From contig OZ242296.1 in assembly GCA_965207735.1 (NCBI GenBank), forward strand, positions 2,336,001 to 2,400,000: a stretch of DNA of 64,000 nucleotides, written 5' to 3'. The notes under the pieces were generated by a model. It was not told the DNA's origin and did not search any database. It saw only the letters and a program-made list of their open reading frames with translations. The DNA comes from Candidatus Versatilivorator sp. (GTDB taxonomy: Bacteria; Acidobacteriota; Terriglobia; Versatilivoradales; Versatilivoraceae). Positions 1-64,000 of this stretch are shown here, one piece after another (position 1 is the first letter of the stretch; each line of letters opens with the position of its first letter). The translations under genes were made by a program, and so were the position numbers.

Positions 1-798
1 TACTACACCTACCTGGCCACTCTCAGGAACTGCTTGCAGGCCGCCGACCGCTTTCAGATTCCGCTGATGGTGCTGGACCGCCCCAACCCGCTCGGCGGCT
101 TGAGGATCGAGGGAAGGGTGTTGGACCCTCGCCTGCAATCTCTGGTGGGGCCGGCGGCCTTACCGGCTCGATACGGTCTGACCCCGGGAGAGCTGGCCGG
201 TTGGATGAAGTCCCGGCTGCATCTGGAATGCTCCCTGACCGTGGTCAGAATGGACCACTGGGAGCGCCGGCACTGGTTCGCAGACACCGGAATGGTCTGG
301 ATTCCCCCGTCGCCCAATGTTCCCAGCCCCATGACGACCCTGGTCTACGCCGGCATGTGCCTTGTGGAGGGGACCAACCTGTCGGAGGGGCGCGGCACCA
401 CCACACCCTTCGAAATCGCCGGGGCTCCCTGGGTGGACGGTCCGCGGGCGGTGGAGGCCATGGACCGGCTCAAGCTGCCCGGGGTCGCCTTCAGGCACAC
501 CCGGTTCCGGCCCAGCGCGTCCAAATTCTCCGGGCAGGTCTGCGAGGGCGTCCAACTGCACGTCCTCCACCCCGGACGATTCCAGCCACTGCGAACGGCC
601 CTCTCTCTCATTGCTCACTTTCGCAAGACCCATTCCGGACACTTCCATTGGGCGGAGCGCCATTTCGATCGCCTGGCGGGATCGGAGGAGGTCCGCCACG
701 GCATCGATCGGGACCGGCCGGTGGGAGAAATGGTGGAAGGCTGGCAGGCTGAGCTGGACGCCTTCGAGAAGGAGAGACGGGATTTCTTTCTTTATTGA
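1..798 (+). CDS. DUF1343/NamZ-family exo-beta-N-acetylmuramidase (5' truncated by window edge)
   Basis: Motifs VLDRPNPLGG, RYGLTPGELA, WIPPSPNVP, EGTNLSEGRGTT.PFE..GAPW, FDRLAGS; the frame is open to the window start. Confidence 0.88.
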   Translation, partial: YYTYLATLRNCLQAADRFQIPLMVLDRPNPLGGLRIEGRVLDPRLQSLVGPAALPARYGLTPGELAGWMKSRLHLECSLTVVRMDHWERRHWFADTGMVWIPPSPNVPSPMTTLVYAGMCLVEGTNLSEGRGTTTPFEIAGAPWVDGPRAVEAMDRLKLPGVAFRHTRFRPSASKFSGQVCEGVQLHVLHPGRFQPLRTALSLIAHFRKTHSGHFHWAERHFDRLAGSEEVRHGIDRDRPVGEMVEGWQAELDAFEKERRDFFLY

Positions 799-851
799 CG
801 GAGGGCGCAGAGTTGACCGGCAGCAAACAGCGGGACAGGCAAGGAGAACAA

Positions 852-1448
852 ATGAAACCAGCAACGGCTGCATCGGCACCCCGGTCTCCCGGAGCGCCAT
901 CGGGCCTGACGCCCCTGATTGCCGAAAGGACCATTCAGGAGAAGGTGGCGGAACTGGGTCGCCGGATCTCGGAGGACTACCGGGGCATGCACCTCCACCT
1001 GGTGAGCCTCCTGAGGGGAGCCTGGGTATTTACGGCCGACCTGGCCAGACAGCTTCAATTGGAGACCTCGGTCGATTTCATGGCGGTTGTCAGCTACGCC
1101 GAGTCCACCCGGTCGAGCGGCAGCATCGAGATCGTCCAGGACCTCCAGGACAACATTCGCGGACTGCACGTCCTGGTGGTGGAAGACATCTGCGACAGCG
1201 GCTTGACGCTGAACCGCGTCTGCCGTGAGCTTCGGAGCCGTGGGCCCGAATCGCTCAAAGCGGTTTCCCTGCTCGACAAGCCCGGCCGGCGGGTGGAATC
1301 GGTCGGCCTGGACTACGTCGGTTTCGAGATTCCCGACAAGTTTGTGGTGGGTTATGGTTTAGACTATCGGCAGAAATTCCGGAACCTCCCCTGGATATCG
1401 GCGATCACGCTCCATGAAGCAGACCTTTCTGACCGAAAAGGATCTTAA
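852..1448 (+). CDS. hpt: Hypoxanthine phosphoribosyltransferase
   Basis: PRPP-binding motif VLVVEDICDSGLTL, SLLDKP, FVVGYGLDY..KFRNLP; ATG at 852 follows AAGGAG. Confidence 0.93.
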   Translation: MKPATAASAPRSPGAPSGLTPLIAERTIQEKVAELGRRISEDYRGMHLHLVSLLRGAWVFTADLARQLQLETSVDFMAVVSYAESTRSSGSIEIVQDLQDNIRGLHVLVVEDICDSGLTLNRVCRELRSRGPESLKAVSLLDKPGRRVESVGLDYVGFEIPDKFVVGYGLDYRQKFRNLPWISAITLHEADLSDRKGS

Positions 1449-2076
1449 GTATACTCCCCCGGGATCTCCCTGTTACGTGGTCAAGGGAACCCGCCTCACG
1501 CCGCTCGCCCTGGAGATTGCCGCTCAGCGCGGCAATGCCATCGTCGAGTGCGACACTTCCGAAGAAATCCAGCGCCTCAAGGCTTTCGACAAGCGGCTGG
1601 CGCTAGGGGCCGCACCATCTCAGCGGGAACTGGCCCGGAAGATCCGGAGCCTGCTCCAGGATAACGGATACCTGGTCTGCGAATGCGGAGCGGAAAATTC
1701 TCCGGACGATCCCGGCAGCGTCCTGGGGGTGGCCCAACTGGTTCAGAGCGGCCAGGTCTGCAGCGGCATCTGGCTGGATGGGGATGGAATCGGCTCCACT
1801 ATCCTGGCCAACAAGTGCCCCGGCATTCGGGCTGTCCACTGCTGCGATCGCCAGACCGCCAGGATCAGCCGGGAACGGCATGGCGCCAACCTGCTGGTGC
1901 TGGCCGATCCGGGTCTGGACGTCGACCTGGCCGCAGGGGTGGTGACCACCTGGCTGGGCGCCGCCTTTGTCAGGACCCGGCACAGCCGGGAGATGGCTCT
2001 GCTGGAAGAAGTGGAAAAGAAGTATCTCCGGGAGACGATCATGGCCGTTCCCGGCGACTGCAGTTGCGCCCTGTGA
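1414..2076 (+). CDS. RpiB/LacA/LacB-family sugar-phosphate isomerase-like protein with N-terminal extension; active site degenerate
   Basis: DGDGIGSTILANKCPGIRAV, ARISRERHGANLL, F..TRH; lacks the canonical DHxG and CGTG motifs. Confidence 0.75.
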   Translation: MKQTFLTEKDLKYTPPGSPCYVVKGTRLTPLALEIAAQRGNAIVECDTSEEIQRLKAFDKRLALGAAPSQRELARKIRSLLQDNGYLVCECGAENSPDDPGSVLGVAQLVQSGQVCSGIWLDGDGIGSTILANKCPGIRAVHCCDRQTARISRERHGANLLVLADPGLDVDLAAGVVTTWLGAAFVRTRHSREMALLEEVEKKYLRETIMAVPGDCSCAL

Positions 2077-2107
2077 GGGCAGCCTATAGTCGGGGGGGCA
2101 ACACTAT

Positions 2108-2133
2108 AAAAAAACCCCGGGCGCCAGCCCGGG
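2108..2133 (-). terminator. Rho-independent terminator downstream of tatA
   Basis: Minus strand reads CCCGGGC-TGGC-GCCCGGG, then G and a run of 7 T. Confidence 0.6.
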
Positions 2134-2142
2134 ATTCAATCA

Positions 2143-2250
2143 AGCCGCCAAGGCGGCGTCAGCAGGTAGCCGTGGGCGTAAGCCCATGGGGGTGGGCGTA
2201 AGCCCATGGGGGTGGGCGTAGCCCATGGGGGTGAGCGTAGCCCATGGGGG
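2143..2250. repeat. REP-like hairpin cluster (family A) with four tandem ~20-bp copies of GTGGGCGT(A)AGCCCATGG
   Basis: Same core AGCAGGTAGCCGTGGGCGTxAGCCCATGG as the 18.2-19.0 kb array; lies between convergent genes. Confidence 0.85.
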
Positions 2251-2260
2251 GAAGACGCCG

Positions 2261-2461
2261 TCAGGAGGCTTCTTTCTCGGTAGGCTTCTGCAGGTCTTTG
2301 TCTTCGTCCTTCTTCATGGCGCCGCGGAAGTTCTTGATCCCCTCGCCGATTCCTTTTCCGATCTCGGGAAGGCGCTTGGCGCCAAAGAGGAGGAAGACGA
2401 TCACCAGAATGATGGCCCACTCCGCAAGACCCATGGTAGGAATGCCAATTCCCAACGCCAT
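2261..2461 (-). CDS. tatA: Twin-arginine translocase subunit TatA/E
   Basis: TM helix followed by [23 protein letters not shown]; RBS GGGAGG. Confidence 0.93.
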
Positions 2462-2618
2462 AATGACCTCCCCATCTTTTCAGAACCGGCCCGGCCGGCG
2501 CCGTCCCGGCACCTTCATTGAAGGATCTTAGTGGATTTGCGGACGGATGGCAAACGGATAGTCGGCCCGGGACAGGACCGGTTGGACTCCGCCCTTCCCG
2601 ATCGTCCCGGCCAATGAC

Positions 2619-3050
2619 CTAGTCGGAAGGATCCTGACAATAGCGATCGAAGGCCGCCGTCAGGGTATCGGCGATCTCGGAGGCGTCGCGGTATTCAATC
2701 TGATGGCGGTGCATCATGAATACCGGCCGGCCCTCCCGAAACAGGGCAACCGAGGGAGAGGAGGGCGGATACTCCTGCAGGTATTCCCTCACACGCGCCG
2801 TCGCTTCCAGATCGCCTCCCGCAAATACGGTGGCCACCTTGGCCGGCACCACCGCATGCTTCAGCGCCAAGGCGATTCCGGGACGCGCCCGGCCGGCGGC
2901 GCAGCCGCACATCGAGTTGATCACCATCATGACCGTACCATCTTCTTTTCGGAGGAGCTCGTCCACCTCTTCGCAAGACCGAGTCTCCCGTACCCCCAAC
3001 CGGGTAAGTTCTTCCCGCATGGGTCCGATGAATTCTTCCGGATATCTCAC
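2619..3050 (-). CDS. BrxA/BrxB-family bacilliredoxin (YphP/YqiW)
   Basis: YPEEFIGPMREELT, NSMCGCAAGRARP (CGC motif), TVFAG.D.EAT, PPSSPSVALF; GTG start at 3050. Confidence 0.92.
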   Translation of the reverse strand: MRYPEEFIGPMREELTRLGVRETRSCEEVDELLRKEDGTVMMVINSMCGCAAGRARPGIALALKHAVVPAKVATVFAGGDLEATARVREYLQEYPPSSPSVALFREGRPVFMMHRHQIEYRDASEIADTLTAAFDRYCQDPSD

Positions 3051-3199
3051 TTTCCTGATCTCCCTTCGAGTTGACTTCCAGCCCGCTCTGCAAATCCTTG
3101 GAGGCTGAGGCAATAAAACCACACAAGCGCCGGGATTTTAGCAAGCCCGGCATGGAAAGTAAAACGAACAGGACCCGGGAAAGGATCCACTGTGTTTTC

Positions 3200-3370
3200 A
3201 AAACAGTTATCCACGAAGTTACACGAAGAACCACGAACCCGGATTTCTCACCAAACCGATGCGGTGGGGGGACCCCCAAGCTGGCGCCCGGGGATCGACA
3301 ATTTTTCCAAATTAACATGGATGCACAGGATAACCAGGACGGGACGCTGCTGTACGAGACGCTGACTCGG
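3200..3370 (+). repeat. Relic of a repeat-armed element: 10-mer CACGAAG repeats plus ACATGGATGCACAGGATAACCAGGAC and a possible GxxExxY-gene N-terminal remnant
   Basis: AAACAGTTATCCACGAAG matches the reverse complement of the inner arm at 34480-34497; translation MDAQDNQDGTLLYETLT. Confidence 0.5.
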
Positions 3371-3509
3371 CCGATGTTCCGGCGCAGGCTCTGTTCTTGC
3401 AAGCCTGTCTTGCGTGCTACACTAACTGAGTGATCCGTCACCAAATGAACCCCTCGCCTGGTCTGATCTCCCTCTCGGCAGGCTCGTCAAAGTGGAAGGA
3501 GCGTCAGCA

Positions 3510-3743
3510 ATGAAAATAAGCGCGGAGTTGATTGCCATCGGCATTCTTGGCGTAGCATTGGTCAGCCTCGGATGGAAGGCCTCATTCGATATTCGACAGG
3601 AGTTCAAACTGGAAATTCAGCATGTCCGAGAGGACGTGGCCAATGTCCGAGGGGACGTCGCCGACCTCCGAGAACGCATGGCCCGGCTGGAAGGACTGTT
3701 TGAAGGATTCACCAGGGGCGAATTGGCAGAGCAAAAAAAGTAA
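3510..3743 (+). CDS. Small single-TM coiled-coil protein of unknown function
   Basis: GGAAGGAG RBS; hydrophobic N-terminus, heptad repeats VREDVANVRGDVADLRERMARLEGLFEG. Confidence 0.75.
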   Translation: MKISAELIAIGILGVALVSLGWKASFDIRQEFKLEIQHVREDVANVRGDVADLRERMARLEGLFEGFTRGELAEQKK

Positions 3744-3831
3744 TGGCCTGCCTTGAACGCACACTGTCCCGGCCGGTTCGCCTCTTCGATCACGCCCTGG
3801 CTGATAGACCGGACAAGAATCCCGCCGCCTC

Positions 3832-4179
3832 ATGAAACCCAACCCCTTGCCCGCGGTGATCGCCGAACCGGAAACCGATCAGAGGGCCGACTCGGAGAGG
3901 GCCGGGCTCTACCGTGTGATTCTTCTGGACGACAACGATCACAGCTACAACTACGTCATCGAAATGCTGCAGAGGATCTTCTATTTCTCGGTGCGGCAAG
4001 CCCTACAGCACGCACGGGAAGTGGACCTGACCGGTCGAACCGTGTTGATCACCTGCGGGCGCCGGGAGGCGGAGTTCTCCCGGGACCAGATTCAGGCCTA
4101 TGGCCCCGACCCGCGCATTCCGCGCTGCCGCGGGTCCATGTCGGCCCTGATTGAACCCGCAGCGGGACCGGCGCTCTGA
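3832..4179 (+). CDS. clpS: ATP-dependent Clp protease adaptor ClpS
   Basis: YRVILLDDNDHSYNYVIEML..IF, AREVDLTGR, GSMSALIEP. Confidence 0.85.
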   Translation: MKPNPLPAVIAEPETDQRADSERAGLYRVILLDDNDHSYNYVIEMLQRIFYFSVRQALQHAREVDLTGRTVLITCGRREAEFSRDQIQAYGPDPRIPRCRGSMSALIEPAAGPAL

Positions 4180-4180
4180 A

Positions 4181-4218
4181 AAACAAAAGGCCAGCGGACT
4201 TGAGGCCCGCCGGCCTTT
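4181..4218 (-). terminator. Rho-independent, probably bidirectional, terminator between clpS and the TonB/TPR operon
   Basis: Minus strand reads AAAGGCCGGCGG-loop-CCGCTGGCCTTTTGTTT. Confidence 0.65.
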
Positions 4219-4296
4219 ACGGAACAGCTTCGAATTTTAGCGGTTTGAGGGTTGCGCCTCCGGGATGGGTGGGGATTGGGGCCGCGCCGGACCGGC

Positions 4297-5154
4297 CTAT
4301 TCCTCCGAGACGATGCCGATGGCCGCGGCTGCCGATTCCTCCTCGACCTTGCGCTTGATCTCCATTGCCAGGTCGTAATGCTGGTCGGCCATCTTGTGAT
4401 AGGACATGTACTCCTCGTAGCGGTCGGGCCCGTGCCTCTTCACCAGGGGATCCAAGGCGGCGACGTCTTGCCCGGCCAGGATGAAAGCGTTCTCCGAGGA
4501 AGGTTTCTGCTCGATGATCTCGTCAATGACGACCCTGGCCTTTTCCCGATTGAGCAAGTTGATGTAGAAGTGGGCGTTAAAGTAGTCGGGATCGTTGACC
4601 AGGCACTTTTCCAAATATTCCAGGCCCTCTTCCGACAGTTCCCACCGCTCCTGAGCAGGGCGCGGATTCAATTTGTCGTAGGCCATGGTCCAATTGACGT
4701 TCCCCACGCTGTAAAAGGGGTCGCCCTGGTCCGGCTCCAGGTCGCAGTTTTTCAGGTAGTACTCCTTGGCCTTATCGAACTCACCCATGTTGAAGTAAAT
4801 GCCGGCAATTCCCTTGACTGAGTTGAGATTCTCCGGGTCCTGCTCCAGCACGCGCTCATAGGCGCTGATCGCTTCTTCTCCGACCTTGATGTTCTGCTCC
4901 GACTGGCCGTTGGGGATGTAAAGCGAGGCGTAGGAGGTGGCCAGGTAGATCTGAGCGTTCAGGAACTCCGGATCCAGCTCGATCGCCTGCTTGAAGCGCT
5001 CCACCGCCCTTTCGTACTCGCCTTCCCGGAAAGCCCGGACCCCCTTGTTGAGGCGGTCCCGGGCCTTCAGCTTGTCTATGACGCCGCACCCAATCATCCC
5101 AAAGGCCAAGGGCAGGAAAACAAGCCCGGCCATCGCTCTGCTTCGACACTTCAT
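4297..5154 (-). CDS. TPR-repeat lipoprotein, last gene of the TonB/ExbBD operon
   Basis: Lipobox-like MIGC after a hydrophobic stretch; TPR patterns AVERFKQAIELDP, AISAYERVLEQDP. Confidence 0.8.
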   Translation of the reverse strand: MKCRSRAMAGLVFLPLAFGMIGCGVIDKLKARDRLNKGVRAFREGEYERAVERFKQAIELDPEFLNAQIYLATSYASLYIPNGQSEQNIKVGEEAISAYERVLEQDPENLNSVKGIAGIYFNMGEFDKAKEYYLKNCDLEPDQGDPFYSVGNVNWTMAYDKLNPRPAQERWELSEEGLEYLEKCLVNDPDYFNAHFYINLLNREKARVVIDEIIEQKPSSENAFILAGQDVAALDPLVKRHGPDRYEEYMSYHKMADQHYDLAMEIKRKVEEESAAAAIGIVSEE

Positions 5155-5216
5155 CGGCTTCCTCCACAGACGAGAAAATTCCTGTTTTTCGGTTTAGGGA
5201 ATGACAGCCGGGGCCA

Positions 5217-5645
5217 TTACTGACCGGACTGGATCTTCGCGGTCATCAATCCGATCTTGTCCACTCCCGCATTGTGGGCGATGTCGATGACTTCAACCAC
5301 CGAGTTGAAGAACAGCGACTGGTGGCCCTGGACGAACATCGTCCTCTGATTTCGGGTCTTGAAGATATCGGTGAGCCGCTCTTCCAGATTCCGAAGATCT
5401 ACATCCTCCTGGTTGATCTTCAAACGCCGCTGGTCGTCAATGGACACCACGATGGTCCGGTTGGACGTATCCTGGGGAGGAGGGTCTCCCGGAGGAGGCG
5501 GTTGGGGGATCTGAGCATCCAGCCCCCTGGGAATCAAGGGCGTGATCACCATAAAGATAATCAGCAGCACCAACAACACGTCGATCAGAGGCGTCACGTT
5601 GATGTCGGCCTTGGGGCCCGCATCGGCCCCAACTGACATTGACAT
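5217..5645 (-). CDS. exbD: Biopolymer transporter ExbD/TolR
   Basis: DINVTPLIDVLLVLLIIFMVITP with the conserved TM Asp. Confidence 0.92.
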   Translation of the reverse strand: MSMSVGADAGPKADINVTPLIDVLLVLLIIFMVITPLIPRGLDAQIPQPPPPGDPPPQDTSNRTIVVSIDDQRRLKINQEDVDLRNLEERLTDIFKTRNQRTMFVQGHQSLFFNSVVEVIDIAHNAGVDKIGLMTAKIQSGQ

Positions 5646-5658
5646 TTTCAATCCTCCC

Positions 5659-6108
5659 TTAGATACCAGGTGCGTTCTTCTTGTCGACCTTGTCCGTCAG
5701 CAATCCGAGGGTATCGACTCCGGCGGACCGGACGGTATCCACCACGTCGACCACCCCTCCATACTTGGCCCGCCGGTCGCTCTTCACGTAGACGGTCTTG
5801 TCCACCTTGGCAGCCAGCAGATCCTGAATGCGTTCGGACAACTGCTGCACGACCAACTGGTCCGACCCCAGGTAAATCTTACCGTCGCGGGTCACCGCCA
5901 CCACCACGGCGTCGTCCTGGTCGGCTTCCCGCATCTCCCGGGGATTGGTGGCCTTGGCCATGTCCACGCTCACTCCCTTCTGCAGCATGGGGGTGATCAC
6001 CATGAAAATGATGAGCAGGACCAGCATGATGTCCACCATGGGCGTGACATTGATGTCCGCCACCACGGCGTTTTTATCCTGAGAGCCACTGTCGACTGAC
6101 ATTGCCAT
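5659..6108 (-). CDS. exbD: Biopolymer transporter ExbD/TolR (second paralog)
   Basis: DINVTPMVDIMLVLLIIFMVITP; VKSDRRAKYG.VVDVVD. Confidence 0.92.
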   Translation of the reverse strand: MAMSVDSGSQDKNAVVADINVTPMVDIMLVLLIIFMVITPMLQKGVSVDMAKATNPREMREADQDDAVVVAVTRDGKIYLGSDQLVVQQLSERIQDLLAAKVDKTVYVKSDRRAKYGGVVDVVDTVRSAGVDTLGLLTDKVDKKNAPGI

Positions 6109-6821
6109 TAGGAACCTCCCCGCTTCAGAAAGTAGTCAATCAGCTCTGATGAGGAATTGTCCATCTCGACGCCAAAGGCTTCCATCTTGCCATTGAAGTA
6201 GTTGAACATCCAAATGGCGGGAATCGCCACGAAGAGACCCAGCGCGGTGGCGATGAGCGCTTCGGAAATGCCGCCGGCCACGGCGGAAAGACCCGTGGTC
6301 TTGGCCGTGGACATCCCCTGGAAGGCGTTGATAATGCCCACCACCGTCCCGAACAACCCCACGAAGGGAGCCGTGCTTCCGATGGTGGCCAGCCCGGGGA
6401 CACCCCGCTTCAACTCAGCGTTGGTGATGGCGGTGGATCGATCCAGGGCGCGCTTGGAAGCTTCAACAGTCGCTGCCGACGTTGTGCTCCCCGACGACTG
6501 ATACTCCTGCAGTCCGGCGATCACCACTTTTGCCAGATGGCTCTTCTGGTTCTGCTCGGCCACGTCGATGGCTTCGCCGATCTTGCCTTCCTGCAGGCAG
6601 CCGGCGACCAGCGGGGCAAACTCGCGGGACTGTTTGCGGGCCGCGTTGAAGGCCAAGTACCGGTCGATCATGACCCCGATCGACCAGGCCGACATGATGG
6701 CCAGAACGATCAGGGTCGCCTTGGCCGTCGGCCCGGAAGCATTCCACATATCCATGAAGGAAAAGCCCACTTCGCCTTGAAGCAGGGATACCGCCAACAA
6801 GTTCAAAGGAACGGACATCAT
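6108..6821 (-). CDS. exbB: MotA/TolQ/ExbB proton channel protein
   Basis: LATIGSTAPFVGLFGTVVGI, GISEALIATALGLFVAIPA. Confidence 0.93.
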   Translation of the reverse strand: MMSVPLNLLAVSLLQGEVGFSFMDMWNASGPTAKATLIVLAIMSAWSIGVMIDRYLAFNAARKQSREFAPLVAGCLQEGKIGEAIDVAEQNQKSHLAKVVIAGLQEYQSSGSTTSAATVEASKRALDRSTAITNAELKRGVPGLATIGSTAPFVGLFGTVVGIINAFQGMSTAKTTGLSAVAGGISEALIATALGLFVAIPAIWMFNYFNGKMEAFGVEMDNSSSELIDYFLKRGGS

Positions 6822-6876
6822 GGGATTACTACCTCCTCGGTTCTCTCACAATTTGGATCTTGCCGATAGGCAAACG

Positions 6877-7638
6877 TCACCCTCTCAAGTTGAAGTTCAC
6901 CGTAATGCGGGTGATGACTTCAACCGGCACTCCATTCAACACGGTCGGCTTGTAGCGCCACTGCTTGACGGCCTCCAGCGCCGACTGAATCAACAGTGGG
7001 TGTCCCTTGACCACCCGCAGATTTTCCACGGAACCCCGCTTGCTGATGACCGCCTCCAGAACGACCGTGCCCTGGATGCGAGCCTGCTTGGCCAGCGCCG
7101 GGTAGCGCGGGCGCACCTGGCGGATCAGGTTGGCGCGTTGCACGTTGCCGCCCACCCGTATGCGTTGGGGAGGCTTGGGCGGAGGCGGTGGGGGGGGCGG
7201 GGGCGGGGGCGCCAGAGAGGTCGGAGCGCCGCCGATCACACCGCCGACCACGCCTCCAAGGACACCGCCCGGGACTCCTCCCGGAACTCCGCCGACCACG
7301 CCGGCGACCATGGCTTCGGGAGCAGGGCCCTCATCCACCACCATGAGGATGTCCTGAGGTATTTCCACCGGGGCCGTGAAATCGGTGACCGGAGTGGTTC
7401 TGACTCGCTTGACCACTTCCGTCGCCGCCGGGGGCGGCGGGGGGGGCGGGGGGGGCGGCGGGGGCGCCACCAGCATAGTGAGCTGTGAACCGACTCCCCC
7501 CAGGGTTTCCGGAAAAAGCATCGGCAGGATGATCGCGAACACGATCAGCACCACGTGAAAAACCACCGAAACGGTGAGGACAACAGACTTTTTCTTGGTC
7601 GTGCCGGATTCCTGCGCATCGGCCAACTGGTCAAACAT
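6877..7638 (-). CDS. tonB: Energy transducer TonB
   Basis: N-terminal TM containing S...H; poly-Pro and GGV(P/L/V) linkers; C-terminal PRYPALAKQARIQGTVVLEAVI...WRYKP. Confidence 0.92.
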   Translation of the reverse strand: MFDQLADAQESGTTKKKSVVLTVSVVFHVVLIVFAIILPMLFPETLGGVGSQLTMLVAPPPPPPPPPPPPAATEVVKRVRTTPVTDFTAPVEIPQDILMVVDEGPAPEAMVAGVVGGVPGGVPGGVLGGVVGGVIGGAPTSLAPPPPPPPPPPPKPPQRIRVGGNVQRANLIRQVRPRYPALAKQARIQGTVVLEAVISKRGSVENLRVVKGHPLLIQSALEAVKQWRYKPTVLNGVPVEVITRITVNFNLRG

Positions 7639-7815
7639 GGTTAAACCTCCCTTCCCAAGCCGAACCGGCTGAGCCGGAAAACCTTCTCCGACTTGAGATT
7701 GGCTTCAAACGACGAAGAAAGAGGACGATACCTCCGTGCAACGATACCGCAGTTGGGTGGAGTGAAGTCAAGACTCTAACACAAAAAAAAAGACCGGTCC
7801 ATTGTGCAACGGCGG

Positions 7816-9021
7816 TCACGCCCTGGCAGCCCGCGCCACCCTTCTTCTCCGCGCCTGAAAATCATACCAGATGACCAGCAGCTGACTGGCCACTCCGATG
7901 GAGGAATAGGTCCCCACGGCCACCCCGATCACCAGGCAGAAGGCGAAGCCGTTGATCACCTGGCCCCCGAAATAATAGAGCGAGAGCGCCGTGAGAAAGG
8001 TGGAGCCCGAAGTCAGCAGCGTACGACTCAACGTCTGATTGATGCTCCGATTGATGATCGAGGAAATCGATTCTCGACGGCGAAGCCTCAAATTCTCCCT
8101 GATTCTATCAAAGACCACAATGGTATCGTTCATGGAATATCCAACCAGGGTCAACAGGGCTGCGACCACCGGTATGGAAAGCTCGCGGTCGGCAAGGGAA
8201 AAGAACCCCAGGGTAATGATCACGTCGTGGAAGACCGCCACCACGGCCGCGGCCCCGTAGGCGGTGCCCTTGAACCTGAAAGCGATATAGACCAGCATCC
8301 CCAGCAACGCATAGAGGGTGGCGTTGATCGCCTGGCGCTGGAGGTTGCGCCCCACCTTGGGCCCGACGAACTCCGTCTGGAACACCGCGATATCGCCCAG
8401 AAAGGCCTGCTCCTTAACGCTGGCCAGCAGGCGCGGGCTCATCCCTTCCACCGATTCCAGCTCCTGAAAGGAACCGATGATGCCCCCGTTGCGGTCCCGG
8501 TAGTCGGTCACCGCTCGCGCCAGTTCCCCGGGCGTCTTGAATGCCGGGCTCTCATCGGACTCCAGCAGGGAGGTGAGCCCGGCAACGCCGCTCAGGCGGT
8601 CTTCTATCTCATCGGGGGCCGCATTGTTGAGGTCGATCTTGCCCTCGCTCCCGGGAGACGATCCAAAGGCGCTTTGCAGCCCCTCCAGAATGCGTACCCG
8701 CCCGGCATCGGTGTCGGGGCCGACCTCGCCCTCCCGCTGGCCCAGGCCGATGATGACTTCATTCCTTTCCGGGACGTCATAGCGCTGTATGGTGCTGCCG
8801 CTCAATCCCTGCTCGGAGAGAGCCGTCCGAATTCTGCCCAGGTCGGGGGATTCCTTGAACTTGACATAGACCAGGGTGCCGCCGCGAAAATCGATTCCGT
8901 AGCGGGGGCCGCCCTTCAAGTAAAGGGTTGCCAGGCTGGCGGCGATCAGCAGCACGGAGAGGATCAACCACTGCCGTTTCCGGCCGATCCAGTCGATGTT
9001 GACGTCTTTCAGCAACTGCAT
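7816..9021 (-). CDS. secF: Protein translocase subunit SecF with inserted HhH-like periplasmic domain
   Basis: GIDFRGGT, VGPKVG, HDVIIT, GYSMNDTIVVFDRIREN, SINQTLSRT, GTYSS. Confidence 0.95.
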   Translation of the reverse strand: MQLLKDVNIDWIGRKRQWLILSVLLIAASLATLYLKGGPRYGIDFRGGTLVYVKFKESPDLGRIRTALSEQGLSGSTIQRYDVPERNEVIIGLGQREGEVGPDTDAGRVRILEGLQSAFGSSPGSEGKIDLNNAAPDEIEDRLSGVAGLTSLLESDESPAFKTPGELARAVTDYRDRNGGIIGSFQELESVEGMSPRLLASVKEQAFLGDIAVFQTEFVGPKVGRNLQRQAINATLYALLGMLVYIAFRFKGTAYGAAAVVAVFHDVIITLGFFSLADRELSIPVVAALLTLVGYSMNDTIVVFDRIRENLRLRRRESISSIINRSINQTLSRTLLTSGSTFLTALSLYYFGGQVINGFAFCLVIGVAVGTYSSIGVASQLLVIWYDFQARRRRVARAARA

Positions 9022-9161
9022 GAGTTACGTTTTCTCCCGGAGTCCGGGGGCTCGAATATCGTTGCCGTCTCCCCCTTGGACACCGTCCCTCCCCTGAATG
9101 TTCCCAAAAGATGGGACCGGGTCCGAAGCCCGGCCCGGAGCCGCCCGCCGGAATTTCCGGC

Positions 9162-10769
9162 CTAGATGCTCAGGCTTTCCCTGCGCCGGCGGCTCAAGAT
9201 GAACTCGAAGATAAATCGAGAGACGAAGATCGCGGTAAACAGATTGGCCAGCAGCCCCCAGAAGAGGACCACCGCGAAGCCTTTGACCGGCCCGGTTCCG
9301 AACAGAAACAGGAACAGGACTGCGACCACCGTGGTCACGTTGGCGTCCACGATGGTGAGGATGGCTTTGCTGAATCCGGTGCCGACCGATGAGACCACGG
9401 TCTTCCCCGCCCACATTTCTTCCTTGATGCGCTCGAAGATCAGCACATTGGAATCCACGGCCATGCCGATCAACAGCACCACCCCCGCGATTCCGGGCAG
9501 CGTCAGGGTGGCTGAGATATAGACCATGGCCGCCAGCAGAATCACCAGGTTCAGGAGAAGCGCGTTGATGGCGATAAATCCCGAGAGGCGGTAGTAGGTC
9601 ACCATGAACAGGGCCACTCCGACCAATCCGATCAGGGAGGCCATGATTCCCTGCCGAATGGAGTCGACCCCCAGGGAAGCTCCCACGGTGCGCTCCTCCA
9701 TGTAGTCCATGGAGGCCGGCAGGGCGCCCGACCGCAGCACCAAAGCCAGGTCGTTGGCCTCCTGGCTGGTAAAACTCCCTGTGATTTCGCCCGAATCGGT
9801 GATTCTGCCCTGGATGGTGGGAGCCGATTGCACCCGGCCGTCGAGCACGATCGCCAACCGCTTCTGGATGTTCTCGGAAGTGACTCTCCCGAAACGCGTG
9901 GCGCCGTCGTTGGTCAGACTGAAGCCCACCGCGGGCCGGCCGAACTGGTCGTTCTGGGGGCGGGCCATGCGCAGGTCCCGTCCGGTGATGGCCGCCGATC
10001 GGTTGGCGACGTACCAGGCCTGGGTGGGCTCGGAGGCGTCCCGGAACTGAGGAACCCCCTGCAGCAACTCCTTGCCATCGGGGATGACGCCGTTGTACTG
10101 CTCCAGGGCCGCGGCCCGCGAGGGATAGACATCCTGCGGCTCCACGATCTTCAGCTCGAGCAGGGCGGTGGACTTGATGATTTCGCGCACCCGAACCGAG
10201 TCGTCCACCCCGGGAAGCTGGACCAGGATCTGGTACTCGGTAGCGGGACCGTGGTTCTGGATGACCGGCTCGGTGACCCCCAGCTCGTCCACGCGGTTGC
10301 GAATCCTCTGAATCGCTTCCTGCACGGCGCTTTGCCGGATCTGTCCCTCCACCTCCGGCCTCAGGCTCAGCAGGAAGGAATCGGAGGAGCCGGATCGATT
10401 GCTGCGTTGCCAGGCCGGATAGCCCTCGTCGATCACTACCCGCACGTCGACCAGGCGGTCCGGGTCCACCTCCAGAACTTCGATATGGGTGGAGTCCCTG
10501 CGGCGGATTTCGCCAAAGGAGATCTCCTGATCGCGAAAACTCCGCTTGATCCGCTCCACCAACTGGTCGGTCTCGATAGTGAGCGCGTCCCCCGTGTTGA
10601 CCTGCAGAATCAGGTGCATCCCGCCCCGGAGATCGAGACCCAGTCGGATGCGGTCGCGCAGATTCTGCAGCAGGGCATCCCCGCTGGTGGGCAACCCGAT
10701 GATGCCCACTACGCACGCCAGGAGCACGGCCAATATGGTGAAGAACCTCCACCGAAGCTTCCTGGGCAT
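9162..10769 (-). CDS. secD: Protein translocase subunit SecD
   Basis: LGLDLRGGMH, RVDELGVTEP, LRSGALPA, GMAVDSNVLIFERIKEE, GTGPVKGFA. Confidence 0.96.
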   Translation of the reverse strand: MPRKLRWRFFTILAVLLACVVGIIGLPTSGDALLQNLRDRIRLGLDLRGGMHLILQVNTGDALTIETDQLVERIKRSFRDQEISFGEIRRRDSTHIEVLEVDPDRLVDVRVVIDEGYPAWQRSNRSGSSDSFLLSLRPEVEGQIRQSAVQEAIQRIRNRVDELGVTEPVIQNHGPATEYQILVQLPGVDDSVRVREIIKSTALLELKIVEPQDVYPSRAAALEQYNGVIPDGKELLQGVPQFRDASEPTQAWYVANRSAAITGRDLRMARPQNDQFGRPAVGFSLTNDGATRFGRVTSENIQKRLAIVLDGRVQSAPTIQGRITDSGEITGSFTSQEANDLALVLRSGALPASMDYMEERTVGASLGVDSIRQGIMASLIGLVGVALFMVTYYRLSGFIAINALLLNLVILLAAMVYISATLTLPGIAGVVLLIGMAVDSNVLIFERIKEEMWAGKTVVSSVGTGFSKAILTIVDANVTTVVAVLFLFLFGTGPVKGFAVVLFWGLLANLFTAIFVSRFIFEFILSRRRRESLSI

Positions 10770-10812
10770 GATTCCCTGACCCCCGGAAGATTACCGATTG
10801 AGCGACGGACGC

Positions 10813-11115
10813 TCACTCGTCTTCCGACTGTTTGGAGACTATAGCGTTTCTGGAGATTTCAATCTTGACCTGATCGGCGACGCGGAGGTGGACCCGATCT
10901 TCCTTCATGCCGGCGACAATACCATAGATCCCACCTGAAGTGACGACCTTGTCGCCGTTACGCAGGTCCTTGAGCATTTCCTGCAGAGCCTTCTGCCGCT
11001 TCCGCTGGGGGCGAAAGACGATGAAATAGAAGATGAGGAAAATGGCGGCGATGGGCAACAGGGCCCCAATAGTGCTCCCTTGCCCATTGGCGGCCAGAAG
11101 AGCCAAAGTTGACAT
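10813..11115 (-). CDS. yajC: Preprotein translocase subunit YajC
   Basis: FYFIVFRPQRKRQK, GDKVVTSGGIYG; synteny tgt-yajC-secD-secF. Confidence 0.95.
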   Translation of the reverse strand: MSTLALLAANGQGSTIGALLPIAAIFLIFYFIVFRPQRKRQKALQEMLKDLRNGDKVVTSGGIYGIVAGMKEDRVHLRVADQVKIEISRNAIVSKQSEDE

Positions 11116-11289
11116 GGATGCGACTCCAAAGGTTTCAGGGGAATTGCCGACTCGAGAAGGGTGAGGTCAGTAGTGAATCCCGCCGGGCAGCCCGCGGTCG
11201 CAGGATCCCCGAACGGCTCCGTTCAGAGGCGTTCTCCAGAGGGCGCCGACCAGCTTGGAAGCACCGGGTTCATTCCTGGAACCGGCCCG

Positions 11290-12417
11290 TCAACCGGCAT
11301 CTCCCCGATCGGCACGTTCCAGCAGGTACTCCCGCAGTCTGAAGGACGCGATAGCATCCCTGATCTCCCTCATGGTGTCAAGATAAAAGTAGAGGTTGTG
11401 ATGGGTGTTGAGCACGGCCGAGAGCACTTCGTTGGACTGGTACAGGTGCCTGAGATAGGCTCGACTGTAGCGCCTGCACACCATGCATCCACACCCCTCG
11501 TCGATGGGCCTTTCGTCGTCCGCGTAGCGGGCGTGCTTGATCACCAGGTGGCCGCCCCGGGTGAACAGCCAGCCGTTGCGGCCGTTGCGGGTGGGCAGCA
11601 CGCAGTCGAACATGTCCACCCCCAGTGCCACGCACTCCACCAGATCCCGCGGAGTGCCCACTCCCATGAGATAACGCGGCCTGGCCTCGGGCAAGTCTTC
11701 CGTGCATTGCTCCACCATTTCCAGCATGGCGCCGCGGGGCTCTCCCACCGACAGACCGCCCAGGGCGAACCCGGGAAAGTCCATCTCGACCAGCCTCCGG
11801 TTGCACTCTCGGCGCAACTCCAGGTGAGTTCCTCCCTGGCCGATCCCGAACAACCACTGGCCGTGGGGAAGAGAGTCCTGCCGGGGGCGGTCCGCCGCCG
11901 CCCTGGACCGCAGCGCCCAGCGCAGGGTGCGCTCCATCGATTCCCGGGCCGCTTTCGCCTCCAGCGGATAGGAGGGGCATTCGTCAAAAGCCATCATGAT
12001 GTCGGCTCCCAGAACCCTCTGGATCTCGACCGACTTCTCGGGGGAGAGGAAATGAGCCGAGCCGTCCAGATGGGAGCGAAAGGAAACCCCCTCTTCCTCG
12101 ATAGTGCGCAGGCGGCTCTGGCTGAAGACCTGGAACCCGCCGCTGTCGGTCAACAGCGGCCGGTTCCAGGACATGAAGCGGTGAAGGCCCCCCAGGCGTC
12201 CGATCAGCTCGTGGCCGGGCCGCAGGTAGAGATGATAGGTGTTCCCCAGAATCACCTCGGCGCCCAGCTCTTCCAACTGGTCCTGAGTGATGGCCTTGAC
12301 GGTGCCGGCGGTGCCCACCGGCATGAAGACCGGCGTGAGGATCTCACCGTGGTCGGTAACGATCTTGCCCAGTCGCGCCCGAGTGGTCGAGTCCCGGGCA
12401 AGCAGCTTGAATTCCAT
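11290..12417 (-). CDS. tgt: Queuine tRNA-ribosyltransferase (bacterial TGT)
   Basis: TPVFMPVGT, LGNTYHLYLRPG, TDSGGFQVFS, DMFDCVLPTRNGRNG, Zn motif CGCMVC. Confidence 0.97.
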   Translation of the reverse strand: MEFKLLARDSTTRARLGKIVTDHGEILTPVFMPVGTAGTVKAITQDQLEELGAEVILGNTYHLYLRPGHELIGRLGGLHRFMSWNRPLLTDSGGFQVFSQSRLRTIEEEGVSFRSHLDGSAHFLSPEKSVEIQRVLGADIMMAFDECPSYPLEAKAARESMERTLRWALRSRAAADRPRQDSLPHGQWLFGIGQGGTHLELRRECNRRLVEMDFPGFALGGLSVGEPRGAMLEMVEQCTEDLPEARPRYLMGVGTPRDLVECVALGVDMFDCVLPTRNGRNGWLFTRGGHLVIKHARYADDERPIDEGCGCMVCRRYSRAYLRHLYQSNEVLSAVLNTHHNLYFYLDTMREIRDAIASFRLREYLLERADRGDAG

Positions 12418-12424
12418 GGCCTGA

Positions 12425-14017
12425 CTAGATCTGCGGGTTCTCCTGGTGTTCTCCGAAGATGGCTCTCAATCGGTCGGAAATCTCCCCCAGGGTGACCTGG
12501 CGCTCCACTGCCCGGATCATGACCGGGAGGAGGTTCTCCCCGCTTGCGGCCGCTGCGGCGATGGAGTCCAGGGCACGGTCGGCAGCCTTGGAATCCCGCG
12601 AATCCCGCACCCTCGCCAGCCGCTCCTTTTGTTCCCTTTCTATGCCGGGGTCGATGCGATGGATCTCGATCCCGGGGCGGTCTTCCGAAACGAAGCGGTT
12701 GACCCCCACGATGGTGTGTTCACCGGTTTCCACCGAACGCTGGTAGCGGTAGGAAGACTCCTGAATCTCGCGCTGGACGAATCCCTGGGAGATAGCCTCC
12801 AGCATGCCGCCCATGGCCTCGATCCGAGCCAGGTACTCCCGGGCCCCTTTCTCCAGGGCGGTAGTGAGAGCCTCCACCGCAAAGGAACCCGCCAGCGGAT
12901 CGGCCACCTCGGCCACTCCGCTCTCGTAGGCAATCACCTGCTGGGTCTGCAGCGCCAGCCCCGCGGCCTCCTCGGTGGGCAGCGACAGGGCTTCGTCCCG
13001 AGAGTTGGTGTGGAGCGACTGGGTCCCTCCCAACACGGCGGCCAGAGCCTGCAGGGAAACCCGGACCGTGTTCACCTCCGGCTGTTGAGCCGTCAGAGTA
13101 CTTCCCGCCGTCTGTGCATGGAAGCGCAGCATCCAGGACCTGGGATTACGGGCTCCGAAACGCTCCTTCATGATTTTGGACCACAAGCGCCGGGCCGCCC
13201 GGAACTTGGCCACTTCCTCCAGGAAGTGGTTGTGGACGTTGAAGAAAAAGGAAATCCTGGGGGCGAAGGCATCGATGGCCAGACCCGACTCGAGACAGGC
13301 CTCCACGTAGGCGATGGCGTTGCCCAGAGTGAATGCCAGCTCCTGGACGGCCGAAGACCCGGCCTCGCGGATGTGGTAGCCACTCACCGAGATCGGATTC
13401 CATTGCGGAAGGTTCCGGCTGCAGTAGCCGATGAGGTCGGTAACCAGTCGCATGGAAGCCGCGGGAGGATAGATGTAGGTTCCCCGAGCGATGTACTCCT
13501 TCAGAATGTCGTTTTGAATCGTCCCCGAGAGCCGCTCCGGCGGGACCTGGCGGCTTCGCGCCAGGGCGACCAGCAGGGCCAGCAGCACGGCGGCGGTGGC
13601 ATTGATGGTCATCGAGACCGAGACCCGGTCGAGCGGAATCCCCTGGAAAAGCTCCTCCATGTCGCGCAGACTGTCGATGGCCACGCCCGTGCGCCCGACC
13701 TCGCCGGCCGCCATGGCGGCATCGGAGTCCATACCCATCTGGGTGGGCAGATCGAAAGCCACCGAGAGTCCGGTCTGGCCCAGCCCCAAAAGGTACTTGT
13801 AACGGGCGTTGGACTCCCGGGCCGACCCGAAGCCGGCGTACTGCCTCATGGTCCAAAGGCGGTCCCGGTACATGCCGGGCCTGACCCCTCGGGTGAAGGG
13901 GTAGCTTCCCGGATCCCCCAGGTCCCGCCGGTAGTCGAAATCTGCGACGTGCCGGGGACCGAAGACGGAATCGAGCGGGATTCCGGAGGTCGTCTCGAAT
14001 TTGCGGTTGGCTGACAT
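12425..14017 (-). CDS. Methylmalonyl-CoA mutase, substrate-binding (large) subunit lacking the B12-binding domain
   Basis: [10 protein letters not shown] (Tyr specificity residue), [39 protein letters not shown]. Confidence 0.92.
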
Positions 14018-14087
14018 CAGGCTGACTGACCCGGCCTGGAAGGGAGTCGGCCGGCAAGAGCCGGGGAGAGGAGAGCCGGACCGGGCC

Positions 14088-14348
14088 TCACTTCATCGAC
14101 CGGACCCGAATAAAGGAATGCACGGCAAAACCCAGCATAAGCAGGCCGAACAGGGCGAAGGAGCCCATCATGAAGTAGTCCTTGAACTCGAATACCTCTC
14201 TCTCCGAGATAAACTGGTATCCCCTCAGCAGCAGGAATCCTCCGAAAACGGCGAACAGAAATCCGGTCACCTCCAGGAAGAGCTTGTGAACGCTCCTGCC
14301 GACCTCCCCAAAGGACGATTTCACCCGTTCCAGCCAACTCCCGGCCAT
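14088..14348 (-). CDS. Small two-TM membrane protein, hypothetical
   Basis: Two hydrophobic segments; co-oriented upstream of the mutase. Confidence 0.65.
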
Positions 14349-14430
14349 GCCGTTTTCTCCAGTTCAAACCGGGGTTCATCATAGCACAGGGCAGGAGAGG
14401 GGATTTGGGCGGCTCAGGGACGGCCGGGGT

Positions 14431-14527
14431 TGAATTTTGGATTGCAGATTTTGGATTTTGGATTTGAGGCAACATCGGTCGTCGATCCTCTCAAATCCGC
14501 AATCAACAATCAGCAATCAACAATTCC
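14431..14527. repeat. Heptamer-armed inverted-repeat element (GATTTTG/CAACAAT type)
   Basis: Left arm of GGATTTT/GCAGATT heptamers, right arm of CAACAAT/CAGCAAT heptamers; homologous to 49084-49195 and 53090-53235. Confidence 0.8.
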
Positions 14528-14591
14528 TTCCTGGTTGATCTTCCTGTCCGAGGGTCGCCCAAACCACCACCCCAGGGCCCGAGGCAGTTCC

Positions 14592-14621
14592 TTGACACCC
14601 CAGGACGCTTGGAAGTAACAT
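14592..14621 (+). promoter_or_regulatory. Putative sigma70 promoter
   Basis: TTGACA (14592-14597), 18 bp spacer, TAACAT (14616-14621), about 100 bp upstream of the ATG at 14722. Confidence 0.5.
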
Positions 14622-14721
14622 CGCTCAAGGGTAGGGATTCCGGAAGAGCCCCGAAGCAGACACTGTGATCAGCGGCCGGGAAGCAGGCAAAGGGCCGGTC
14701 AGGTGGGGACTGGTGGAGCCA

Positions 14722-15012
14722 ATGGACGAGCAGTTGAAGCGCATGATGAAGGAGTTGGGAGAAGCTATCAACGAAACCCTCTCGAGCTCGGAATCGATCA
14801 GCGGGGCCATCACTACCATCCGGAACTCCGGCTATGACGTCTTCCTGGTGCTGGAGGCCACCATCGGCTTCAACAAGAGGAGCGAAGAAGAACCCGAGGA
14901 GCCGGTCCTCATCGAAAGCGACGAGGTCGAAGCCAAGCTCAAAATCACCTCCCAGGACGTCAAGTTCCTGAAATCACTCAAGATCAGCGTCGAGGAATCG
15001 GAATCCCAGTAG
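14722..15012 (+). CDS. Small acidic hypothetical protein
   Basis: GGAG RBS, typical codon usage; GYDVFLVLEATIG and C-terminal D..FLKSLKI. Confidence 0.8.
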   Translation: MDEQLKRMMKELGEAINETLSSSESISGAITTIRNSGYDVFLVLEATIGFNKRSEEEPEEPVLIESDEVEAKLKITSQDVKFLKSLKISVEESESQ

Positions 15013-15076
15013 GGCCCAGGGCTCCCCGCGCCGCGGAACCTCAATTCCGCCGGCTCGGAACAGGCGGAGGCCTCCC

Positions 15077-15880
15077 ATGCGGATCAAGCAATCGGTCTGC
15101 TTCCCGATGGTCAAGCCGCCCAGCCTCACCCTGGATGCCCTGTGCCAAGCCGCGGCCGGGATCGGCTACCCGGCGGTGGAGTTGTGGTACCGCGACGAGG
15201 ATTTCGAAGAAACGGTGGAGACCGCTCGCCGCCACCACCTGGAGGTGGCCTCGATGTCGGGTCACCGGAGCCTGACGGACGGCCTCAACCACCCCGACAA
15301 CCACGATCAGATCGAGCAGGAGCTGAGGGACTCCATCCGGCTGGCGGCAAAGCATCGGATTCCCGGACTGATCTGCTTTTCCGGGAACCGCCATCCCGGC
15401 GGCAGCGACTTTGAAGGCCTGGTCGCCTGCGCCCGGGGCTTGAAACGAGTGGCGCCCTACGCCGAAGAAAAAGGGGTCAATCTGAACCTGGAGCTGTTGA
15501 ATTCCAAGATCGATCACCCAGGCTATCAGTGCGACCGTCCGGACTGGGGAATCGCGGTCTGCGAAATGGTCGCCAGCCCCCGGGTGAAGTTGCTTTTCGA
15601 CATCTACCACATGCAGATCATGCAGGGCGACGTGATCCGAACCCTGCGCCAAACGATCGGTTACGTCGGCCACATCCACACCGCCGGAAATCCGGGACGG
15701 AACGAAATCGACCACACCCAGGAACTCAACTACGGCGCGATCTGCCGAGCGATTGCGGCAACCGCCTACGACGGATACGTGGGTCACGAATTCCTTCCCC
15801 TCGGCGATCCCCTGGAAGCCCTCCGCCAGGCCTTCCGGACCTGTGACCAGGGGCAGTCCCCCAGAGGCGGACCGGCCTGA
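15077..15880 (+). CDS. Hydroxypyruvate isomerase (Hyi)-family TIM-barrel protein
   Basis: ICFSGNR, LELLNSKIDHPGY, LLFDIYHMQIMQGDVI, HIHTAGNPGRNE, GYVGHEF. Confidence 0.88.
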   Translation: MRIKQSVCFPMVKPPSLTLDALCQAAAGIGYPAVELWYRDEDFEETVETARRHHLEVASMSGHRSLTDGLNHPDNHDQIEQELRDSIRLAAKHRIPGLICFSGNRHPGGSDFEGLVACARGLKRVAPYAEEKGVNLNLELLNSKIDHPGYQCDRPDWGIAVCEMVASPRVKLLFDIYHMQIMQGDVIRTLRQTIGYVGHIHTAGNPGRNEIDHTQELNYGAICRAIAATAYDGYVGHEFLPLGDPLEALRQAFRTCDQGQSPRGGPA

Positions 15881-15888
15881 AACCAGAT

Positions 15889-16959
15889 ATGTCGCGCCTG
15901 CTCCAGGTCATTGCTATTGCCGCCAGCCTGCTGCTGCCAGCCTGTTCCCCGGCAGGGAACGGCAGGGTCTCCCTGGTCGTCTACTCCCCCCACGGCAAGG
16001 AATTGCTGTCCGACCACGAGCAACGATTCGAGGCCCGGTACCCTCAGGTGGACGTGAAGTGGCTCGACATGGGAAGCCAGGACGTGCTGGACCGGCTGCG
16101 CTCGGAGAAAAACAATCCGCAGGCGGACATCTGGTGGGGAGCGCCTTCCGATCTCTTTGAACAGGCCGGAGAGGAAGCGCTGCTGCTGCCCTACCGGCCC
16201 ACCTGGGCCGCAGCCGTTCCTCCCGAGGCCCGAGGCTCGGAGGACTTCTGGTACGGAACCTACAAGACCCCCGAAGTCATTGCCTATAACAGCGCCCTGC
16301 TGAAGGAGGACGAAGCCCCCGCCGACTGGGACGACCTGCTGGACCCCAAGTGGAAGGGAAAGATCATCCTCAGGGATCCCCTGGCGTCCGGAACCATGCG
16401 GACCATCTTCTGCGCCATGATCCTGAGGGAACTGGAAAAAACCGGTTCTCCGGAGCGCGGCTACCGCTGGCTGCTGGGGTTGGACGCCAACACCAAGGAC
16501 TATGTCCCCAACCTGACCATCCTGAGCCAGAAGCTCGCCCGCAGGGAGGGCTGGATCACTCTCTGGAACATGCCCGACATCGAGCTGCAGCAGTCCCGTT
16601 ACGGCTACCCGCTGGCCTATGTCCTGCCCGCCAGCGGCGTACCCGTGGTCATGGACGGCATCGCCCTGGTAGCCAGGTCCGAGCCGCGGCCGGCAGCGCG
16701 GGACTTTTACGAGTTCGTCACCTCCAAGCCGAGCCTGATCCAGGCCGCCCGCGAGTATTTCCGCATCCCCTGCCGCAACGATATCCCATCATCCGAGCTG
16801 CCCTCCTGGATCGGTCAGACCCTCATCCCGCCCATGCCCCTCGACAGGGACCTCCTGCGGAAGCATTCACGGGAGTGGATGCGCTACTGGGACGAGCACA
16901 TTCGACACCAGGGTGACGGCGCACCGGGGGTGGCCCCGGCCGGGGACTTCGGCCGCTAA
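15889..16959 (+). CDS. ABC transporter substrate-binding lipoprotein (Fe3+/AfuA-like family)
   Basis: Lipobox LPAC; LRSEKNNPQADIWWG, P.DWDDLLDPKWKGKI...DP..SGT. Confidence 0.85.
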   Translation: MSRLLQVIAIAASLLLPACSPAGNGRVSLVVYSPHGKELLSDHEQRFEARYPQVDVKWLDMGSQDVLDRLRSEKNNPQADIWWGAPSDLFEQAGEEALLLPYRPTWAAAVPPEARGSEDFWYGTYKTPEVIAYNSALLKEDEAPADWDDLLDPKWKGKIILRDPLASGTMRTIFCAMILRELEKTGSPERGYRWLLGLDANTKDYVPNLTILSQKLARREGWITLWNMPDIELQQSRYGYPLAYVLPASGVPVVMDGIALVARSEPRPAARDFYEFVTSKPSLIQAAREYFRIPCRNDIPSSELPSWIGQTLIPPMPLDRDLLRKHSREWMRYWDEHIRHQGDGAPGVAPAGDFGR

Positions 16960-16993
16960 GGCAGGAAGGGGTCGGGAACCAGGAACCCCATCG

Positions 16994-18073
16994 ATGGCAC
17001 ATCTGGAACTGCAGGAATTGACCCAGCGCTTCGAGGGGCTCACCGCGCTCGACCGGCTCAGCCTGGAGGTCGCCCCCGGGGAGATCCTGACCCTGCTGGG
17101 ACCCAGCGGATGCGGCAAGACCACCACCATCCGCCTCATTGCGGGATTCCTGAAGCCCACCGCCGGCAAGATTCTGGTCAATGGCCGGGATATCGGTCCC
17201 ATCCCCCCGGAGCGGCGCAACATGGGGATGGTTTTTCAGTCCTACGCCCTCTTCCCCCACCTCAACGTCTTCGAGAACGTCGCCTTCGGACTCCGGGCGC
17301 GGGGCATTGCAGGCAAGACCGCAAGAGACAAGGTGGAACGGGCCCTCGAGCTGGTTGAACTGTCCCGGCATCGAAAGCGTCCGGTCTTCGAGCTCAGCGG
17401 CGGCGAGCAGCAGCGGGTGGCCGTGGCCCGCGCCGTGGCCATCGAGCCGCAGATCCTGCTTCTGGACGAACCGCTGAGCAACCTGGACGCCAGTCTTCGA
17501 GAGCAGACCCGGGCTCAACTCGGCCAACTCATCCGCAGCCTGGGCATCACGGCCATCTTCGTCACCCACGACCAGGAAGAAGCCTTCGCTCTCTCCGACC
17601 GCATAGCCCTTCTGTGGAAAGGGGCGCTGCAACAGGTGGGCACCTCCGACCAGCTCTATTTCCAACCGGCCAACGCGAGGGTGGCCCGTTTTGTCGGCAA
17701 ATCCAACCTGTGGGACTTGACCTTCAAAGGATACCGGGAGAACCGAGTCATCTTTTCCCTGCCTTCGGGAGACGAACTGCGGCTTCCCCGCTCCGCAACG
17801 GACGGGAAGCTGAGCCAGGGCGCTCAGGTTCGCATGCTGCTGCGGCCGGAAAACGTGATTTTCGCTCCAACCGAGGACTCCCTGGCACTGGGACCGGCTC
17901 GAGTCCTCTCCCGACGCTTCGCCGGAGCCAGCACCGAATACCTGCTGGAGGGAGCCGGGCTGCGGGTGCTGGCCAGCCGCACAAACTCACCCGCGGCCGC
18001 GGCATACCAGGTGGGGGATGAGATCGAGCTGCACTGTTCTTCCCGAGCGGTCTACTTCCTGCCGGGTGAGTGA
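16994..18073 (+). CDS. ABC transporter ATP-binding protein (PotA/FbpC family, C-terminal TOBE)
   Basis: Walker A GPSGCGKT, LSGGEQQR, LLLDEPLSNLD, VTHDQEEA. Confidence 0.93.
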   Translation: MAHLELQELTQRFEGLTALDRLSLEVAPGEILTLLGPSGCGKTTTIRLIAGFLKPTAGKILVNGRDIGPIPPERRNMGMVFQSYALFPHLNVFENVAFGLRARGIAGKTARDKVERALELVELSRHRKRPVFELSGGEQQRVAVARAVAIEPQILLLDEPLSNLDASLREQTRAQLGQLIRSLGITAIFVTHDQEEAFALSDRIALLWKGALQQVGTSDQLYFQPANARVARFVGKSNLWDLTFKGYRENRVIFSLPSGDELRLPRSATDGKLSQGAQVRMLLRPENVIFAPTEDSLALGPARVLSRRFAGASTEYLLEGAGLRVLASRTNSPAAAAYQVGDEIELHCSSRAVYFLPGE

Positions 18074-18103
18074 GGAATGATGAATGAGAAGTGGAGAGTG
18101 GAG
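18072..18103. repeat. Heptamer arm (ATGAATG/GGAGAGT) starting at the stop codon of the ABC ATPase
   Basis: TGAGGAATGATGAATGAGAAGTGGAGAGTGGAG, the same units as at 34141 and 38540. Confidence 0.7.
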
Positions 18104-18227
18104 CGTTTCGGGAGCAGATGGCATGGTAGGGTACGGGGGCGCTCGGCAGTTCTGGAGGGGCACTGCGTTTCGGAAGGGTGCACCGAAATCGCCGCCTACG
18201 CGGCTGTGGGAGTGCACAATTCAGACC

Positions 18228-19009
18228 CCCATGGGCTGACGCCCACGGCTACCTGCTGCCGCGGCTACGCCGCTCTATAGGGATGGCCCGTAGGGAACGT
18301 TTCCTAAGACGACCCTCGCCAACCGCGGCTTCACCGCTCTCCCCGAACTCTCGACACTGCAAGGGGAAACGTGCTTTTCTTATTGGGAGAATGCCCTGAA
18401 CGACAGTCCAGAGATTCCAGTCGAGCCGCGAACGCGGCGCCAGCAAACCCCGGTGAGCCCACGTGAAGCACAGGGCAACGCAATGGCGTTTCTCACCTGC
18501 AATAACGCATCTTGAGCCGGCCTCCCTCAGAGCCGCGTAGCGGCGCCAGCAGGTAGCCGTGGGCGTCAGCCCATGGGAAACGCGCATCGGAAACGTAACG
18601 TACGGGAGTCGAGCCGCGAACGCGGCGCCAGCAAATGCCGGTGAGCCCACGTGAAGCACGGGCAACGCAATGGCGTTTCTCACCTGCAAAAAACGCATCT
18701 TCAGCCGGCTTCCCTTAGAGCCGCGTAGCGGCGCCAGCAGGTAGCCGTGGGCGTCAGCCCATGGGAAACGCGCATGGGAAACGTAACGTATCGGAGTCGA
18801 GCCGCGAATGCGGCGCCAGCAAATGCCGGTGAGCCCAAGTGAAGCGCAGGGCAACGCAACAGCGTTTCTCACCTGCGAAAACGCATCTTCAGCCGGCTTC
18901 CCCGAGAGCCGCGTAGCGGCGCCAGCACTTAGCCGTGGGCGTCAGCCCATGGGAAACGTGCATCGGAAACGTAACCGATTGGAGTCGAGCCGCGAATGCG
19001 GCGCCAGCA
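18228..19009. repeat. REP/BIME-like array: one inverted REP (18228-18276), three 188-bp tandem units and a partial fourth
   Basis: Unit starts AGTCGAGCCGCGAA at 18419, 18607, 18795 and 18983; each full unit carries TAGCCGTGGGCGTCAGCCCATGG. Confidence 0.92.
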
Positions 19010-19034
19010 GGGCGCACGCTTCCCAAACCCGCTA

Positions 19035-20714
19035 ATGTCCGTCACTCGAAAGTCCACGCTACTGCTGACCCTGCCCGTTTTCGGCCTGCTGTTGTGGCTG
19101 GTGCTCTATCCCAACCTGTTTGTCCTGTGGAAGAGCCTGGTCAGCGACAGTCGGTTCACGCTGGCCCACTACGCAGAATTTTTCCGCAGCGCCTCCCAGT
19201 TGGAGGCCCTGGGCAACAGCCTGCTCATCTCGTTGGGGAGCGTGCTGCTGTCGGCCCTCATCGGCATCCCGCTGGCTTTCGTCTTCCACCGCTTCGATTT
19301 TCCCGGCCGGCGGATCTTTGCCGCCCTGGCCTCGCTGCCGGTGTTGTTGCCACCCTTGGTGGGGGTGATCGCCTTCCTTTTTCTCTTTGGCGAGAGCGGC
19401 ATTCTGACCCGCACCCTCCAGATACTGCTGGGCCTGTCCGAACCACCCTTTTCCATGAGGGGCATCCCCGCCATCCTGTGGGTTCATGCCTACACCATGT
19501 ACGTCTACTTCTACCTGTTCGTCTCGGCCGCGCTCAAGCGCCTGGATGAATCGCTGCTGGAGGCCTCGCTTTCCCTGGGAGCCTCGAGAACGAGGACGTT
19601 TCTGCGGGTGACGCTGCCGGTCCTCACCCCCGCCATGGTGGGGGCGGCCTTGTTGACCTTCATGACCTCCATGGCCAGCTTCAGCGCTCCCTACATCTTC
19701 GGTGGGGGGGTAAGGGTCCTGTCGCTTCAGATCTACAATTCCAAGCTGAACGGCGACCTGGAGATGGCCCTGGTGGAAACGGTGATACTGACGCTGGTCT
19801 CCCTGCTGTTCCTGATCCTGTTGCAGCGATACGAAGCCACCGGCAAGTATCGCGCGGTGGGCAAGGGCGCCAGCCCCAGCCTGCGACCTCTCCAGGGCAG
19901 AGGACTGAGGCTGGCCATGGCGGTGCTGGGCATTTCCGCGGTCCTCTTTCTGCTGCTGCCCCATCTCACGCTGGTGTTGATCAGCTTCAGCCAGGACGGC
20001 ACCTGGACCACCGAAATCCTGCCTCCCCGATACACCGCCGCCAACTACCAGCGGCTGCTGGCCGACGACCGTTTTCTGGAACCGATTCTCAACAGCCTCA
20101 AGATGGCCACTCTGGCCACGGCGGCCAACCTGGCCTTCGCGCTGGCCGCGGGCTGGCTGCTGATTCAAAGGAAGCTCCGGGGGCGGCGGTTGCTGAGCGC
20201 CCTGACGCTGCTGCCCTGGGCCCTGCCGGGCACGGTGGTGGCCCTGAACCTGGCCACCACCTTCAGCACCTCCGACCCGCTCCAGGCCCGGGTCCTGCTG
20301 GTGGGCACCTTTTGGATCTTGCCTCTGGCCTATTTCATCCGTAATATCCCCCTGGTGGTTCGCGCCGTGCAGGCCGGCTTCGAGCAACTCGACCCCAACC
20401 TTCACTGGGCGGCCCGGTCGTTGGGAGCCTCCTGGTTCTACGGTTTGCGCCGGGTCCTGCTGCCCCTGCTGCTGCCGGCGGCAGCGGCCGGATCGATGCT
20501 GGCATTCGTGACCGCCCTGGGCGAGTTCGTCTCCTCGATCGTCATCTACACCGTGGACAGCCGGCCGATCTCGGTCGAAATCCTGGCCCAACTGAGACAG
20601 TTCAACTTCGGCAGCGCCGCCGCCTACGGTGTGCTCCTGGTCCTGATGATCGCGGCGGTCTTTCTCCTGTTCGGGCGCACCCTGGACGAACGTCACCGGC
20701 CCGCCGGACAGTAA
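19035..20714 (+). CDS. ABC transporter permease (FbpB-type, two BPD_transp domains)
   Basis: EAA-like loops LLEASLSLGAS.RTFLRVTLP and AARSLGASWFYGLRRVLLP; about 12 TM segments. Confidence 0.92.
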   Translation: MSVTRKSTLLLTLPVFGLLLWLVLYPNLFVLWKSLVSDSRFTLAHYAEFFRSASQLEALGNSLLISLGSVLLSALIGIPLAFVFHRFDFPGRRIFAALASLPVLLPPLVGVIAFLFLFGESGILTRTLQILLGLSEPPFSMRGIPAILWVHAYTMYVYFYLFVSAALKRLDESLLEASLSLGASRTRTFLRVTLPVLTPAMVGAALLTFMTSMASFSAPYIFGGGVRVLSLQIYNSKLNGDLEMALVETVILTLVSLLFLILLQRYEATGKYRAVGKGASPSLRPLQGRGLRLAMAVLGISAVLFLLLPHLTLVLISFSQDGTWTTEILPPRYTAANYQRLLADDRFLEPILNSLKMATLATAANLAFALAAGWLLIQRKLRGRRLLSALTLLPWALPGTVVALNLATTFSTSDPLQARVLLVGTFWILPLAYFIRNIPLVVRAVQAGFEQLDPNLHWAARSLGASWFYGLRRVLLPLLLPAAAAGSMLAFVTALGEFVSSIVIYTVDSRPISVEILAQLRQFNFGSAAAYGVLLVLMIAAVFLLFGRTLDERHRPAGQ

Positions 20715-20740
20715 GCGACATTTTTCAGCGGAGCCCGATC

Positions 20741-23410
20741 ATGGCGCAAAATCTTTCCCATCCCATCCGTGCCCGCTTTCAATGGCGCCGGCTGCTTACG
20801 GTGCTCCTGGCCGGGCTTGCCCTCCTGCCCCGGGGCTACGGACAGAGCCAGGAGCTCTACCTGGACCGCGGGGCGGTGGGGCTGTCCCAGTCCCTGAAGC
20901 GGCTGCCCCTGATCTCGCGGGTCCTTTTCGTCACCGCCCATCCCGACGACGAGCCGGCCGGGCTGGTGACCTACGTCAGCCGGGGACTGGGCGCCAGGAC
21001 CGCCATCCTGAGTCTGACCCGGGGCGAGGGAGGCCAGAACCTGGTGGGCCCGGACCTGTTCGAGGCCCTGGGCCTGGTCCGGACCGGGGAGATGCTGGCG
21101 GCCAACGAGTTCTACGGCGCCGGCCAGTTCTTCAGCCGGGCCTTCGATTTCGGGTTCTCGAAGAGCGCTGAAGAGACGCTGGACAAGTGGGGGCGCCAAC
21201 GCATCCTGGAGGACCTGGTCCGCGCCATCCGTTCCTTTCGCCCGCTGGTCATCCTTTCGGTCTTCGATGGAACGCCCGCCGACGGGCACGGCCACCACCA
21301 GGCCTGCGGACTGCTGGCCCGGGAGGCCTTTGAAATTTCCGGCCATCCCGACCGCTTTCCGGAGCTCACCCGCCAGGGCCTGCCCCCCTGGAAAGCCGGC
21401 CGCCTCTACTTGAGGAACAGGGGAGAAGACCCTCCGGGAAGCTTCTCCATCGACACGGGGGCCTACGATCCCTGGCTGGGCGCCTCCTTCCGCCAGGTCG
21501 GGGCGCGAGGCTACAGCCGCCACCGCTCCCAGGGCATGGGAAGGGCCCACGCGTTTCCGGGCAGCCACCCGGTGAAGCTCCGTCTGGGCGGGACCTCGCC
21601 CTCTTCCCCTTTCTCCGGTTCTTCCGAGACCTCCTTTGAGGAAGCTCTGGAACTCGAGCTGCCCGCGTTGGCCCAACCGTGGCCCGGCGGCTCGGCGGAG
21701 CGAGGCCGCCTGGGGCAGGCGCTGCAGAGACTGGCCCGAACCATCGAAACCGCCCGGAGCCTCTTTTCCCCATCGGACCCCTCGGGCTGCATGCCGGCGC
21801 TGATCCAGGGGTTGAAGCAGTTGCGGGCGATCCGGAGGGACTGGACCGGCTCCGGGGAGGCGTCTTCTGCCTCCGAGGTTCTGGCTTTCTTCCTGAAAGA
21901 CAAGGAACGGGATTTTCTGGAGGCTTTCCAGCGCGCCAGCGGCCTCTCTCTGGGAGCCTACAGCGACCGGCTCCTGCTGACGCCGGGACAGTCTTTCCGA
22001 ATCTCCGTCAAGGTGGTCAATCGGTCCAGGGTGCCCCTCGGGCTTCAATCCCTGCAAGTCGAGAGCGCGGTCCTGCGGACCCATCCCCACCGGGATTCCC
22101 TGCCCCTGCTGAAGGCCGGCCAAGGGGTGGACCTCGAGATTGCGGCGGAAGTCCCCCCGGAAGTCGAGTCCGGCCGCCCCCAGCGGCGGCGTCCGGGAGG
22201 GGTGGAGGATTTCTACATTATCGACGACCCGGGGCTGACCCTGGCCCCGGCGGCGGCGCCGCTGGCCAAGGTGCGACTCGGCTATGTCTACGAGGAAGAA
22301 CTTCTGGAGATCGAGCAGCCGGTGGAGTACCTGGATGTGGACCGCCTCAAGGGGACCCGGCGTGTCCCCATCCACCTGGTCCCCCCGATCCGGCTGGAGG
22401 TGACGCCGCCGCTTCACCTGGTCCCCATGGCAAGGGCCGGGGACGCGCGAACCATTCAGCTCCGGATCCGCAACAACTCCCCGAACGAGCTTCAGGGGCG
22501 ATTGGAGCTGAAGCCTCCGAAGGGATGGAAGGTCGAGCCGGCCCAAGCCCCCTTCGCTTTGGCCGGGCCGGGACAGGCAGTGGGGATCCCCTTTCGGGTA
22601 TCGGCCGACTCCGGAACCCTGAGGCCCGGCAGAGCCTCCTTCCGGGCGGTAGCCAACCTGGGCGGAAAACAGGTCGATCGACAGTACCGAATGATCTCGG
22701 TTTTCGACCGCTGGAACACTCCGCTCTACTCCGCCGCCCGATCCCAGGTGGAAGTCCTGGACCTGCGGATCCCCCCCGGGCTGAGAGTCGGCTACATCAT
22801 GGGCGCCGGCGACCGGGTTTCCGAAACCCTGGCGCAGTTGGGTTTTTCGGTCACGGTACTGGGGCCCGAGGATCTGGCCGCGGGCGAACTGGGCGACTAC
22901 GATTGCATCATTGCCGGCATCCGCGCCTACCAGGTGCGCGGCGACCTGATCGAGCACAACGCCCGGCTGCTGGACTATGTGCGCGATGGAGGCGTCTTCA
23001 TGGTTCAATACAACACCCCGGATGCCTGGAACCGCCGCCAATACGCCCCCTTCCCCGCCCGGATCGTGGATCGCAGCCACCGGGTCACGGACGAGAACGC
23101 GCCGGTCGCCCTGCTGCAACCGGAGCACCGGGTCTTCCACTATCCCAACCCGATCACCCAAAACGATTTTGCCGGCTGGGTACAGGAACGGGGGCTCTAC
23201 TTCATCCAGGACAGGGACGGGCGGTTCCAAGCCCTGCTGGCCTCCCACGATCCCGGGGAGCCGCCCCTGGACGGAGGGCTGCTGGTGGCGGACTACGGCA
23301 AGGGCCACTACGTGCTCACCGCCTACTCCTGGTTCAGACAGCTCCCGGCCGGAGTGGGCGGCGCCATCCGGCTCTTCACCAACCTGGTGAGCCTGGGGGC
23401 GGATTCATGA
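20741..23410 (+). CDS. Secreted PIG-L/LmbE-family deacetylase with NEW3-like and C-terminal GATase-like domains
   Basis: TAHPDDE, LTRGEGGQN, DFGFSKS, GHGHHQA, HRSQGMG, WVQERGLYF, FRQLPAGV.GA.RL. Confidence 0.88.
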   Translation: MAQNLSHPIRARFQWRRLLTVLLAGLALLPRGYGQSQELYLDRGAVGLSQSLKRLPLISRVLFVTAHPDDEPAGLVTYVSRGLGARTAILSLTRGEGGQNLVGPDLFEALGLVRTGEMLAANEFYGAGQFFSRAFDFGFSKSAEETLDKWGRQRILEDLVRAIRSFRPLVILSVFDGTPADGHGHHQACGLLAREAFEISGHPDRFPELTRQGLPPWKAGRLYLRNRGEDPPGSFSIDTGAYDPWLGASFRQVGARGYSRHRSQGMGRAHAFPGSHPVKLRLGGTSPSSPFSGSSETSFEEALELELPALAQPWPGGSAERGRLGQALQRLARTIETARSLFSPSDPSGCMPALIQGLKQLRAIRRDWTGSGEASSASEVLAFFLKDKERDFLEAFQRASGLSLGAYSDRLLLTPGQSFRISVKVVNRSRVPLGLQSLQVESAVLRTHPHRDSLPLLKAGQGVDLEIAAEVPPEVESGRPQRRRPGGVEDFYIIDDPGLTLAPAAAPLAKVRLGYVYEEELLEIEQPVEYLDVDRLKGTRRVPIHLVPPIRLEVTPPLHLVPMARAGDARTIQLRIRNNSPNELQGRLELKPPKGWKVEPAQAPFALAGPGQAVGIPFRVSADSGTLRPGRASFRAVANLGGKQVDRQYRMISVFDRWNTPLYSAARSQVEVLDLRIPPGLRVGYIMGAGDRVSETLAQLGFSVTVLGPEDLAAGELGDYDCIIAGIRAYQVRGDLIEHNARLLDYVRDGGVFMVQYNTPDAWNRRQYAPFPARIVDRSHRVTDENAPVALLQPEHRVFHYPNPITQNDFAGWVQERGLYFIQDRDGRFQALLASHDPGEPPLDGGLLVADYGKGHYVLTAYSWFRQLPAGVGGAIRLFTNLVSLGADS

Positions 23411-24180
23411 AGATTGCGCTCATCGGTTATGGCAAAATGGGCAAAGCGGTCGAGCAGGCGGCCCTGGAGCGGGGCCATGAGATCGTGGCCCGGCTGGGAT
23501 CCGCCTGGGGCCGGGAGACTGCCTCCGGGAAAGAGGAGCCGGAACTCACCCACGCCCAGGTGTGCGTCGAATTCAGCCGACCGGCGGCGGCTCTGCCCAA
23601 CCTGCGGCGCATCGCCGAACTGGGCAAGCCGCTGGTGGTGGGCACCACCGGGTGGTATGGGGACCTGCCGCCGGCCAGAAGAGCGGTGGAGGAAAAGGGG
23701 ACGGCCTGCGTCTATGCCCCCAACTTCTCTCTGGGCCTCAATCTCTACCTCCAGGTGGTCGAAAGAGCCGCCCGCCTGTTCGGTTCCTTCCAGGACTACG
23801 ACGTTCTGGCCATGGAGACCCACCACCGCCAGAAGATCGACAGCCCCAGCGGAACCGCCGGCAGAATCGGCGAGATCCTGCTGGAGCAGATCCCCCGAAA
23901 GCGAAGGATCGTCACCGAGTCCCTCGATCGTCCCATCGCCCCCGATGAGCTTCACCTGCTGGCGGGCCGGGCCGGACACTTTCCGGGCACTCACTCGGTG
24001 ATCTTCGACTCCCCCGCCGACAGCGTGGAGCTGGTGCACCGTGCCCGCTCCCGCCTGGGGTTCGCCTTGGGGGCCGTGCTGGCGGCCGAATGGATCCCTG
24101 GGCGCCGGGGGTTCTACTCCTTCAGCCGGATGCTGCAGGAAATACTGGACGGCCAGGGATCAGCGGACGGAGAACCATGA
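23407..24180 (+). CDS. dapB: 4-hydroxy-tetrahydrodipicolinate reductase
   Basis: IGYGKMG, VVGTTGW, PNFSLG, ETHHRQKIDSPSGTA; ATG at 23407. Confidence 0.95.
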   Translation: MKIALIGYGKMGKAVEQAALERGHEIVARLGSAWGRETASGKEEPELTHAQVCVEFSRPAAALPNLRRIAELGKPLVVGTTGWYGDLPPARRAVEEKGTACVYAPNFSLGLNLYLQVVERAARLFGSFQDYDVLAMETHHRQKIDSPSGTAGRIGEILLEQIPRKRRIVTESLDRPIAPDELHLLAGRAGHFPGTHSVIFDSPADSVELVHRARSRLGFALGAVLAAEWIPGRRGFYSFSRMLQEILDGQGSADGEP

Positions 24181-25067
24181 CCCAATCCCCACAATTCCGC
24201 GGCGCCATCACCGCCCTGGTGACTCCCTTCGACCGCTCGGGCCGGATTCACCAGGACCACCTGAGAAAGATCATCGACCTGCAGGTCGCGGCCGGCGTGG
24301 ACGGCCTGGCGCCCTGCGGCACCACCGGAGAGGCTCCCACCCTGGAGCCGGCCGAGCACCTGCGGGTCTGTGAGCTGACGGTCCGATACGCGGACGGGAG
24401 AGCCAAGGTCCTCGTCGGCGGCGGAGGCAACAGCACCCGGCATGCCATCGAGCTCACCCGGGCGGCCGGGAAGATGGGCGCCGACGGTGTGCTCTCGGTG
24501 GGCCCCTACTACAACAAGCCCTCTCAAGAAGGTCATTTCCAGCACTACAAGGCCATCGCCGAATCGGCCGAGGTGCCCATCGTCATCTACAACATCCCCG
24601 GTCGCACCGGTGTGAACATGCTGCCCGAAACCCTGCTGAGGCTGGCCGAGATACCCAACATCGCCGGTGTCAAGGAGGCCTCGGGAGATCTGGACCAGAT
24701 GATGGAGATCCTCCGGAACCGACCCGCCGGCTTCAGCGTTCTCTCCGGAGACGACTCCTTCGCCATCCCGCTGATGGCCATGGGAGGAGACGGCTGCATC
24801 TCGGTAGTGGCCAACCAAGTCCCGGATCTGTTTGCCCGGATGATTCACCTGGCCCTGGAGGACGACTGGAAGCAGGCCCGGGAACAGCACTACCGCCTGT
24901 ACGAGCTCATGCAGGCCAATTTTCTGGAAACCAATCCGGTGCCGGTGAAGGCGGCCATGTCCATGATGGGATTGATCGAAGAGGTCTACCGACTGCCCCT
25001 GGTCCCCATGCAGCCCGAGAACCGGCGGCGGCTGGAAGGCGTTCTCAAGAGGATGGACCTGATTTGA
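24177..25067 (+). CDS. dapA: 4-hydroxy-tetrahydrodipicolinate synthase
   Basis: TALVTPF, CGTTGE, PYYNKPSQEG, YNIPGRTG, GVKEASG, ETNPVPVK. Confidence 0.96.
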   Translation: MTQSPQFRGAITALVTPFDRSGRIHQDHLRKIIDLQVAAGVDGLAPCGTTGEAPTLEPAEHLRVCELTVRYADGRAKVLVGGGGNSTRHAIELTRAAGKMGADGVLSVGPYYNKPSQEGHFQHYKAIAESAEVPIVIYNIPGRTGVNMLPETLLRLAEIPNIAGVKEASGDLDQMMEILRNRPAGFSVLSGDDSFAIPLMAMGGDGCISVVANQVPDLFARMIHLALEDDWKQAREQHYRLYELMQANFLETNPVPVKAAMSMMGLIEEVYRLPLVPMQPENRRRLEGVLKRMDLI

Positions 25068-25069
25068 AG

Positions 25070-25106
25070 GTTGATTGTGGATTTGTGATTGTTGATTGCT
25101 GATTGG
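25070..25106. repeat. Solo heptamer arm (GTTGATT type) immediately after the dapA stop
   Basis: GTTGATTGTGGATTTGTGATTGTTGATTGCTGATTGG, the reverse complement of the CAATCAACAAT arms. Confidence 0.7.
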
Positions 25107-25158
25107 GAGCTCAGGCCCACTGATCTCAACGGCTGGCAGTCACCTCCCACTGGAAACC

Positions 25159-26001
25159 ATGACCCCTGCTGAACTGGAAAGACTGATCCCCCGGCATTTT
25201 GCCAGGTCGGCCCAGGAGCTGGACGCCGAATCCCGCTCTCTGTTCGAGGCTTTCATCCGGAGCCTGGACCGCGGAGACATCCGGGCGGCCGAGAAGAGAG
25301 AGGGGCGCTGGCAAGTCAACCACTGGGTGAAACAGGGCATCCTGCTGGGATTCAGGCTGGGATCGGTGGCGGATTTCTCGGTCGATGAAAACTTCCAGTA
25401 CAGCGACAAGGACACCTACCCCCTCAAGGACCTGAGGACCTCTCCCCCCGGCATTCGCCTGGTGCCCGGCGGCTCTTCGGTTCGCCGAGGCGCATACTTG
25501 GGCCCTCGGGTCACCCTGATGCCGCCGATGTATGTCAACGTGGGGGCCTGGGTGGGCGAGGGGACCATGGTCGATTCCCACGCGCTGGTGGGCTCCTGCG
25601 CCCAGATAGGCCGGCGAGTCCACCTGAGCGCCGGCAGCCAGGTCGGAGGGGTGCTGGAACCCGTGGGCGCCCTTCCGGTCATCGTCGAGGACGACGTCCT
25701 GGTCGGGGGCAACTGCGGCATCTACGAGGGAACCATCGTCGGAAGCCGCGCCGTCCTGGGGGCCGGCACCATCCTGACGGGCTCCACGCCGGTCTACGAC
25801 CTGGTGGCCGAGCGCATCTACCGCAGGTCGGCCCGGACGCCTCTCACCATTCCCGAGAATGCCGTGGTGGTTCCGGGCAGCCGTCCGACCAGGGGGGACT
25901 TTGCCACCCGGCACGGCCTGCATGTCGACTGTCCCGTCATTATCAAGTACCGCGACAGCGGAACCGACGCGGCCACGGCCCTGGAAGAGTTATTGAGATG
26001 A
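25159..26001 (+). CDS. dapD: Tetrahydrodipicolinate N-succinyltransferase
   Basis: [43 protein letters not shown]. Confidence 0.94.
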
Positions 26002-27656
26002 GGGCCGCCCCCCGATCCCCTTCTAGCGTCAGGGTTGCATTGCCGTCCCGCTCCGGGACAGCGAAACCGGGCCGCCGCCGGGCCGGGGCGGTGCTGCTTC
26101 TGCTTCCGATCTGCCTGGCTCTCCAGCCGGCTCTCGGCCAGGAAACCGAAAACTCCTTTCAGAAACAGATCGAGGCGCTCCTCGAGCGGCCACAGCACCG
26201 CTCGGCCTTCTGGGGCCTTCAGATCGTCCGGCTCGACAACCGGGAAATCCTCTTCACGCACAATGCCGGCAAGCGCTTCCAGCCGGCATCCAATATGAAG
26301 CTGCTGGTTGCGGCCGCGGCCCTGGACCTGTGGGGCCCGGACCACCGTTTCCGCACTCCTGTCTTTCTGGAGGGACGCCTGGACAACCAGGGACGAGTGA
26401 TCGGCAACCTGGTGCTGGCGGGTCGGGGGGACCCCAACCCGGAGCGCCGCCTCTATGACCCGGAAGAGAAAGACCTCCCGATCCAGGGCTCGTCCCCCTT
26501 CATCGAAGGGATCGCCGATCAACTGGAGGAACGGGGAATTCGGCGGGTCGAGGGAGACATCGTGGCCGACACCACCCTCTTCCTGGATGAGCCCTACGGG
26601 GGCGACTGGGAGCAGGAGGACCTGTTCTGGCACTACGGGGCGCCATGCAGCGCCCTGGCCGTCTTCGAGAACGTCTACAAGGTTACACTCTCGCCCGGCA
26701 AGGGCCGCGGGGAGCCGGCGCTGCTGGAGGTGGCTCCCCCTCAGGCGACCCCGGAGGTCATCAGCCGGGTCTCGACCGGGCCGCCGGGGGGAAGACCCGA
26801 TATCCGGATTGGAGCCGACCGATCGGGCTCCCGCGTCACCCTGCTGGGGCGCCTGCCTCTGAACCGGCCGGCCCTGACCTACGCGCTGGCTGTTTCGGAT
26901 CCGGCCCTGAACGCCGCCCGCTACCTGAAGTCCTCCCTGGAGCGGCGGGGCATTGAGGTCAGCGGCCAACCCCGGGTCAGAGTCTTGGAGCCGATCGAAG
27001 TCATCGAGAACCGGAAAATTTCCCTGGCGAAGGCCCGGGAGAAACAATTCCTCTACCGGGAACAGCAGGAGCTGGCGAACTGGCAGTCCCTGCCGCTGAT
27101 CGACAACCTCAGGATATTGATCAAGAGCAGCCGCAACCTCTATGGCGAGATGCTGCTCCGCGGCTTGGGAGCGGAAGTCTCGGGCCTCGGCTCCCTGGAG
27201 ACTGGCCGGCAGGCCCTGGAAGCCTTTCTGGAAAGAGCCGGCATCGGCGCCGAGCCGCTCGACTTCAGCGACGGTTCCGGACTGTCCCGCACCAACCTGC
27301 TGACTCCCGAGTCGGTGGTTCGGCTGTTGCAATACATGGAGCGGCACCCGCGGGCCGAGGAGTTTCGGGATTGCCTGCCGGTTGCCGGACGGGACGGAAC
27401 CTTGAAGAACCGCATGAAGGGCACCGCCGCCCAAGGCCGGGTGCTGGCCAAGACCGGCACCCTGAAATTCGTGTCCTCCCTCTCGGGATACGCCACCAAC
27501 CGGGACGGCACCCGAATGGCGTTTTCCATCATGGCCAACAACACTCGGGGCTCGCCGCGGCAGGCGCGCCGGGCGATCGACGCCATCTGCGCGCTCATGG
27601 CCGGATCTTCGTGGAACGAGCCGACGGCGTTCGGCCAGCCGCAGGAGCGGCCCTGA
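25998..27656 (+). CDS. dacB: D-alanyl-D-alanine carboxypeptidase/endopeptidase (PBP4, peptidase S13)
   Basis: PASNMK (SxxK), SRN (SxN), DGSGLSR.N, AKTGTL. Confidence 0.93.
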
Positions 27657-27668
27657 CACGGATTTCTC

Positions 27669-28829
27669 ATGACCGATAGCGAACATCACGAGGACGATTC
27701 CCACACCGAGGCCCGGCTGCTGTTCGCGGCCAGCGAGCAGAATGCCGACCTGCTCTATGCCACCCGATTCTTCGCCCCCGATCCCTTTGCCTGTTTCCTG
27801 CACGGCGGCCGCTCCCACGTGGTGATGAACGACCTGGAGATCGATCGAGCCCGCCGCCAGGCCCGGGTGGACGAAGTGATTTCGTTGTCCGCGCTGCAGG
27901 CCGAACTCCGCGGGGAAGGTCGGCGTGCGATCACGACGGCGGCAGTGCTGCACCGGCTGCTGACCGGCAGGGGAGTGCGCACCCTGCTGGTTCCCTTCGA
28001 CTTCCCGGCGGGCCTGGCCTTTCAGTTGCGCCGCCGCGGATTGCCCGTCCGGGTCAAGGAGGGTCCCTTCTTCGACCAACGCCAGATCAAGGAAGCCCGG
28101 GAGGTCCGGCAGATCACCCGGGCGCAGCGCGCCGCCGAAGCCGGACTCCAGGCCGGCATCGATCTCATCCGGCAGGCCCGGATCACTTCCCGGGGAGGAC
28201 TGGAACAGGACGGGGCCGCCCTTACAGCCGATCGGGTGAAAGTGGCGATCAACACCGTGCTGCTGAAACTGGGGTTCGTGGCCACCCACACCATCGTGGC
28301 CGGCGGAACCCAGGGCTGCGATCCCCACAACGAGGGCCGCGGCCCCCTGCCGGCCCACCAGCCCATCATCCTGGATGTCTTCCCGCGCTCGCAGAAGGAC
28401 GGCTATTGGGGAGACATCACCAGAACCGTGGTCCGGGGCCGGGCCAGCGAAAAGATCCGGGCGCTCTACGGCTGTGTGGCCGAGGGTCAAACCCTGGCGC
28501 TCAGGCAGGCCCGGCCAGGCGCCGGCGGCCGGCAGATCCATCAGTCGGTCCGGGACTTCTTCGATTCGGAGGGCTTTCCGACCGGCCTGAAGCGGGGGCG
28601 GATGGAAGGGTTCTTTCACGGAACCGGCCACGGAGTCGGACTGGAGATCCATGAGCCTCCCCATATCGGCTCCAGGACGGAATCGATCCTGAGGGCGGGC
28701 CAGGTGGTCACCGTCGAGCCCGGCCTCTACTACCCCGGAGTCGGCGGCGTGCGCATCGAGGATCTGATCCTGATCACGCCCCGGGGCCACCGCAACCTCA
28801 CCCGGTTTCCCAAGGAGTTGGAGATATAG
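27669..28829 (+). CDS. Xaa-Pro aminopeptidase (M24 family)
   Basis: GYWGDITRT, HGTGHGVGLEIHE, TVEPGLY, GVRIED. Confidence 0.92.
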   Translation: MTDSEHHEDDSHTEARLLFAASEQNADLLYATRFFAPDPFACFLHGGRSHVVMNDLEIDRARRQARVDEVISLSALQAELRGEGRRAITTAAVLHRLLTGRGVRTLLVPFDFPAGLAFQLRRRGLPVRVKEGPFFDQRQIKEAREVRQITRAQRAAEAGLQAGIDLIRQARITSRGGLEQDGAALTADRVKVAINTVLLKLGFVATHTIVAGGTQGCDPHNEGRGPLPAHQPIILDVFPRSQKDGYWGDITRTVVRGRASEKIRALYGCVAEGQTLALRQARPGAGGRQIHQSVRDFFDSEGFPTGLKRGRMEGFFHGTGHGVGLEIHEPPHIGSRTESILRAGQVVTVEPGLYYPGVGGVRIEDLILITPRGHRNLTRFPKELEI

Positions 28830-28832
28830 GGG

Positions 28833-29663
28833 ATGGATGAAACCAAGGGCCGCGCCTATCCCATGGAGTACACCGAAGAGGAGTTGCGGCGGCTCCGGTT
28901 TCAAGGACGGTATTGGGGAGAGATCAGCCGGGAAGTGCTGCGGGAGGCCGGTATCGGCACCGGGATGCGCGTGCTGGACCTGGGCTGCGGGGCCGGCGAT
29001 TTCAGCCTGCAGGCCGCCGACCTGGTGGGACCCTCGGGGTCGGTCCTGGGCATCGACCGTTCACCCCCGGCCGTGCAACGAGCCAGCCGGCGCGCGGCTG
29101 CGCTGAGGATCGACCACCTGCGATTTCGGGCAGCCGACCTGGAGACGATCGACCTTCCGCTCACTTTCGACGCGCTCATCGGCCGCTTTGTCCTGATGTT
29201 CCTGGCCGACCCGACCAATACCCTGGCCAGAATGGTCGACCGTTTGAACCCGGGAGCAACAGTGGCCTTCATCGAAACCGACTTGGCGGTTGCCCGCTCC
29301 ATCCCGGCCGCACCCAGGGTCGAGACCGTGTTGGAGTGGATCAGAGAGACCTTCCGGCGGTCGGGGATCAGCCTGGACCTGGGTCCGCGGTTGTGGCGTG
29401 TCTTCCGGGACGCCGGCCTGGAAGAACCCCGCCTGGTGGTGCGCCAGAAGCTGCATCCGGCGCCTTGCAGGGAGGGGGTCCGGTGGGTCTCGGAACTGGT
29501 GCGTAGCCTTGTTCCCGAAATGGAACGGCTCGGGGTGGTCTCTGCGGAGGAGGTAGGAATCGAGACGCTTGAAGAGAAGATGCGCCAGGAACTGCTGCGC
29601 CGGGAGGCCACGCTGTGCACGCCGCTGGTCGTGGGAGCCTGCAGCCGAGTTCGGGCATCCTGA
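28833..29663 (+). CDS. Class I SAM-dependent methyltransferase
   Basis: RVLDLGCGAGD, VLGIDRS, FDALIGRFVLMF. Confidence 0.88.
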   Translation: MDETKGRAYPMEYTEEELRRLRFQGRYWGEISREVLREAGIGTGMRVLDLGCGAGDFSLQAADLVGPSGSVLGIDRSPPAVQRASRRAAALRIDHLRFRAADLETIDLPLTFDALIGRFVLMFLADPTNTLARMVDRLNPGATVAFIETDLAVARSIPAAPRVETVLEWIRETFRRSGISLDLGPRLWRVFRDAGLEEPRLVVRQKLHPAPCREGVRWVSELVRSLVPEMERLGVVSAEEVGIETLEEKMRQELLRREATLCTPLVVGACSRVRAS

Positions 29664-29675
29664 AGCGGCGATTCA

Positions 29676-30824
29676 TTACCCCAAAGCCCGCTCCAGGAAC
29701 CAGTAGAGGCCGATGGCGCCGATGAGGATCGAGCCCGGCAGGACCACCCCCTTGCGGTACCAGGACTCCTTCCGGAACCATCCGACCGCGGCAAAGGCCA
29801 GCAGCAGCACGGCCACCTGACCCAGCTCCACCCCCAGGTTGAAGGCCGCCAGCGCCGTCATGAAGTGCTCTGACGGCAGACCCAGTTCCCGCAAAACATC
29901 GGCGAAGCCCAACCCGTGCAAGAGGCCGAACGCGAATACCACTGCCGGGCGCCAGGGCTTCAGCTCGGTAGTGGCCACGTTCTCGGCAGCCACATAGGCG
30001 ATGGAGAGGGCAATCAGCGACTCTACGGGCCGTGAAGGCAGCGAAACCAGGTCATAACTCGAGAGAACCAGGGTCACCGAGTGGGCCAGAGTGAAGGCGG
30101 TCACCTGCCAGAGGAGCGGTCGAAACCGCCGTCCCAGGAGAAACAGGCCCAGCACGAACAGAATGTGGTCCGCTCCCGCAGGAAGAATGTGCTCGAACCC
30201 CAGAATCAGATAGCTGAATGCGACCCTCCCCATGCCTTCCGCAACTCCCCCGCCCCGCATGGGATAGGGCGCGCTGTCCGCCCCAACCCCCAAGATCTGC
30301 TGGCTGGACCGGCCGGTGCGTTGATCCAACAGGGTGAGGTGCACCGCCTTGAAGGCCCGCGAGGCCCCAAAGGTCATGGTCTCGGCCTCGGCGGGAATCG
30401 CGCCCGACATCCTGGCCGTCAGTCCCAGCAGCGTGGGGAGCTCGTTCTCCAGCGCCAGTTCCGTCCCCCGTTGGGGAAAGGTGATCTCCGGCGCCTGCTT
30501 GACCCCGTCAAAGCGAATCCTCACCCGGCGCCGCACCGTCTGCCGGGCGTTCTCCACGGCCTCGGCCAGCTCCGCGGGAGTCATGGCCTGCAACTCGGCC
30601 ACCACCTCGGCCGAATCGGTGGTTGGCGAGACTCCCAGGGCCAAGGCGTCCACGTCCACCCGCAGGTCGATCCGGTAGGACCCCTCGCGTTGAATCAGCA
30701 GGGTGGCCTCGGTGAAGGCGAAATCGTGGGCCAGGGCCGGGACGGCAGCGAGGAGGGTCAGGGCCGCCAGACCAACGGTTGTTTTGATGAGGGAGTTCGT
30801 CAACGAAGTAGCGCGAAGGACCAC
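29676..30824 (-). CDS. HupE/UreJ-family membrane protein (start uncertain)
   Basis: Signal ALAH; LGFEHI..G.DHILF, TAFTLAHSVTL, FGLLHGLGFA, FNLGVELGQ. Confidence 0.88.
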   Translation of the reverse strand: MVLRATSLTNSLIKTTVGLAALTLLAAVPALAHDFAFTEATLLIQREGSYRIDLRVDVDALALGVSPTTDSAEVVAELQAMTPAELAEAVENARQTVRRRVRIRFDGVKQAPEITFPQRGTELALENELPTLLGLTARMSGAIPAEAETMTFGASRAFKAVHLTLLDQRTGRSSQQILGVGADSAPYPMRGGGVAEGMGRVAFSYLILGFEHILPAGADHILFVLGLFLLGRRFRPLLWQVTAFTLAHSVTLVLSSYDLVSLPSRPVESLIALSIAYVAAENVATTELKPWRPAVVFAFGLLHGLGFADVLRELGLPSEHFMTALAAFNLGVELGQVAVLLLAFAAVGWFRKESWYRKGVVLPGSILIGAIGLYWFLERALG

Positions 30825-30844
30825 GAAGACACACCAACCTCAAG

Positions 30845-31085
30845 TATCACTCCCCCCTTGAGGGGGAGTCGGCGAGAGGGCGGAGCCCGCTGTCGAGCCG
30901 GAGGGGGGCAAACTCGGCGTCCCGAAGGTGCGCCAGCCCGCAGTCGATCCGGAGGGGGGCCAACGCGGCGTTCCGTAAGAGCCGATCAGCGGCACTCGCA
31001 GAGCCACGAAGCGAGACGGACCTGCTTCAACGGCACGCGTTGCCGCAAAGCTGCGCCGGAGGGAGGCCAACGCGGCGGCTCGTGA
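30845..31085. repeat. REP-like family B element (TATCACTCCCCCCTTGAGGGGGAGTC) with GGAGGGGGG sub-repeats
   Basis: The same hairpin recurs near 55611, 57238, 57364 and 62707; GCCCGCAGTCGATCCGGAGGGGGGCCAACGCGGCG recurs inverted at ~57185-57220. Confidence 0.85.
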
Positions 31086-31127
31086 GTGACTATCAGCGGC
31101 GGCGGATCAATTACAGTTGCCCCGCCG

Positions 31128-31946
31128 CTAGTAGGACCCCGTGAGGTAGACCTCCCCCGTGAGATGGCGTGCCCCTCCGGCCGGCTCCATGGTGACCGCA
31201 ATCTGCACCGGTGGACTTGCCCGGTCCAGGTCGACCACCTCCAGATAGCCCTGCCCGGCGGGATTGACTCGAAAGGTCCCCGCACCCACGGGCTTGTCGG
31301 CAATCAGCCAGAGCTGGTAGGTCTTTTCCCGGGAGAGTTGCGGCAGCCTGGAGGTGTAGAGCCGCGCCTTGCGTTCCTGGCCGCTCCAGAACACCGCTCC
31401 CCTGGCTTCGGGGCTCTTGGGGGTCCCCAACAGGAGCAGGGCCCGGACATCGGGGTCGTTCGGAAATGGCGGAGCGCCACCCACCTTGTCCAGTCGGGCC
31501 TGAAGTTCGCGAACCTCACCCGCCAAGCCGGCCAGGCCGGCCTGATAGGCGGCGACTTCCCGGTCGAGGCGGCGCTGGTTTCCCACGGAGAACGCCAGCG
31601 CCAAGCCTGCCGCGACGGCGCAGGCCCAGGCAAGCCAGCGCCGGACGGCGGAGACCTCCCGCGATGGCGGGAGCTTGCCGACCCGGTTGGCGCCCCTCTC
31701 GGGCCTCACATTCCTGACGGCCTCCAACACCTGCTCCCTCAGTCCGGGCGAGAGAGGCAGGTCAGGCGACAGCCGAGACGAGGGAGAAACGGGACGCTCG
31801 GATACCGGAGCCGCCGGCTCGCCGTTGGAGCCCACGCCGGCCTTCGGCCCGTGCACCCCCTTGGAGTCGAGAGTCCCCGCTGCACCTGTCCCGCCGGGCC
31901 TGGCGGTCGGTCCGCGGTCCGTTTCCCGATCTCCTGATGCAGCCAT
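31128..31946 (-). CDS. Anti-sigma factor, RskA-like C-terminal domain
   Basis: Single TM plus coiled coil; LPQL..EKTYQLWLI, AVTMEPAGG. Confidence 0.8.
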   Translation of the reverse strand: MAASGDRETDRGPTARPGGTGAAGTLDSKGVHGPKAGVGSNGEPAAPVSERPVSPSSRLSPDLPLSPGLREQVLEAVRNVRPERGANRVGKLPPSREVSAVRRWLAWACAVAAGLALAFSVGNQRRLDREVAAYQAGLAGLAGEVRELQARLDKVGGAPPFPNDPDVRALLLLGTPKSPEARGAVFWSGQERKARLYTSRLPQLSREKTYQLWLIADKPVGAGTFRVNPAGQGYLEVVDLDRASPPVQIAVTMEPAGGARHLTGEVYLTGSY

Positions 31947-32023
31947 AGCCAGCCTCTTGACGCCCGGGGTTCCCCGGTTCCAGGGACCGGGTTAGACCTT
32001 CGGGGTGCGCCGGGCGCTCAAGG

Positions 32024-33037
32024 TCATGAAACAGCGCGTTTCTTCAGTTGCTCCCTGATGTGATCCACCACAACCTTACCATGAAATCGACCGTTCTCGA
32101 TGAAGACCTCGTTGGTGAACATGCCCGCGACCACCACGCCGGCCAGGTAGACTCCGGCAATGTTGCTCTCGTAACTGTTCTTGTCGATCAGGGGCCGCTG
32201 ATCTTCAGGATCCAGGCGAACCCCGATGGAATGGAAGAACTCCAGGTCGGGGCGATAACCGGTCATGGCAAACACGAAGTCGTTGTCCAGAGAGACCGTC
32301 TCCCCGGAGCGGTGGCGCAATTCCAGGGTCCGCCGGGTGATCTCCACCACGGCGGTGTCGAACCGGGCCTGAATCTCCCCGGCCTTGATGCGGTTTTCGA
32401 TATCGGGCTTGATCCAGTACTTGATGCTCGAGCTCAGTCGGCTCCCCCGGTGGATGAGCGTGACCCGAGCTCCGGAGCGGTAGAGATCCAGGGCGGCCAC
32501 GGCGGCCGAATTCTTGCCCCCGATCACCGCCACATCCATCCCATAGTAGGGGTGAGCTTCCCTGTAGTAGTGGGTCACCTTGGGCAGATCTTCTCCGGGG
32601 ACGTTCAGGAAATTTGGAATGTCGTAGTACCCGGTGGCCAGAACGATCTTGCGCGCCCGGTAACAGCGGCTCTGCCGATCCCGGGTTTCCGTCCTGACCT
32701 GGAAATTGTCGTCCCGGCCTTCCACGGCCAGAACGCTTTCGTAGAGATGCAGCTTCAGCCGGTAGGTATCGGCCACCCGCCGGTAGTACTTCAAGGCCTC
32801 CAGCCGAGTCGGCTTCTGGTAGGGAGTCACAAAGGGCAGGCCGCCGATTTCCAGCAGTTCCGGAGTGGTGAAGAAGGTCATCTGCAGCGGGAAATTCTTG
32901 ATCGAATTGACAATGCACCCCTTCTCGATCACCAGGTAATCCAGTCCCCGCGTTTCCGCCTCGATGGCACAGGCCAACCCCGTGGGACCGGCCCCGATAA
33001 TGATGAGGTCGTGGATTGGCGAGAGGTTGGGAATCAT
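32024..33037 (-). CDS. ypdA: YpdA-family bacillithiol disulfide reductase (Bdr)
   Basis: IIGAGPTGLAC, NSIKNFP..MTFFTTPELLEIG, EALKYYRRV, VIGGKNSA, YWIKPDIENRI, FIENGRFHG. Confidence 0.9.
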   Translation of the reverse strand: MIPNLSPIHDLIIIGAGPTGLACAIEAETRGLDYLVIEKGCIVNSIKNFPLQMTFFTTPELLEIGGLPFVTPYQKPTRLEALKYYRRVADTYRLKLHLYESVLAVEGRDDNFQVRTETRDRQSRCYRARKIVLATGYYDIPNFLNVPGEDLPKVTHYYREAHPYYGMDVAVIGGKNSAAVAALDLYRSGARVTLIHRGSRLSSSIKYWIKPDIENRIKAGEIQARFDTAVVEITRRTLELRHRSGETVSLDNDFVFAMTGYRPDLEFFHSIGVRLDPEDQRPLIDKNSYESNIAGVYLAGVVVAGMFTNEVFIENGRFHGKVVVDHIREQLKKRAVS

Positions 33038-33126
33038 GAGCTTCCAACTGGCCCTGACAGGCCGGGATCCGGCGGAAGGGACCGGCGGAGTGAGACCGGG
33101 AAAGGGGTCGGCGCCCCCGGGCGCGC

Positions 33127-34131
33127 CTAGCCTTCGACCAGCCGCGTTTCCCGGCCGGTCCGGGCTGAACGCCGCAGGGCCTCGATCACCGCCATGTTAC
33201 CCAGTGCATCCTCCAAGGGCAAGGACAACGGCCGCCCCTCCAATACGGAGCGGCTGAAATGGTCGACCTGCAGTCGATAGACATCACCGCCGTCTTGGAT
33301 CGGCACCTCACGGGTCTCGCCCTCCACTTCCATCTGCAAGGCGCTGTGGTCGGAGTCGGGCTTGAAAGGCATCGGGACCAGCAGGCGTCCTCGGGAGCCG
33401 ACGATCTCCAGTTGAAAGTCTCGGGCGGTCTGGAAGCTGCCGCTGAACAGGCCCAGGCACCCGCCCGGAAAGACCATCATCCCTCCGAATGTCAGGTCCA
33501 CGCCGCTCTCGGGTTCACCCAGGCTCCGACCCAGCACCGTCAGGGGCTCTTCGTTGGTCAGGTAGCGCATCACGTGGATGCAGTAGCAGCCCACGTCCAT
33601 CAGGGCGCCCCCGCCGGGGCTCGGCTTGAGCCGAACGTTGGGCCGGCTGAAGTCGAGCGGAAATCCCAGGGAGGAGCGAATCAGGCGGAGCTCGCCCACG
33701 CTTCCCTGGCTGACAAGTTCCTTGACCCTGGCGGTCTGGGGGTGAAAGCGGTAGGCGAAGGCTTCCATCAGCGATCGGCCGCACTCCCTGGAAACCGCAA
33801 CCATTCTCCGGCACTCGTCCATGTCCTCCGCCAGAGGCTTCTCGCAGAGAACGTGCTTACCCGCCTCCAGGGCGCGGATGGTCCAATCGCAGTGGAGCCA
33901 GTTGGGAAGAGCGTTGTAAACCACCTCCACCGCGGGATCTTCCAAGACGGCCCGATAGCTCCAATAGCTCCTGGAGAAACCGTGACGACGGGCGAATCCA
34001 TGGGCCTTTTCCAAAGTCCGACTGGCGATTGCATAGGGGACGGCCCAGCCGGAATTTCCGATGGCGGGGGCCACCACCTCGGAAATCTGTCCCACTCCGA
34101 GAACGGCCCAGTTGAGAGTTTTCTTGGACAT
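33127..34131 (-). CDS. Gfo/Idh/MocA-family oxidoreductase
   Basis: YNALPN.LH, AGKHVLCEKPL, GGGALMDVGCY. Confidence 0.92.
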   Translation of the reverse strand: MSKKTLNWAVLGVGQISEVVAPAIGNSGWAVPYAIASRTLEKAHGFARRHGFSRSYWSYRAVLEDPAVEVVYNALPNWLHCDWTIRALEAGKHVLCEKPLAEDMDECRRMVAVSRECGRSLMEAFAYRFHPQTARVKELVSQGSVGELRLIRSSLGFPLDFSRPNVRLKPSPGGGALMDVGCYCIHVMRYLTNEEPLTVLGRSLGEPESGVDLTFGGMMVFPGGCLGLFSGSFQTARDFQLEIVGSRGRLLVPMPFKPDSDHSALQMEVEGETREVPIQDGGDVYRLQVDHFSRSVLEGRPLSLPLEDALGNMAVIEALRRSARTGRETRLVEG

Positions 34132-34140
34132 AGCTTAGAG

Positions 34141-34585
34141 GAAATGAGGAATGATGAATGATGAATGACTAGTGGTCAGCGCAGCCCCGCCCTGCCGAGT
34201 TGATCGTTCGTGGGGAAACGGACCGATTGCTCATGAAGACAAACCACGAATGGAAACGAAACACTAAAACACGGATAGACCTGATTCAACAACAAGCGGC
34301 AGCCAAATGCTTGTGCAGCCTCTTGGTGGTCCTGCACATAAGTATCAATACGTATGGCGGCTGCTCTACTGAAGTTCACCATGGATTACCCATGGAACCT
34401 CCTGGCGCAACTCGATGTGGCAGCCAAGTATAGGTGGCAATACTTATGCGGCAGTGTACTTAGTGGCCCTTCGCATTCCTTCGTGGATAACTCTTTTCCA
34501 AATGCCTAATTCATCGACCGAACAACACTTCACTCATCACTCCTGACCCCTTACTCCTCATTCATCATTCATCATTCATCATTCT
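34141..34585. mobile_element. Non-autonomous heptamer-armed (ATGAATG/CATTCAT) inverted-repeat element with a nested ~130-bp insert
   Basis: Colinear with 38538-38897; its arm supplies the hisD C-terminus (MMNDE) and stop. Confidence 0.7.
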
Positions 34586-35857
34586 AATCCGGACGCTGTG
34601 GGCGTGGGCATCCAGCTTCTCGGCCAGGGCGAACCGTTCGATGGCCCGATGATGCTTGTTCAGTGCGGCCCGGGTGTACTTGACCAGGTTGGTCCGCTTC
34701 ACGAAGTCATAGACGCCCAGGGGCGAGGCGAAACGGGCGCTGCCTCCGGTCGGCAGGACGTGATTGGGGCCCGCAAAGTAGTCGCCCACCGCTTCGCAGG
34801 AATCGGAACCGAAGAAGATGGCTCCGCAGGCCTCCACTTGCCGAGCCAGAGACTCGGCTTCCCGGGTCAGCAACTCCAGGTGCTCGGGAGCGACGCGGTT
34901 GACGATCCCGACAGCCTCCCGGGGTTCATTCACGACCAGAATCGCTCCATAGCGTTCCAGCGCCTTGCGAATGGTTCCCTGGCGGCTCAGTTCCAGGATC
35001 TGACGCTCGAGGCTGGCCCGGACGGCTTCGGCCAGATTCCTGGAACATACGATGGCCAGCGCCACCGCCGCTTCATCGTGCTCGGCCTGGGCCATCAGAT
35101 CGGCGGCCACAAAGTCGGGATGAGCCGATTCGTCGGCAACCACCACCACTTCCGAAGGGCCGGCAATCTTGTCGATATCCACCAGCCCGTAGACCTGCCT
35201 CTTGGCCGCCGATACGTAGGCGTTGCCGGGACCCACGATCTTGTCGACCCTGGGCACGCTTTCGGTCCCATAGGCCAGGGCGGCGATCGCCTGGGCGCCC
35301 CCCACCCCGTAGACTTCTTCCAGGCCCAGCTCGGCCAGAGCCGCCGCCACCACCGGGTTGGCCCGGAACCGGGCATAGGGGGTGGCCACCACAATGCGGC
35401 CCACCCCGGCGATCTGGGCCGGGACAGCGTTCATGAGCAGGCTGGAAGGATAGGCCGCGGCTCCCCCCGGCACATAGAGACCCACACTCGACAGGGGCGT
35501 GATTCGCTGCCCCAGCCTGACCCCATCCGAGGCTTCGAACTCCCAGGACTGCTGCCGCTGCCGGCGGTGAAAGTCGGCAATGTTCTCCCGGGCCTGGCGC
35601 AGGACTTCCCGCAACTCGGGATCCACCCGGTTGGCCAGGGAGCGAATCTCCCCGGGGTCGATCCTCAGCAAGTCGGGTTCGAAACCCTCCAGCCGCAGGG
35701 TCCACTCCCTGAGGGCGGCGTCTCCCTTTTTCCGCACCGAAGCCAGGATGGCGGCAACGTCCGACTCCAGGTCCCCGTCGGCCTGCGCTCCCCGCGAACT
35801 CACTTTTTCCAGGTAGGCGCCGGCCTCGGGACCGGGCCACTGGTAAATCGGAATCAT
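34565..35857 (-). CDS. hisD: Histidinol dehydrogenase
   Basis: VGLYVPGG.AAYPSS, GGAQAIAALAYGT, KIVGPGNAYV, AGPSE, QAEHD, GPNHVLPT. Confidence 0.97.
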   Translation of the reverse strand: MIPIYQWPGPEAGAYLEKVSSRGAQADGDLESDVAAILASVRKKGDAALREWTLRLEGFEPDLLRIDPGEIRSLANRVDPELREVLRQARENIADFHRRQRQQSWEFEASDGVRLGQRITPLSSVGLYVPGGAAAYPSSLLMNAVPAQIAGVGRIVVATPYARFRANPVVAAALAELGLEEVYGVGGAQAIAALAYGTESVPRVDKIVGPGNAYVSAAKRQVYGLVDIDKIAGPSEVVVVADESAHPDFVAADLMAQAEHDEAAVALAIVCSRNLAEAVRASLERQILELSRQGTIRKALERYGAILVVNEPREAVGIVNRVAPEHLELLTREAESLARQVEACGAIFFGSDSCEAVGDYFAGPNHVLPTGGSARFASPLGVYDFVKRTNLVKYTRAALNKHHRAIERFALAEKLDAHAHSVRIRMMNDE

Positions 35858-35889
35858 GGGTTCAAACCCGTACTTCTCGCCAATGCCGG

Positions 35890-36552
35890 CTAGCCTTGAG
35901 GGACGGCCTCCGAGAGCCGTTGGATGAGGCGGCTTACCGCCCGGCGTTTTACCTGGTAGCTGGCCCGGTTGACGATCAGCCGGGCCGAGACGTCGCAGAT
36001 CGGCTCGATGACTTCCAGCCCGTTTTCGGCCAGAGTGCGCCCGGTGGCCACCAGATCGACGACCCGTTCCGAGAGTCCCAGCCTGGGAGCCAGTTCAACG
36101 CTGCCGGAGAGGTAGATGATCTCCACCGGGATGCCCTGACGGGTAAAGTGATCGGTGGTGATCCGGGGGTACTTGGTAGCGATGCGAACGGCAGACAGCT
36201 CACGGTAGTTCTTCCGCGCCGTGCTCCTGGGGCCGGCGACCGCCATGACGCATCGGCCGATGCCGAGATCCAGGGGTTGATGCACGTCGGCCTCGGATTC
36301 CAGCAACACGTCCCATCCGGCGACACCCAGGTCGGCGACGCCATACTCCACGTAGGTCGGGACGTCCACCGGTTTCACCATAAAGAACTGGAAGCACCCG
36401 CTCCTGTCCTGAAAGATGAGCTTTCTGGAACCCGCCTCGGAAGCGTCCACCTCCACCCCGGCCCGGCCCAGCAACTCCAGGGTCGCTTCCTGAAGCCTGC
36501 CCTTGGAAAGGGCCACTGAAAGGACTTCCTCGGATTTCAACGCATTGCTCAT
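35890..36552 (-). CDS. hisG: ATP phosphoribosyltransferase, short form
   Basis: ALSKGR, DVPTYVEYGVADLG, IATKYP, GSVELAP, DLVATG.TL..NGL. Confidence 0.96.
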   Translation of the reverse strand: MSNALKSEEVLSVALSKGRLQEATLELLGRAGVEVDASEAGSRKLIFQDRSGCFQFFMVKPVDVPTYVEYGVADLGVAGWDVLLESEADVHQPLDLGIGRCVMAVAGPRSTARKNYRELSAVRIATKYPRITTDHFTRQGIPVEIIYLSGSVELAPRLGLSERVVDLVATGRTLAENGLEVIEPICDVSARLIVNRASYQVKRRAVSRLIQRLSEAVPQG

Positions 36553-37532
36553 CGCAGTTTCAGCGGCAGCGCCATCAGCCGTTCCAGGAAGAAGGTAAAC
36601 CCGACCGAAGGGAGATCGCAGCCGAAGTTCTTCAACAGGTTGTCGTAACGGCCGCCGCTGCCCACCTCGAATCCCAACCCGGGCACGTAGATCTTGAAGA
36701 TGATGCCGGTATAGTAGTCGAGACCCCTCACTTCGCTCAGGTCGATGGTCAGGTGTTCGGCCAGCTTGCGCCGCCGCAACTCGGCGTAGAGCCCCGTCAG
36801 ATTGTCCAGGGCCGACAGGGATTTCTCATTGGAGACCAGCCGCCGGGCGGCGTCGATGGTTTCAGAGTTACCGGTCAGGTGAAGCAGTGCGTGCAACACC
36901 TCGCGCTGCCGGGGGGACAGCTGCAGGCGTTCCATCTCGGCCTGAAGTCCCACCGGATCTTTCAGATCGATGAGCCTCCTGATTCTCGAGAGGTCCTGAG
37001 CCGAGAGGCCGAATCTTTCCACCAGGCCGGCGAAGAAGCCCATCTCGCCCAGGTTGAATTGAAAGCGGTCGATCCCGACCCGCTGCAGGGCTTCCATGGC
37101 CACCTGGATGACCTCGGCGTCGCAGGCGATCCTCTCACCGCCGATGTTCTCGATTCCAAGCTGGAAGGACTCGCGCTGCCTGCCGCCCCTGGGAGCTTCG
37201 TAGCGCAGGACGTCGCCGCAATAGCATAGCCGCAGGGGCTTGGGCCGATCCTGCAGGCGGGTGGCCACGGTCTTGGCCACCAGGGAGGTAAATTCGGGTC
37301 GCAGAGCCAACAGGTTGCCCTCCCGGTCGACGAAGCGATAGAGCGCCTCCTCCAACTCGGCCCCCATGCCCTTGGAGAAGACATCGTAGTAGTCGAAAAT
37401 GGGCGGGATGATCTCCTCGTACTTCCAACGGCTGAAGATGGTGAAAACGAGCCGCTCCAGTCGACGGCGGCGTTTCACCGCCGGTCCGAACAGCACCTGA
37501 GTGCCCAGCGGAACCTGAGTCAAGGTCTTCAT
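36549..37532 (-). CDS. hisZ: ATP phosphoribosyltransferase regulatory subunit
   Basis: LALRPEFT, GRQRESFQLG.E, LDYYTG, GGRYDNLL; adjacent to short hisG; no anticodon-binding domain. Confidence 0.93.
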   Translation of the reverse strand: MKTLTQVPLGTQVLFGPAVKRRRRLERLVFTIFSRWKYEEIIPPIFDYYDVFSKGMGAELEEALYRFVDREGNLLALRPEFTSLVAKTVATRLQDRPKPLRLCYCGDVLRYEAPRGGRQRESFQLGIENIGGERIACDAEVIQVAMEALQRVGIDRFQFNLGEMGFFAGLVERFGLSAQDLSRIRRLIDLKDPVGLQAEMERLQLSPRQREVLHALLHLTGNSETIDAARRLVSNEKSLSALDNLTGLYAELRRRKLAEHLTIDLSEVRGLDYYTGIIFKIYVPGLGFEVGSGGRYDNLLKNFGCDLPSVGFTFFLERLMALPLKLR

Positions 37533-37578
37533 CGTGTTGGTTGCCGCGGATCGCAGCCGGCTTGAGAAGCGCCGGCCC

Positions 37579-38499
37579 TCAACTCCCGCGGATGCTCCTT
37601 CCCTGGTTGTCTATCTTCAGCTCGAGCGGACGGCAAGCGACTCCGTGGCGATCGAAAATGGACTGGACTTGCCCGAACACCTCCCGGCCGTCCCCTTGGA
37701 TGAAGGCTGCCACGCTGGGCCCGGCGCCGCTCAGGCTGATCCCCAGCAGACCGGGAATCTCCCTGCCGTTGAGCGCCAGGACCTCCTGCAGTCCCGGAAT
37801 CAGAGGAGCCCGGTAGGGTTGATGCACCTTGTCGCGGAGCGATTCCCTCAGGAACCGGAACTGCCCCGCCATCAAGGCCGCTACCGTCAGCGCGCTGCGC
37901 TGCAGGTTGAAGATGACATCGCTCATCTTGAGCTGGTCGGGTACGACAGCCCTGGCCTCGCTGGTAGGCAACCGGATGTCGGGAACCACCAGCAGGATCT
38001 TCAGCGCCTCCGTGACCCGGGTCCGAAAGAAGTCCACCCTGCCCCCTTCGTCGACGCAGCTCACGGTGAAACCCCCGAAACGGGCCGCGGTCAGGTTGTC
38101 CGGATGAGCCTCGAACTCCAGGGCATAGCGGAAAAACTTCTCCTGAGAAAGCTCCTCCCCCGCCAGGGCTTCGTAGGCTCCCAGCGCGGCCACGATGGCC
38201 GCCGCGCTGCTCCCCAGCCCGCGGGCAAGCGGTATCCGGTTCTGCACCTCCAGCCTCAGGGGAGGCAGGGGCCGCCCTTCGCCCTGGAACACCCGTCGGA
38301 TCACCTTCCACATCAGGTTCTCGCGGACACTGAGCAATTCCCGGGCCCCTTCCCCCTCCATGTGGATTTCCGGGGAGCCGCTGCCGGACTCCCGCACCCC
38401 GACCTGGAGGTAGAGACCCAACGCCAGTCCCAGAGCGTCGAACCCCGCCCCCAGATTGGTGGAACTGGCCGGAACCTGAATGGAGTAGGCAGCACCCAC
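37579..38499 (-). CDS. thrB: Homoserine kinase
   Basis: VPASSTNLGAGFD, IPLARGLGSSAAA, HPDN, HQPYR, SGAGPS; GTG at 38499 with GAGG RBS. Confidence 0.95.
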   Translation of the reverse strand: MGAAYSIQVPASSTNLGAGFDALGLALGLYLQVGVRESGSGSPEIHMEGEGARELLSVRENLMWKVIRRVFQGEGRPLPPLRLEVQNRIPLARGLGSSAAAIVAALGAYEALAGEELSQEKFFRYALEFEAHPDNLTAARFGGFTVSCVDEGGRVDFFRTRVTEALKILLVVPDIRLPTSEARAVVPDQLKMSDVIFNLQRSALTVAALMAGQFRFLRESLRDKVHQPYRAPLIPGLQEVLALNGREIPGLLGISLSGAGPSVAAFIQGDGREVFGQVQSIFDRHGVACRPLELKIDNQGRSIRGS

Positions 38500-38537
38500 G
38501 GTAAACGGTCCTCGTTCGAAACACCCCTGTTTCAGAC

Positions 38538-38897
38538 AGTGGAGAGTGGAGAGTGGAAAGTGGAGAGTGATGAATGATGAATGATGAATGATGAATGGAG
38601 AGTGGTCAGTGGAATCCCGCCCCGCTGAGTGGATCGTTCGAGGGGAAGAGGCCGATTGTTTATGAAGGCGAACCACGAATGGACACGAATCAACACGAAA
38701 AAGCCAAGGCACGGATAGACCTGCTTCATCGACAAACGGCACCCAAATGCTTTTGCAGCTCCTTCGTGCCCCTTCGTATTCCTTCGCGTCCCTTCGTGAT
38801 TAACTCTTTTCCCCATCCTTAACCCATCGACCGAATAACTCTTCACTCTCCACTGTTCACTCTCCACTTCTTATTCCTCATTCATCATTCATCATTC
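38538..38897. mobile_element. Non-autonomous heptamer-armed element (GGAGAGT/ATGAATG arms, inner 10-mer CACGAA/CTTCGT repeats)
   Basis: Homologous to 34141-34585; supplies the aroDE C-terminus (NDE) and stop. Confidence 0.7.
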
Positions 38898-40390
38898 CCC
38901 GACAATTGCCTCAGGGCGACTTCCCGCATCTCCTGCAGGGGCGCCTCGCGTCCGGTCCACAGATAGCACTGCCTGGCGGCTTGCCCGACAAACATGTCCA
39001 GGCCGCTCACCACCCGGGACTGTTTTCGGGCTTCCCCAAGCAGCCGGGTCTCCAGGGGATTGTAGACCATATCGAACACCGTGCCGTACCTCAGCCCCTC
39101 CCCGGCCACCGGACTCTCATGGATAGAGGGAGACATGCCCACGGGGGTGGCGTTGATCAAGAGATCGCCGCTGTAACGGCTGGAACGGTCCAGGGAATCC
39201 GCCTCGAACCCAAAGTCTCCAGCCAGAGCCTCCGCTTTGGACTCGTTGCGGGCCAGGACGGTGACGCGCCAATGGGCTTCCTTCAACACGGCGGCCGCAG
39301 AGCGGGCGGCTCCGCCGGCTCCCAGCAGGACGGCCACGCCCGGTGAGCCATGCAGGCAGCCGCGCAAGGCGTGGCGAACGCCGTCCAGGTCGGTATTGTA
39401 AGCCCACAGGCCGTTTTCCCGCCGGACCAGGGTGTTGGCCGCCCCGCTTGCTTCCACGCTGGGGTGCCGTTCGTCCACGTACCGCAGCACGCCGACCTTG
39501 TGTGGAAGGGTGACGCTGAGCCCGCCGAAGCGTTCCAGATAGGGCGCGAACGCCTCCAGGCTGGGCGTGGGCAGAGGCAGGTAACGACAGTTCAGCCCGA
39601 GCTGCCGGAAGGCGTGATTGTGCACCTGGGGAGACAGGGAGTGACCGATGGGATGGCCGATCACGCCAAATAAAAGAGTGTCGGAATCGATGCCGTTCAA
39701 GCCGTAGACGCCTTTCAGGTCCCGAGAGGTGAACTGTCCCGGGGCCGTCTCCTGTCCCGCGCGTGCGGATGCGTAGGTCAGCATGGCTCCCCGGCTGGGA
39801 GCCACCAGTCGGGAATAGGCACCCAGGTCCCCCATGGCCACCGCAATGATGGGAATATTCTGCCGCCTGGCTCGCGATACCAGCTCCAGCAGGCGAAAAT
39901 TGTCGGCAAAACCGGCCGCCAGGGTAGCGATCTTCACCACGTCGGCCTTCACCGCCAGTATCCGCCGGAAAATGGACTGGAGATCCGAGGGAGTTTCCCG
40001 GAAGTTGTGGTAGGACCCGATCAACCGCCAGGACCCGGCCCTGATCTTTGTCAGCCGTGGGGAATCTACGGCCTCCAGCGTCTCCACCTCTATATCCAGA
40101 AAGGAGAACCCGGCCCCGCCGATCTTCCCCAACATCTCCAACTGTTCGACTGCGCCGCCTGCGAACCGCCCCCCAAACGGTATTCTGCGAAGCGTCCCGA
40201 TTACCGGCACACCCGCCAGAGATACCCAGCGCCGCATCCGTTCCAGGGTCAGTAAAGAGGGATCCAGAAAGTCGAGCCGAAACTCAATCAAGTCCGAATC
40301 CTGGCGGCTCCTCAAAACGGCCGCTTCGAAGTCACCGGGGGCGCACTCCCGGATAACGGTGCATATTTTTCCGTTGGGAGATGGGGACAT
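38885..40390 (-). CDS. aroE: Bifunctional type I 3-dehydroquinate dehydratase / shikimate dehydrogenase (AroD-AroE fusion)
   Basis: N-terminal IEFRLDFL, IGSYHNF..TP, TAPGQ; C-terminal GHPIGHSLSP..HN, SVTLPHK, NTD, LGAGGAAR, NATPVGM, DMVYNP. Confidence 0.92.
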   Translation of the reverse strand: MSPSPNGKICTVIRECAPGDFEAAVLRSRQDSDLIEFRLDFLDPSLLTLERMRRWVSLAGVPVIGTLRRIPFGGRFAGGAVEQLEMLGKIGGAGFSFLDIEVETLEAVDSPRLTKIRAGSWRLIGSYHNFRETPSDLQSIFRRILAVKADVVKIATLAAGFADNFRLLELVSRARRQNIPIIAVAMGDLGAYSRLVAPSRGAMLTYASARAGQETAPGQFTSRDLKGVYGLNGIDSDTLLFGVIGHPIGHSLSPQVHNHAFRQLGLNCRYLPLPTPSLEAFAPYLERFGGLSVTLPHKVGVLRYVDERHPSVEASGAANTLVRRENGLWAYNTDLDGVRHALRGCLHGSPGVAVLLGAGGAARSAAAVLKEAHWRVTVLARNESKAEALAGDFGFEADSLDRSSRYSGDLLINATPVGMSPSIHESPVAGEGLRYGTVFDMVYNPLETRLLGEARKQSRVVSGLDMFVGQAARQCYLWTGREAPLQEMREVALRQLSGNDE

Positions 40391-40554
40391 TGGTGGTGGC
40401 GCGGGAATGGCGCTTGTCGGGACCGAATGGGCAGCGGCGTTCAGCTTGCTCCGATACGGGAACGGCGGTTAATTCACGAGTCTAGCATAAGCCTTTTCCC
40501 GGCGCCAAGTTGACCGGCTCCCCTGGGCTCCCCGGGGTCGGTTCCCCCGGGCGT

Positions 40555-41118
40555 TCATCGGACCGGACCTCCTTCCTCTCGAAAGACCGTCGCGGTGAAC
40601 CTCTCGACCGTGGCGCCGTTCTTCCAGGCCTGGGGAGACAGGCCCGCCTTCAGGCAGGTCTGTTCCAGAAACTGCTCCGGGGTCCAACCACGCTCGACCG
40701 CCACCTTGGGCAGCAACAGGCCACGGCGATCCCCCTGGCTGACCAGCAGGCCATGGGTCCCCACCAGGATGTCGGCAGCGCCGGCGGCCTGGTCGAGCCC
40801 CGAGAGTACCGAGAGTTCGATTTCGGTGTCGGGAAGGTCCGTCAGGCTCAAGGGCCGAAACCTCGCGTCCTCGACCGCGGCAGAGACGGCGCACTCCGCC
40901 ACGGCCCGGCAGAGGGGCGTCAAGGGCCGGACGTAGCCGACACACCCGCGCAGACGCCCCCTGAGGTAGAGTGTGACGAATGCGCCCCGTTTCTGCAGAA
41001 GTTCCCGAGCAGACGGTAGATCGGTCGCGGGCCGCACTCCCGACCGCAGGTAGGCATCAATCGTCGAGCGGGCGGCCTTGAGGAGATAGTCCCGCGCGGA
41101 ATTATTGAGTGGGTACAT
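40555..41118 (-). CDS. AMMECR1-domain protein (AmmeMemoRadiSam system protein A)
   Basis: GAFVTL...GRLRGCVG, IELSVLS, RGLLLPKVA.E.GW, TCLKAGL. Confidence 0.92.
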   Translation of the reverse strand: MYPLNNSARDYLLKAARSTIDAYLRSGVRPATDLPSARELLQKRGAFVTLYLRGRLRGCVGYVRPLTPLCRAVAECAVSAAVEDARFRPLSLTDLPDTEIELSVLSGLDQAAGAADILVGTHGLLVSQGDRRGLLLPKVAVERGWTPEQFLEQTCLKAGLSPQAWKNGATVERFTATVFREEGGPVR

Positions 41119-41725
41119 CGCCCCGGCTTTTCTTCAGAAGGACGGACTTTTCACTGCGGCTCGCCTGACTGCGGATGCCGACCGCCTTCCAGAACTTGCG
41201 GAAATAGTCGACGGCCGAGACCAGGGCGAGGATGACCGTCAGCCAGAGCGCGGCCAGGCTGAGCGGCTTCAACCAGAAGACAAGATTGCTCAGAATGATG
41301 AGGGTGACGGCCAGCACCTGCGAGACCATCTTGATTTTCCCCAGCTCCGAGGCATCGATATTGAATCCCCGGTTGGCCGCGATGCTGCGGAGACCGGTGA
41401 TGGCCAGTTCCCGCCCGATAATGATGACCACCATCCAGGCAGGCGCCCAACCGAGCTCCACCAGAGAAATGAATGCGGCCGAGATCAGCAACTTGTCTGC
41501 AATCGGGTCCAGGAGTATGCCGAGCGTGGTCACCTGCCGGCGCCGGCGGGCCAGGTAGCCGTCGAAGTAGTCGGTGATGGAAGCACCGAGAAAGATCACG
41601 GTGGCCAGGATGACGGAGAGGCTTTCGACCTGCCGTCCCGGATTGTAAACGCGGGTGAGAAGGACAACCACCAGCAGCGGGACTGCAAAGATACGGGACA
41701 GGGTCAGCAGATTTGGAAGATTCAT
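41102..41725 (-). CDS. pgsA: CDP-diacylglycerol--glycerol-3-phosphate 3-phosphatidyltransferase
   Basis: MNLPNLLTLSRI, TDYFDGYLARR, LDPIADKLL, GRELAITGLR. Confidence 0.95.
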   Translation of the reverse strand: MNLPNLLTLSRIFAVPLLVVVLLTRVYNPGRQVESLSVILATVIFLGASITDYFDGYLARRRRQVTTLGILLDPIADKLLISAAFISLVELGWAPAWMVVIIIGRELAITGLRSIAANRGFNIDASELGKIKMVSQVLAVTLIILSNLVFWLKPLSLAALWLTVILALVSAVDYFRKFWKAVGIRSQASRSEKSVLLKKSRGDVPTQ

Positions 41726-41779
41726 GGAAAGAGTCTGATTTCTTTTAAGGCGGAATTCAACCGGAAAACAACTGCCTCG

Positions 41780-44700
41780 CTAGAAGCGTATGACACCGCG
41801 AACCCGAACCCCATTGTACGACTTGCCCGCGGGGCGGATCCGGCGTTCGGTTTCCAGGCTCATGGTGGCCGAGCGCCCCACGGCCATCCGGCCGCCCATC
41901 CGGTATCGCCGGCCCTGCCCTCGGGCCAGGCCCACCGCTCCGTAGGGAGTCAGCACTCCCCGTCCCTGCAGGGCCGAAATTCCGTAGCCGAACCGCGTAT
42001 CCAGGCGGGTTGCCGGGGCGTCCAGCATGGCCGGGTCGGCGGCGCTGATCTCCCAGAGGCGCTGCATGCCGTTGGTGGTGTCTCCCCAGGAGGGCGCCAC
42101 GGTCACCGAGGGGCCGTAGTGGGCGGAACGAGGAGCATAGCGAATCCTGGCGCCGAAGCCCCACTCCTGCCGCGCGCCCTGGTGAAGGGCCAGCCAACGG
42201 CCGTAGCCTTCTGAACTCCACCCCGTCGCCGGATTCCGGTAGCGCAGGCCACCGCCGAGTTCGAGGCCGGCACCGGTCTCTCCGTCACCGCCGTCGTGGC
42301 GCACGCCCACCTCTCCCCATGGCGTGAGCGAACCGCCGCCGGCAAACCGGTAATCGTGGCTGGCCTCGGTGCTCAAGCGCAGCCGGCTCAGGCCGGCCGT
42401 CATCGCTGTGAACAGTCCTCCGTCCCCCTCGGCGTCAAGCCGCGCCACTGCCGCCTCGCCCTTCATCCTCAGCTTGGTCGACTCTTTGGCCAGGATGAGG
42501 CCGCTGACGCCTACCAAGCCGGAGTCCAGCGTCGCCCCGCTGGTCCGGGGATCACCGACGACGTCGTCGGTGATGGTAATTTCCCCCCGGGCGTGACCGA
42601 CCGTCGCCCAAACGTCCAGGTCGGGCGAGGGCGACCAGGCCAGGTAGGGATGGACACCCGTCATGCCCACGTCGTAGACGCCGCCCCCCGCGCCCGCCCC
42701 GGCCGCGCGGTAGTCGAACTCCCCTGTAGAACGGGAAATGGACAGCCCGGCCAGCAGGTTGGAACCAATCCTCACGTCGGCCCCCACGTGCACGCCCACG
42801 ATCCCGCCGTTCCAGTTGACGGCGCCCTCCCGGCCGCCTCCCGACAGGTTGTTGTAATTTCCGCAGCCCCAGGCGGCGAAACGTCCGGAACCGCCGTCGT
42901 CATCACTGGAGGGAATCAGAAATGAGGGATCGCCCAGCACCTGTTCCAGGGGCAGCGGCTCGCCGCCTGTCCGGGTCCACCCGCTGGAAGTCGGCACCAG
43001 GTAGGGCGCCAGGTGGATAATCGGTTCCTCCGCCCCGGGGGGGGTGATGCCCGAGATCACCTGATCCATGCGACACCTGACAGCGCTGAAAGCCAGAGCC
43101 CGTCCGATCTCCGGAAGGACAGTACGGTTCACCAGTTCAATGCGCCGCTCCGCGTCGTCGGTGATGGTTCCCGCCCCCGTATCGTCGTCCAGGGTGATCC
43201 CCACCGGGTCGCTCAATTCCAGGCTGAACTGCTCGGTGGCCTCCACCACGTCGTCAGCCAGCGTGGTCACCGTGATGACGCTGCTGGTTTCCCCCGGCTG
43301 GAAGCTCAGGGTGCCCGAGGCTGCGGTAAAGTCCGAGCCCGCCAGCGCCGTCCCGTCTACCGTGCGGTAGCTGACCGTCACCACCCGCCCGCTGGAGGCG
43401 TCCAGTTGCACCGGGAACTCGGCCGTTTCGCCTTCACTCACGGATGGCGCATCCTCGATCGTCAACCCCGGCGGTTCGTCGTTGTCGGTGATCCTCGCGG
43501 TTGCCGTCCCGTCCGACACCGTGGCCCCCACGGCTTCGCCCAACTCCACCGTGAAGCTCTCTTCCGCCTCCGAAACCGCGTCGTCCAGAGTCGCCACCAC
43601 AATGGTGTGCGTCGTCTCCCCTGGTTGGAAAGTGACTGTCCCCGTGTTCGCCGTGTAATCCGAACCAGCCTCGGCGGTCCCGTCCACCGTGCGGTAGCTG
43701 ACTGTCACCACCCGCCCGCTCTCCGCGCTCAGCCGTACCAGGAACTCCGCCGTATCCCCTTCGACTACCGCTGGCGCATCCTCGATCGTCAACCCCGGCA
43801 GTTCGTCGTTGTCGCTGACCGTCCCCGTTGCCGTCGCATCCGACAGCGTCGCCCCCACGGCTTCGCTCAGCTCCACCGTGAATTTTTCTTCGGATTCCGA
43901 GATCGCATCGTCCAACACGGCCACCGAGATGGTCAGCACCGTCTCACCCGGCTCGAAGCGTAGCGTCCCCGAGGTGTCCGTGTAGTCCGAATCTGCTACC
44001 GCCGTCCCGTCCACCGTGCGGTACTTGACCGTTATCACCCGACCGCTCACGGCGCTCAGGCGTACCGGGAACTCTGCCGTACCCCCTTCGACTACCGCCG
44101 GCGCATCCTCGATGGTCAGCGCAGGCAGTTCGTCGTTGTCGGTGATCGTGCCTTCGCCGGTGTCGTCGTCCAACCTGGCCCCCTTCGGATTGCTCAAGAC
44201 CACGGTGAAGCCTTCCTCTGTCTCCGGAACCGAGTCGTCCAGAACTGCCACCGAGATGGTCCGAGCGGTCTCGCCCGGCTCAAAGCTCAGCCTTCCCGAG
44301 ACCGCCGTGTAATCCGTGCCCGCCTCCGCCGTGTCGTCCGCCGTGGCATAGTCCACCGTCACCACATGCCCCCTGGCTGAACTGAGCCGCACCATGAACT
44401 CGGCCGTACCCCCCTCCAACACCGGCGGCGCATCCTCGATGGTCAGCGCCGGAAGCCCGATTGCGGCGTCTATGATGGTCCCCTCTCCGGTATCGTCGTT
44501 CAGACTTGCCCCGGAGGGGTTGCTCAGCGTTACCGTGAAGCGTTCCTCTGCCTCCTGCTCACTATCCTCCAGGGTCGGCACCGAGATGGTCTGGCTGGTT
44601 TCTCCCACCGCAAAGGTCAGCGTCCCCGTCGCCGCCGTGTAATCCGTGCCCGCCTCCGCCGTGTCGTCCGCCGTGGCATAGTCCACCGTCACCGTCTCCG

Positions 44701-47700
44701 TGGCGGCCGGGCTCAACCTCACCTCGAACCGGGCCGTCTCCCCTTCCTCGACCAACGCGTTTCCGATGGACAACTCGGGTATGGCGGGGCCGCCGTCGTT
44801 GTCCGTGATCGTCCCTTCTCCCGCGTCGTCGTTCAGCGTAGCCCCCGAGGGGTTGCTCAGGGTCACCGTGAAACGTTCGTCCGACTCCTGCTCGCTGTCG
44901 TCCAGGGTCGGCACCGAGATGGTCTGGCTGGTTTCTCCCGCTGTAAAGGTCAGCGTCCCCATCGTCGCCGTGAAATCCGTGCCCGCTTCCGCCGTGTCGT
45001 CCGCCGTGGCATAGTCCACCGTCACCGTCTCTGCGGCGGACGGGCTCAACCTCACCTCGAACCGGGCTGTCTCCCCCTCCTCGACCAACGCGTTTCCGAT
45101 GGACAACTCGGGTATGGCGGGGCCGCCGTCGTTGTCCGTGATCGTCCCTTCTCCCGCGTCGTCGTTCAGCGTAGCCCCCGAGGGGTTGCTCAGGGTCACC
45201 GTGAAACGTTCGTCCGACTCCTGCTCGCTGTCGTCCAGGGTCGGCACCGAGATGGTCTGGCTGGTTTCTCCCGCTGTAAAGGTCAGCGTCCCCATCGTCG
45301 CCGTGAAATCCGTGCCCGCTTCCGCCGTGTCGTCCGCCGTGGCATAGTCCACCGTCACCGTCTCTGCGGCGGACGGGCTCAACCTCACCTCGAACCGGGC
45401 TGTCTCCCCCTCCTCGACCAACACGTTTCCGATGGACAACTCGGGCAGGCCGTCGTTGTCCGTGATCGTCCCTTCTCCCGTATCGTCGTTCAGTGAAGCC
45501 CCCGAGGGGTTGCTCAAGGATACCGTGAAGCGTTCCTCCGACTCCTGTTCACTATCGTCCAGTGTCGGCACCAGGATGGTGTGGGTTGTCTCCCCGGGAG
45601 TGAACGTCAGCATGCCCGAGGTCGAGGTATAGTCGGTCCCCGCCTCCGCCGTCCCGTCCATTGTCTCGAAGTCCACCGTCACCGCCACACTGCTCTCACC
45701 GCTCAGTCGCACCACGAACTCCGACGTGCCCCCTTCGACCACCGGGGGCGCGTCGTCGATCGCCAGCACCACCGGATGGTCGTTGTCGGTGATGGTCCCC
45801 TCCCCGGTGTCGGCGCTCAGGTTCGCCCCCGAGGGGTTGCTCAGGGTCACCGTGAAGTGTTCCTCCGACTCCTGTTCACTGTCGTCCAGCGTCGTCACCA
45901 GGATAGTCTGAGTTGTTTCCCCGGGAGTGAACGTCAGCATGCCCGAGGTCGAGGTATAGTCGGTCCCCGCCTCCGCCGTGTCGTCCGCGGTGGCATAGTC
46001 CACCGTCACCGTCTCTGTGGCGGCCGGGCTCAACCTCACCTCGAACCGGGCCGTTTCACCCTCCCGGACCAACGTGTTTCCGATGGACAGCTCCGGCATG
46101 GTGGGGCCGCCGTCGTTGTCCGTGATCGTTCCTTCCCCCATGTCGTCGTTCAGCATGGCTCCCGAGGGGTTGCTCAAGGTCACCATGAAGCGTTCGTCCG
46201 ACTCCTGCTCACTATCGTCCAGCGTCGGCACCGAGATAGTCTGGACTGACTGTCCCAGCGTGAAGGTCAGCGTGCCCGACGTCTCTGCGTAATCCGTGCC
46301 TGCCACGGCCGTATCGTCGGCCGTGGCGTAAGACACCGTCACCGTCTCCCGGCTGGTCGGAGTCAACCTCACCTCGAACTGGGCCGTTTCCCCTTCTTCG
46401 ACCAAGGCGTTTCCGATGGAGAGCTTCGGCAGTTCATCGTCCGTTATGGTCCCCGCCCCGACGGCGTCACCCAGTCCCACGCCGACGGAGTTGCTTAAAA
46501 CCACCGTGAAGCCTTCCTCCGACTCCGGAACGGTGTCGTCCAATGTCGGCACCGAGATGGTCTGTTGGGTTACTCCCACCCCGAAGGAAAGAGTGCCCGA
46601 GGTCGCCGTGTAGTCGGAACCCGCTTTCGCCGTCCCGTCCACCGTCTCGTAGTCCACCAACACCGTCACGCCAACCACCAGGTTCAGAGTCACCAGGAAC
46701 TCCGCCGTGCCCCCCTCCTGAACCGACGCATCTCCGATGGACAGGTTGATCGGAATGAGGCCACCACCGTCACCACCACCGTCACCACCACCGTCACCGC
46801 CACCGTCACCGCCGCCATCGCCGCCGCCATCGCCGTCGTCGTCGATGATGGTCCCTTCTCCGGTGGCGTCGTTCAGCGTGGCTCCACCGGTGGGGCTGCT
46901 CAGGTTCACCATGAAGCGTTCCTCGGATTCCTGCTCGCTGTCGTTGATGGTCGGCACCGGGATCGTCATCGTCGTCTGTCCCGCCGTGAAGGTCAGCGTC
47001 CCCATCGTCGAGGTGTAGTCGTCGGGCTCCGTGGCCGTGTCGTCCGAGGTGGCATAGGCCACCGTCACCGTCTGGTTGGCGGCCGGCAACAATCTCACCT
47101 CGAACTGGGCCGTGCCTCCCTCCTGCACGGAGGCGTTTCCGATGGAGAGCTCGGGCGTGGCAGGGCCTCCGTCGTTGTCGGTGATGGTCCCTTCTCCCAT
47201 GGTCTGGTTCAGCCTGGCCCCCGTGGGATTGCTCAGGGTCACCCTGAAGCGCTCGTCCGACTCCTGCTGATTGTCGTCTATGGTCGGCACCGAGATGGTC
47301 ATCATCGTCTGCCCCGGCGTAAAGGTCAGCGTCCCCGATGTCGAGGTGTAGTCGTCGGGCTCCGTGGCCGTGTCGTCCGAGGTGGCATAGGCCACCGTCA
47401 CCGTCCGGTCGCTGGCCGGGCTCAGCCTCACGTCGAACCGGGCCGTGCCCCCTTCCACAACCGGGGCGCGGGCGTTTCCTATGGAGAGCTCCGGCAGGTC
47501 GTCGTCCGCAATGATCCCCTCGGCGGTGGCGTCAGCCAGTTTGGCCCCGACGGGATTGCGCAGGGTCACCCTGAAGCGTTCCTCCGGCTCGTGGAATTCG
47601 TCCTCCACCGTTGGCACGTCTATGTACTCGACAGTCTGTCCCGAAGTGAAGGTCAGAGTTCCCGTTTGCGCCGTGTAGTCGTCGTCCGCCACCGCGGTGC

Positions 47701-48370
47701 CGTCCGCCGTGGCGAACTCCACCGTCACATCCTCGTCTCGCGAGGTGCTCATCCTAACCTCGAACCGGGCCGTGTCCCCTTCCACAACCGGGACATCCGC
47801 GATCGACAGGCTGGGCAGGAAGGCATCGCCGTCGTCGTCGATGACCCGGACGGTCACCTTGGCGATCCCATGCAGCCGCGGCGGACAGTTGGAGTCCTCA
47901 TCCCACACCTCGTGGGTGAACTCTATGACCTCATTCTCCTTGTCGGCGTCCTCAACCGCTTCGATCGAGATCCTTCGCGGCCGGGTTGCCGCATTGGGGT
48001 TCTGCGTGTTGTCCACATCGATTTCCCAGCCGATCGACGGCGTCCACTTGATGCCGTTGTAGCCTTCGGGGTCGTCATGGTTATCGGGACGCTTCGATCC
48101 GTCGGCGTGCACGAAGCACCACCATCCGTCGGCGGCCGGTTGCCTGGTCAACCACAAGCTGTAGCTACCCTTTTCCCCTTCCACGATTTCCACGACCTGG
48201 TGCGACACCGCCACCGTCCCATCCCACGTGTGGATCGGGGCATCGTCCTGGGCCTGGACCGGCAGAGCCGCCATGCTTGCCAACAGCACCGACAACGGGA
48301 TGGCGACAGCGGCCAGACGCCGGCCTCGGGAGTGCAGAGACCGGCGCTGTTTTCGGGTGTGCTTCAGCAT
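41780..48370 (-). CDS. 2196-aa surface protein: signal peptide, 14 Calx-beta repeats, C-terminal autotransporter-like beta-barrel
   Basis: Repeats LSIGNA.VEEGE.A.F.V.L...V.V.YAT.DDTA.AG.DY....GTLTF..G...E.F.V.LSNP.GA; C-terminal PWGEVGVRHDGGDGETGAGLELGGG; terminal Phe. Confidence 0.9.
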   Translation of the reverse strand: MLKHTRKQRRSLHSRGRRLAAVAIPLSVLLASMAALPVQAQDDAPIHTWDGTVAVSHQVVEIVEGEKGSYSLWLTRQPAADGWWCFVHADGSKRPDNHDDPEGYNGIKWTPSIGWEIDVDNTQNPNAATRPRRISIEAVEDADKENEVIEFTHEVWDEDSNCPPRLHGIAKVTVRVIDDDGDAFLPSLSIADVPVVEGDTARFEVRMSTSRDEDVTVEFATADGTAVADDDYTAQTGTLTFTSGQTVEYIDVPTVEDEFHEPEERFRVTLRNPVGAKLADATAEGIIADDDLPELSIGNARAPVVEGGTARFDVRLSPASDRTVTVAYATSDDTATEPDDYTSTSGTLTFTPGQTMMTISVPTIDDNQQESDERFRVTLSNPTGARLNQTMGEGTITDNDGGPATPELSIGNASVQEGGTAQFEVRLLPAANQTVTVAYATSDDTATEPDDYTSTMGTLTFTAGQTTMTIPVPTINDSEQESEERFMVNLSSPTGGATLNDATGEGTIIDDDGDGGGDGGGDGGGDGGGDGGGDGGGLIPINLSIGDASVQEGGTAEFLVTLNLVVGVTVLVDYETVDGTAKAGSDYTATSGTLSFGVGVTQQTISVPTLDDTVPESEEGFTVVLSNSVGVGLGDAVGAGTITDDELPKLSIGNALVEEGETAQFEVRLTPTSRETVTVSYATADDTAVAGTDYAETSGTLTFTLGQSVQTISVPTLDDSEQESDERFMVTLSNPSGAMLNDDMGEGTITDNDGGPTMPELSIGNTLVREGETARFEVRLSPAATETVTVDYATADDTAEAGTDYTSTSGMLTFTPGETTQTILVTTLDDSEQESEEHFTVTLSNPSGANLSADTGEGTITDNDHPVVLAIDDAPPVVEGGTSEFVVRLSGESSVAVTVDFETMDGTAEAGTDYTSTSGMLTFTPGETTHTILVPTLDDSEQESEERFTVSLSNPSGASLNDDTGEGTITDNDGLPELSIGNVLVEEGETARFEVRLSPSAAETVTVDYATADDTAEAGTDFTATMGTLTFTAGETSQTISVPTLDDSEQESDERFTVTLSNPSGATLNDDAGEGTITDNDGGPAIPELSIGNALVEEGETARFEVRLSPSAAETVTVDYATADDTAEAGTDFTATMGTLTFTAGETSQTISVPTLDDSEQESDERFTVTLSNPSGATLNDDAGEGTITDNDGGPAIPELSIGNALVEEGETARFEVRLSPAATETVTVDYATADDTAEAGTDYTAATGTLTFAVGETSQTISVPTLEDSEQEAEERFTVTLSNPSGASLNDDTGEGTIIDAAIGLPALTIEDAPPVLEGGTAEFMVRLSSARGHVVTVDYATADDTAEAGTDYTAVSGRLSFEPGETARTISVAVLDDSVPETEEGFTVVLSNPKGARLDDDTGEGTITDNDELPALTIEDAPAVVEGGTAEFPVRLSAVSGRVITVKYRTVDGTAVADSDYTDTSGTLRFEPGETVLTISVAVLDDAISESEEKFTVELSEAVGATLSDATATGTVSDNDELPGLTIEDAPAVVEGDTAEFLVRLSAESGRVVTVSYRTVDGTAEAGSDYTANTGTVTFQPGETTHTIVVATLDDAVSEAEESFTVELGEAVGATVSDGTATARITDNDEPPGLTIEDAPSVSEGETAEFPVQLDASSGRVVTVSYRTVDGTALAGSDFTAASGTLSFQPGETSSVITVTTLADDVVEATEQFSLELSDPVGITLDDDTGAGTITDDAERRIELVNRTVLPEIGRALAFSAVRCRMDQVISGITPPGAEEPIIHLAPYLVPTSSGWTRTGGEPLPLEQVLGDPSFLIPSSDDDGGSGRFAAWGCGNYNNLSGGGREGAVNWNGGIVGVHVGADVRIGSNLLAGLSISRSTGEFDYRAAGAGAGGGVYDVGMTGVHPYLAWSPSPDLDVWATVGHARGEITITDDVVGDPRTSGATLDSGLVGVSGLILAKESTKLRMKGEAAVARLDAEGDGGLFTAMTAGLSRLRLSTEASHDYRFAGGGSLTPWGEVGVRHDGGDGETGAGLELGGGLRYRNPATGWSSEGYGRWLALHQGARQEWGFGARIRYAPRSAHYGPSVTVAPSWGDTTNGMQRLWEISAADPAMLDAPATRLDTRFGYGISALQGRGVLTPYGAVGLARGQGRRYRMGGRMAVGRSATMSLETERRIRPAGKSYNGVRVRGVIRF
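44750..45422. repeat. Near-exact 333-bp intragenic tandem duplication (one Calx-beta module)
   Basis: TTCCGATGGACAACTCGGGTATGG at 44761 and 45094; GCTCAACCTCACC at 44711, 45044 and 45377. Confidence 0.9.
46761..46835. repeat. 12-bp VNTR encoding a (GGDG)n linker
   Basis: About six copies of CCRCCRCCRTCR. Confidence 0.85.
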
Positions 48371-48729
48371 CGTGTCTTTCTCAAGACGGCGGCGGGAGTG
48401 CGGCCTCTACCGATTCCACGGGACAGGCAGCGGGCGGGTGCAGGTGCGTCCCGGCGGGCCCCTTCCCCGTCAGGGCGCAGGGCGACACCGGATCGCAGCC
48501 GTGACTGCGCTCTTCGGTCGCGAGCACTCATTGAACAAGGAAAAACTGCCTGCGTCACTGCCACGCCCCCGGCGAGAAATGCGGGCTACGGAGTGTGCAC
48601 CGTCCAACGAATCATACAATATATTCGGGAGGGATACGCAGCCAAGGGGTGGAGGATGGTGGATTTTTCGGCAGGCGCGCAAGCGCAAGCTGTCCAATGA
48701 CTCCATGTCGGGCGCCGCCCTCGCCAGGG

Positions 48730-49071
48730 TCAGAGCATCCCCAGTTGCAGCTTGGCGGCTTCCGACATCTTGGCCGGAGTCCAGGGCGGGTCCCACACCA
48801 GCTCAACCTGGGCGGAGGACACGCCCTCGGCCCCGGCGACCCTGGATTCGACCTCTCCCGGCAGGGTGCCGGCCACCGGACAGGCGGGAGAGGTGAGGGT
48901 CATTTGAATCTTGACGGCATGGGAGGGGTCGATATCGATCTCGTAGATGAGTCCGATCTCGTAGATGTTGACGGGAATTTCGGGGTCGTAAACCGTTTGC
49001 AGCGCCTCGATGATCCGCTGTCTCAACTCTTCCGAAGGAGCGGACTCGAGTGGGGGGGAGTCGGTGGTCAT
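48730..49071 (-). CDS. sufT: SUF Fe-S assembly factor SufT (DUF59/PaaD-like)
   Basis: VYDPEIPVNIYEIGLIY, MTLTSPACPVA, WDPPWT. Confidence 0.92.
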   Translation of the reverse strand: MTTDSPPLESAPSEELRQRIIEALQTVYDPEIPVNIYEIGLIYEIDIDPSHAVKIQMTLTSPACPVAGTLPGEVESRVAGAEGVSSAQVELVWDPPWTPAKMSEAAKLQLGML

Positions 49072-49083
49072 GGTTGCATCCTC

Positions 49084-49195
49084 AAATTTTGGATTTTCGA
49101 TTGCAGATTCTTGATTTGAGGCAAAATCAGATGTCCTTGCTCCCCAATCAACAATCGGAAATCTGCAATCAACAATTCATTGCTTGTCGGTCTGA
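49084..49195. repeat. Heptamer-armed inverted-repeat element between sufU and sufT
   Basis: GATTTTC/GATTGCA left arm, CAATCAACAATC right arm, tail CAATTCATTGCTTGTCGGTCTGA. Confidence 0.8.
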
Positions 49196-49234
49196 CCCAC
49201 AGCCTCGGCAGGCGTCCGGCACCTTCACTGTCGC

Positions 49235-49681
49235 TTACTCGGTGGTGACCGGTAGCTGCCGGCTGTCCAGGGCAGCCTTGACCGTATGCCAGGCCAGGGT
49301 GGCGCACTTGACCCGGACCGGAAAGGCGGCCACCCCGGCAAAAGCCACCAGCTTCCCGAGGTCTTCCGGCGGCTCGAGTAGCCGGCCGGTCACCAAGTCC
49401 TGGAACTGGCTAAAAACCGTCTGGAGGAGACCGGCTTCCCTACCCTTCAGCAACTCGGTCATCATGGAGGCGGAGGCGGTGGAGATGGCGCAACCCTTGC
49501 CCTGGAAACGAATATCCCTGACGATGTCGCCGTCCAGCTCCAGGGAGACTGCCACGCGATCCCCGCAGAGCGGATTGTGGCCCTCGGCCCTGTGGGTGGC
49601 ATGTTCCAGGCCCCCGAAATTGCGCGGCCGCCGGGTGTGGTCCAGGATAACCTCCTGGTAGAGGTCCATCAACTCGGACAT
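49235..49681 (-). CDS. sufU: SUF system NifU-family scaffold/sulfurtransferase SufU
   Basis: LYQEVILDH...PRNFG, NPLCGD, GCAISTAS, RVKCATLAWH. Confidence 0.95.
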   Translation of the reverse strand: MSELMDLYQEVILDHTRRPRNFGGLEHATHRAEGHNPLCGDRVAVSLELDGDIVRDIRFQGKGCAISTASASMMTELLKGREAGLLQTVFSQFQDLVTGRLLEPPEDLGKLVAFAGVAAFPVRVKCATLAWHTVKAALDSRQLPVTTE

Positions 49682-50949
49682 GAGCCAAAGATCTCCCTGA
49701 CCTTGCGGACGCCGTCCGCCAGCCGGTCCACCTCCGCGTGAGAGTTGTAGAGTCCGAAGGAGGCGCGAGCCGTGGCCGGCAGGCCCAGGCGCTCCATCAG
49801 CGGCTGGGCGCAGTGATGGCCCGCGCGAATGGCGATCCCCTCCTGGTCCAGAATGGTCCCGACATCATGGGGGTGGGCCCCCTCGACCACGAAGGAGAGC
49901 ACGCCCGCCTTGCGTCCGGCTCGACCGACGATGCGAACGCCCGGGACCGAGGCGAGCGCTTCGGTGGCGTGAGACAACAGCTCACCTTCGTGAGCGGCAA
50001 TGCCCTCCAGTCCGACGGCGCCCAGGTAATCCAGGGCGGCGCCCAGTCCGATGACCCCGACGATATCGGGCGTCCCCGCCTCGAACCGATAGGGGATCTC
50101 CTTGTAGCTGGTGCGCTCGAAGGAGACCGAACGAATCATCTCGCCTCCGCACTGGTAGGGCGGCATGGCTTCCAGCAGGGACGCTTTTCCGTAGAGAACG
50201 CCCACTCCGGTGGGACCGTAGACCTTGTGCCCCGAAAAGGCGTAGAAATCGCAGTCGAGCGCCTGAACGTCCAGTTGGAGGTGAGGAGCGGCCTGGGCTC
50301 CGTCCACCAGCACCGGGATCTCCCGTCGATGGGCCATCCGAACCATTTCGGCCACGGGGTTGACGGTTCCCAAGGCATTGGAGACGTGGGCGATGGCCAC
50401 CAGGCGGGTTCGAGAGCCGAGAGCCCGTTCAAAGGCCTCCAGTGGGACTTCGCCGTTGTCGTCGATGGGCGCCACCCGCAGGACCCCGCCCTTTTCCTCG
50501 CAGATCCTCTGCCAGGGCACGATGTTGGAGTGGTGCTCCAGGGTCGAGACCAGAATTTCGTCTCCCGCCTCGAGCCTCTGGCGGGCCAGGGTGCCGGCCA
50601 CCAGGTTGATGGCCTCGGTGGTTCCCCTGACGAAGACGACCTCCCGGGACTCCCGAGCATTGATGAAACGCTGCACTTTGCAGCGAACTTCTTCGTAGGC
50701 CTCGGTGGCTTCCAGGCTGAGCGCGTAGAGGCCCCGGTGAATGTTGGCATAGCCTTCTCGATAGAAGGCATTCATGGCTTCGATCACCGGAATCGGCTTC
50801 TGCGTGGAAGCGGCACTGTCGAGATAGACCAGCGGTTTACCGGCTGTTCGGCCGGAAAGGATGGGGAAATCGCGGCGCAGCCGGTCGACGTCCAGCGGCG
50901 GCGCGGCCGTCTGGACCGCTGGGGTGGTTGCCCTCCTCATCCGGATCAC
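49669..50949 (-). CDS. sufS: Cysteine desulfurase SufS
   Basis: YLDSAASTQKP, ANIHRG, EHHSNIVPWQ, FSGHKVYGPTG, RAGHHCAQP. Confidence 0.96.
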   Translation of the reverse strand: MIRMRRATTPAVQTAAPPLDVDRLRRDFPILSGRTAGKPLVYLDSAASTQKPIPVIEAMNAFYREGYANIHRGLYALSLEATEAYEEVRCKVQRFINARESREVVFVRGTTEAINLVAGTLARQRLEAGDEILVSTLEHHSNIVPWQRICEEKGGVLRVAPIDDNGEVPLEAFERALGSRTRLVAIAHVSNALGTVNPVAEMVRMAHRREIPVLVDGAQAAPHLQLDVQALDCDFYAFSGHKVYGPTGVGVLYGKASLLEAMPPYQCGGEMIRSVSFERTSYKEIPYRFEAGTPDIVGVIGLGAALDYLGAVGLEGIAAHEGELLSHATEALASVPGVRIVGRAGRKAGVLSFVVEGAHPHDVGTILDQEGIAIRAGHHCAQPLMERLGLPATARASFGLYNSHAEVDRLADGVRKVREIFGSCPS

Positions 50950-52292
50950 TCCTTGGATCCCTTCTCCGCCAGGCGGTGAAAAAGCGTCTTCTCCAGCCGG
51001 GCGCGAATGGGCTCGATTCGGATCTGGGAGGCAACGTCGTTGGCAAAGGCAAAGGTCAGGAGCTGGCGGGCGGCCTCACGGCCGATCCCGCGCGACTGCA
51101 GATAGAAGACGGCCTCGGCGTCCAATTGCCCGATGGTGGCCCCGTGGGTGCATTTCACGTCGTCGGCATAGATCTCCAACTGAGGATTGGTGTTGACCAG
51201 GGCCTCCTCGGAGAGCAGCAGATTCTGGTTGGTCTGCTTCGAATCGGTCTTCTGGGCGTGGGGTCGCACGATGATCCGGCCGTTGAAGACCCCGCTGGAC
51301 CGGTCGTCCAGGATGCCCTTGTAGAACTCGAAGCTGTTGCAATGGGGCTTGGCGTGTTCGATGGAGGTGTGGTTGTCCACGTGCTGTTTGCCGGTGGTGA
51401 GGGAGAAGCCGTTCAAGGTGGCTTCGGCGCCCTCGCCATCCAGGATCGCGTTGACGTGGTTGCGAACCAGGGCTCCTCCCAGGGAGATGGAATGGGAGGA
51501 CACGGTGGCGCTGCGTCCGAGCTGGAACTGCAGGGTGGCGATGTGGAAGGCCCTGAGGCTTTCCTGTTGCAGCTTGTAGTGCTCGACCACCGCCCCCTCC
51601 CGGGCCACCACCTCGGTCACCGTGTTGGTGAAATAAAGGGAGTCGGGCGCGCCCGAGTACGTTTCCACGATGCGGGCCTGACTGTTGGCGCCGGCCAGCA
51701 CCAGGCAGCGGGGATGGGAAACCAGCGGCTCCCCTTCCCCTCCCGAGTAAAAGTGCAAGTGAATCGGCTGCTCCACCACGGTGTTCCTGGGAAGATGGAC
51801 CAGAGCGATATCCTGCAGGAAGGCCGTATTCAGGGCAGTGAAGGCCTCATCCCCCTCGCCGGCATAGCAACCCAGCGCTTGCTGAACGGAAGGCCCCTGG
51901 CCGTTGAGGAACTCCGCCAGGCCCTGAACCCGAACGCCTGGTGGAAGGTCGCCAAAGGACGAGTGTTCCCGGGAAAAGCGCGCATTAAGGAACACCAGGC
52001 GGCAGGCCGAGGAGTCGTCTCCGGTCAGGGAGTCCAGGTCGGCCGGGGCCGGCCGGGAGTCCGAGTCGCCGGCATGAGCAAAAGCGGTCCGCAGCAGCGG
52101 CGAGAGGCTGGTAAAACGCCAGGCCTCATCATGGGTGGTCGGGAACCCAAGTCGGGTGAAGCGCCCGATTGCCTCCTGGCGCTTCTCTGTCAGCCAGGGC
52201 GGATCCCGGTCCGCCCGGCGGCGCGCCAAGGAGGCGAATTGCGACAGATAGCTTTCCTGCTCGGGGGCCAATTCAGCCGGTTTTCGATTCAT
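50946..52292 (-). CDS. sufD: Fe-S cluster assembly protein SufD
   Basis: E.WRFT, FNGRIIV...AQKTD, PQLEIYADDVKCTHGATIG, FYLQSRGI. Confidence 0.95.
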   Translation of the reverse strand: MNRKPAELAPEQESYLSQFASLARRRADRDPPWLTEKRQEAIGRFTRLGFPTTHDEAWRFTSLSPLLRTAFAHAGDSDSRPAPADLDSLTGDDSSACRLVFLNARFSREHSSFGDLPPGVRVQGLAEFLNGQGPSVQQALGCYAGEGDEAFTALNTAFLQDIALVHLPRNTVVEQPIHLHFYSGGEGEPLVSHPRCLVLAGANSQARIVETYSGAPDSLYFTNTVTEVVAREGAVVEHYKLQQESLRAFHIATLQFQLGRSATVSSHSISLGGALVRNHVNAILDGEGAEATLNGFSLTTGKQHVDNHTSIEHAKPHCNSFEFYKGILDDRSSGVFNGRIIVRPHAQKTDSKQTNQNLLLSEEALVNTNPQLEIYADDVKCTHGATIGQLDAEAVFYLQSRGIGREAARQLLTFAFANDVASQIRIEPIRARLEKTLFHRLAEKGSKE

Positions 52293-52306
52293 GGTGGTCT
52301 CTCGGA

Positions 52307-53071
52307 CTAGCTCCCCGGCGTCACGGCAACCTGAGATTCGATCCAACCGTAACCCCTGGCTTCCAGTTCGAGGGCCAGATCCTTGTCCCCCGACTTGACG
52401 ATCTCTCCGCCCGAAAGCACATGCACGCGATCGGGCACGATGTAGTTCAGCAACCGCTGGTAGTGGGTGATGACCACGATGGCGCGGTCGGGTTGGCGCA
52501 GGGCGTTGACGCCGTCGGCAACCGTCTTGAGAGCATCGATGTCGAGTCCCGAGTCGGTTTCATCCAGGATGGCCAGGATCGGATCGAGCACCGCCATCTG
52601 AAAAATCTCGTTTCTCTTCTTCTCGCCGCCCGAGAAACCCTCGTTGACGGAACGGCTGATGAAGCTCTGGTCCAGGTTCACCAGCTTGATCTTCTCCCGA
52701 ACCACCTTCATGAATTCCATGGCGTCCAACTCGTCCTGGCCCCGGTGCTTGCGGACGGCGTTCACGGCGGCTTTCAGGAAATAGACATTGCTCACTCCGG
52801 GGATCTCGACCGGATACTGAAAGGCCATGAAGACGCCTTCACAGGCGCGCTCCTCGGGCTCCATCTCCAACAGGTCCCGTCCCCGATAGAAAACCCGGCC
52901 CTGGGTGACTTCGAAACTTTCCCGGCCCGCCAACACCTGGGCCAGGGTGCTCTTGCCCGATCCGTTGGGACCCATGATGGCGTGCACTTCCCCCGCCGCC
53001 ACTTCCAGGTTCACCCCTCTCAGGATGGGCTTCCCCTCCACTTCAGCGTGTAAATTTTCAATCTTCAGCAC
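52307..53071 (-). CDS. sufC: Fe-S cluster assembly ATPase SufC
   Basis: GPNGSGKST, FQYPVEIPGV, NEGFSGGEKKRNE, DETDSGLDIDAL, ITHYQRLL. Confidence 0.97.
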   Translation of the reverse strand: MLKIENLHAEVEGKPILRGVNLEVAAGEVHAIMGPNGSGKSTLAQVLAGRESFEVTQGRVFYRGRDLLEMEPEERACEGVFMAFQYPVEIPGVSNVYFLKAAVNAVRKHRGQDELDAMEFMKVVREKIKLVNLDQSFISRSVNEGFSGGEKKRNEIFQMAVLDPILAILDETDSGLDIDALKTVADGVNALRQPDRAIVVITHYQRLLNYIVPDRVHVLSGGEIVKSGDKDLALELEARGYGWIESQVAVTPGS

Positions 53072-53089
53072 TGCGCTCCCTTTCCTCGC

Positions 53090-53235
53090 TTGAATTTCTT
53101 GATTCGAAACAGCGGAATTTCGGATTGTAGACTTCTGATGATTTCAGAATCCTCGATCTCAATCGGGACAACCGAATGGGATTCAAATCCAAAATCTCAA
53201 ATCTACAATCAACAATTCATTTCCTGTCGGTTTGA
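53090..53235. repeat. Heptamer-armed inverted-repeat element between sufB and sufC
   Basis: GATTGTA/GATTTCA left arm, AAATCCAAAATCTCAAATCTACAATCAACAATT right arm, tail CATTTCCTGTCGGTTTGA. Confidence 0.8.
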
Positions 53236-53279
53236 GGCACGGCCGCGGCGGCCGGTCTCTCTTCCGGCGCGTTAGCCGG

Positions 53280-54728
53280 TTACCCAACGCTGCCTTCCAG
53301 GCTCACGCCCAGCAGCTTGCGTGCCTCAACCGCAAACTCCATGGGCAGCTCGCGAAAGACCTCCTTGCAGAAACCGTTCACGATCATGGAGACGGCATCT
53401 TCGGCCGAAATGCCCCGCTGCTTGCAGTAGAAAATCTGGTCCTCTCCGATCTTCGAAGTCGAGGCTTCATGCTCCATCTGTGCCGTACTGTTCTTGACCT
53501 CGATGTAGGGAAAGGTGTGGGCGCCGCAGGCATCCCCCATGAGCATGGAGTCGCACTGGGAATAGTTGCGGGCCCCGGAGGCGTTCTTGAGAATCTTTAC
53601 TGCCCCCCGGTAGGTGTTCTGGCCATGGCCCGCCGAAATCCCCTTGGAGACGATGGTGCTCCGGGTGTCCCGGCCGATATGGATCATCTTGGTTCCGGTG
53701 TCGGCCTGCTGGAAATTGTTGGTCACTGCCACCGAGTAGAACTCGCCGATGGAGCGGTTCCCCTGCAGGAGACAGCTGGGATACTTCCAGGTGATGGACG
53801 AGCCCGTCTCCACCTGGGTCCAGGAGATCTTGGAATCCTCTCCCCGGCACTTGCCCCGCTTGGTGACGAAGTTGTAGATGCCTCCCTTGCCCTGCTTGTC
53901 CCCGGGATACCAGTTCTGCACGGTCGAGTACTTGATCTGAGCCCGGTCCAGGGCCACCAGCTCGACCACCGCCGCGTGGAGCTGGTTCTCATCCCTGCGG
54001 GGCGCCGTGCAGCCCTCCAGGTAGCTCACGGTGCTGTCGTCGTCGGCAATGATCAGGGTGCGTTCGAACTGCCCGGTGTCCTTGGCGTTGATGCGGAAGT
54101 AGGTGGAGAGCTCCATGGGGCAGCGCACCCCCTTGGGGATGTAGCAGAACGACCCGTCGCTGAAGACTGCCGAGTTGAGGGTGGCGAAGAAGTTGTCCGT
54201 ATAGGGAACCACCGACCCCAGGTACCGCTTCACCAGCTCCGGGTGGTTCTGCACGGCATCCGAGAAGGAACAGAAGATGATGCCCAGCTCCGCCAGCTTC
54301 TCGCGGAAGGTGGTGGCCACCGACACGCTGTCGAAGACGGCATCCACGGCCACGCCGCTCAGGCGCTCCTGCTCCTGCAGGGAAATCCCCAGCTTCTCGT
54401 AGGTCCGCAGCAGCTCGGGATCGACCTCCTCCAGGCTCTTGGGGCCTTCCTTGCCGCTCTTGGGGGCGGCGTAGTAAATGATGTCCTGGTAATCGATCGG
54501 CGGGTAGCGGACGTTGTGCCAGGCCGGCTCTTTCATGGTGAGCCAGTGCCTGTAGGCCCGCAGCCGCCACTCCAGCATGAAGGAGGGCTCCTTCTTTCTG
54601 GCCGAGATGGTGCGGATGACCTCTTCGTTCAGCCCCCTGGGAATGGCATCGGCCTCGATGTCGGTGACGAACCCGTACTTGTATTCCTGGTTGGCCAGTT
54701 CTTGAATGGTTTCGTTGGCTGAGGGCAT
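53280..54728 (-). CDS. sufB: Fe-S cluster assembly protein SufB
   Basis: [57 protein letters not shown]...LEGSVG. Confidence 0.97.
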
Positions 54729-54796
54729 GTTGACTCCTTGAGCGTCATCGGCGCTCCTCGACCGACCGGGAAACGAAAGGTCGGCACGGACAGCGC

Positions 54797-55309
54797 TCAA
54801 GCGCTGGGATCTCCCTGCAGCTGAACCAGCTGCAGGGGGTTCTCTTCCCTTTCCGTTTGGCTGCGAGTCGGGTGCTTTTCCGGATTCGAGCTCGGCGGCG
54901 CCAGGCCGTGGAGGCTCATCTTGGCCACCGTCATCCGTCTCAGCATCAGCACCACGCTGTCACTGAGCAACTGGAGAGGACTCTTGATGGTGCACTTCTC
55001 GAACTGCAGGCAGTAGCCCGTCTCCGAAACGCAACTCGTCATGGAGAAGGGCCCTTCGATGGATTCGATCACCTCGGCTGCGTTGATCAGATGGGCGGGC
55101 CGACCCAGGGCGTACCCCCCGCGGGTCCCCTGGTGCGACACCACGATCCCGCTCTGCGCCATCCTTTGAAGCACCTTGGCCATCAGGTGGGGCGGGATGT
55201 TGTAGGATCGGGCGATTTCGCGCGCGCTCCAAGCGACCCGGCCCGAACCCTGGGCCAGGTGGATAAGGGCCATCAGCGCGTAGTCTGTTTTTTTGGAAAG
55301 TCTTAACAT
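54797..55309 (-). CDS. Rrf2-family (IscR/SufR-like) Fe-S cluster regulator
   Basis: [22 protein letters not shown], three Cys (C-x6-C-x5-C); first gene of the suf operon. Confidence 0.92.
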
Positions 55310-55322
55310 GGACCGCCCATAT

Positions 55323-55381
55323 CGGACCAATTTGGTCCGGTTTAGTGTCTCAATTATCCAGACTCCGCCGACGGAAGTCAA
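55323..55381 (-). promoter_or_regulatory. suf operon promoter and palindromic operator
   Basis: Minus strand TTGACT (55381-55376), 17 bp, GATAAT (55358-55353); perfect 8-1-8 palindrome CGGACCAA-T-TTGGTCCG at 55323-55339. Confidence 0.7.
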
Positions 55382-55484
55382 GACCGATTTCGTCAGAGCC
55401 TGTGGATTCGGGCATAGGGGGAGTCTGTATTTCTCACCGAGGGGCGATTGGTTGGCGCCGACCCTGGGCTGGAGCCGGCGTCTG

Positions 55485-55890
55485 CCCCCCTCCGCATCAG
55501 CCTTCGCCTGTAACTTGGGCTGTGCGAACCCGCTACGGCGCACAAGATCTCGCCTGTGGCTCGCCTTGTGCGAACCCCCCTCCGCATCAGCCTTCGCCAT
55601 TCGGCTCGGCGACTCCCCCTCAAGGGGGGAGTGATACTTGAGTTTCTTGAACGACGTTTTGCCAATTTGGGGAGCAGACGCCCGGAGATAATCAATTGAA
55701 AATCCTATACACCGGCAGTGTCGTGGGTTACGGGAGAGCCGCGTATGCGGCGGTTGGCGTGGGTCGTCCGAAGAAACGTCCCCTGCAAGCCATCCTTATA
55801 GAGCAGCGAAGCTGCGGCCTCGTGTAGCCCCGGGCGGAAGCCCGGGGTCGTATGAGCTCTGCGCCAACCCAGCCGCGTATGCGGCGAATA
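55485..55890. mobile_element. Composite REP/MITE-like unit (family B hairpin, conserved spacer, family A-like hairpins)
   Basis: 55575-55887 is colinear and highly similar to 62665-62983. Confidence 0.75.
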
Positions 55891-56063
55891 CGAAGCCGGG
55901 TCCCCGGCACGCGCGGCCCATTCAAACCACCCATAACACTCCACCGTCTACCACGGCTCCCGCCGGACTGTTGCTCCCGGAGCACGCAAACGGTTGGAGT
56001 GTTGCACCCAGGTCACAGGATCCGGCTGCGGCACGGACCGGAAACAGATTGCAAGACCTGCAC

Positions 56064-56110
56064 TATCAATGACTTAACAATAATCCCCCTCTCTTTGGCA
56101 AGAGACTTGC
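56064..56110 (+). promoter_or_regulatory. IHF site and sigma54 (-24/-12) promoter upstream of lpxC
   Basis: TATCAA-TGAC-TTA (WATCAANNNNTTR) at 56064-56076; TGGCAAGAGACTTGC (GG-N10-GC) at 56096-56110. Confidence 0.7.
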
Positions 56111-56156
56111 TGGGAATTCCTTGCGTACCTGCTCCGGTCAGAAAAAATCCGCCCCT

Positions 56157-57077
56157 ATGGAATCCCAACACACCTTGGCTGCCCCCATCGAGTTCTCAGG
56201 CCTGGGCTTGCACACTGGAGAGTCGGTGCAGGTAAGAGTCTTGCCTGCTCCTCCCGACACCGGACTGGTGTTTCGCCGGGTTGACCTGGACGACTTCGAG
56301 ATCGAGGCAGTGGTGCAAAACGTGGCCCGGGTGGCCTACGCCACCACCTTGATGAAGCAGGGAGTCCTGATTTCCACCGTGGAGCACCTTCTCTCATCGC
56401 TCTACATCTTCGGTGTGGACAATGCCCTGATAGAGATCGACAACCTGGAAGTCCCCATTCTGGACGGAAGCGCCCTGGAGTTCGTGAAAGAGATCACCCG
56501 CACCGGCCTCCAGCAGCAGTCCGCTCGGCGCCGGTATCTGCGAGTGGAAAAATCCCTGGAGATTCGAGACCGCGACCGCACCATCGCCGTTCATCCGGCC
56601 GACTGCTTTCAGATCAGCTATACCATCGACTTCGACCATCCCATGATCGGTCGCCAGAGCTTCGACTTCGAGGCCTCTCCCGAGGTCTTCTCCAAGGCGG
56701 TGGCACCGGCACGCACTTTCGGATTCTACCGGGAAGTGGAAGAGTTGAAGAAAAAGGGCCTGGTCCGCGGAGGCTCGCTGGACAACGCCATTGTCCTGAC
56801 CGACCGGGGAATCCTGAACGGTATTCTGAGGTTCGAGGATGAATTTGTCCGCCACAAGGTGCTGGACGGCATTGGCGATCTGGCATTGATCGGCAGGCCG
56901 CTACTGGCCCGCGTGGTGGCCCACAAGGCGGGTCACGCCCTGCACACCCACCTGGTGACCCGCATTCTGAGCGATCCCTCCTGCTACAGCGAAACGAATC
57001 ATCCGCCGTCGCGCGGATGCGGCAGCAACGTTGACCTCCCGCCGCAGAGACAGTGCGTTTCGGCACCCGGCAGCTGA
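56157..57077 (+). CDS. lpxC: UDP-3-O-acyl-N-acetylglucosamine deacetylase
   Basis: GLGLHTG, STVEHLLS, EVPILDGSA, ARTFGF, EFVRHKVLD.IGDL, KAGHALH. Confidence 0.96.
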   Translation: MESQHTLAAPIEFSGLGLHTGESVQVRVLPAPPDTGLVFRRVDLDDFEIEAVVQNVARVAYATTLMKQGVLISTVEHLLSSLYIFGVDNALIEIDNLEVPILDGSALEFVKEITRTGLQQQSARRRYLRVEKSLEIRDRDRTIAVHPADCFQISYTIDFDHPMIGRQSFDFEASPEVFSKAVAPARTFGFYREVEELKKKGLVRGGSLDNAIVLTDRGILNGILRFEDEFVRHKVLDGIGDLALIGRPLLARVVAHKAGHALHTHLVTRILSDPSCYSETNHPPSRGCGSNVDLPPQRQCVSAPGS

Positions 57078-57129
57078 TACGCAGCCTACGGAGGTGGGTG
57101 AGAGGGGATATTCGCTTACGGAGCGCCGT

Positions 57130-57545
57130 GTTTGCTCCCCTCCGGATCGACTGCGGGCTGCGCCCTTTGGTAGTCACGCACGGGACGCCGCGTTGGCCCC
57201 CCTCCGGATCGACTGCGGGCTGCGCCCTTGTCTCTCCGACTCCCCCTCAAGGGGGGGAGTGATACTTGAGGCCTGCACATGGCTTCTTGCCCGATTGCTG
57301 GGCAGGATGTAAACCATGTTCCCGGTCTAATGTATAAACTCCATTCCCTCTACATAACACGGATATCACTCCCCCCTTGAGGGGGAGTCGCAGAAGCCGA
57401 GCCGAATGGCGAAGGCTGATGCGGAGGGGGGCAGACGCGGCGTCTCCGAACGGCAGCGCCGAATGGCGAAGGCTGATGCGGAGGGGGGTTCGCACAAGGC
57501 GAGCCAAAGGCGAGATCTTGTGCGCGGAGGGGGGTGAATGCCACG
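57130..57545. repeat. Inverted doublet of family B REP elements around an AT-richer spacer (REPIN-like)
   Basis: GACTCCCCCTCAAGGGGGGGAGTGATA at ~57238 faces TATCACTCCCCCCTTGAGGGGGAGTC at ~57364; flanked by GAAGGCTGATGCGGAGGGGGG repeats. Confidence 0.85.
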
Positions 57546-57616
57546 CAGCCAAGGTGCGGCGGCATCGTGGTCCGAACCTTGCCTGCCTCCCGGGCACTCC
57601 TCTATACTGCAGCCCA

Positions 57617-58909
57617 ATGCTAGATCCGACCTACATCCGAAAAAACCCCGAGCTGGTGCGTCGAAAGCTGGTCCAGCGCCACACCCCGGCACCGCTGAAG
57701 GAGGTGGAGGACTTCGATCGGCAGCGACGCCAGTTGCTGCAGGAGACCGAGCAGCTCAAATATCGCCGCAACCGGAACAACCAGGACATCACCGCGCTGA
57801 AGAAGGCGGGAGAGGACGCCGCCGGCAAGATTGCCGAAATGAAGGAATTGTCGCTTCGGATCAAGCAGTTGGACGAAAAACTGCGGTCCTGCGAGGAAGA
57901 GCTCAAGAGCCTGCAGCTGGCCCTGCCCAACCTCCCCGACGACAGCGTCCCAGTGGGCGCCGACGCCTCCGAGAACGTCGAGGTCCGGACCCACGGCCAG
58001 AAGCCCGACTTTGACTTTCAACCCCGCGCCCACTGGGACCTGGGCACCAGCCTGGGCATTCTGAACCTGGAACGGGCCGCCAAGATCGCCGGGGCCCGGT
58101 TCAGCCTCTACACGGGAGCGGGGGCTCGCCTGGAAAGGGCCTTGATCAACTTCATGCTGGACGTTCACACCCGGGAACACGGCTACCTGGAGGTGCTGCC
58201 CCCCTTCATGGCCAATTCGACCAGCATGACGGGGACGGGTCAGCTCCCCAAGTTCTCCGGCGATCTATTCAAGTTGGAAGGTACGGACTACTGGCTGGTT
58301 CCCACGGCCGAGGTCCCGGTCACCAACATTTATGCGCGAGAAACCCTGCGGGCGGACCAACTGCCGATTCGGCTGACGGCCTATACTCCCTGCTTCCGCA
58401 GCGAAGCCGGCGCCCACGGCAAGGATACTCGGGGACTCATCCGCCAGCACCAGTTCAACAAGGTGGAGCTGGTCAACTTCACCCGGCCCGAGGACTCCTA
58501 TGCCGAGCTGGAAAACCTGACTCGGAGCGCTGAAGAAATCCTCCGCCGCCTCCAGATCCACTACCGCGTGGTCACCCTCTGCACGGGCGATCTGGGATTT
58601 TCCGCGGCCAAGACCTATGACCTGGAGGTCTGGCTTCCGGGCCAGCAGGCCTACCGGGAAATTTCCTCCTGCAGCAACTTCGTGGACTTCCAGGCCCGGC
58701 GGGCCAACATCCGTTTCCGGCGGGAACGCGGGGTCAAACCGGAATTCGTGCACACGCTCAACGGATCGGGTCTGGCCGTGGGACGCACCTGGGTCGCACT
58801 GCTCGAAAACCATCAGCAAGCGGACGGCAGCGTCCTCATACCTCCCGGCCTCAGGCCCTACCTGAACGGATTGGAAAGGATCGTCCCCGGCCAGCCCGGC
58901 CTGGATTGA
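57617..58909 (+). CDS. serS: Serine--tRNA ligase
   Basis: N-terminal coiled coil; [57 protein letters not shown]. Confidence 0.97.
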
Positions 58910-59097
58910 CCCGCATCCAGATCGTCTCCCTGGTAAAGATGGGACTGTCGGAGGCGATCGTTCTCAAGAAGATCGAGACGTCGATGTGCGAGTTCGATGT
59001 TTCGCCCGAGGCCCTGGTCGGCCTGACCAAGTCGGGAGTCGGCGAAGCAGTGATCCTTTCCATGATGGAGGTTCAGCAGCCGGACAACGGCCGGTAG
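58906..59097 (+). CDS. Small helical protein translationally coupled to serS (hypothetical)
   Basis: TTG overlaps the serS TGA; pattern [18 protein letters not shown]...[22 protein letters not shown]. Confidence 0.55.
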
Positions 59098-59162
59098 CCG
59101 TACAGGACCATCCCAGGTTCCGACTTCACGGCGGACAACCTGAGAGTTCGATGGCGGCCGGA

Positions 59163-59675
59163 TCACTCCACCAGCACCAGCGGATCCCCCGCGTTGACCG
59201 CCTGGCCCTCCGCCACCCGAACGGCCTGAACCCTGCCCGACTTGGGAGACCCCAGCTCGTTCTGCATTTTCATGGCTTCCACCACCACCAGTCCCTGTCC
59301 CTGGCTTACTGCTTCTCCCTCGGCCGTCAGGATCCTGACCACCTTCCCGGGCATGGGAGCCGACACGGCTACGGGTCCGGAGGCTTGGGTCCCGCCCGAG
59401 GTCGAGGGGCCGTCCCGGCGCGGGTCGACCAGGCCCACCTGGAAGCTTTCTCCGTCCACGACGACCTGAAATCCGCCGGCATGCGGACTCACGCTGACGT
59501 CGTGGGAGCGTCCCCCCAGAATCAGGGAAAAAGCGGCGTCCGACATCTGTGAGACGTCGACTTCAAGAGACTTGCCCCCGAACTCCACCCAGGCCCGACG
59601 GCCGGATCGTTTCAGGCGCAACACTCGGCGCCGCCCGTCCAGCACCAGCTCGTAAGTGGCCTCGACCTGCTCCAC
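59163..59675 (-). CDS. Biotin carboxyl carrier protein subunit of an acyl-CoA carboxylase
   Basis: APMPGKVV, EAMKMQNE biotinylation motif; GTG at 59675 after AGGAGGAGG. Confidence 0.92.
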   Translation of the reverse strand: MEQVEATYELVLDGRRRVLRLKRSGRRAWVEFGGKSLEVDVSQMSDAAFSLILGGRSHDVSVSPHAGGFQVVVDGESFQVGLVDPRRDGPSTSGGTQASGPVAVSAPMPGKVVRILTAEGEAVSQGQGLVVVEAMKMQNELGSPKSGRVQAVRVAEGQAVNAGDPLVLVE

Positions 59676-59704
59676 CGGGCGCCTCCTCCTCTTCTGCTCG
59701 CAGA

Positions 59705-61201
59705 CTATCTCCGCAGCCCGTTCCAGCGTCCCCACAGCTTCCACGGGCTCTCCCGCGGGTCCCCGCGGCCGGCGTCGGAAGCTCGAGCATGGCTGGCATA
59801 GAGGGCGGCGCCAATGGCCGCCACCTCCCGCAACTCTTCCCGGCCAGGCGAGGACTGGTCGGGGCGATAGAACTTTTCGATGAAGTCGGTGCTGAGTTCC
59901 GCCGACAGGAATTTCGGGTGGGCCAGGATGGTCCGGAAAAAGGGAATGGTCGTCTTGATTCCCGAAATCCGGTACTCGCCCAGGGCCCGGTCCATGCGGC
60001 TGATGGCCTCGGAGCGGGTTTCCGCCCAGGTCACCAGCTTGGACAGCATCGGATCGTAATACACGGGGACTTCCCAGCCCTGGTAGATCCCGCTGTCTTC
60101 CCGGACACCGGGCCCGGAGGGCTGGCGCAGGCTCCGGATCGGCCCCGGCGAGGGCAGGAAACCCTTCTCGGGATCCTCGGCATAGATGCGGCATTCCAGC
60201 GCGGCTCCGCGCCAGGTTACGGCCTCCTGACTCAGCCCCAGGGGTTGGCCGGCGGCAATCTGAATCTGTTTTCTGACCAGGTCCAGGCCGGTGACCATCT
60301 CGGTGACCGGGTGCTCGACCTGGAGCCGGGTATTCATCTCCAGGAAATAGAAATTCTGTTGCGAATCCACCAGGAATTCAACGGTCCCGGCATTGCGGTA
60401 GCCGCAGGCTTGAGCCATGCTGACCGCGGCCTGTCCCATGCTGTCCCGCAAGCCTTCGGTCATGACCGGCGAAGGACACTCCTCGATGACTTTCTGATGG
60501 CGCCGCTGTATGGAGCACTCCCGCTCTCCCAGGTGAACGGTGTTGCCGCGGCTGTCGGCCAGAACCTGAAACTCGATATGGCGGGGGCTCTGGAGGTATT
60601 TCTCCAGGTAGACCGACGGATCCCCGAAAGCGCTCCGGGCTTCGGAGCTGGCGTCCCGCAGGGCAGAGACCAGGCGGTCGGGGGAGGTCACCAGCCTCAT
60701 CCCCTTGCCCCCTCCACCGGCCGCCGCCTTGACCAGGATCGGGAACCCGATGTCCCGGGCCGCCCGTTCCGCTTGCGCCCCATCCCCGAGCTGCTGTCCT
60801 GTGCCCGGAACCACCGGCACCCCCGCCTGCGCGGCCAATCTTCGGGCAGCCGTCTTTTCCCCCATCAGCTCCATGGCTCTCGGTGGAGGACCGATGAAGC
60901 AGATCCCACGGTCCTGACAGCGGCGGGCAAATTCGGCGTTTTCGGCCAGAAATCCGTAACCGGGGTGGATGGCTTCCGCACCGCTGACCTCGGCCGCCTG
61001 CAGGATCCTGTCCATATTCAGATAGCTCTCCACCGAGGGAGAAGCACCCAGGCCGCGGGCCTGGTCGGCCAGGCGCACGTGCAGGGCCGCACGGTCGCAG
61101 TCGGAGTAGACCGCCACGGTTTCGATATTCATCTCGCGGGCGGTACGCATGATGCGGACAGCGATCTCACCCCGGTTGGCAATCAGAATCTTGGAAAACA
61201 T
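59705..61201 (-). CDS. accC: Biotin carboxylase subunit (AccC/PccA-type)
   Basis: KILIANRGEIA, HPGYGFLAEN, GGGGKGMR, RECSIQRRHQK, EMNTRLQVEHPVTE, YDPMLSKL. Confidence 0.93.
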   Translation of the reverse strand: MFSKILIANRGEIAVRIMRTAREMNIETVAVYSDCDRAALHVRLADQARGLGASPSVESYLNMDRILQAAEVSGAEAIHPGYGFLAENAEFARRCQDRGICFIGPPPRAMELMGEKTAARRLAAQAGVPVVPGTGQQLGDGAQAERAARDIGFPILVKAAAGGGGKGMRLVTSPDRLVSALRDASSEARSAFGDPSVYLEKYLQSPRHIEFQVLADSRGNTVHLGERECSIQRRHQKVIEECPSPVMTEGLRDSMGQAAVSMAQACGYRNAGTVEFLVDSQQNFYFLEMNTRLQVEHPVTEMVTGLDLVRKQIQIAAGQPLGLSQEAVTWRGAALECRIYAEDPEKGFLPSPGPIRSLRQPSGPGVREDSGIYQGWEVPVYYDPMLSKLVTWAETRSEAISRMDRALGEYRISGIKTTIPFFRTILAHPKFLSAELSTDFIEKFYRPDQSSPGREELREVAAIGAALYASHARASDAGRGDPRESPWKLWGRWNGLRR

Positions 61202-61258
61202 GGTCGCAAAGGAGTCTGTTGAACCGACCCTTCCCCCGTGTAACCTCCATCGGAGATC

Positions 61259-62386
61259 TTATTTCCGAGACAGGACACTATCCACGAATGCTTCCACCTG
61301 CCTTCGGGAGGCGGCATCCAGAGGGAAACGCCGAGCGAAGAGAGGCTCCAGCGCATCCACCTCGGAGGCCTTCCCGTCCGGCAGTTTCAGAAAGAAGCTC
61401 AGATAGGAACGGTGGACTCCCGGGAATCGAGCTTTCAGATAGAGGTGGCCGGCAACCAGTGCGGCATTCTTCCGGACCCCTGAGGTCAGGGAGTCCCGGT
61501 TCGAGGCAACGGCAGGGCCGGGAACGACCACCAGCCCGTCGGTCGAACGCCGCACGGTCTCATGCAGCAGCACGAAAAAGGAGTGCACCGCCTCCTGACG
61601 GCTCTCCGGCAGCGGGGTCAGAACGTGAAACAAGACCTCGCCGCCCTGTTCCACGGGCACGCCCAGACCCCTCCCCTTCATCACCGGGGTCAGAAATACC
61701 TTGAAATCGTTCACTCCGGACCTGGCGGCCCACGGCTCCAGGATGCTCATGCCCCGGGACTTCCAGAAGCTGGTAAACCACTCCACTCCCTGTTGATCCC
61801 ATTCACTGCGGGCCTCGCGATATATCATGTAGAAACTGGAGTGCTCCTCCTCCAGCCAACCGGCAAACCGCTTGGCGAAATCCCGCTCCTGGGGAGCCTG
61901 GAAGTGGTTTCTGAAGACCGGGATCAACCTGCGGCTGTTGCCGAACATCAAGGGCTCCTTCCTGCGTTTGCCCCTGACGCCGGACGGAACGGTCCGGGTG
62001 CGAAAGTCGTAGTCGATCAGGGCCAGGGCTTGCTTGAAGGAGGAAAGGTCATCCGCCAGGAAAGGAGCCCGGATCAGAAAGCGAAGGCGAGGGCGTTGCC
62101 GGTAACGCTGCTCCAAGCCCGCGGCCTCCCGGTCCAGCCTGGTCTCCCCCACCTCCAGGTCCCGCTTCGCCTGGCCCATCCGTCGAACGTAGTCCTCGGA
62201 GAAGAGATTGAAGCGGTCCCCCGGCAGGTTGAAGTGGGCCAGGGTGTGGTAGATCACGTCCAGGTTCGGGTCGGTCAGGATCCTGATCTGGCTGGAACCG
62301 ATGGCTGCAAGCGGTCCATGGCTGCCAATAAGCACGGCGGCCAGTGCCAGCGTTCCCAACAGGATGGAGTTCTTTCCGAGGGTCAT
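61259..62386 (-). CDS. Secreted hypothetical protein (alternative start at 62428)
   Basis: Signal-peptide-like N-terminus; long ORF co-oriented with the carboxylase genes; LLHETVR segment. Confidence 0.7.
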   Translation of the reverse strand: MTLGKNSILLGTLALAAVLIGSHGPLAAIGSSQIRILTDPNLDVIYHTLAHFNLPGDRFNLFSEDYVRRMGQAKRDLEVGETRLDREAAGLEQRYRQRPRLRFLIRAPFLADDLSSFKQALALIDYDFRTRTVPSGVRGKRRKEPLMFGNSRRLIPVFRNHFQAPQERDFAKRFAGWLEEEHSSFYMIYREARSEWDQQGVEWFTSFWKSRGMSILEPWAARSGVNDFKVFLTPVMKGRGLGVPVEQGGEVLFHVLTPLPESRQEAVHSFFVLLHETVRRSTDGLVVVPGPAVASNRDSLTSGVRKNAALVAGHLYLKARFPGVHRSYLSFFLKLPDGKASEVDALEPLFARRFPLDAASRRQVEAFVDSVLSRK

Positions 62387-62664
62387 CTTCAAGAGCCAAT
62401 GAGGCCGTCTCCAAGGACTAGCCCGCATTTCTCACCAGGTCGCTGGTGCCATGACGACAAGTAGTTTATCTTCAGTACTTTGATTGGCTCCATGGTAAGG
62501 GCTTGCGGGTAACAGACGGCGCTGGGCATGCCCTGGCTTGTCTTTTTCCCTTCAGCGCGCCAGCACGGCGAAGCGCTGGCGCGGCTTCGCGGTTCGACTC
62601 GCCCCCCCCAGACTGACTCACGGGGTCGATTGGCCTCTTCGGCACTGTTGCGGCGCCGGCGTCG

Positions 62665-62983
62665 CCCCCCACCGCATCAGCCTTCGCCATTCGGCTCGGC
62701 TTCTGCGACTCCCCCTCAAGGGGGGAGTGATACTGAGTTTCTTGAACGACGTGTTGCGGAATTGGGGGGCGGACGCCCGGAGACAATCATTTGAAAAATC
62801 CTATCCACCGGCAGTGTCGTGGGTTAGGGGAGAGCCGCGTATGCGGCGGTTGGCGTGGGTCATCCGAGGAAACGTCCCCTGCAAGCCATCCTTTTAGAGC
62901 AGCGTAGCCGCGGCCTCGTGTAGCCCCGGGCGGAAGCCCGGGGTCGTATGAGTTCTGCGCCAACCTAGCCGCGTATGCGGCGG
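62665..62983. mobile_element. Second copy of the composite REP/MITE-like unit
   Basis: Colinear with 55575-55887. Confidence 0.75.
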
Positions 62984-63080
62984 ATTAAAAACCGCGTCCC
63001 AAAACCGCACGGCCTCCCCAAGACCACGCCAGAAACACCCCTGTTTCATCTCGAATGATCCGTCCTTCGCAGGGCGGCGG

Positions 63081-63108
63081 CCCCACTCTCCACTCTCCAC
63101 TCTCCACT
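63081..63108. repeat. Heptamer arm (GGAGAGT x3 on the minus strand) abutting the stop codon of the carboxyltransferase
   Basis: Minus strand reads TAG-TGGAGAGTGGAGAGTGGAGAGTGGGG. Confidence 0.7.
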
Positions 63109-64000
63109 AAAGCGGTATGTTCCCGTGCTTCTTCGGCGGGGTGGTGTCTCTCTTGTTTTCCAACATGGCCAGGGCACGGATCAACTTTCGACGGGTTTCA
63201 CGCGGGGGGATCACCTCGTCGACAAAGCCCATCCCCGCCGCAACGTAGGGATTGGCGAACTTCTCCCGGAATTCCTCGACCCGCCGGTCCGTTTCCGCTT
63301 TCAGATCCTGGGCCGCCGCCAGTTCCTTGCGATAGACGATCTGGACCGCGCCGGCGGGTCCCATCACGGCGATCTCGGCGGTTGGATAGGCATAATTGAC
63401 GTCGGTACGGAGATGCTTGGAGGCCATCACGCAGTAGGCGCCCCCGTACGCCTTCCGGGTGATCACCGTGATCTTGGGGACGGTCGCCTCGGCAAAGGCA
63501 TAGATCAACTTGGCTCCATGCTTGATAATCCCCCCGAATTCCTGAGAGGTTCCGGGGAGAAACCCGGGGACGTCTTCGAAGCAGATGAGAGGGATATTGA
63601 AGGCATCGCAAAAACGAACGAACCGGGCGGCCTTGATGGAGGCATCGATGTCCAAGCACCCTGCCAGAACCGTCGGCTGGTTGGCCACCATCCCTACCGG
63701 GCGGCCTCCCAACCGGGCAAATCCAACCACGATGTTGCGAGCGAAAAGCGCCTGGACTTCCAGGAAGCCTCCGTCATCCACCACCGCGCCGATGATCTCC
63801 TTGACGTCGTAGGGCTGATTGGACTCGGCCGGAATCAGGCTGTCGAGCCTCTCCTCGGAGCGGTCCAGGGGATCCCGGGTCTCTTTGCGAGGAGGGCTCT
63901 CCATGTTGTTGGAGGGCAGATAGGAGAGCAGTTCCCTGATGAAACGGCAACATTCCCGATCGTCTTCCACAGCGAAATGGGCCACGCCGCTACGGGAATT
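63107..64000 (-). CDS. pccB: Acyl-CoA (propionyl-CoA) carboxylase carboxyltransferase beta subunit (5' truncated by window edge)
   Basis: KAARFVRFCDAFNIP, DVPGFLPG..QE.GGII.HGAKL, RKAYGGAY, PPKKHGNIPL. Confidence 0.92.
   Translation of the reverse strand, partial: NSRSGVAHFAVEDDRECCRFIRELLSYLPSNNMESPPRKETRDPLDRSEERLDSLIPAESNQPYDVKEIIGAVVDDGGFLEVQALFARNIVVGFARLGGRPVGMVANQPTVLAGCLDIDASIKAARFVRFCDAFNIPLICFEDVPGFLPGTSQEFGGIIKHGAKLIYAFAEATVPKITVITRKAYGGAYCVMASKHLRTDVNYAYPTAEIAVMGPAGAVQIVYRKELAAAQDLKAETDRRVEEFREKFANPYVAAGMGFVDEVIPPRETRRKLIRALAMLENKRDTTPPKKHGNIPL

Follow-up and report, generated by a model that had tools for sequence, protein, structure and literature searches.

A ComEA-class helix-hairpin-helix domain in the P4 domain of acidobacterial SecF, a candidate accessory head of the SecDF export motor

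Why a subunit of the protein export machinery should carry what looks like the fold of a DNA receptor is the question raised by a secF gene in a window of 64,000 nucleotides of DNA from Candidatus Versatilivorator sp., an acidobacterium. The gene (7816..9021; like all features given here by their window coordinates, on the minus strand) codes for 401 aa and is the sole secF in the genome. The original prediction had singled out an extra segment of about 80 aa between TM1 and the VGP motif and assigned it to the ComEA/HHH_3 class of helix-hairpin-helix (HhH) domains. Its placement was accurate: 8401-8643 corresponds exactly to aa 127-207, between TM1 with Sec_GG on one side and VGP (aa 219-221) on the other. 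Profiles, a structural model and a fold search together delimit the domain as aa 126-209 (84 residues; 8395..8646), with short strands at aa 129-130 and 206-207 at its termini in the full-length model.

The protein around this insert is a SecF by every measure used: it matches TIGR00966 with 284.9 bits, above the curated cut-off of 160, as well as PF02355 and Sec_GG in Pfam; its AlphaFold model (pLDDT 82.8) has six TM helices with P4 between TM1 and TM2; and Foldseek places canonical SecDF structures at the top for that model, with E about 1e-14. TM1, i.e., TM7 in SecDF numbering (aa 15-35; 8917..8979), is seen both as a model helix and in hydropathy. The first part of the P4 base (8665..8880) is modelled as strand 48-55, helix 61-70, strands 77-81 and 88-94 and helix 104-119, and it is to this part that the alignment of the P4 profile with E. 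coli and Thermus SecF/SecDF is confined. Beyond the insert, by the model and profile alignment, the last P4 strand (aa 211-219) and the VGP motif lead into TM2 (8359..8391). According to PMC5974789, an aspartate in TM10 and an arginine in TM11 have essential roles along with the TM4 aspartate of SecD. Going by position, D299 (8125..8127) and R333 (8023..8025), both invariant in 52 of 52 sequences, are likely to be the first two, and D439 of SecD, invariant in 26/26, corresponds to the third. These motor residues are intact. The product of the partner gene secD (535 aa; 9162..10769) has, besides D439, the P1 base and a P1 head that is intact (PF22599, aa 249-352), and yajC (10813..11115; PF02699, E=7e-28) is the upstream gene of the yajC-secD-secF cluster. 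Thus, the system shares with the solved SecDFs of Thermus (3AQP/5YHF) and Deinococcus (5XAP/5XAN) and the SecF of E. coli (5MG3) the six-TM SecF, the P4 base, Sec_GG and VGP, the invariant Asp and Arg and the gene order; what the acidobacterial P4 adds is a fourth periplasmic domain of 84 residues, the P4 loop measuring 156-244 aa as against 76-114.

Several further features of the cluster may be recorded for their own sake. At SecD aa 58-140, the GG motif is separated from the P1-base helix by some 110 residues without Pfam coverage; this stretch is of equal length in insert-bearing and insert-less genomes. The 140-nt spacer between secD and secF (9022-9161) contains a GC-rich hairpin with a T-rich tail at 9114-9136; among relatives it is the hairpin part that differs in length, the part downstream being conserved, and the hairpin could tune the level of SecF relative to that of SecD. 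Terminator-like sites in the region number 4 against 3.3 by chance, i.e., there is no excess. Directly downstream of secF and on the same strand, 4297-7638 holds a TonB-like gene whose linker is rich in proline, one ExbB/TolQ-like and two ExbD/TolR-like genes, and the gene of a TPR protein, likely a second proton-driven envelope motor beside secDF (TonB_C and TPR by Pfam, the ExbB/ExbD labels by reading the sequence).

Sequence comparison places the insert near ComEA, at some distance. Taken alone, the segment matches HHH_3 (PF12836) at E=1e-5 over its second half only, and its 26 bits fall just below the curated family cut-off of 27. The ComEA models TIGR00426 and TIGR01259 give E=0.002-0.004, far under their cut-offs (18.4 versus 53.1 bits for TIGR00426), and the GspK-type model T2SSK_1st (PF21687) gives E=0.22, or 12.7 bits versus a cut-off of 26.2. 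Among 32 aligned homologous P4 regions, 17 match HHH_3 at E≤0.1 and three weakly match PF21687, with a best E of 0.017. A PDB search with the single insert sequence yielded no match at E≤10, so the ComEA link must be regarded as remote and as requiring profiles or structure to be seen. A profile of the insert recovers EEPD1 (E=0.005) and ComEA 8dfk (E=0.16) from the PDB, among unrelated weak matches, and two queries of the ESM Atlas returned no usable match. When a profile of eight inserts was run against 1.84 billion representative proteins, 334 matches at E≤0.001 were obtained; among the 150 listed, 90 have SecF flanks, and the other 60, sorted by eye, comprise 28 ComEA-type multi-HhH proteins and 32 SecF fragments.

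An assembly artefact, a pseudogene or a recent foreign insertion can be ruled out as the source of the segment: its reading frame is open, its GC3 (0.815) is that of the rest of secF (0.80 and 0.79), the gene is single-copy, and the segment is conserved in relatives. The closest named relatives are Terriglobia, Ca. Versatilivorator among them. Nor was there any sign of its removal from the transcript, as no joint skipping just the insert was found in metatranscriptome contigs; contigs of related strains from three runs in two studies cover it, in two cases along with the flank on either side, though contigs as such cannot prove transcription and one of the runs may be the source of the window itself. 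The open frame, the matching GC3, the phylum-wide conservation in place and a confident model with ComEA as its top fold lift the match beyond chance.

That AlphaFold model, of the isolated domain and built with an alignment of 52 inserts, has a pLDDT of 93.5. A structure search against 48,161 solved chains returned 13 at Z≥5, all of which we take to be HhH-type. The best is ComEA 8dss (Z 8.4, rmsd 1.9, 64 residues aligned), followed by Tex (8.1), XcpX (7.1, 73 aligned), GspK (6.8, 74 aligned) and the Thermus ComEA-like 2duy (6.8); the remainder are TEFM, three Spt6-containing entries, DNA polymerase III, two PsbU chains (5.0-5.1) and KIF22. Foldseek with the isolated domain likewise puts ComEA first (probability 1.00, TM 0.60, E=0.059), with PsbU at rank 3 and no match at E≤0.001. 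A profile-profile comparison with 75 ComEA-like control domains gives 98.6% and E=1e-14 over 64 columns, a figure that is partly circular since the controls were drawn from the insert's own search. As a Z of 7-8 alone might reflect a common helical arrangement, and hence be unspecific, the assignment depends on a single fold class occupying the top ranks and on its agreement with the sequence matches. On these grounds the predicted structure confirms the presence in SecF, at aa 126-209, of a folded (HhH)2 domain of the ComEA class.

The periplasmic location given in the original prediction was also borne out, the insert lying within P4; what had been overlooked is its relation to the SecD P1 head. 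In the full model the insert comes between helix 104-119, the last of P4, and strand 211-219, the last strand. The profiles of SecF P4 and SecD P1 align globally (E=2.7e-6, probability 76%), pairing SecF aa 59-96 with P1-base aa 151-188, and SecF aa 203-250 with aa 346-393 of SecD, so that the insert comes to lie opposite the P1 head; the secondary structure of the model agrees. Going by the profiles, this equivalence is positional only and the two heads are unrelated in sequence, with no PF22599 match found in SecF and no local profile match of the insert to the head. The possibility that the insert replaces the P1 head may be set aside, since SecD has a full head and its P1 dimensions are equal with and without the insert (compared in the 21 and 18 SecDs where motif anchors were found). 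Tsukazaki 2018 (PMC5974789) describes the solved SecDFs as having three domains on the periplasmic side, a P1-head, a P1-base and P4; the P1 head as having a poorly conserved cavity that crosslinks to and grips precursors; and the eight-strand sheet of P1-base and P4 as converting to a barrel. When SecD P1 (aa 48-362) and the insert were modelled as a complex, the score was 0.00 (mark 0.32), which speaks neither for nor against binding.

If the fold is that of ComEA, the domain might be expected to bind DNA, as the original prediction had suggested, or more generally a polyanion through a non-canonical surface, and so to couple the proton-driven motor to DNA uptake or envelope polymers. ComEA is, after all, the closest relative in both sequence and fold. 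With ComEA's DNA-binding domain (PF12836; 8DSS, 8DFK, 2DUY) the insert shares the predicted fold, the start motif, the A..I..YR..G core and the periplasmic location; it differs in having its first G-I-G hairpin replaced, the second glycine of HhH2 missing and the key lysine position absent, and in being acidic, below the Pfam and NCBIfam curated cut-offs and embedded in a membrane motor. The residues were counted in 114 inserts, non-redundant at 70% out of 172, against the 75 ComEA-like controls. The start motif K-I-D-L-N (aa 128-132; 8626..8640), counterpart of the I-N-I-N of ComEA, is kept, with D130 in 102/114 and N132 in 110/114, as is the core Y174-R175...G180 (8482..8502), with R or K in 111/114 and G180 in 113/114; L143, L188 and G193 complete the retained core. 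In place of the first hairpin, profile alignment shows a variable helix or loop (aa 145-163; 8533..8589), its replacement segment longer by about 13 residues at the median and by 18 in this SecF, and the spacing from N132 to R175 has a median of 37 (28-48) versus 24 in 60/68 controls. The second hairpin (aa 191-197; 8431..8451) is degenerate as well: G193 is kept, but the second glycine gives way to S/T/P/D, so that position 195 is glycine in 1/114 inserts as opposed to 51/75 controls. The first hairpin had been called degenerate from the outset, and this proved correct.

According to reports on ComEA, that of V. cholerae requires the G-I-G hairpin of HhH1 (G60) and K62/K63 for DNA binding, while R71 was considered structural by the authors (PMC3879209); Bacillus and Geobacillus likewise need the corresponding lysine (K164/K166; PMC9747964). 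Going by the motif, R175 is likely the counterpart of R71. The kept Y-R...G core can be cited in favor of polyanion binding. The HhH1 elements needed for DNA binding are replaced: G-h-G-x-x-K/R occurs in 1/114 inserts versus 23/75 controls, and any G-h-G in 10/114 versus 62/75, though the fact that only a third of the ComEA-like controls have the lysine counts against the no-DNA reading. This insert has a net charge of -9 as against +9 and +5 for the two ComEA domains of the host, each of which has both G-I-G hairpins. At the family level net charge was dropped as an argument against DNA binding, the medians being -2 for inserts and controls alike.

The distribution of the competence genes bears on the same issue. 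The host has two free-standing canonical ComEA-type genes (G000:C1:3412323-3412493 and 1437111-1437296) and encodes ComEC (C1:692911-693786), which suggests that it is possibly naturally competent. In a picked sample of 30 insert-bearing and 30 insert-less genomes, ComEC is encoded in 59/60 (29/30 and 30/30, respectively) and small ComEA-type genes in 19/30 and 20/30. The presence of ComEC in the host and in 59/60 of the sample can be counted in favor of a polyanion role, but the near-equal counts indicate that the insert neither replaces nor accompanies ComEA or ComEC and is decoupled from the competence genes; as a substitute for ComEA it can be ruled out, given also the two canonical genes of the host. 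In one family of the host's class (f3), most genomes encode ComEC but a small ComEA-type gene (E≤1e-5) is seen in 3/22. From the residues, DNA binding by the insert is unlikely, contrary to what had been suggested, and a wider role in polyanion binding can be considered improbable too.

The question in the original prediction of whether the domain is lineage-wide and merely unannotated can be answered in the affirmative. A search confined to Acidobacteriota with a 52-row insert profile matched 238/301 genomes at E≤0.001, the host and three unpublished genomes (G024, G049 and G152) included. Among the 63 unmatched genomes, SecF gave one unbroken match in 58, the pattern to be expected where there is no insert, and in five no SecF was found. 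Ten of the weakest positives were inspected, of which nine have the insert in SecF and one is false, giving a corrected spread of about 237/296, or 80% of the sampled genomes with a SecF, most positives being uninspected individually. The precomputed Pfam lists of 41 insert-bearing matches name no HHH family. P4 loop lengths in 108 SecFs are bimodal, with 47 of 76-114 aa without the insert and 61 of 156-244 aa with it (four SecFs were dropped for want of an N-terminal anchor, and three of the 47 short ones are from other phyla, found in a plasmid collection). One plasmid, the 27-kb pDESTI.01 of Desulfomonile tiedjei (NC_018026.1, L117:1620-4208), carries a complete secD-secF pair adjoining integrase and cation:proton antiporter genes. 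The insert is found in separate SecFs and in fused SecDFs, and cultured Geothrix is among the carriers; of 20 insert-bearing clusters looked up, two had a named organism (Acidobacteriota and Ca. Aminicenantes). Among the 90 SecF-flanked matches listed, three (P0014, P0118, P0125) have clear tandem double inserts, and a SecF with a 244-aa P4 loop (L113) may have a further one.

On a tree built from the SecF core without the insert (102 rows, after dropping 33 near-duplicate loci and adding 27 database proteins), the distribution of the insert requires 5-7 changes between presence and absence, at least five of which are forced by strong branches; insert-less SecFs are nested among insert-bearing ones, and a second tree is similar. 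In one family insert-less SecFs align with their insert-bearing sisters with one clean gap, some 80 residues long. These phylogenies would most simply be read as one gain, early on, and repeated losses thereafter, though the trees, whose outgroup is not monophyletic, are not reliably rooted. Pooled pairwise dN/dS of the insert is 0.28 and 0.32 among seven and ten close relatives (the pairs not being independent), while in the same sets the P4 base has 0.12 and 0.16 and the TM part 0.08 and 0.11. The insert is under purifying selection, with dN/dS of about 0.3, and evolves at the same time faster than the other three regions of SecF that were measured. It could be argued from this rate, and from the at least five independent absences on well-supported branches, that the domain is a near-neutral relic of an old gene fusion, tolerated for being folded and harmless. 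This would leave it hard to explain why about 80% of the genomes sampled, from dozens of families, have retained the domain when a precise one-step deletion is evidently possible; core residues are held there at about 20-35% overall identity, and dN/dS is well under 1. A relic is accordingly the least probable of the alternatives, and a very improbable one.

Of more weight, though still doubtful, is the view that the domain has no specific ligand and acts structurally or sterically, stabilizing P4, keeping the motor at a distance from its neighbors or from peptidoglycan, or restricting how far the P1 head swings. The strongly conserved positions are nearly all those of the ComEA structural core, only P148 (69/114) being new, whereas the surface, and the segment in place of the first hairpin, are variable in length and charge (net -13 to +4); moderate purifying selection fits a requirement to stay folded, and clean loss has happened repeatedly. 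Yet, going by PMC5974789, the SecDF of most bacteria does without such an element, the three non-acidobacterial SecFs are short, and tandem doubling is easier to understand as added binding surface, though a spacer would also accommodate it.

We put at roughly one half the probability that the insert is an accessory protein-contact "P4 head" of the proton-driven SecDF export motor. The domain would stem from a ComEA-type gene, from which it would have been acquired a single time, early in Acidobacteriota, and its adjacent ends would allow it to be seated on the P4 sheet without breaking it. The head would move as the strands of P1-base and P4 switch between sheet and barrel, making loose contact, without a fixed motif, to emerging preproteins or to a periplasmic folding or envelope partner, and might improve export without being essential to it. 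The fold class, the slot corresponding to the P1 head, the lost DNA contacts, the selection, the wide spread, the tandem doubling and the intact motor residues support a contact head. Against it stand the dN/dS of the insert at 2-3 times that of the P4 base and TM region, its clean absence from at least 58/301 genomes with an intact short SecF, the unchanged P1 dimensions of SecD where it is lost and, with the conserved positions nearly all in the ComEA core, the want of any conspicuous novel surface patch that is conserved.

Parallels for such a use of the fold exist. PsbU, an exported member of the same fold, works among proteins on a membrane complex; it is extracytoplasmic like the insert and of the same fold class, but there it is a free-standing subunit rather than an inserted domain, its scores are weak and no sequence-profile match was seen. 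Another exported relative working among proteins is XcpX/GspK, in the tip of the secretion pseudopilus, whose domain is described in PMC6211770 as calcium-binding and of about 106 residues. The helical domain of this minor pseudopilin (3CI0, 5VTM; PF21687) resembles the insert in its fold class, in aligning structurally over the greatest length (73-74 residues, Z 6.8-7.1) and in being part of an exported secretion machine, while the insert is without the pilin helix. In a sequence alignment, acidic residues in the 114 inserts form no invariant cluster beyond D130, and the host genome has no PF21687 match. A role in contacts between proteins, like that of GspK, which the original prediction had offered as an alternative, would be a better fit than DNA binding.

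By titles and abstract openings, literature searches on SecF or SecDF with HhH, ComEA, Acidobacteria or extra domains gave nothing relevant (subscription journals and supplements lay outside their scope), and one on GspK with helix-hairpin-helix was empty. The HhH-bearing SecF is a real and, apparently, so far undescribed variant of SecDF. Were the domain a mere spacer, the outcome would be a correction of annotation and a possible phylum marker. A more far-reaching and unlikely proposition is that most Acidobacteriota have a two-headed SecDF, in which the HhH domain, in the slot pseudo-symmetric to that of the P1 head, would be a further proton-coupled head that grips substrate, driven by the sheet-to-barrel change and passing it to or from the P1 head; if so, insert-bearing and insert-less sister species would be a natural test of the power-stroke and ratchet models. 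Close relatives with and without the insert, together with the cultured Geothrix carriers, open the role of the P4 head in export, and the work of P4 on substrate, to clean deletion and graft. SecDF has been described with one moving head, on SecD; in most members of this phylum, itself large and abundant, SecF appears to have gained a further folded domain in the mirror position, with the fold of a DNA receptor stripped of its DNA contacts. Beside GspK and PsbU, it would be one more instance in which the ComEA fold, outside the cytoplasm, has been turned to work other than with DNA.
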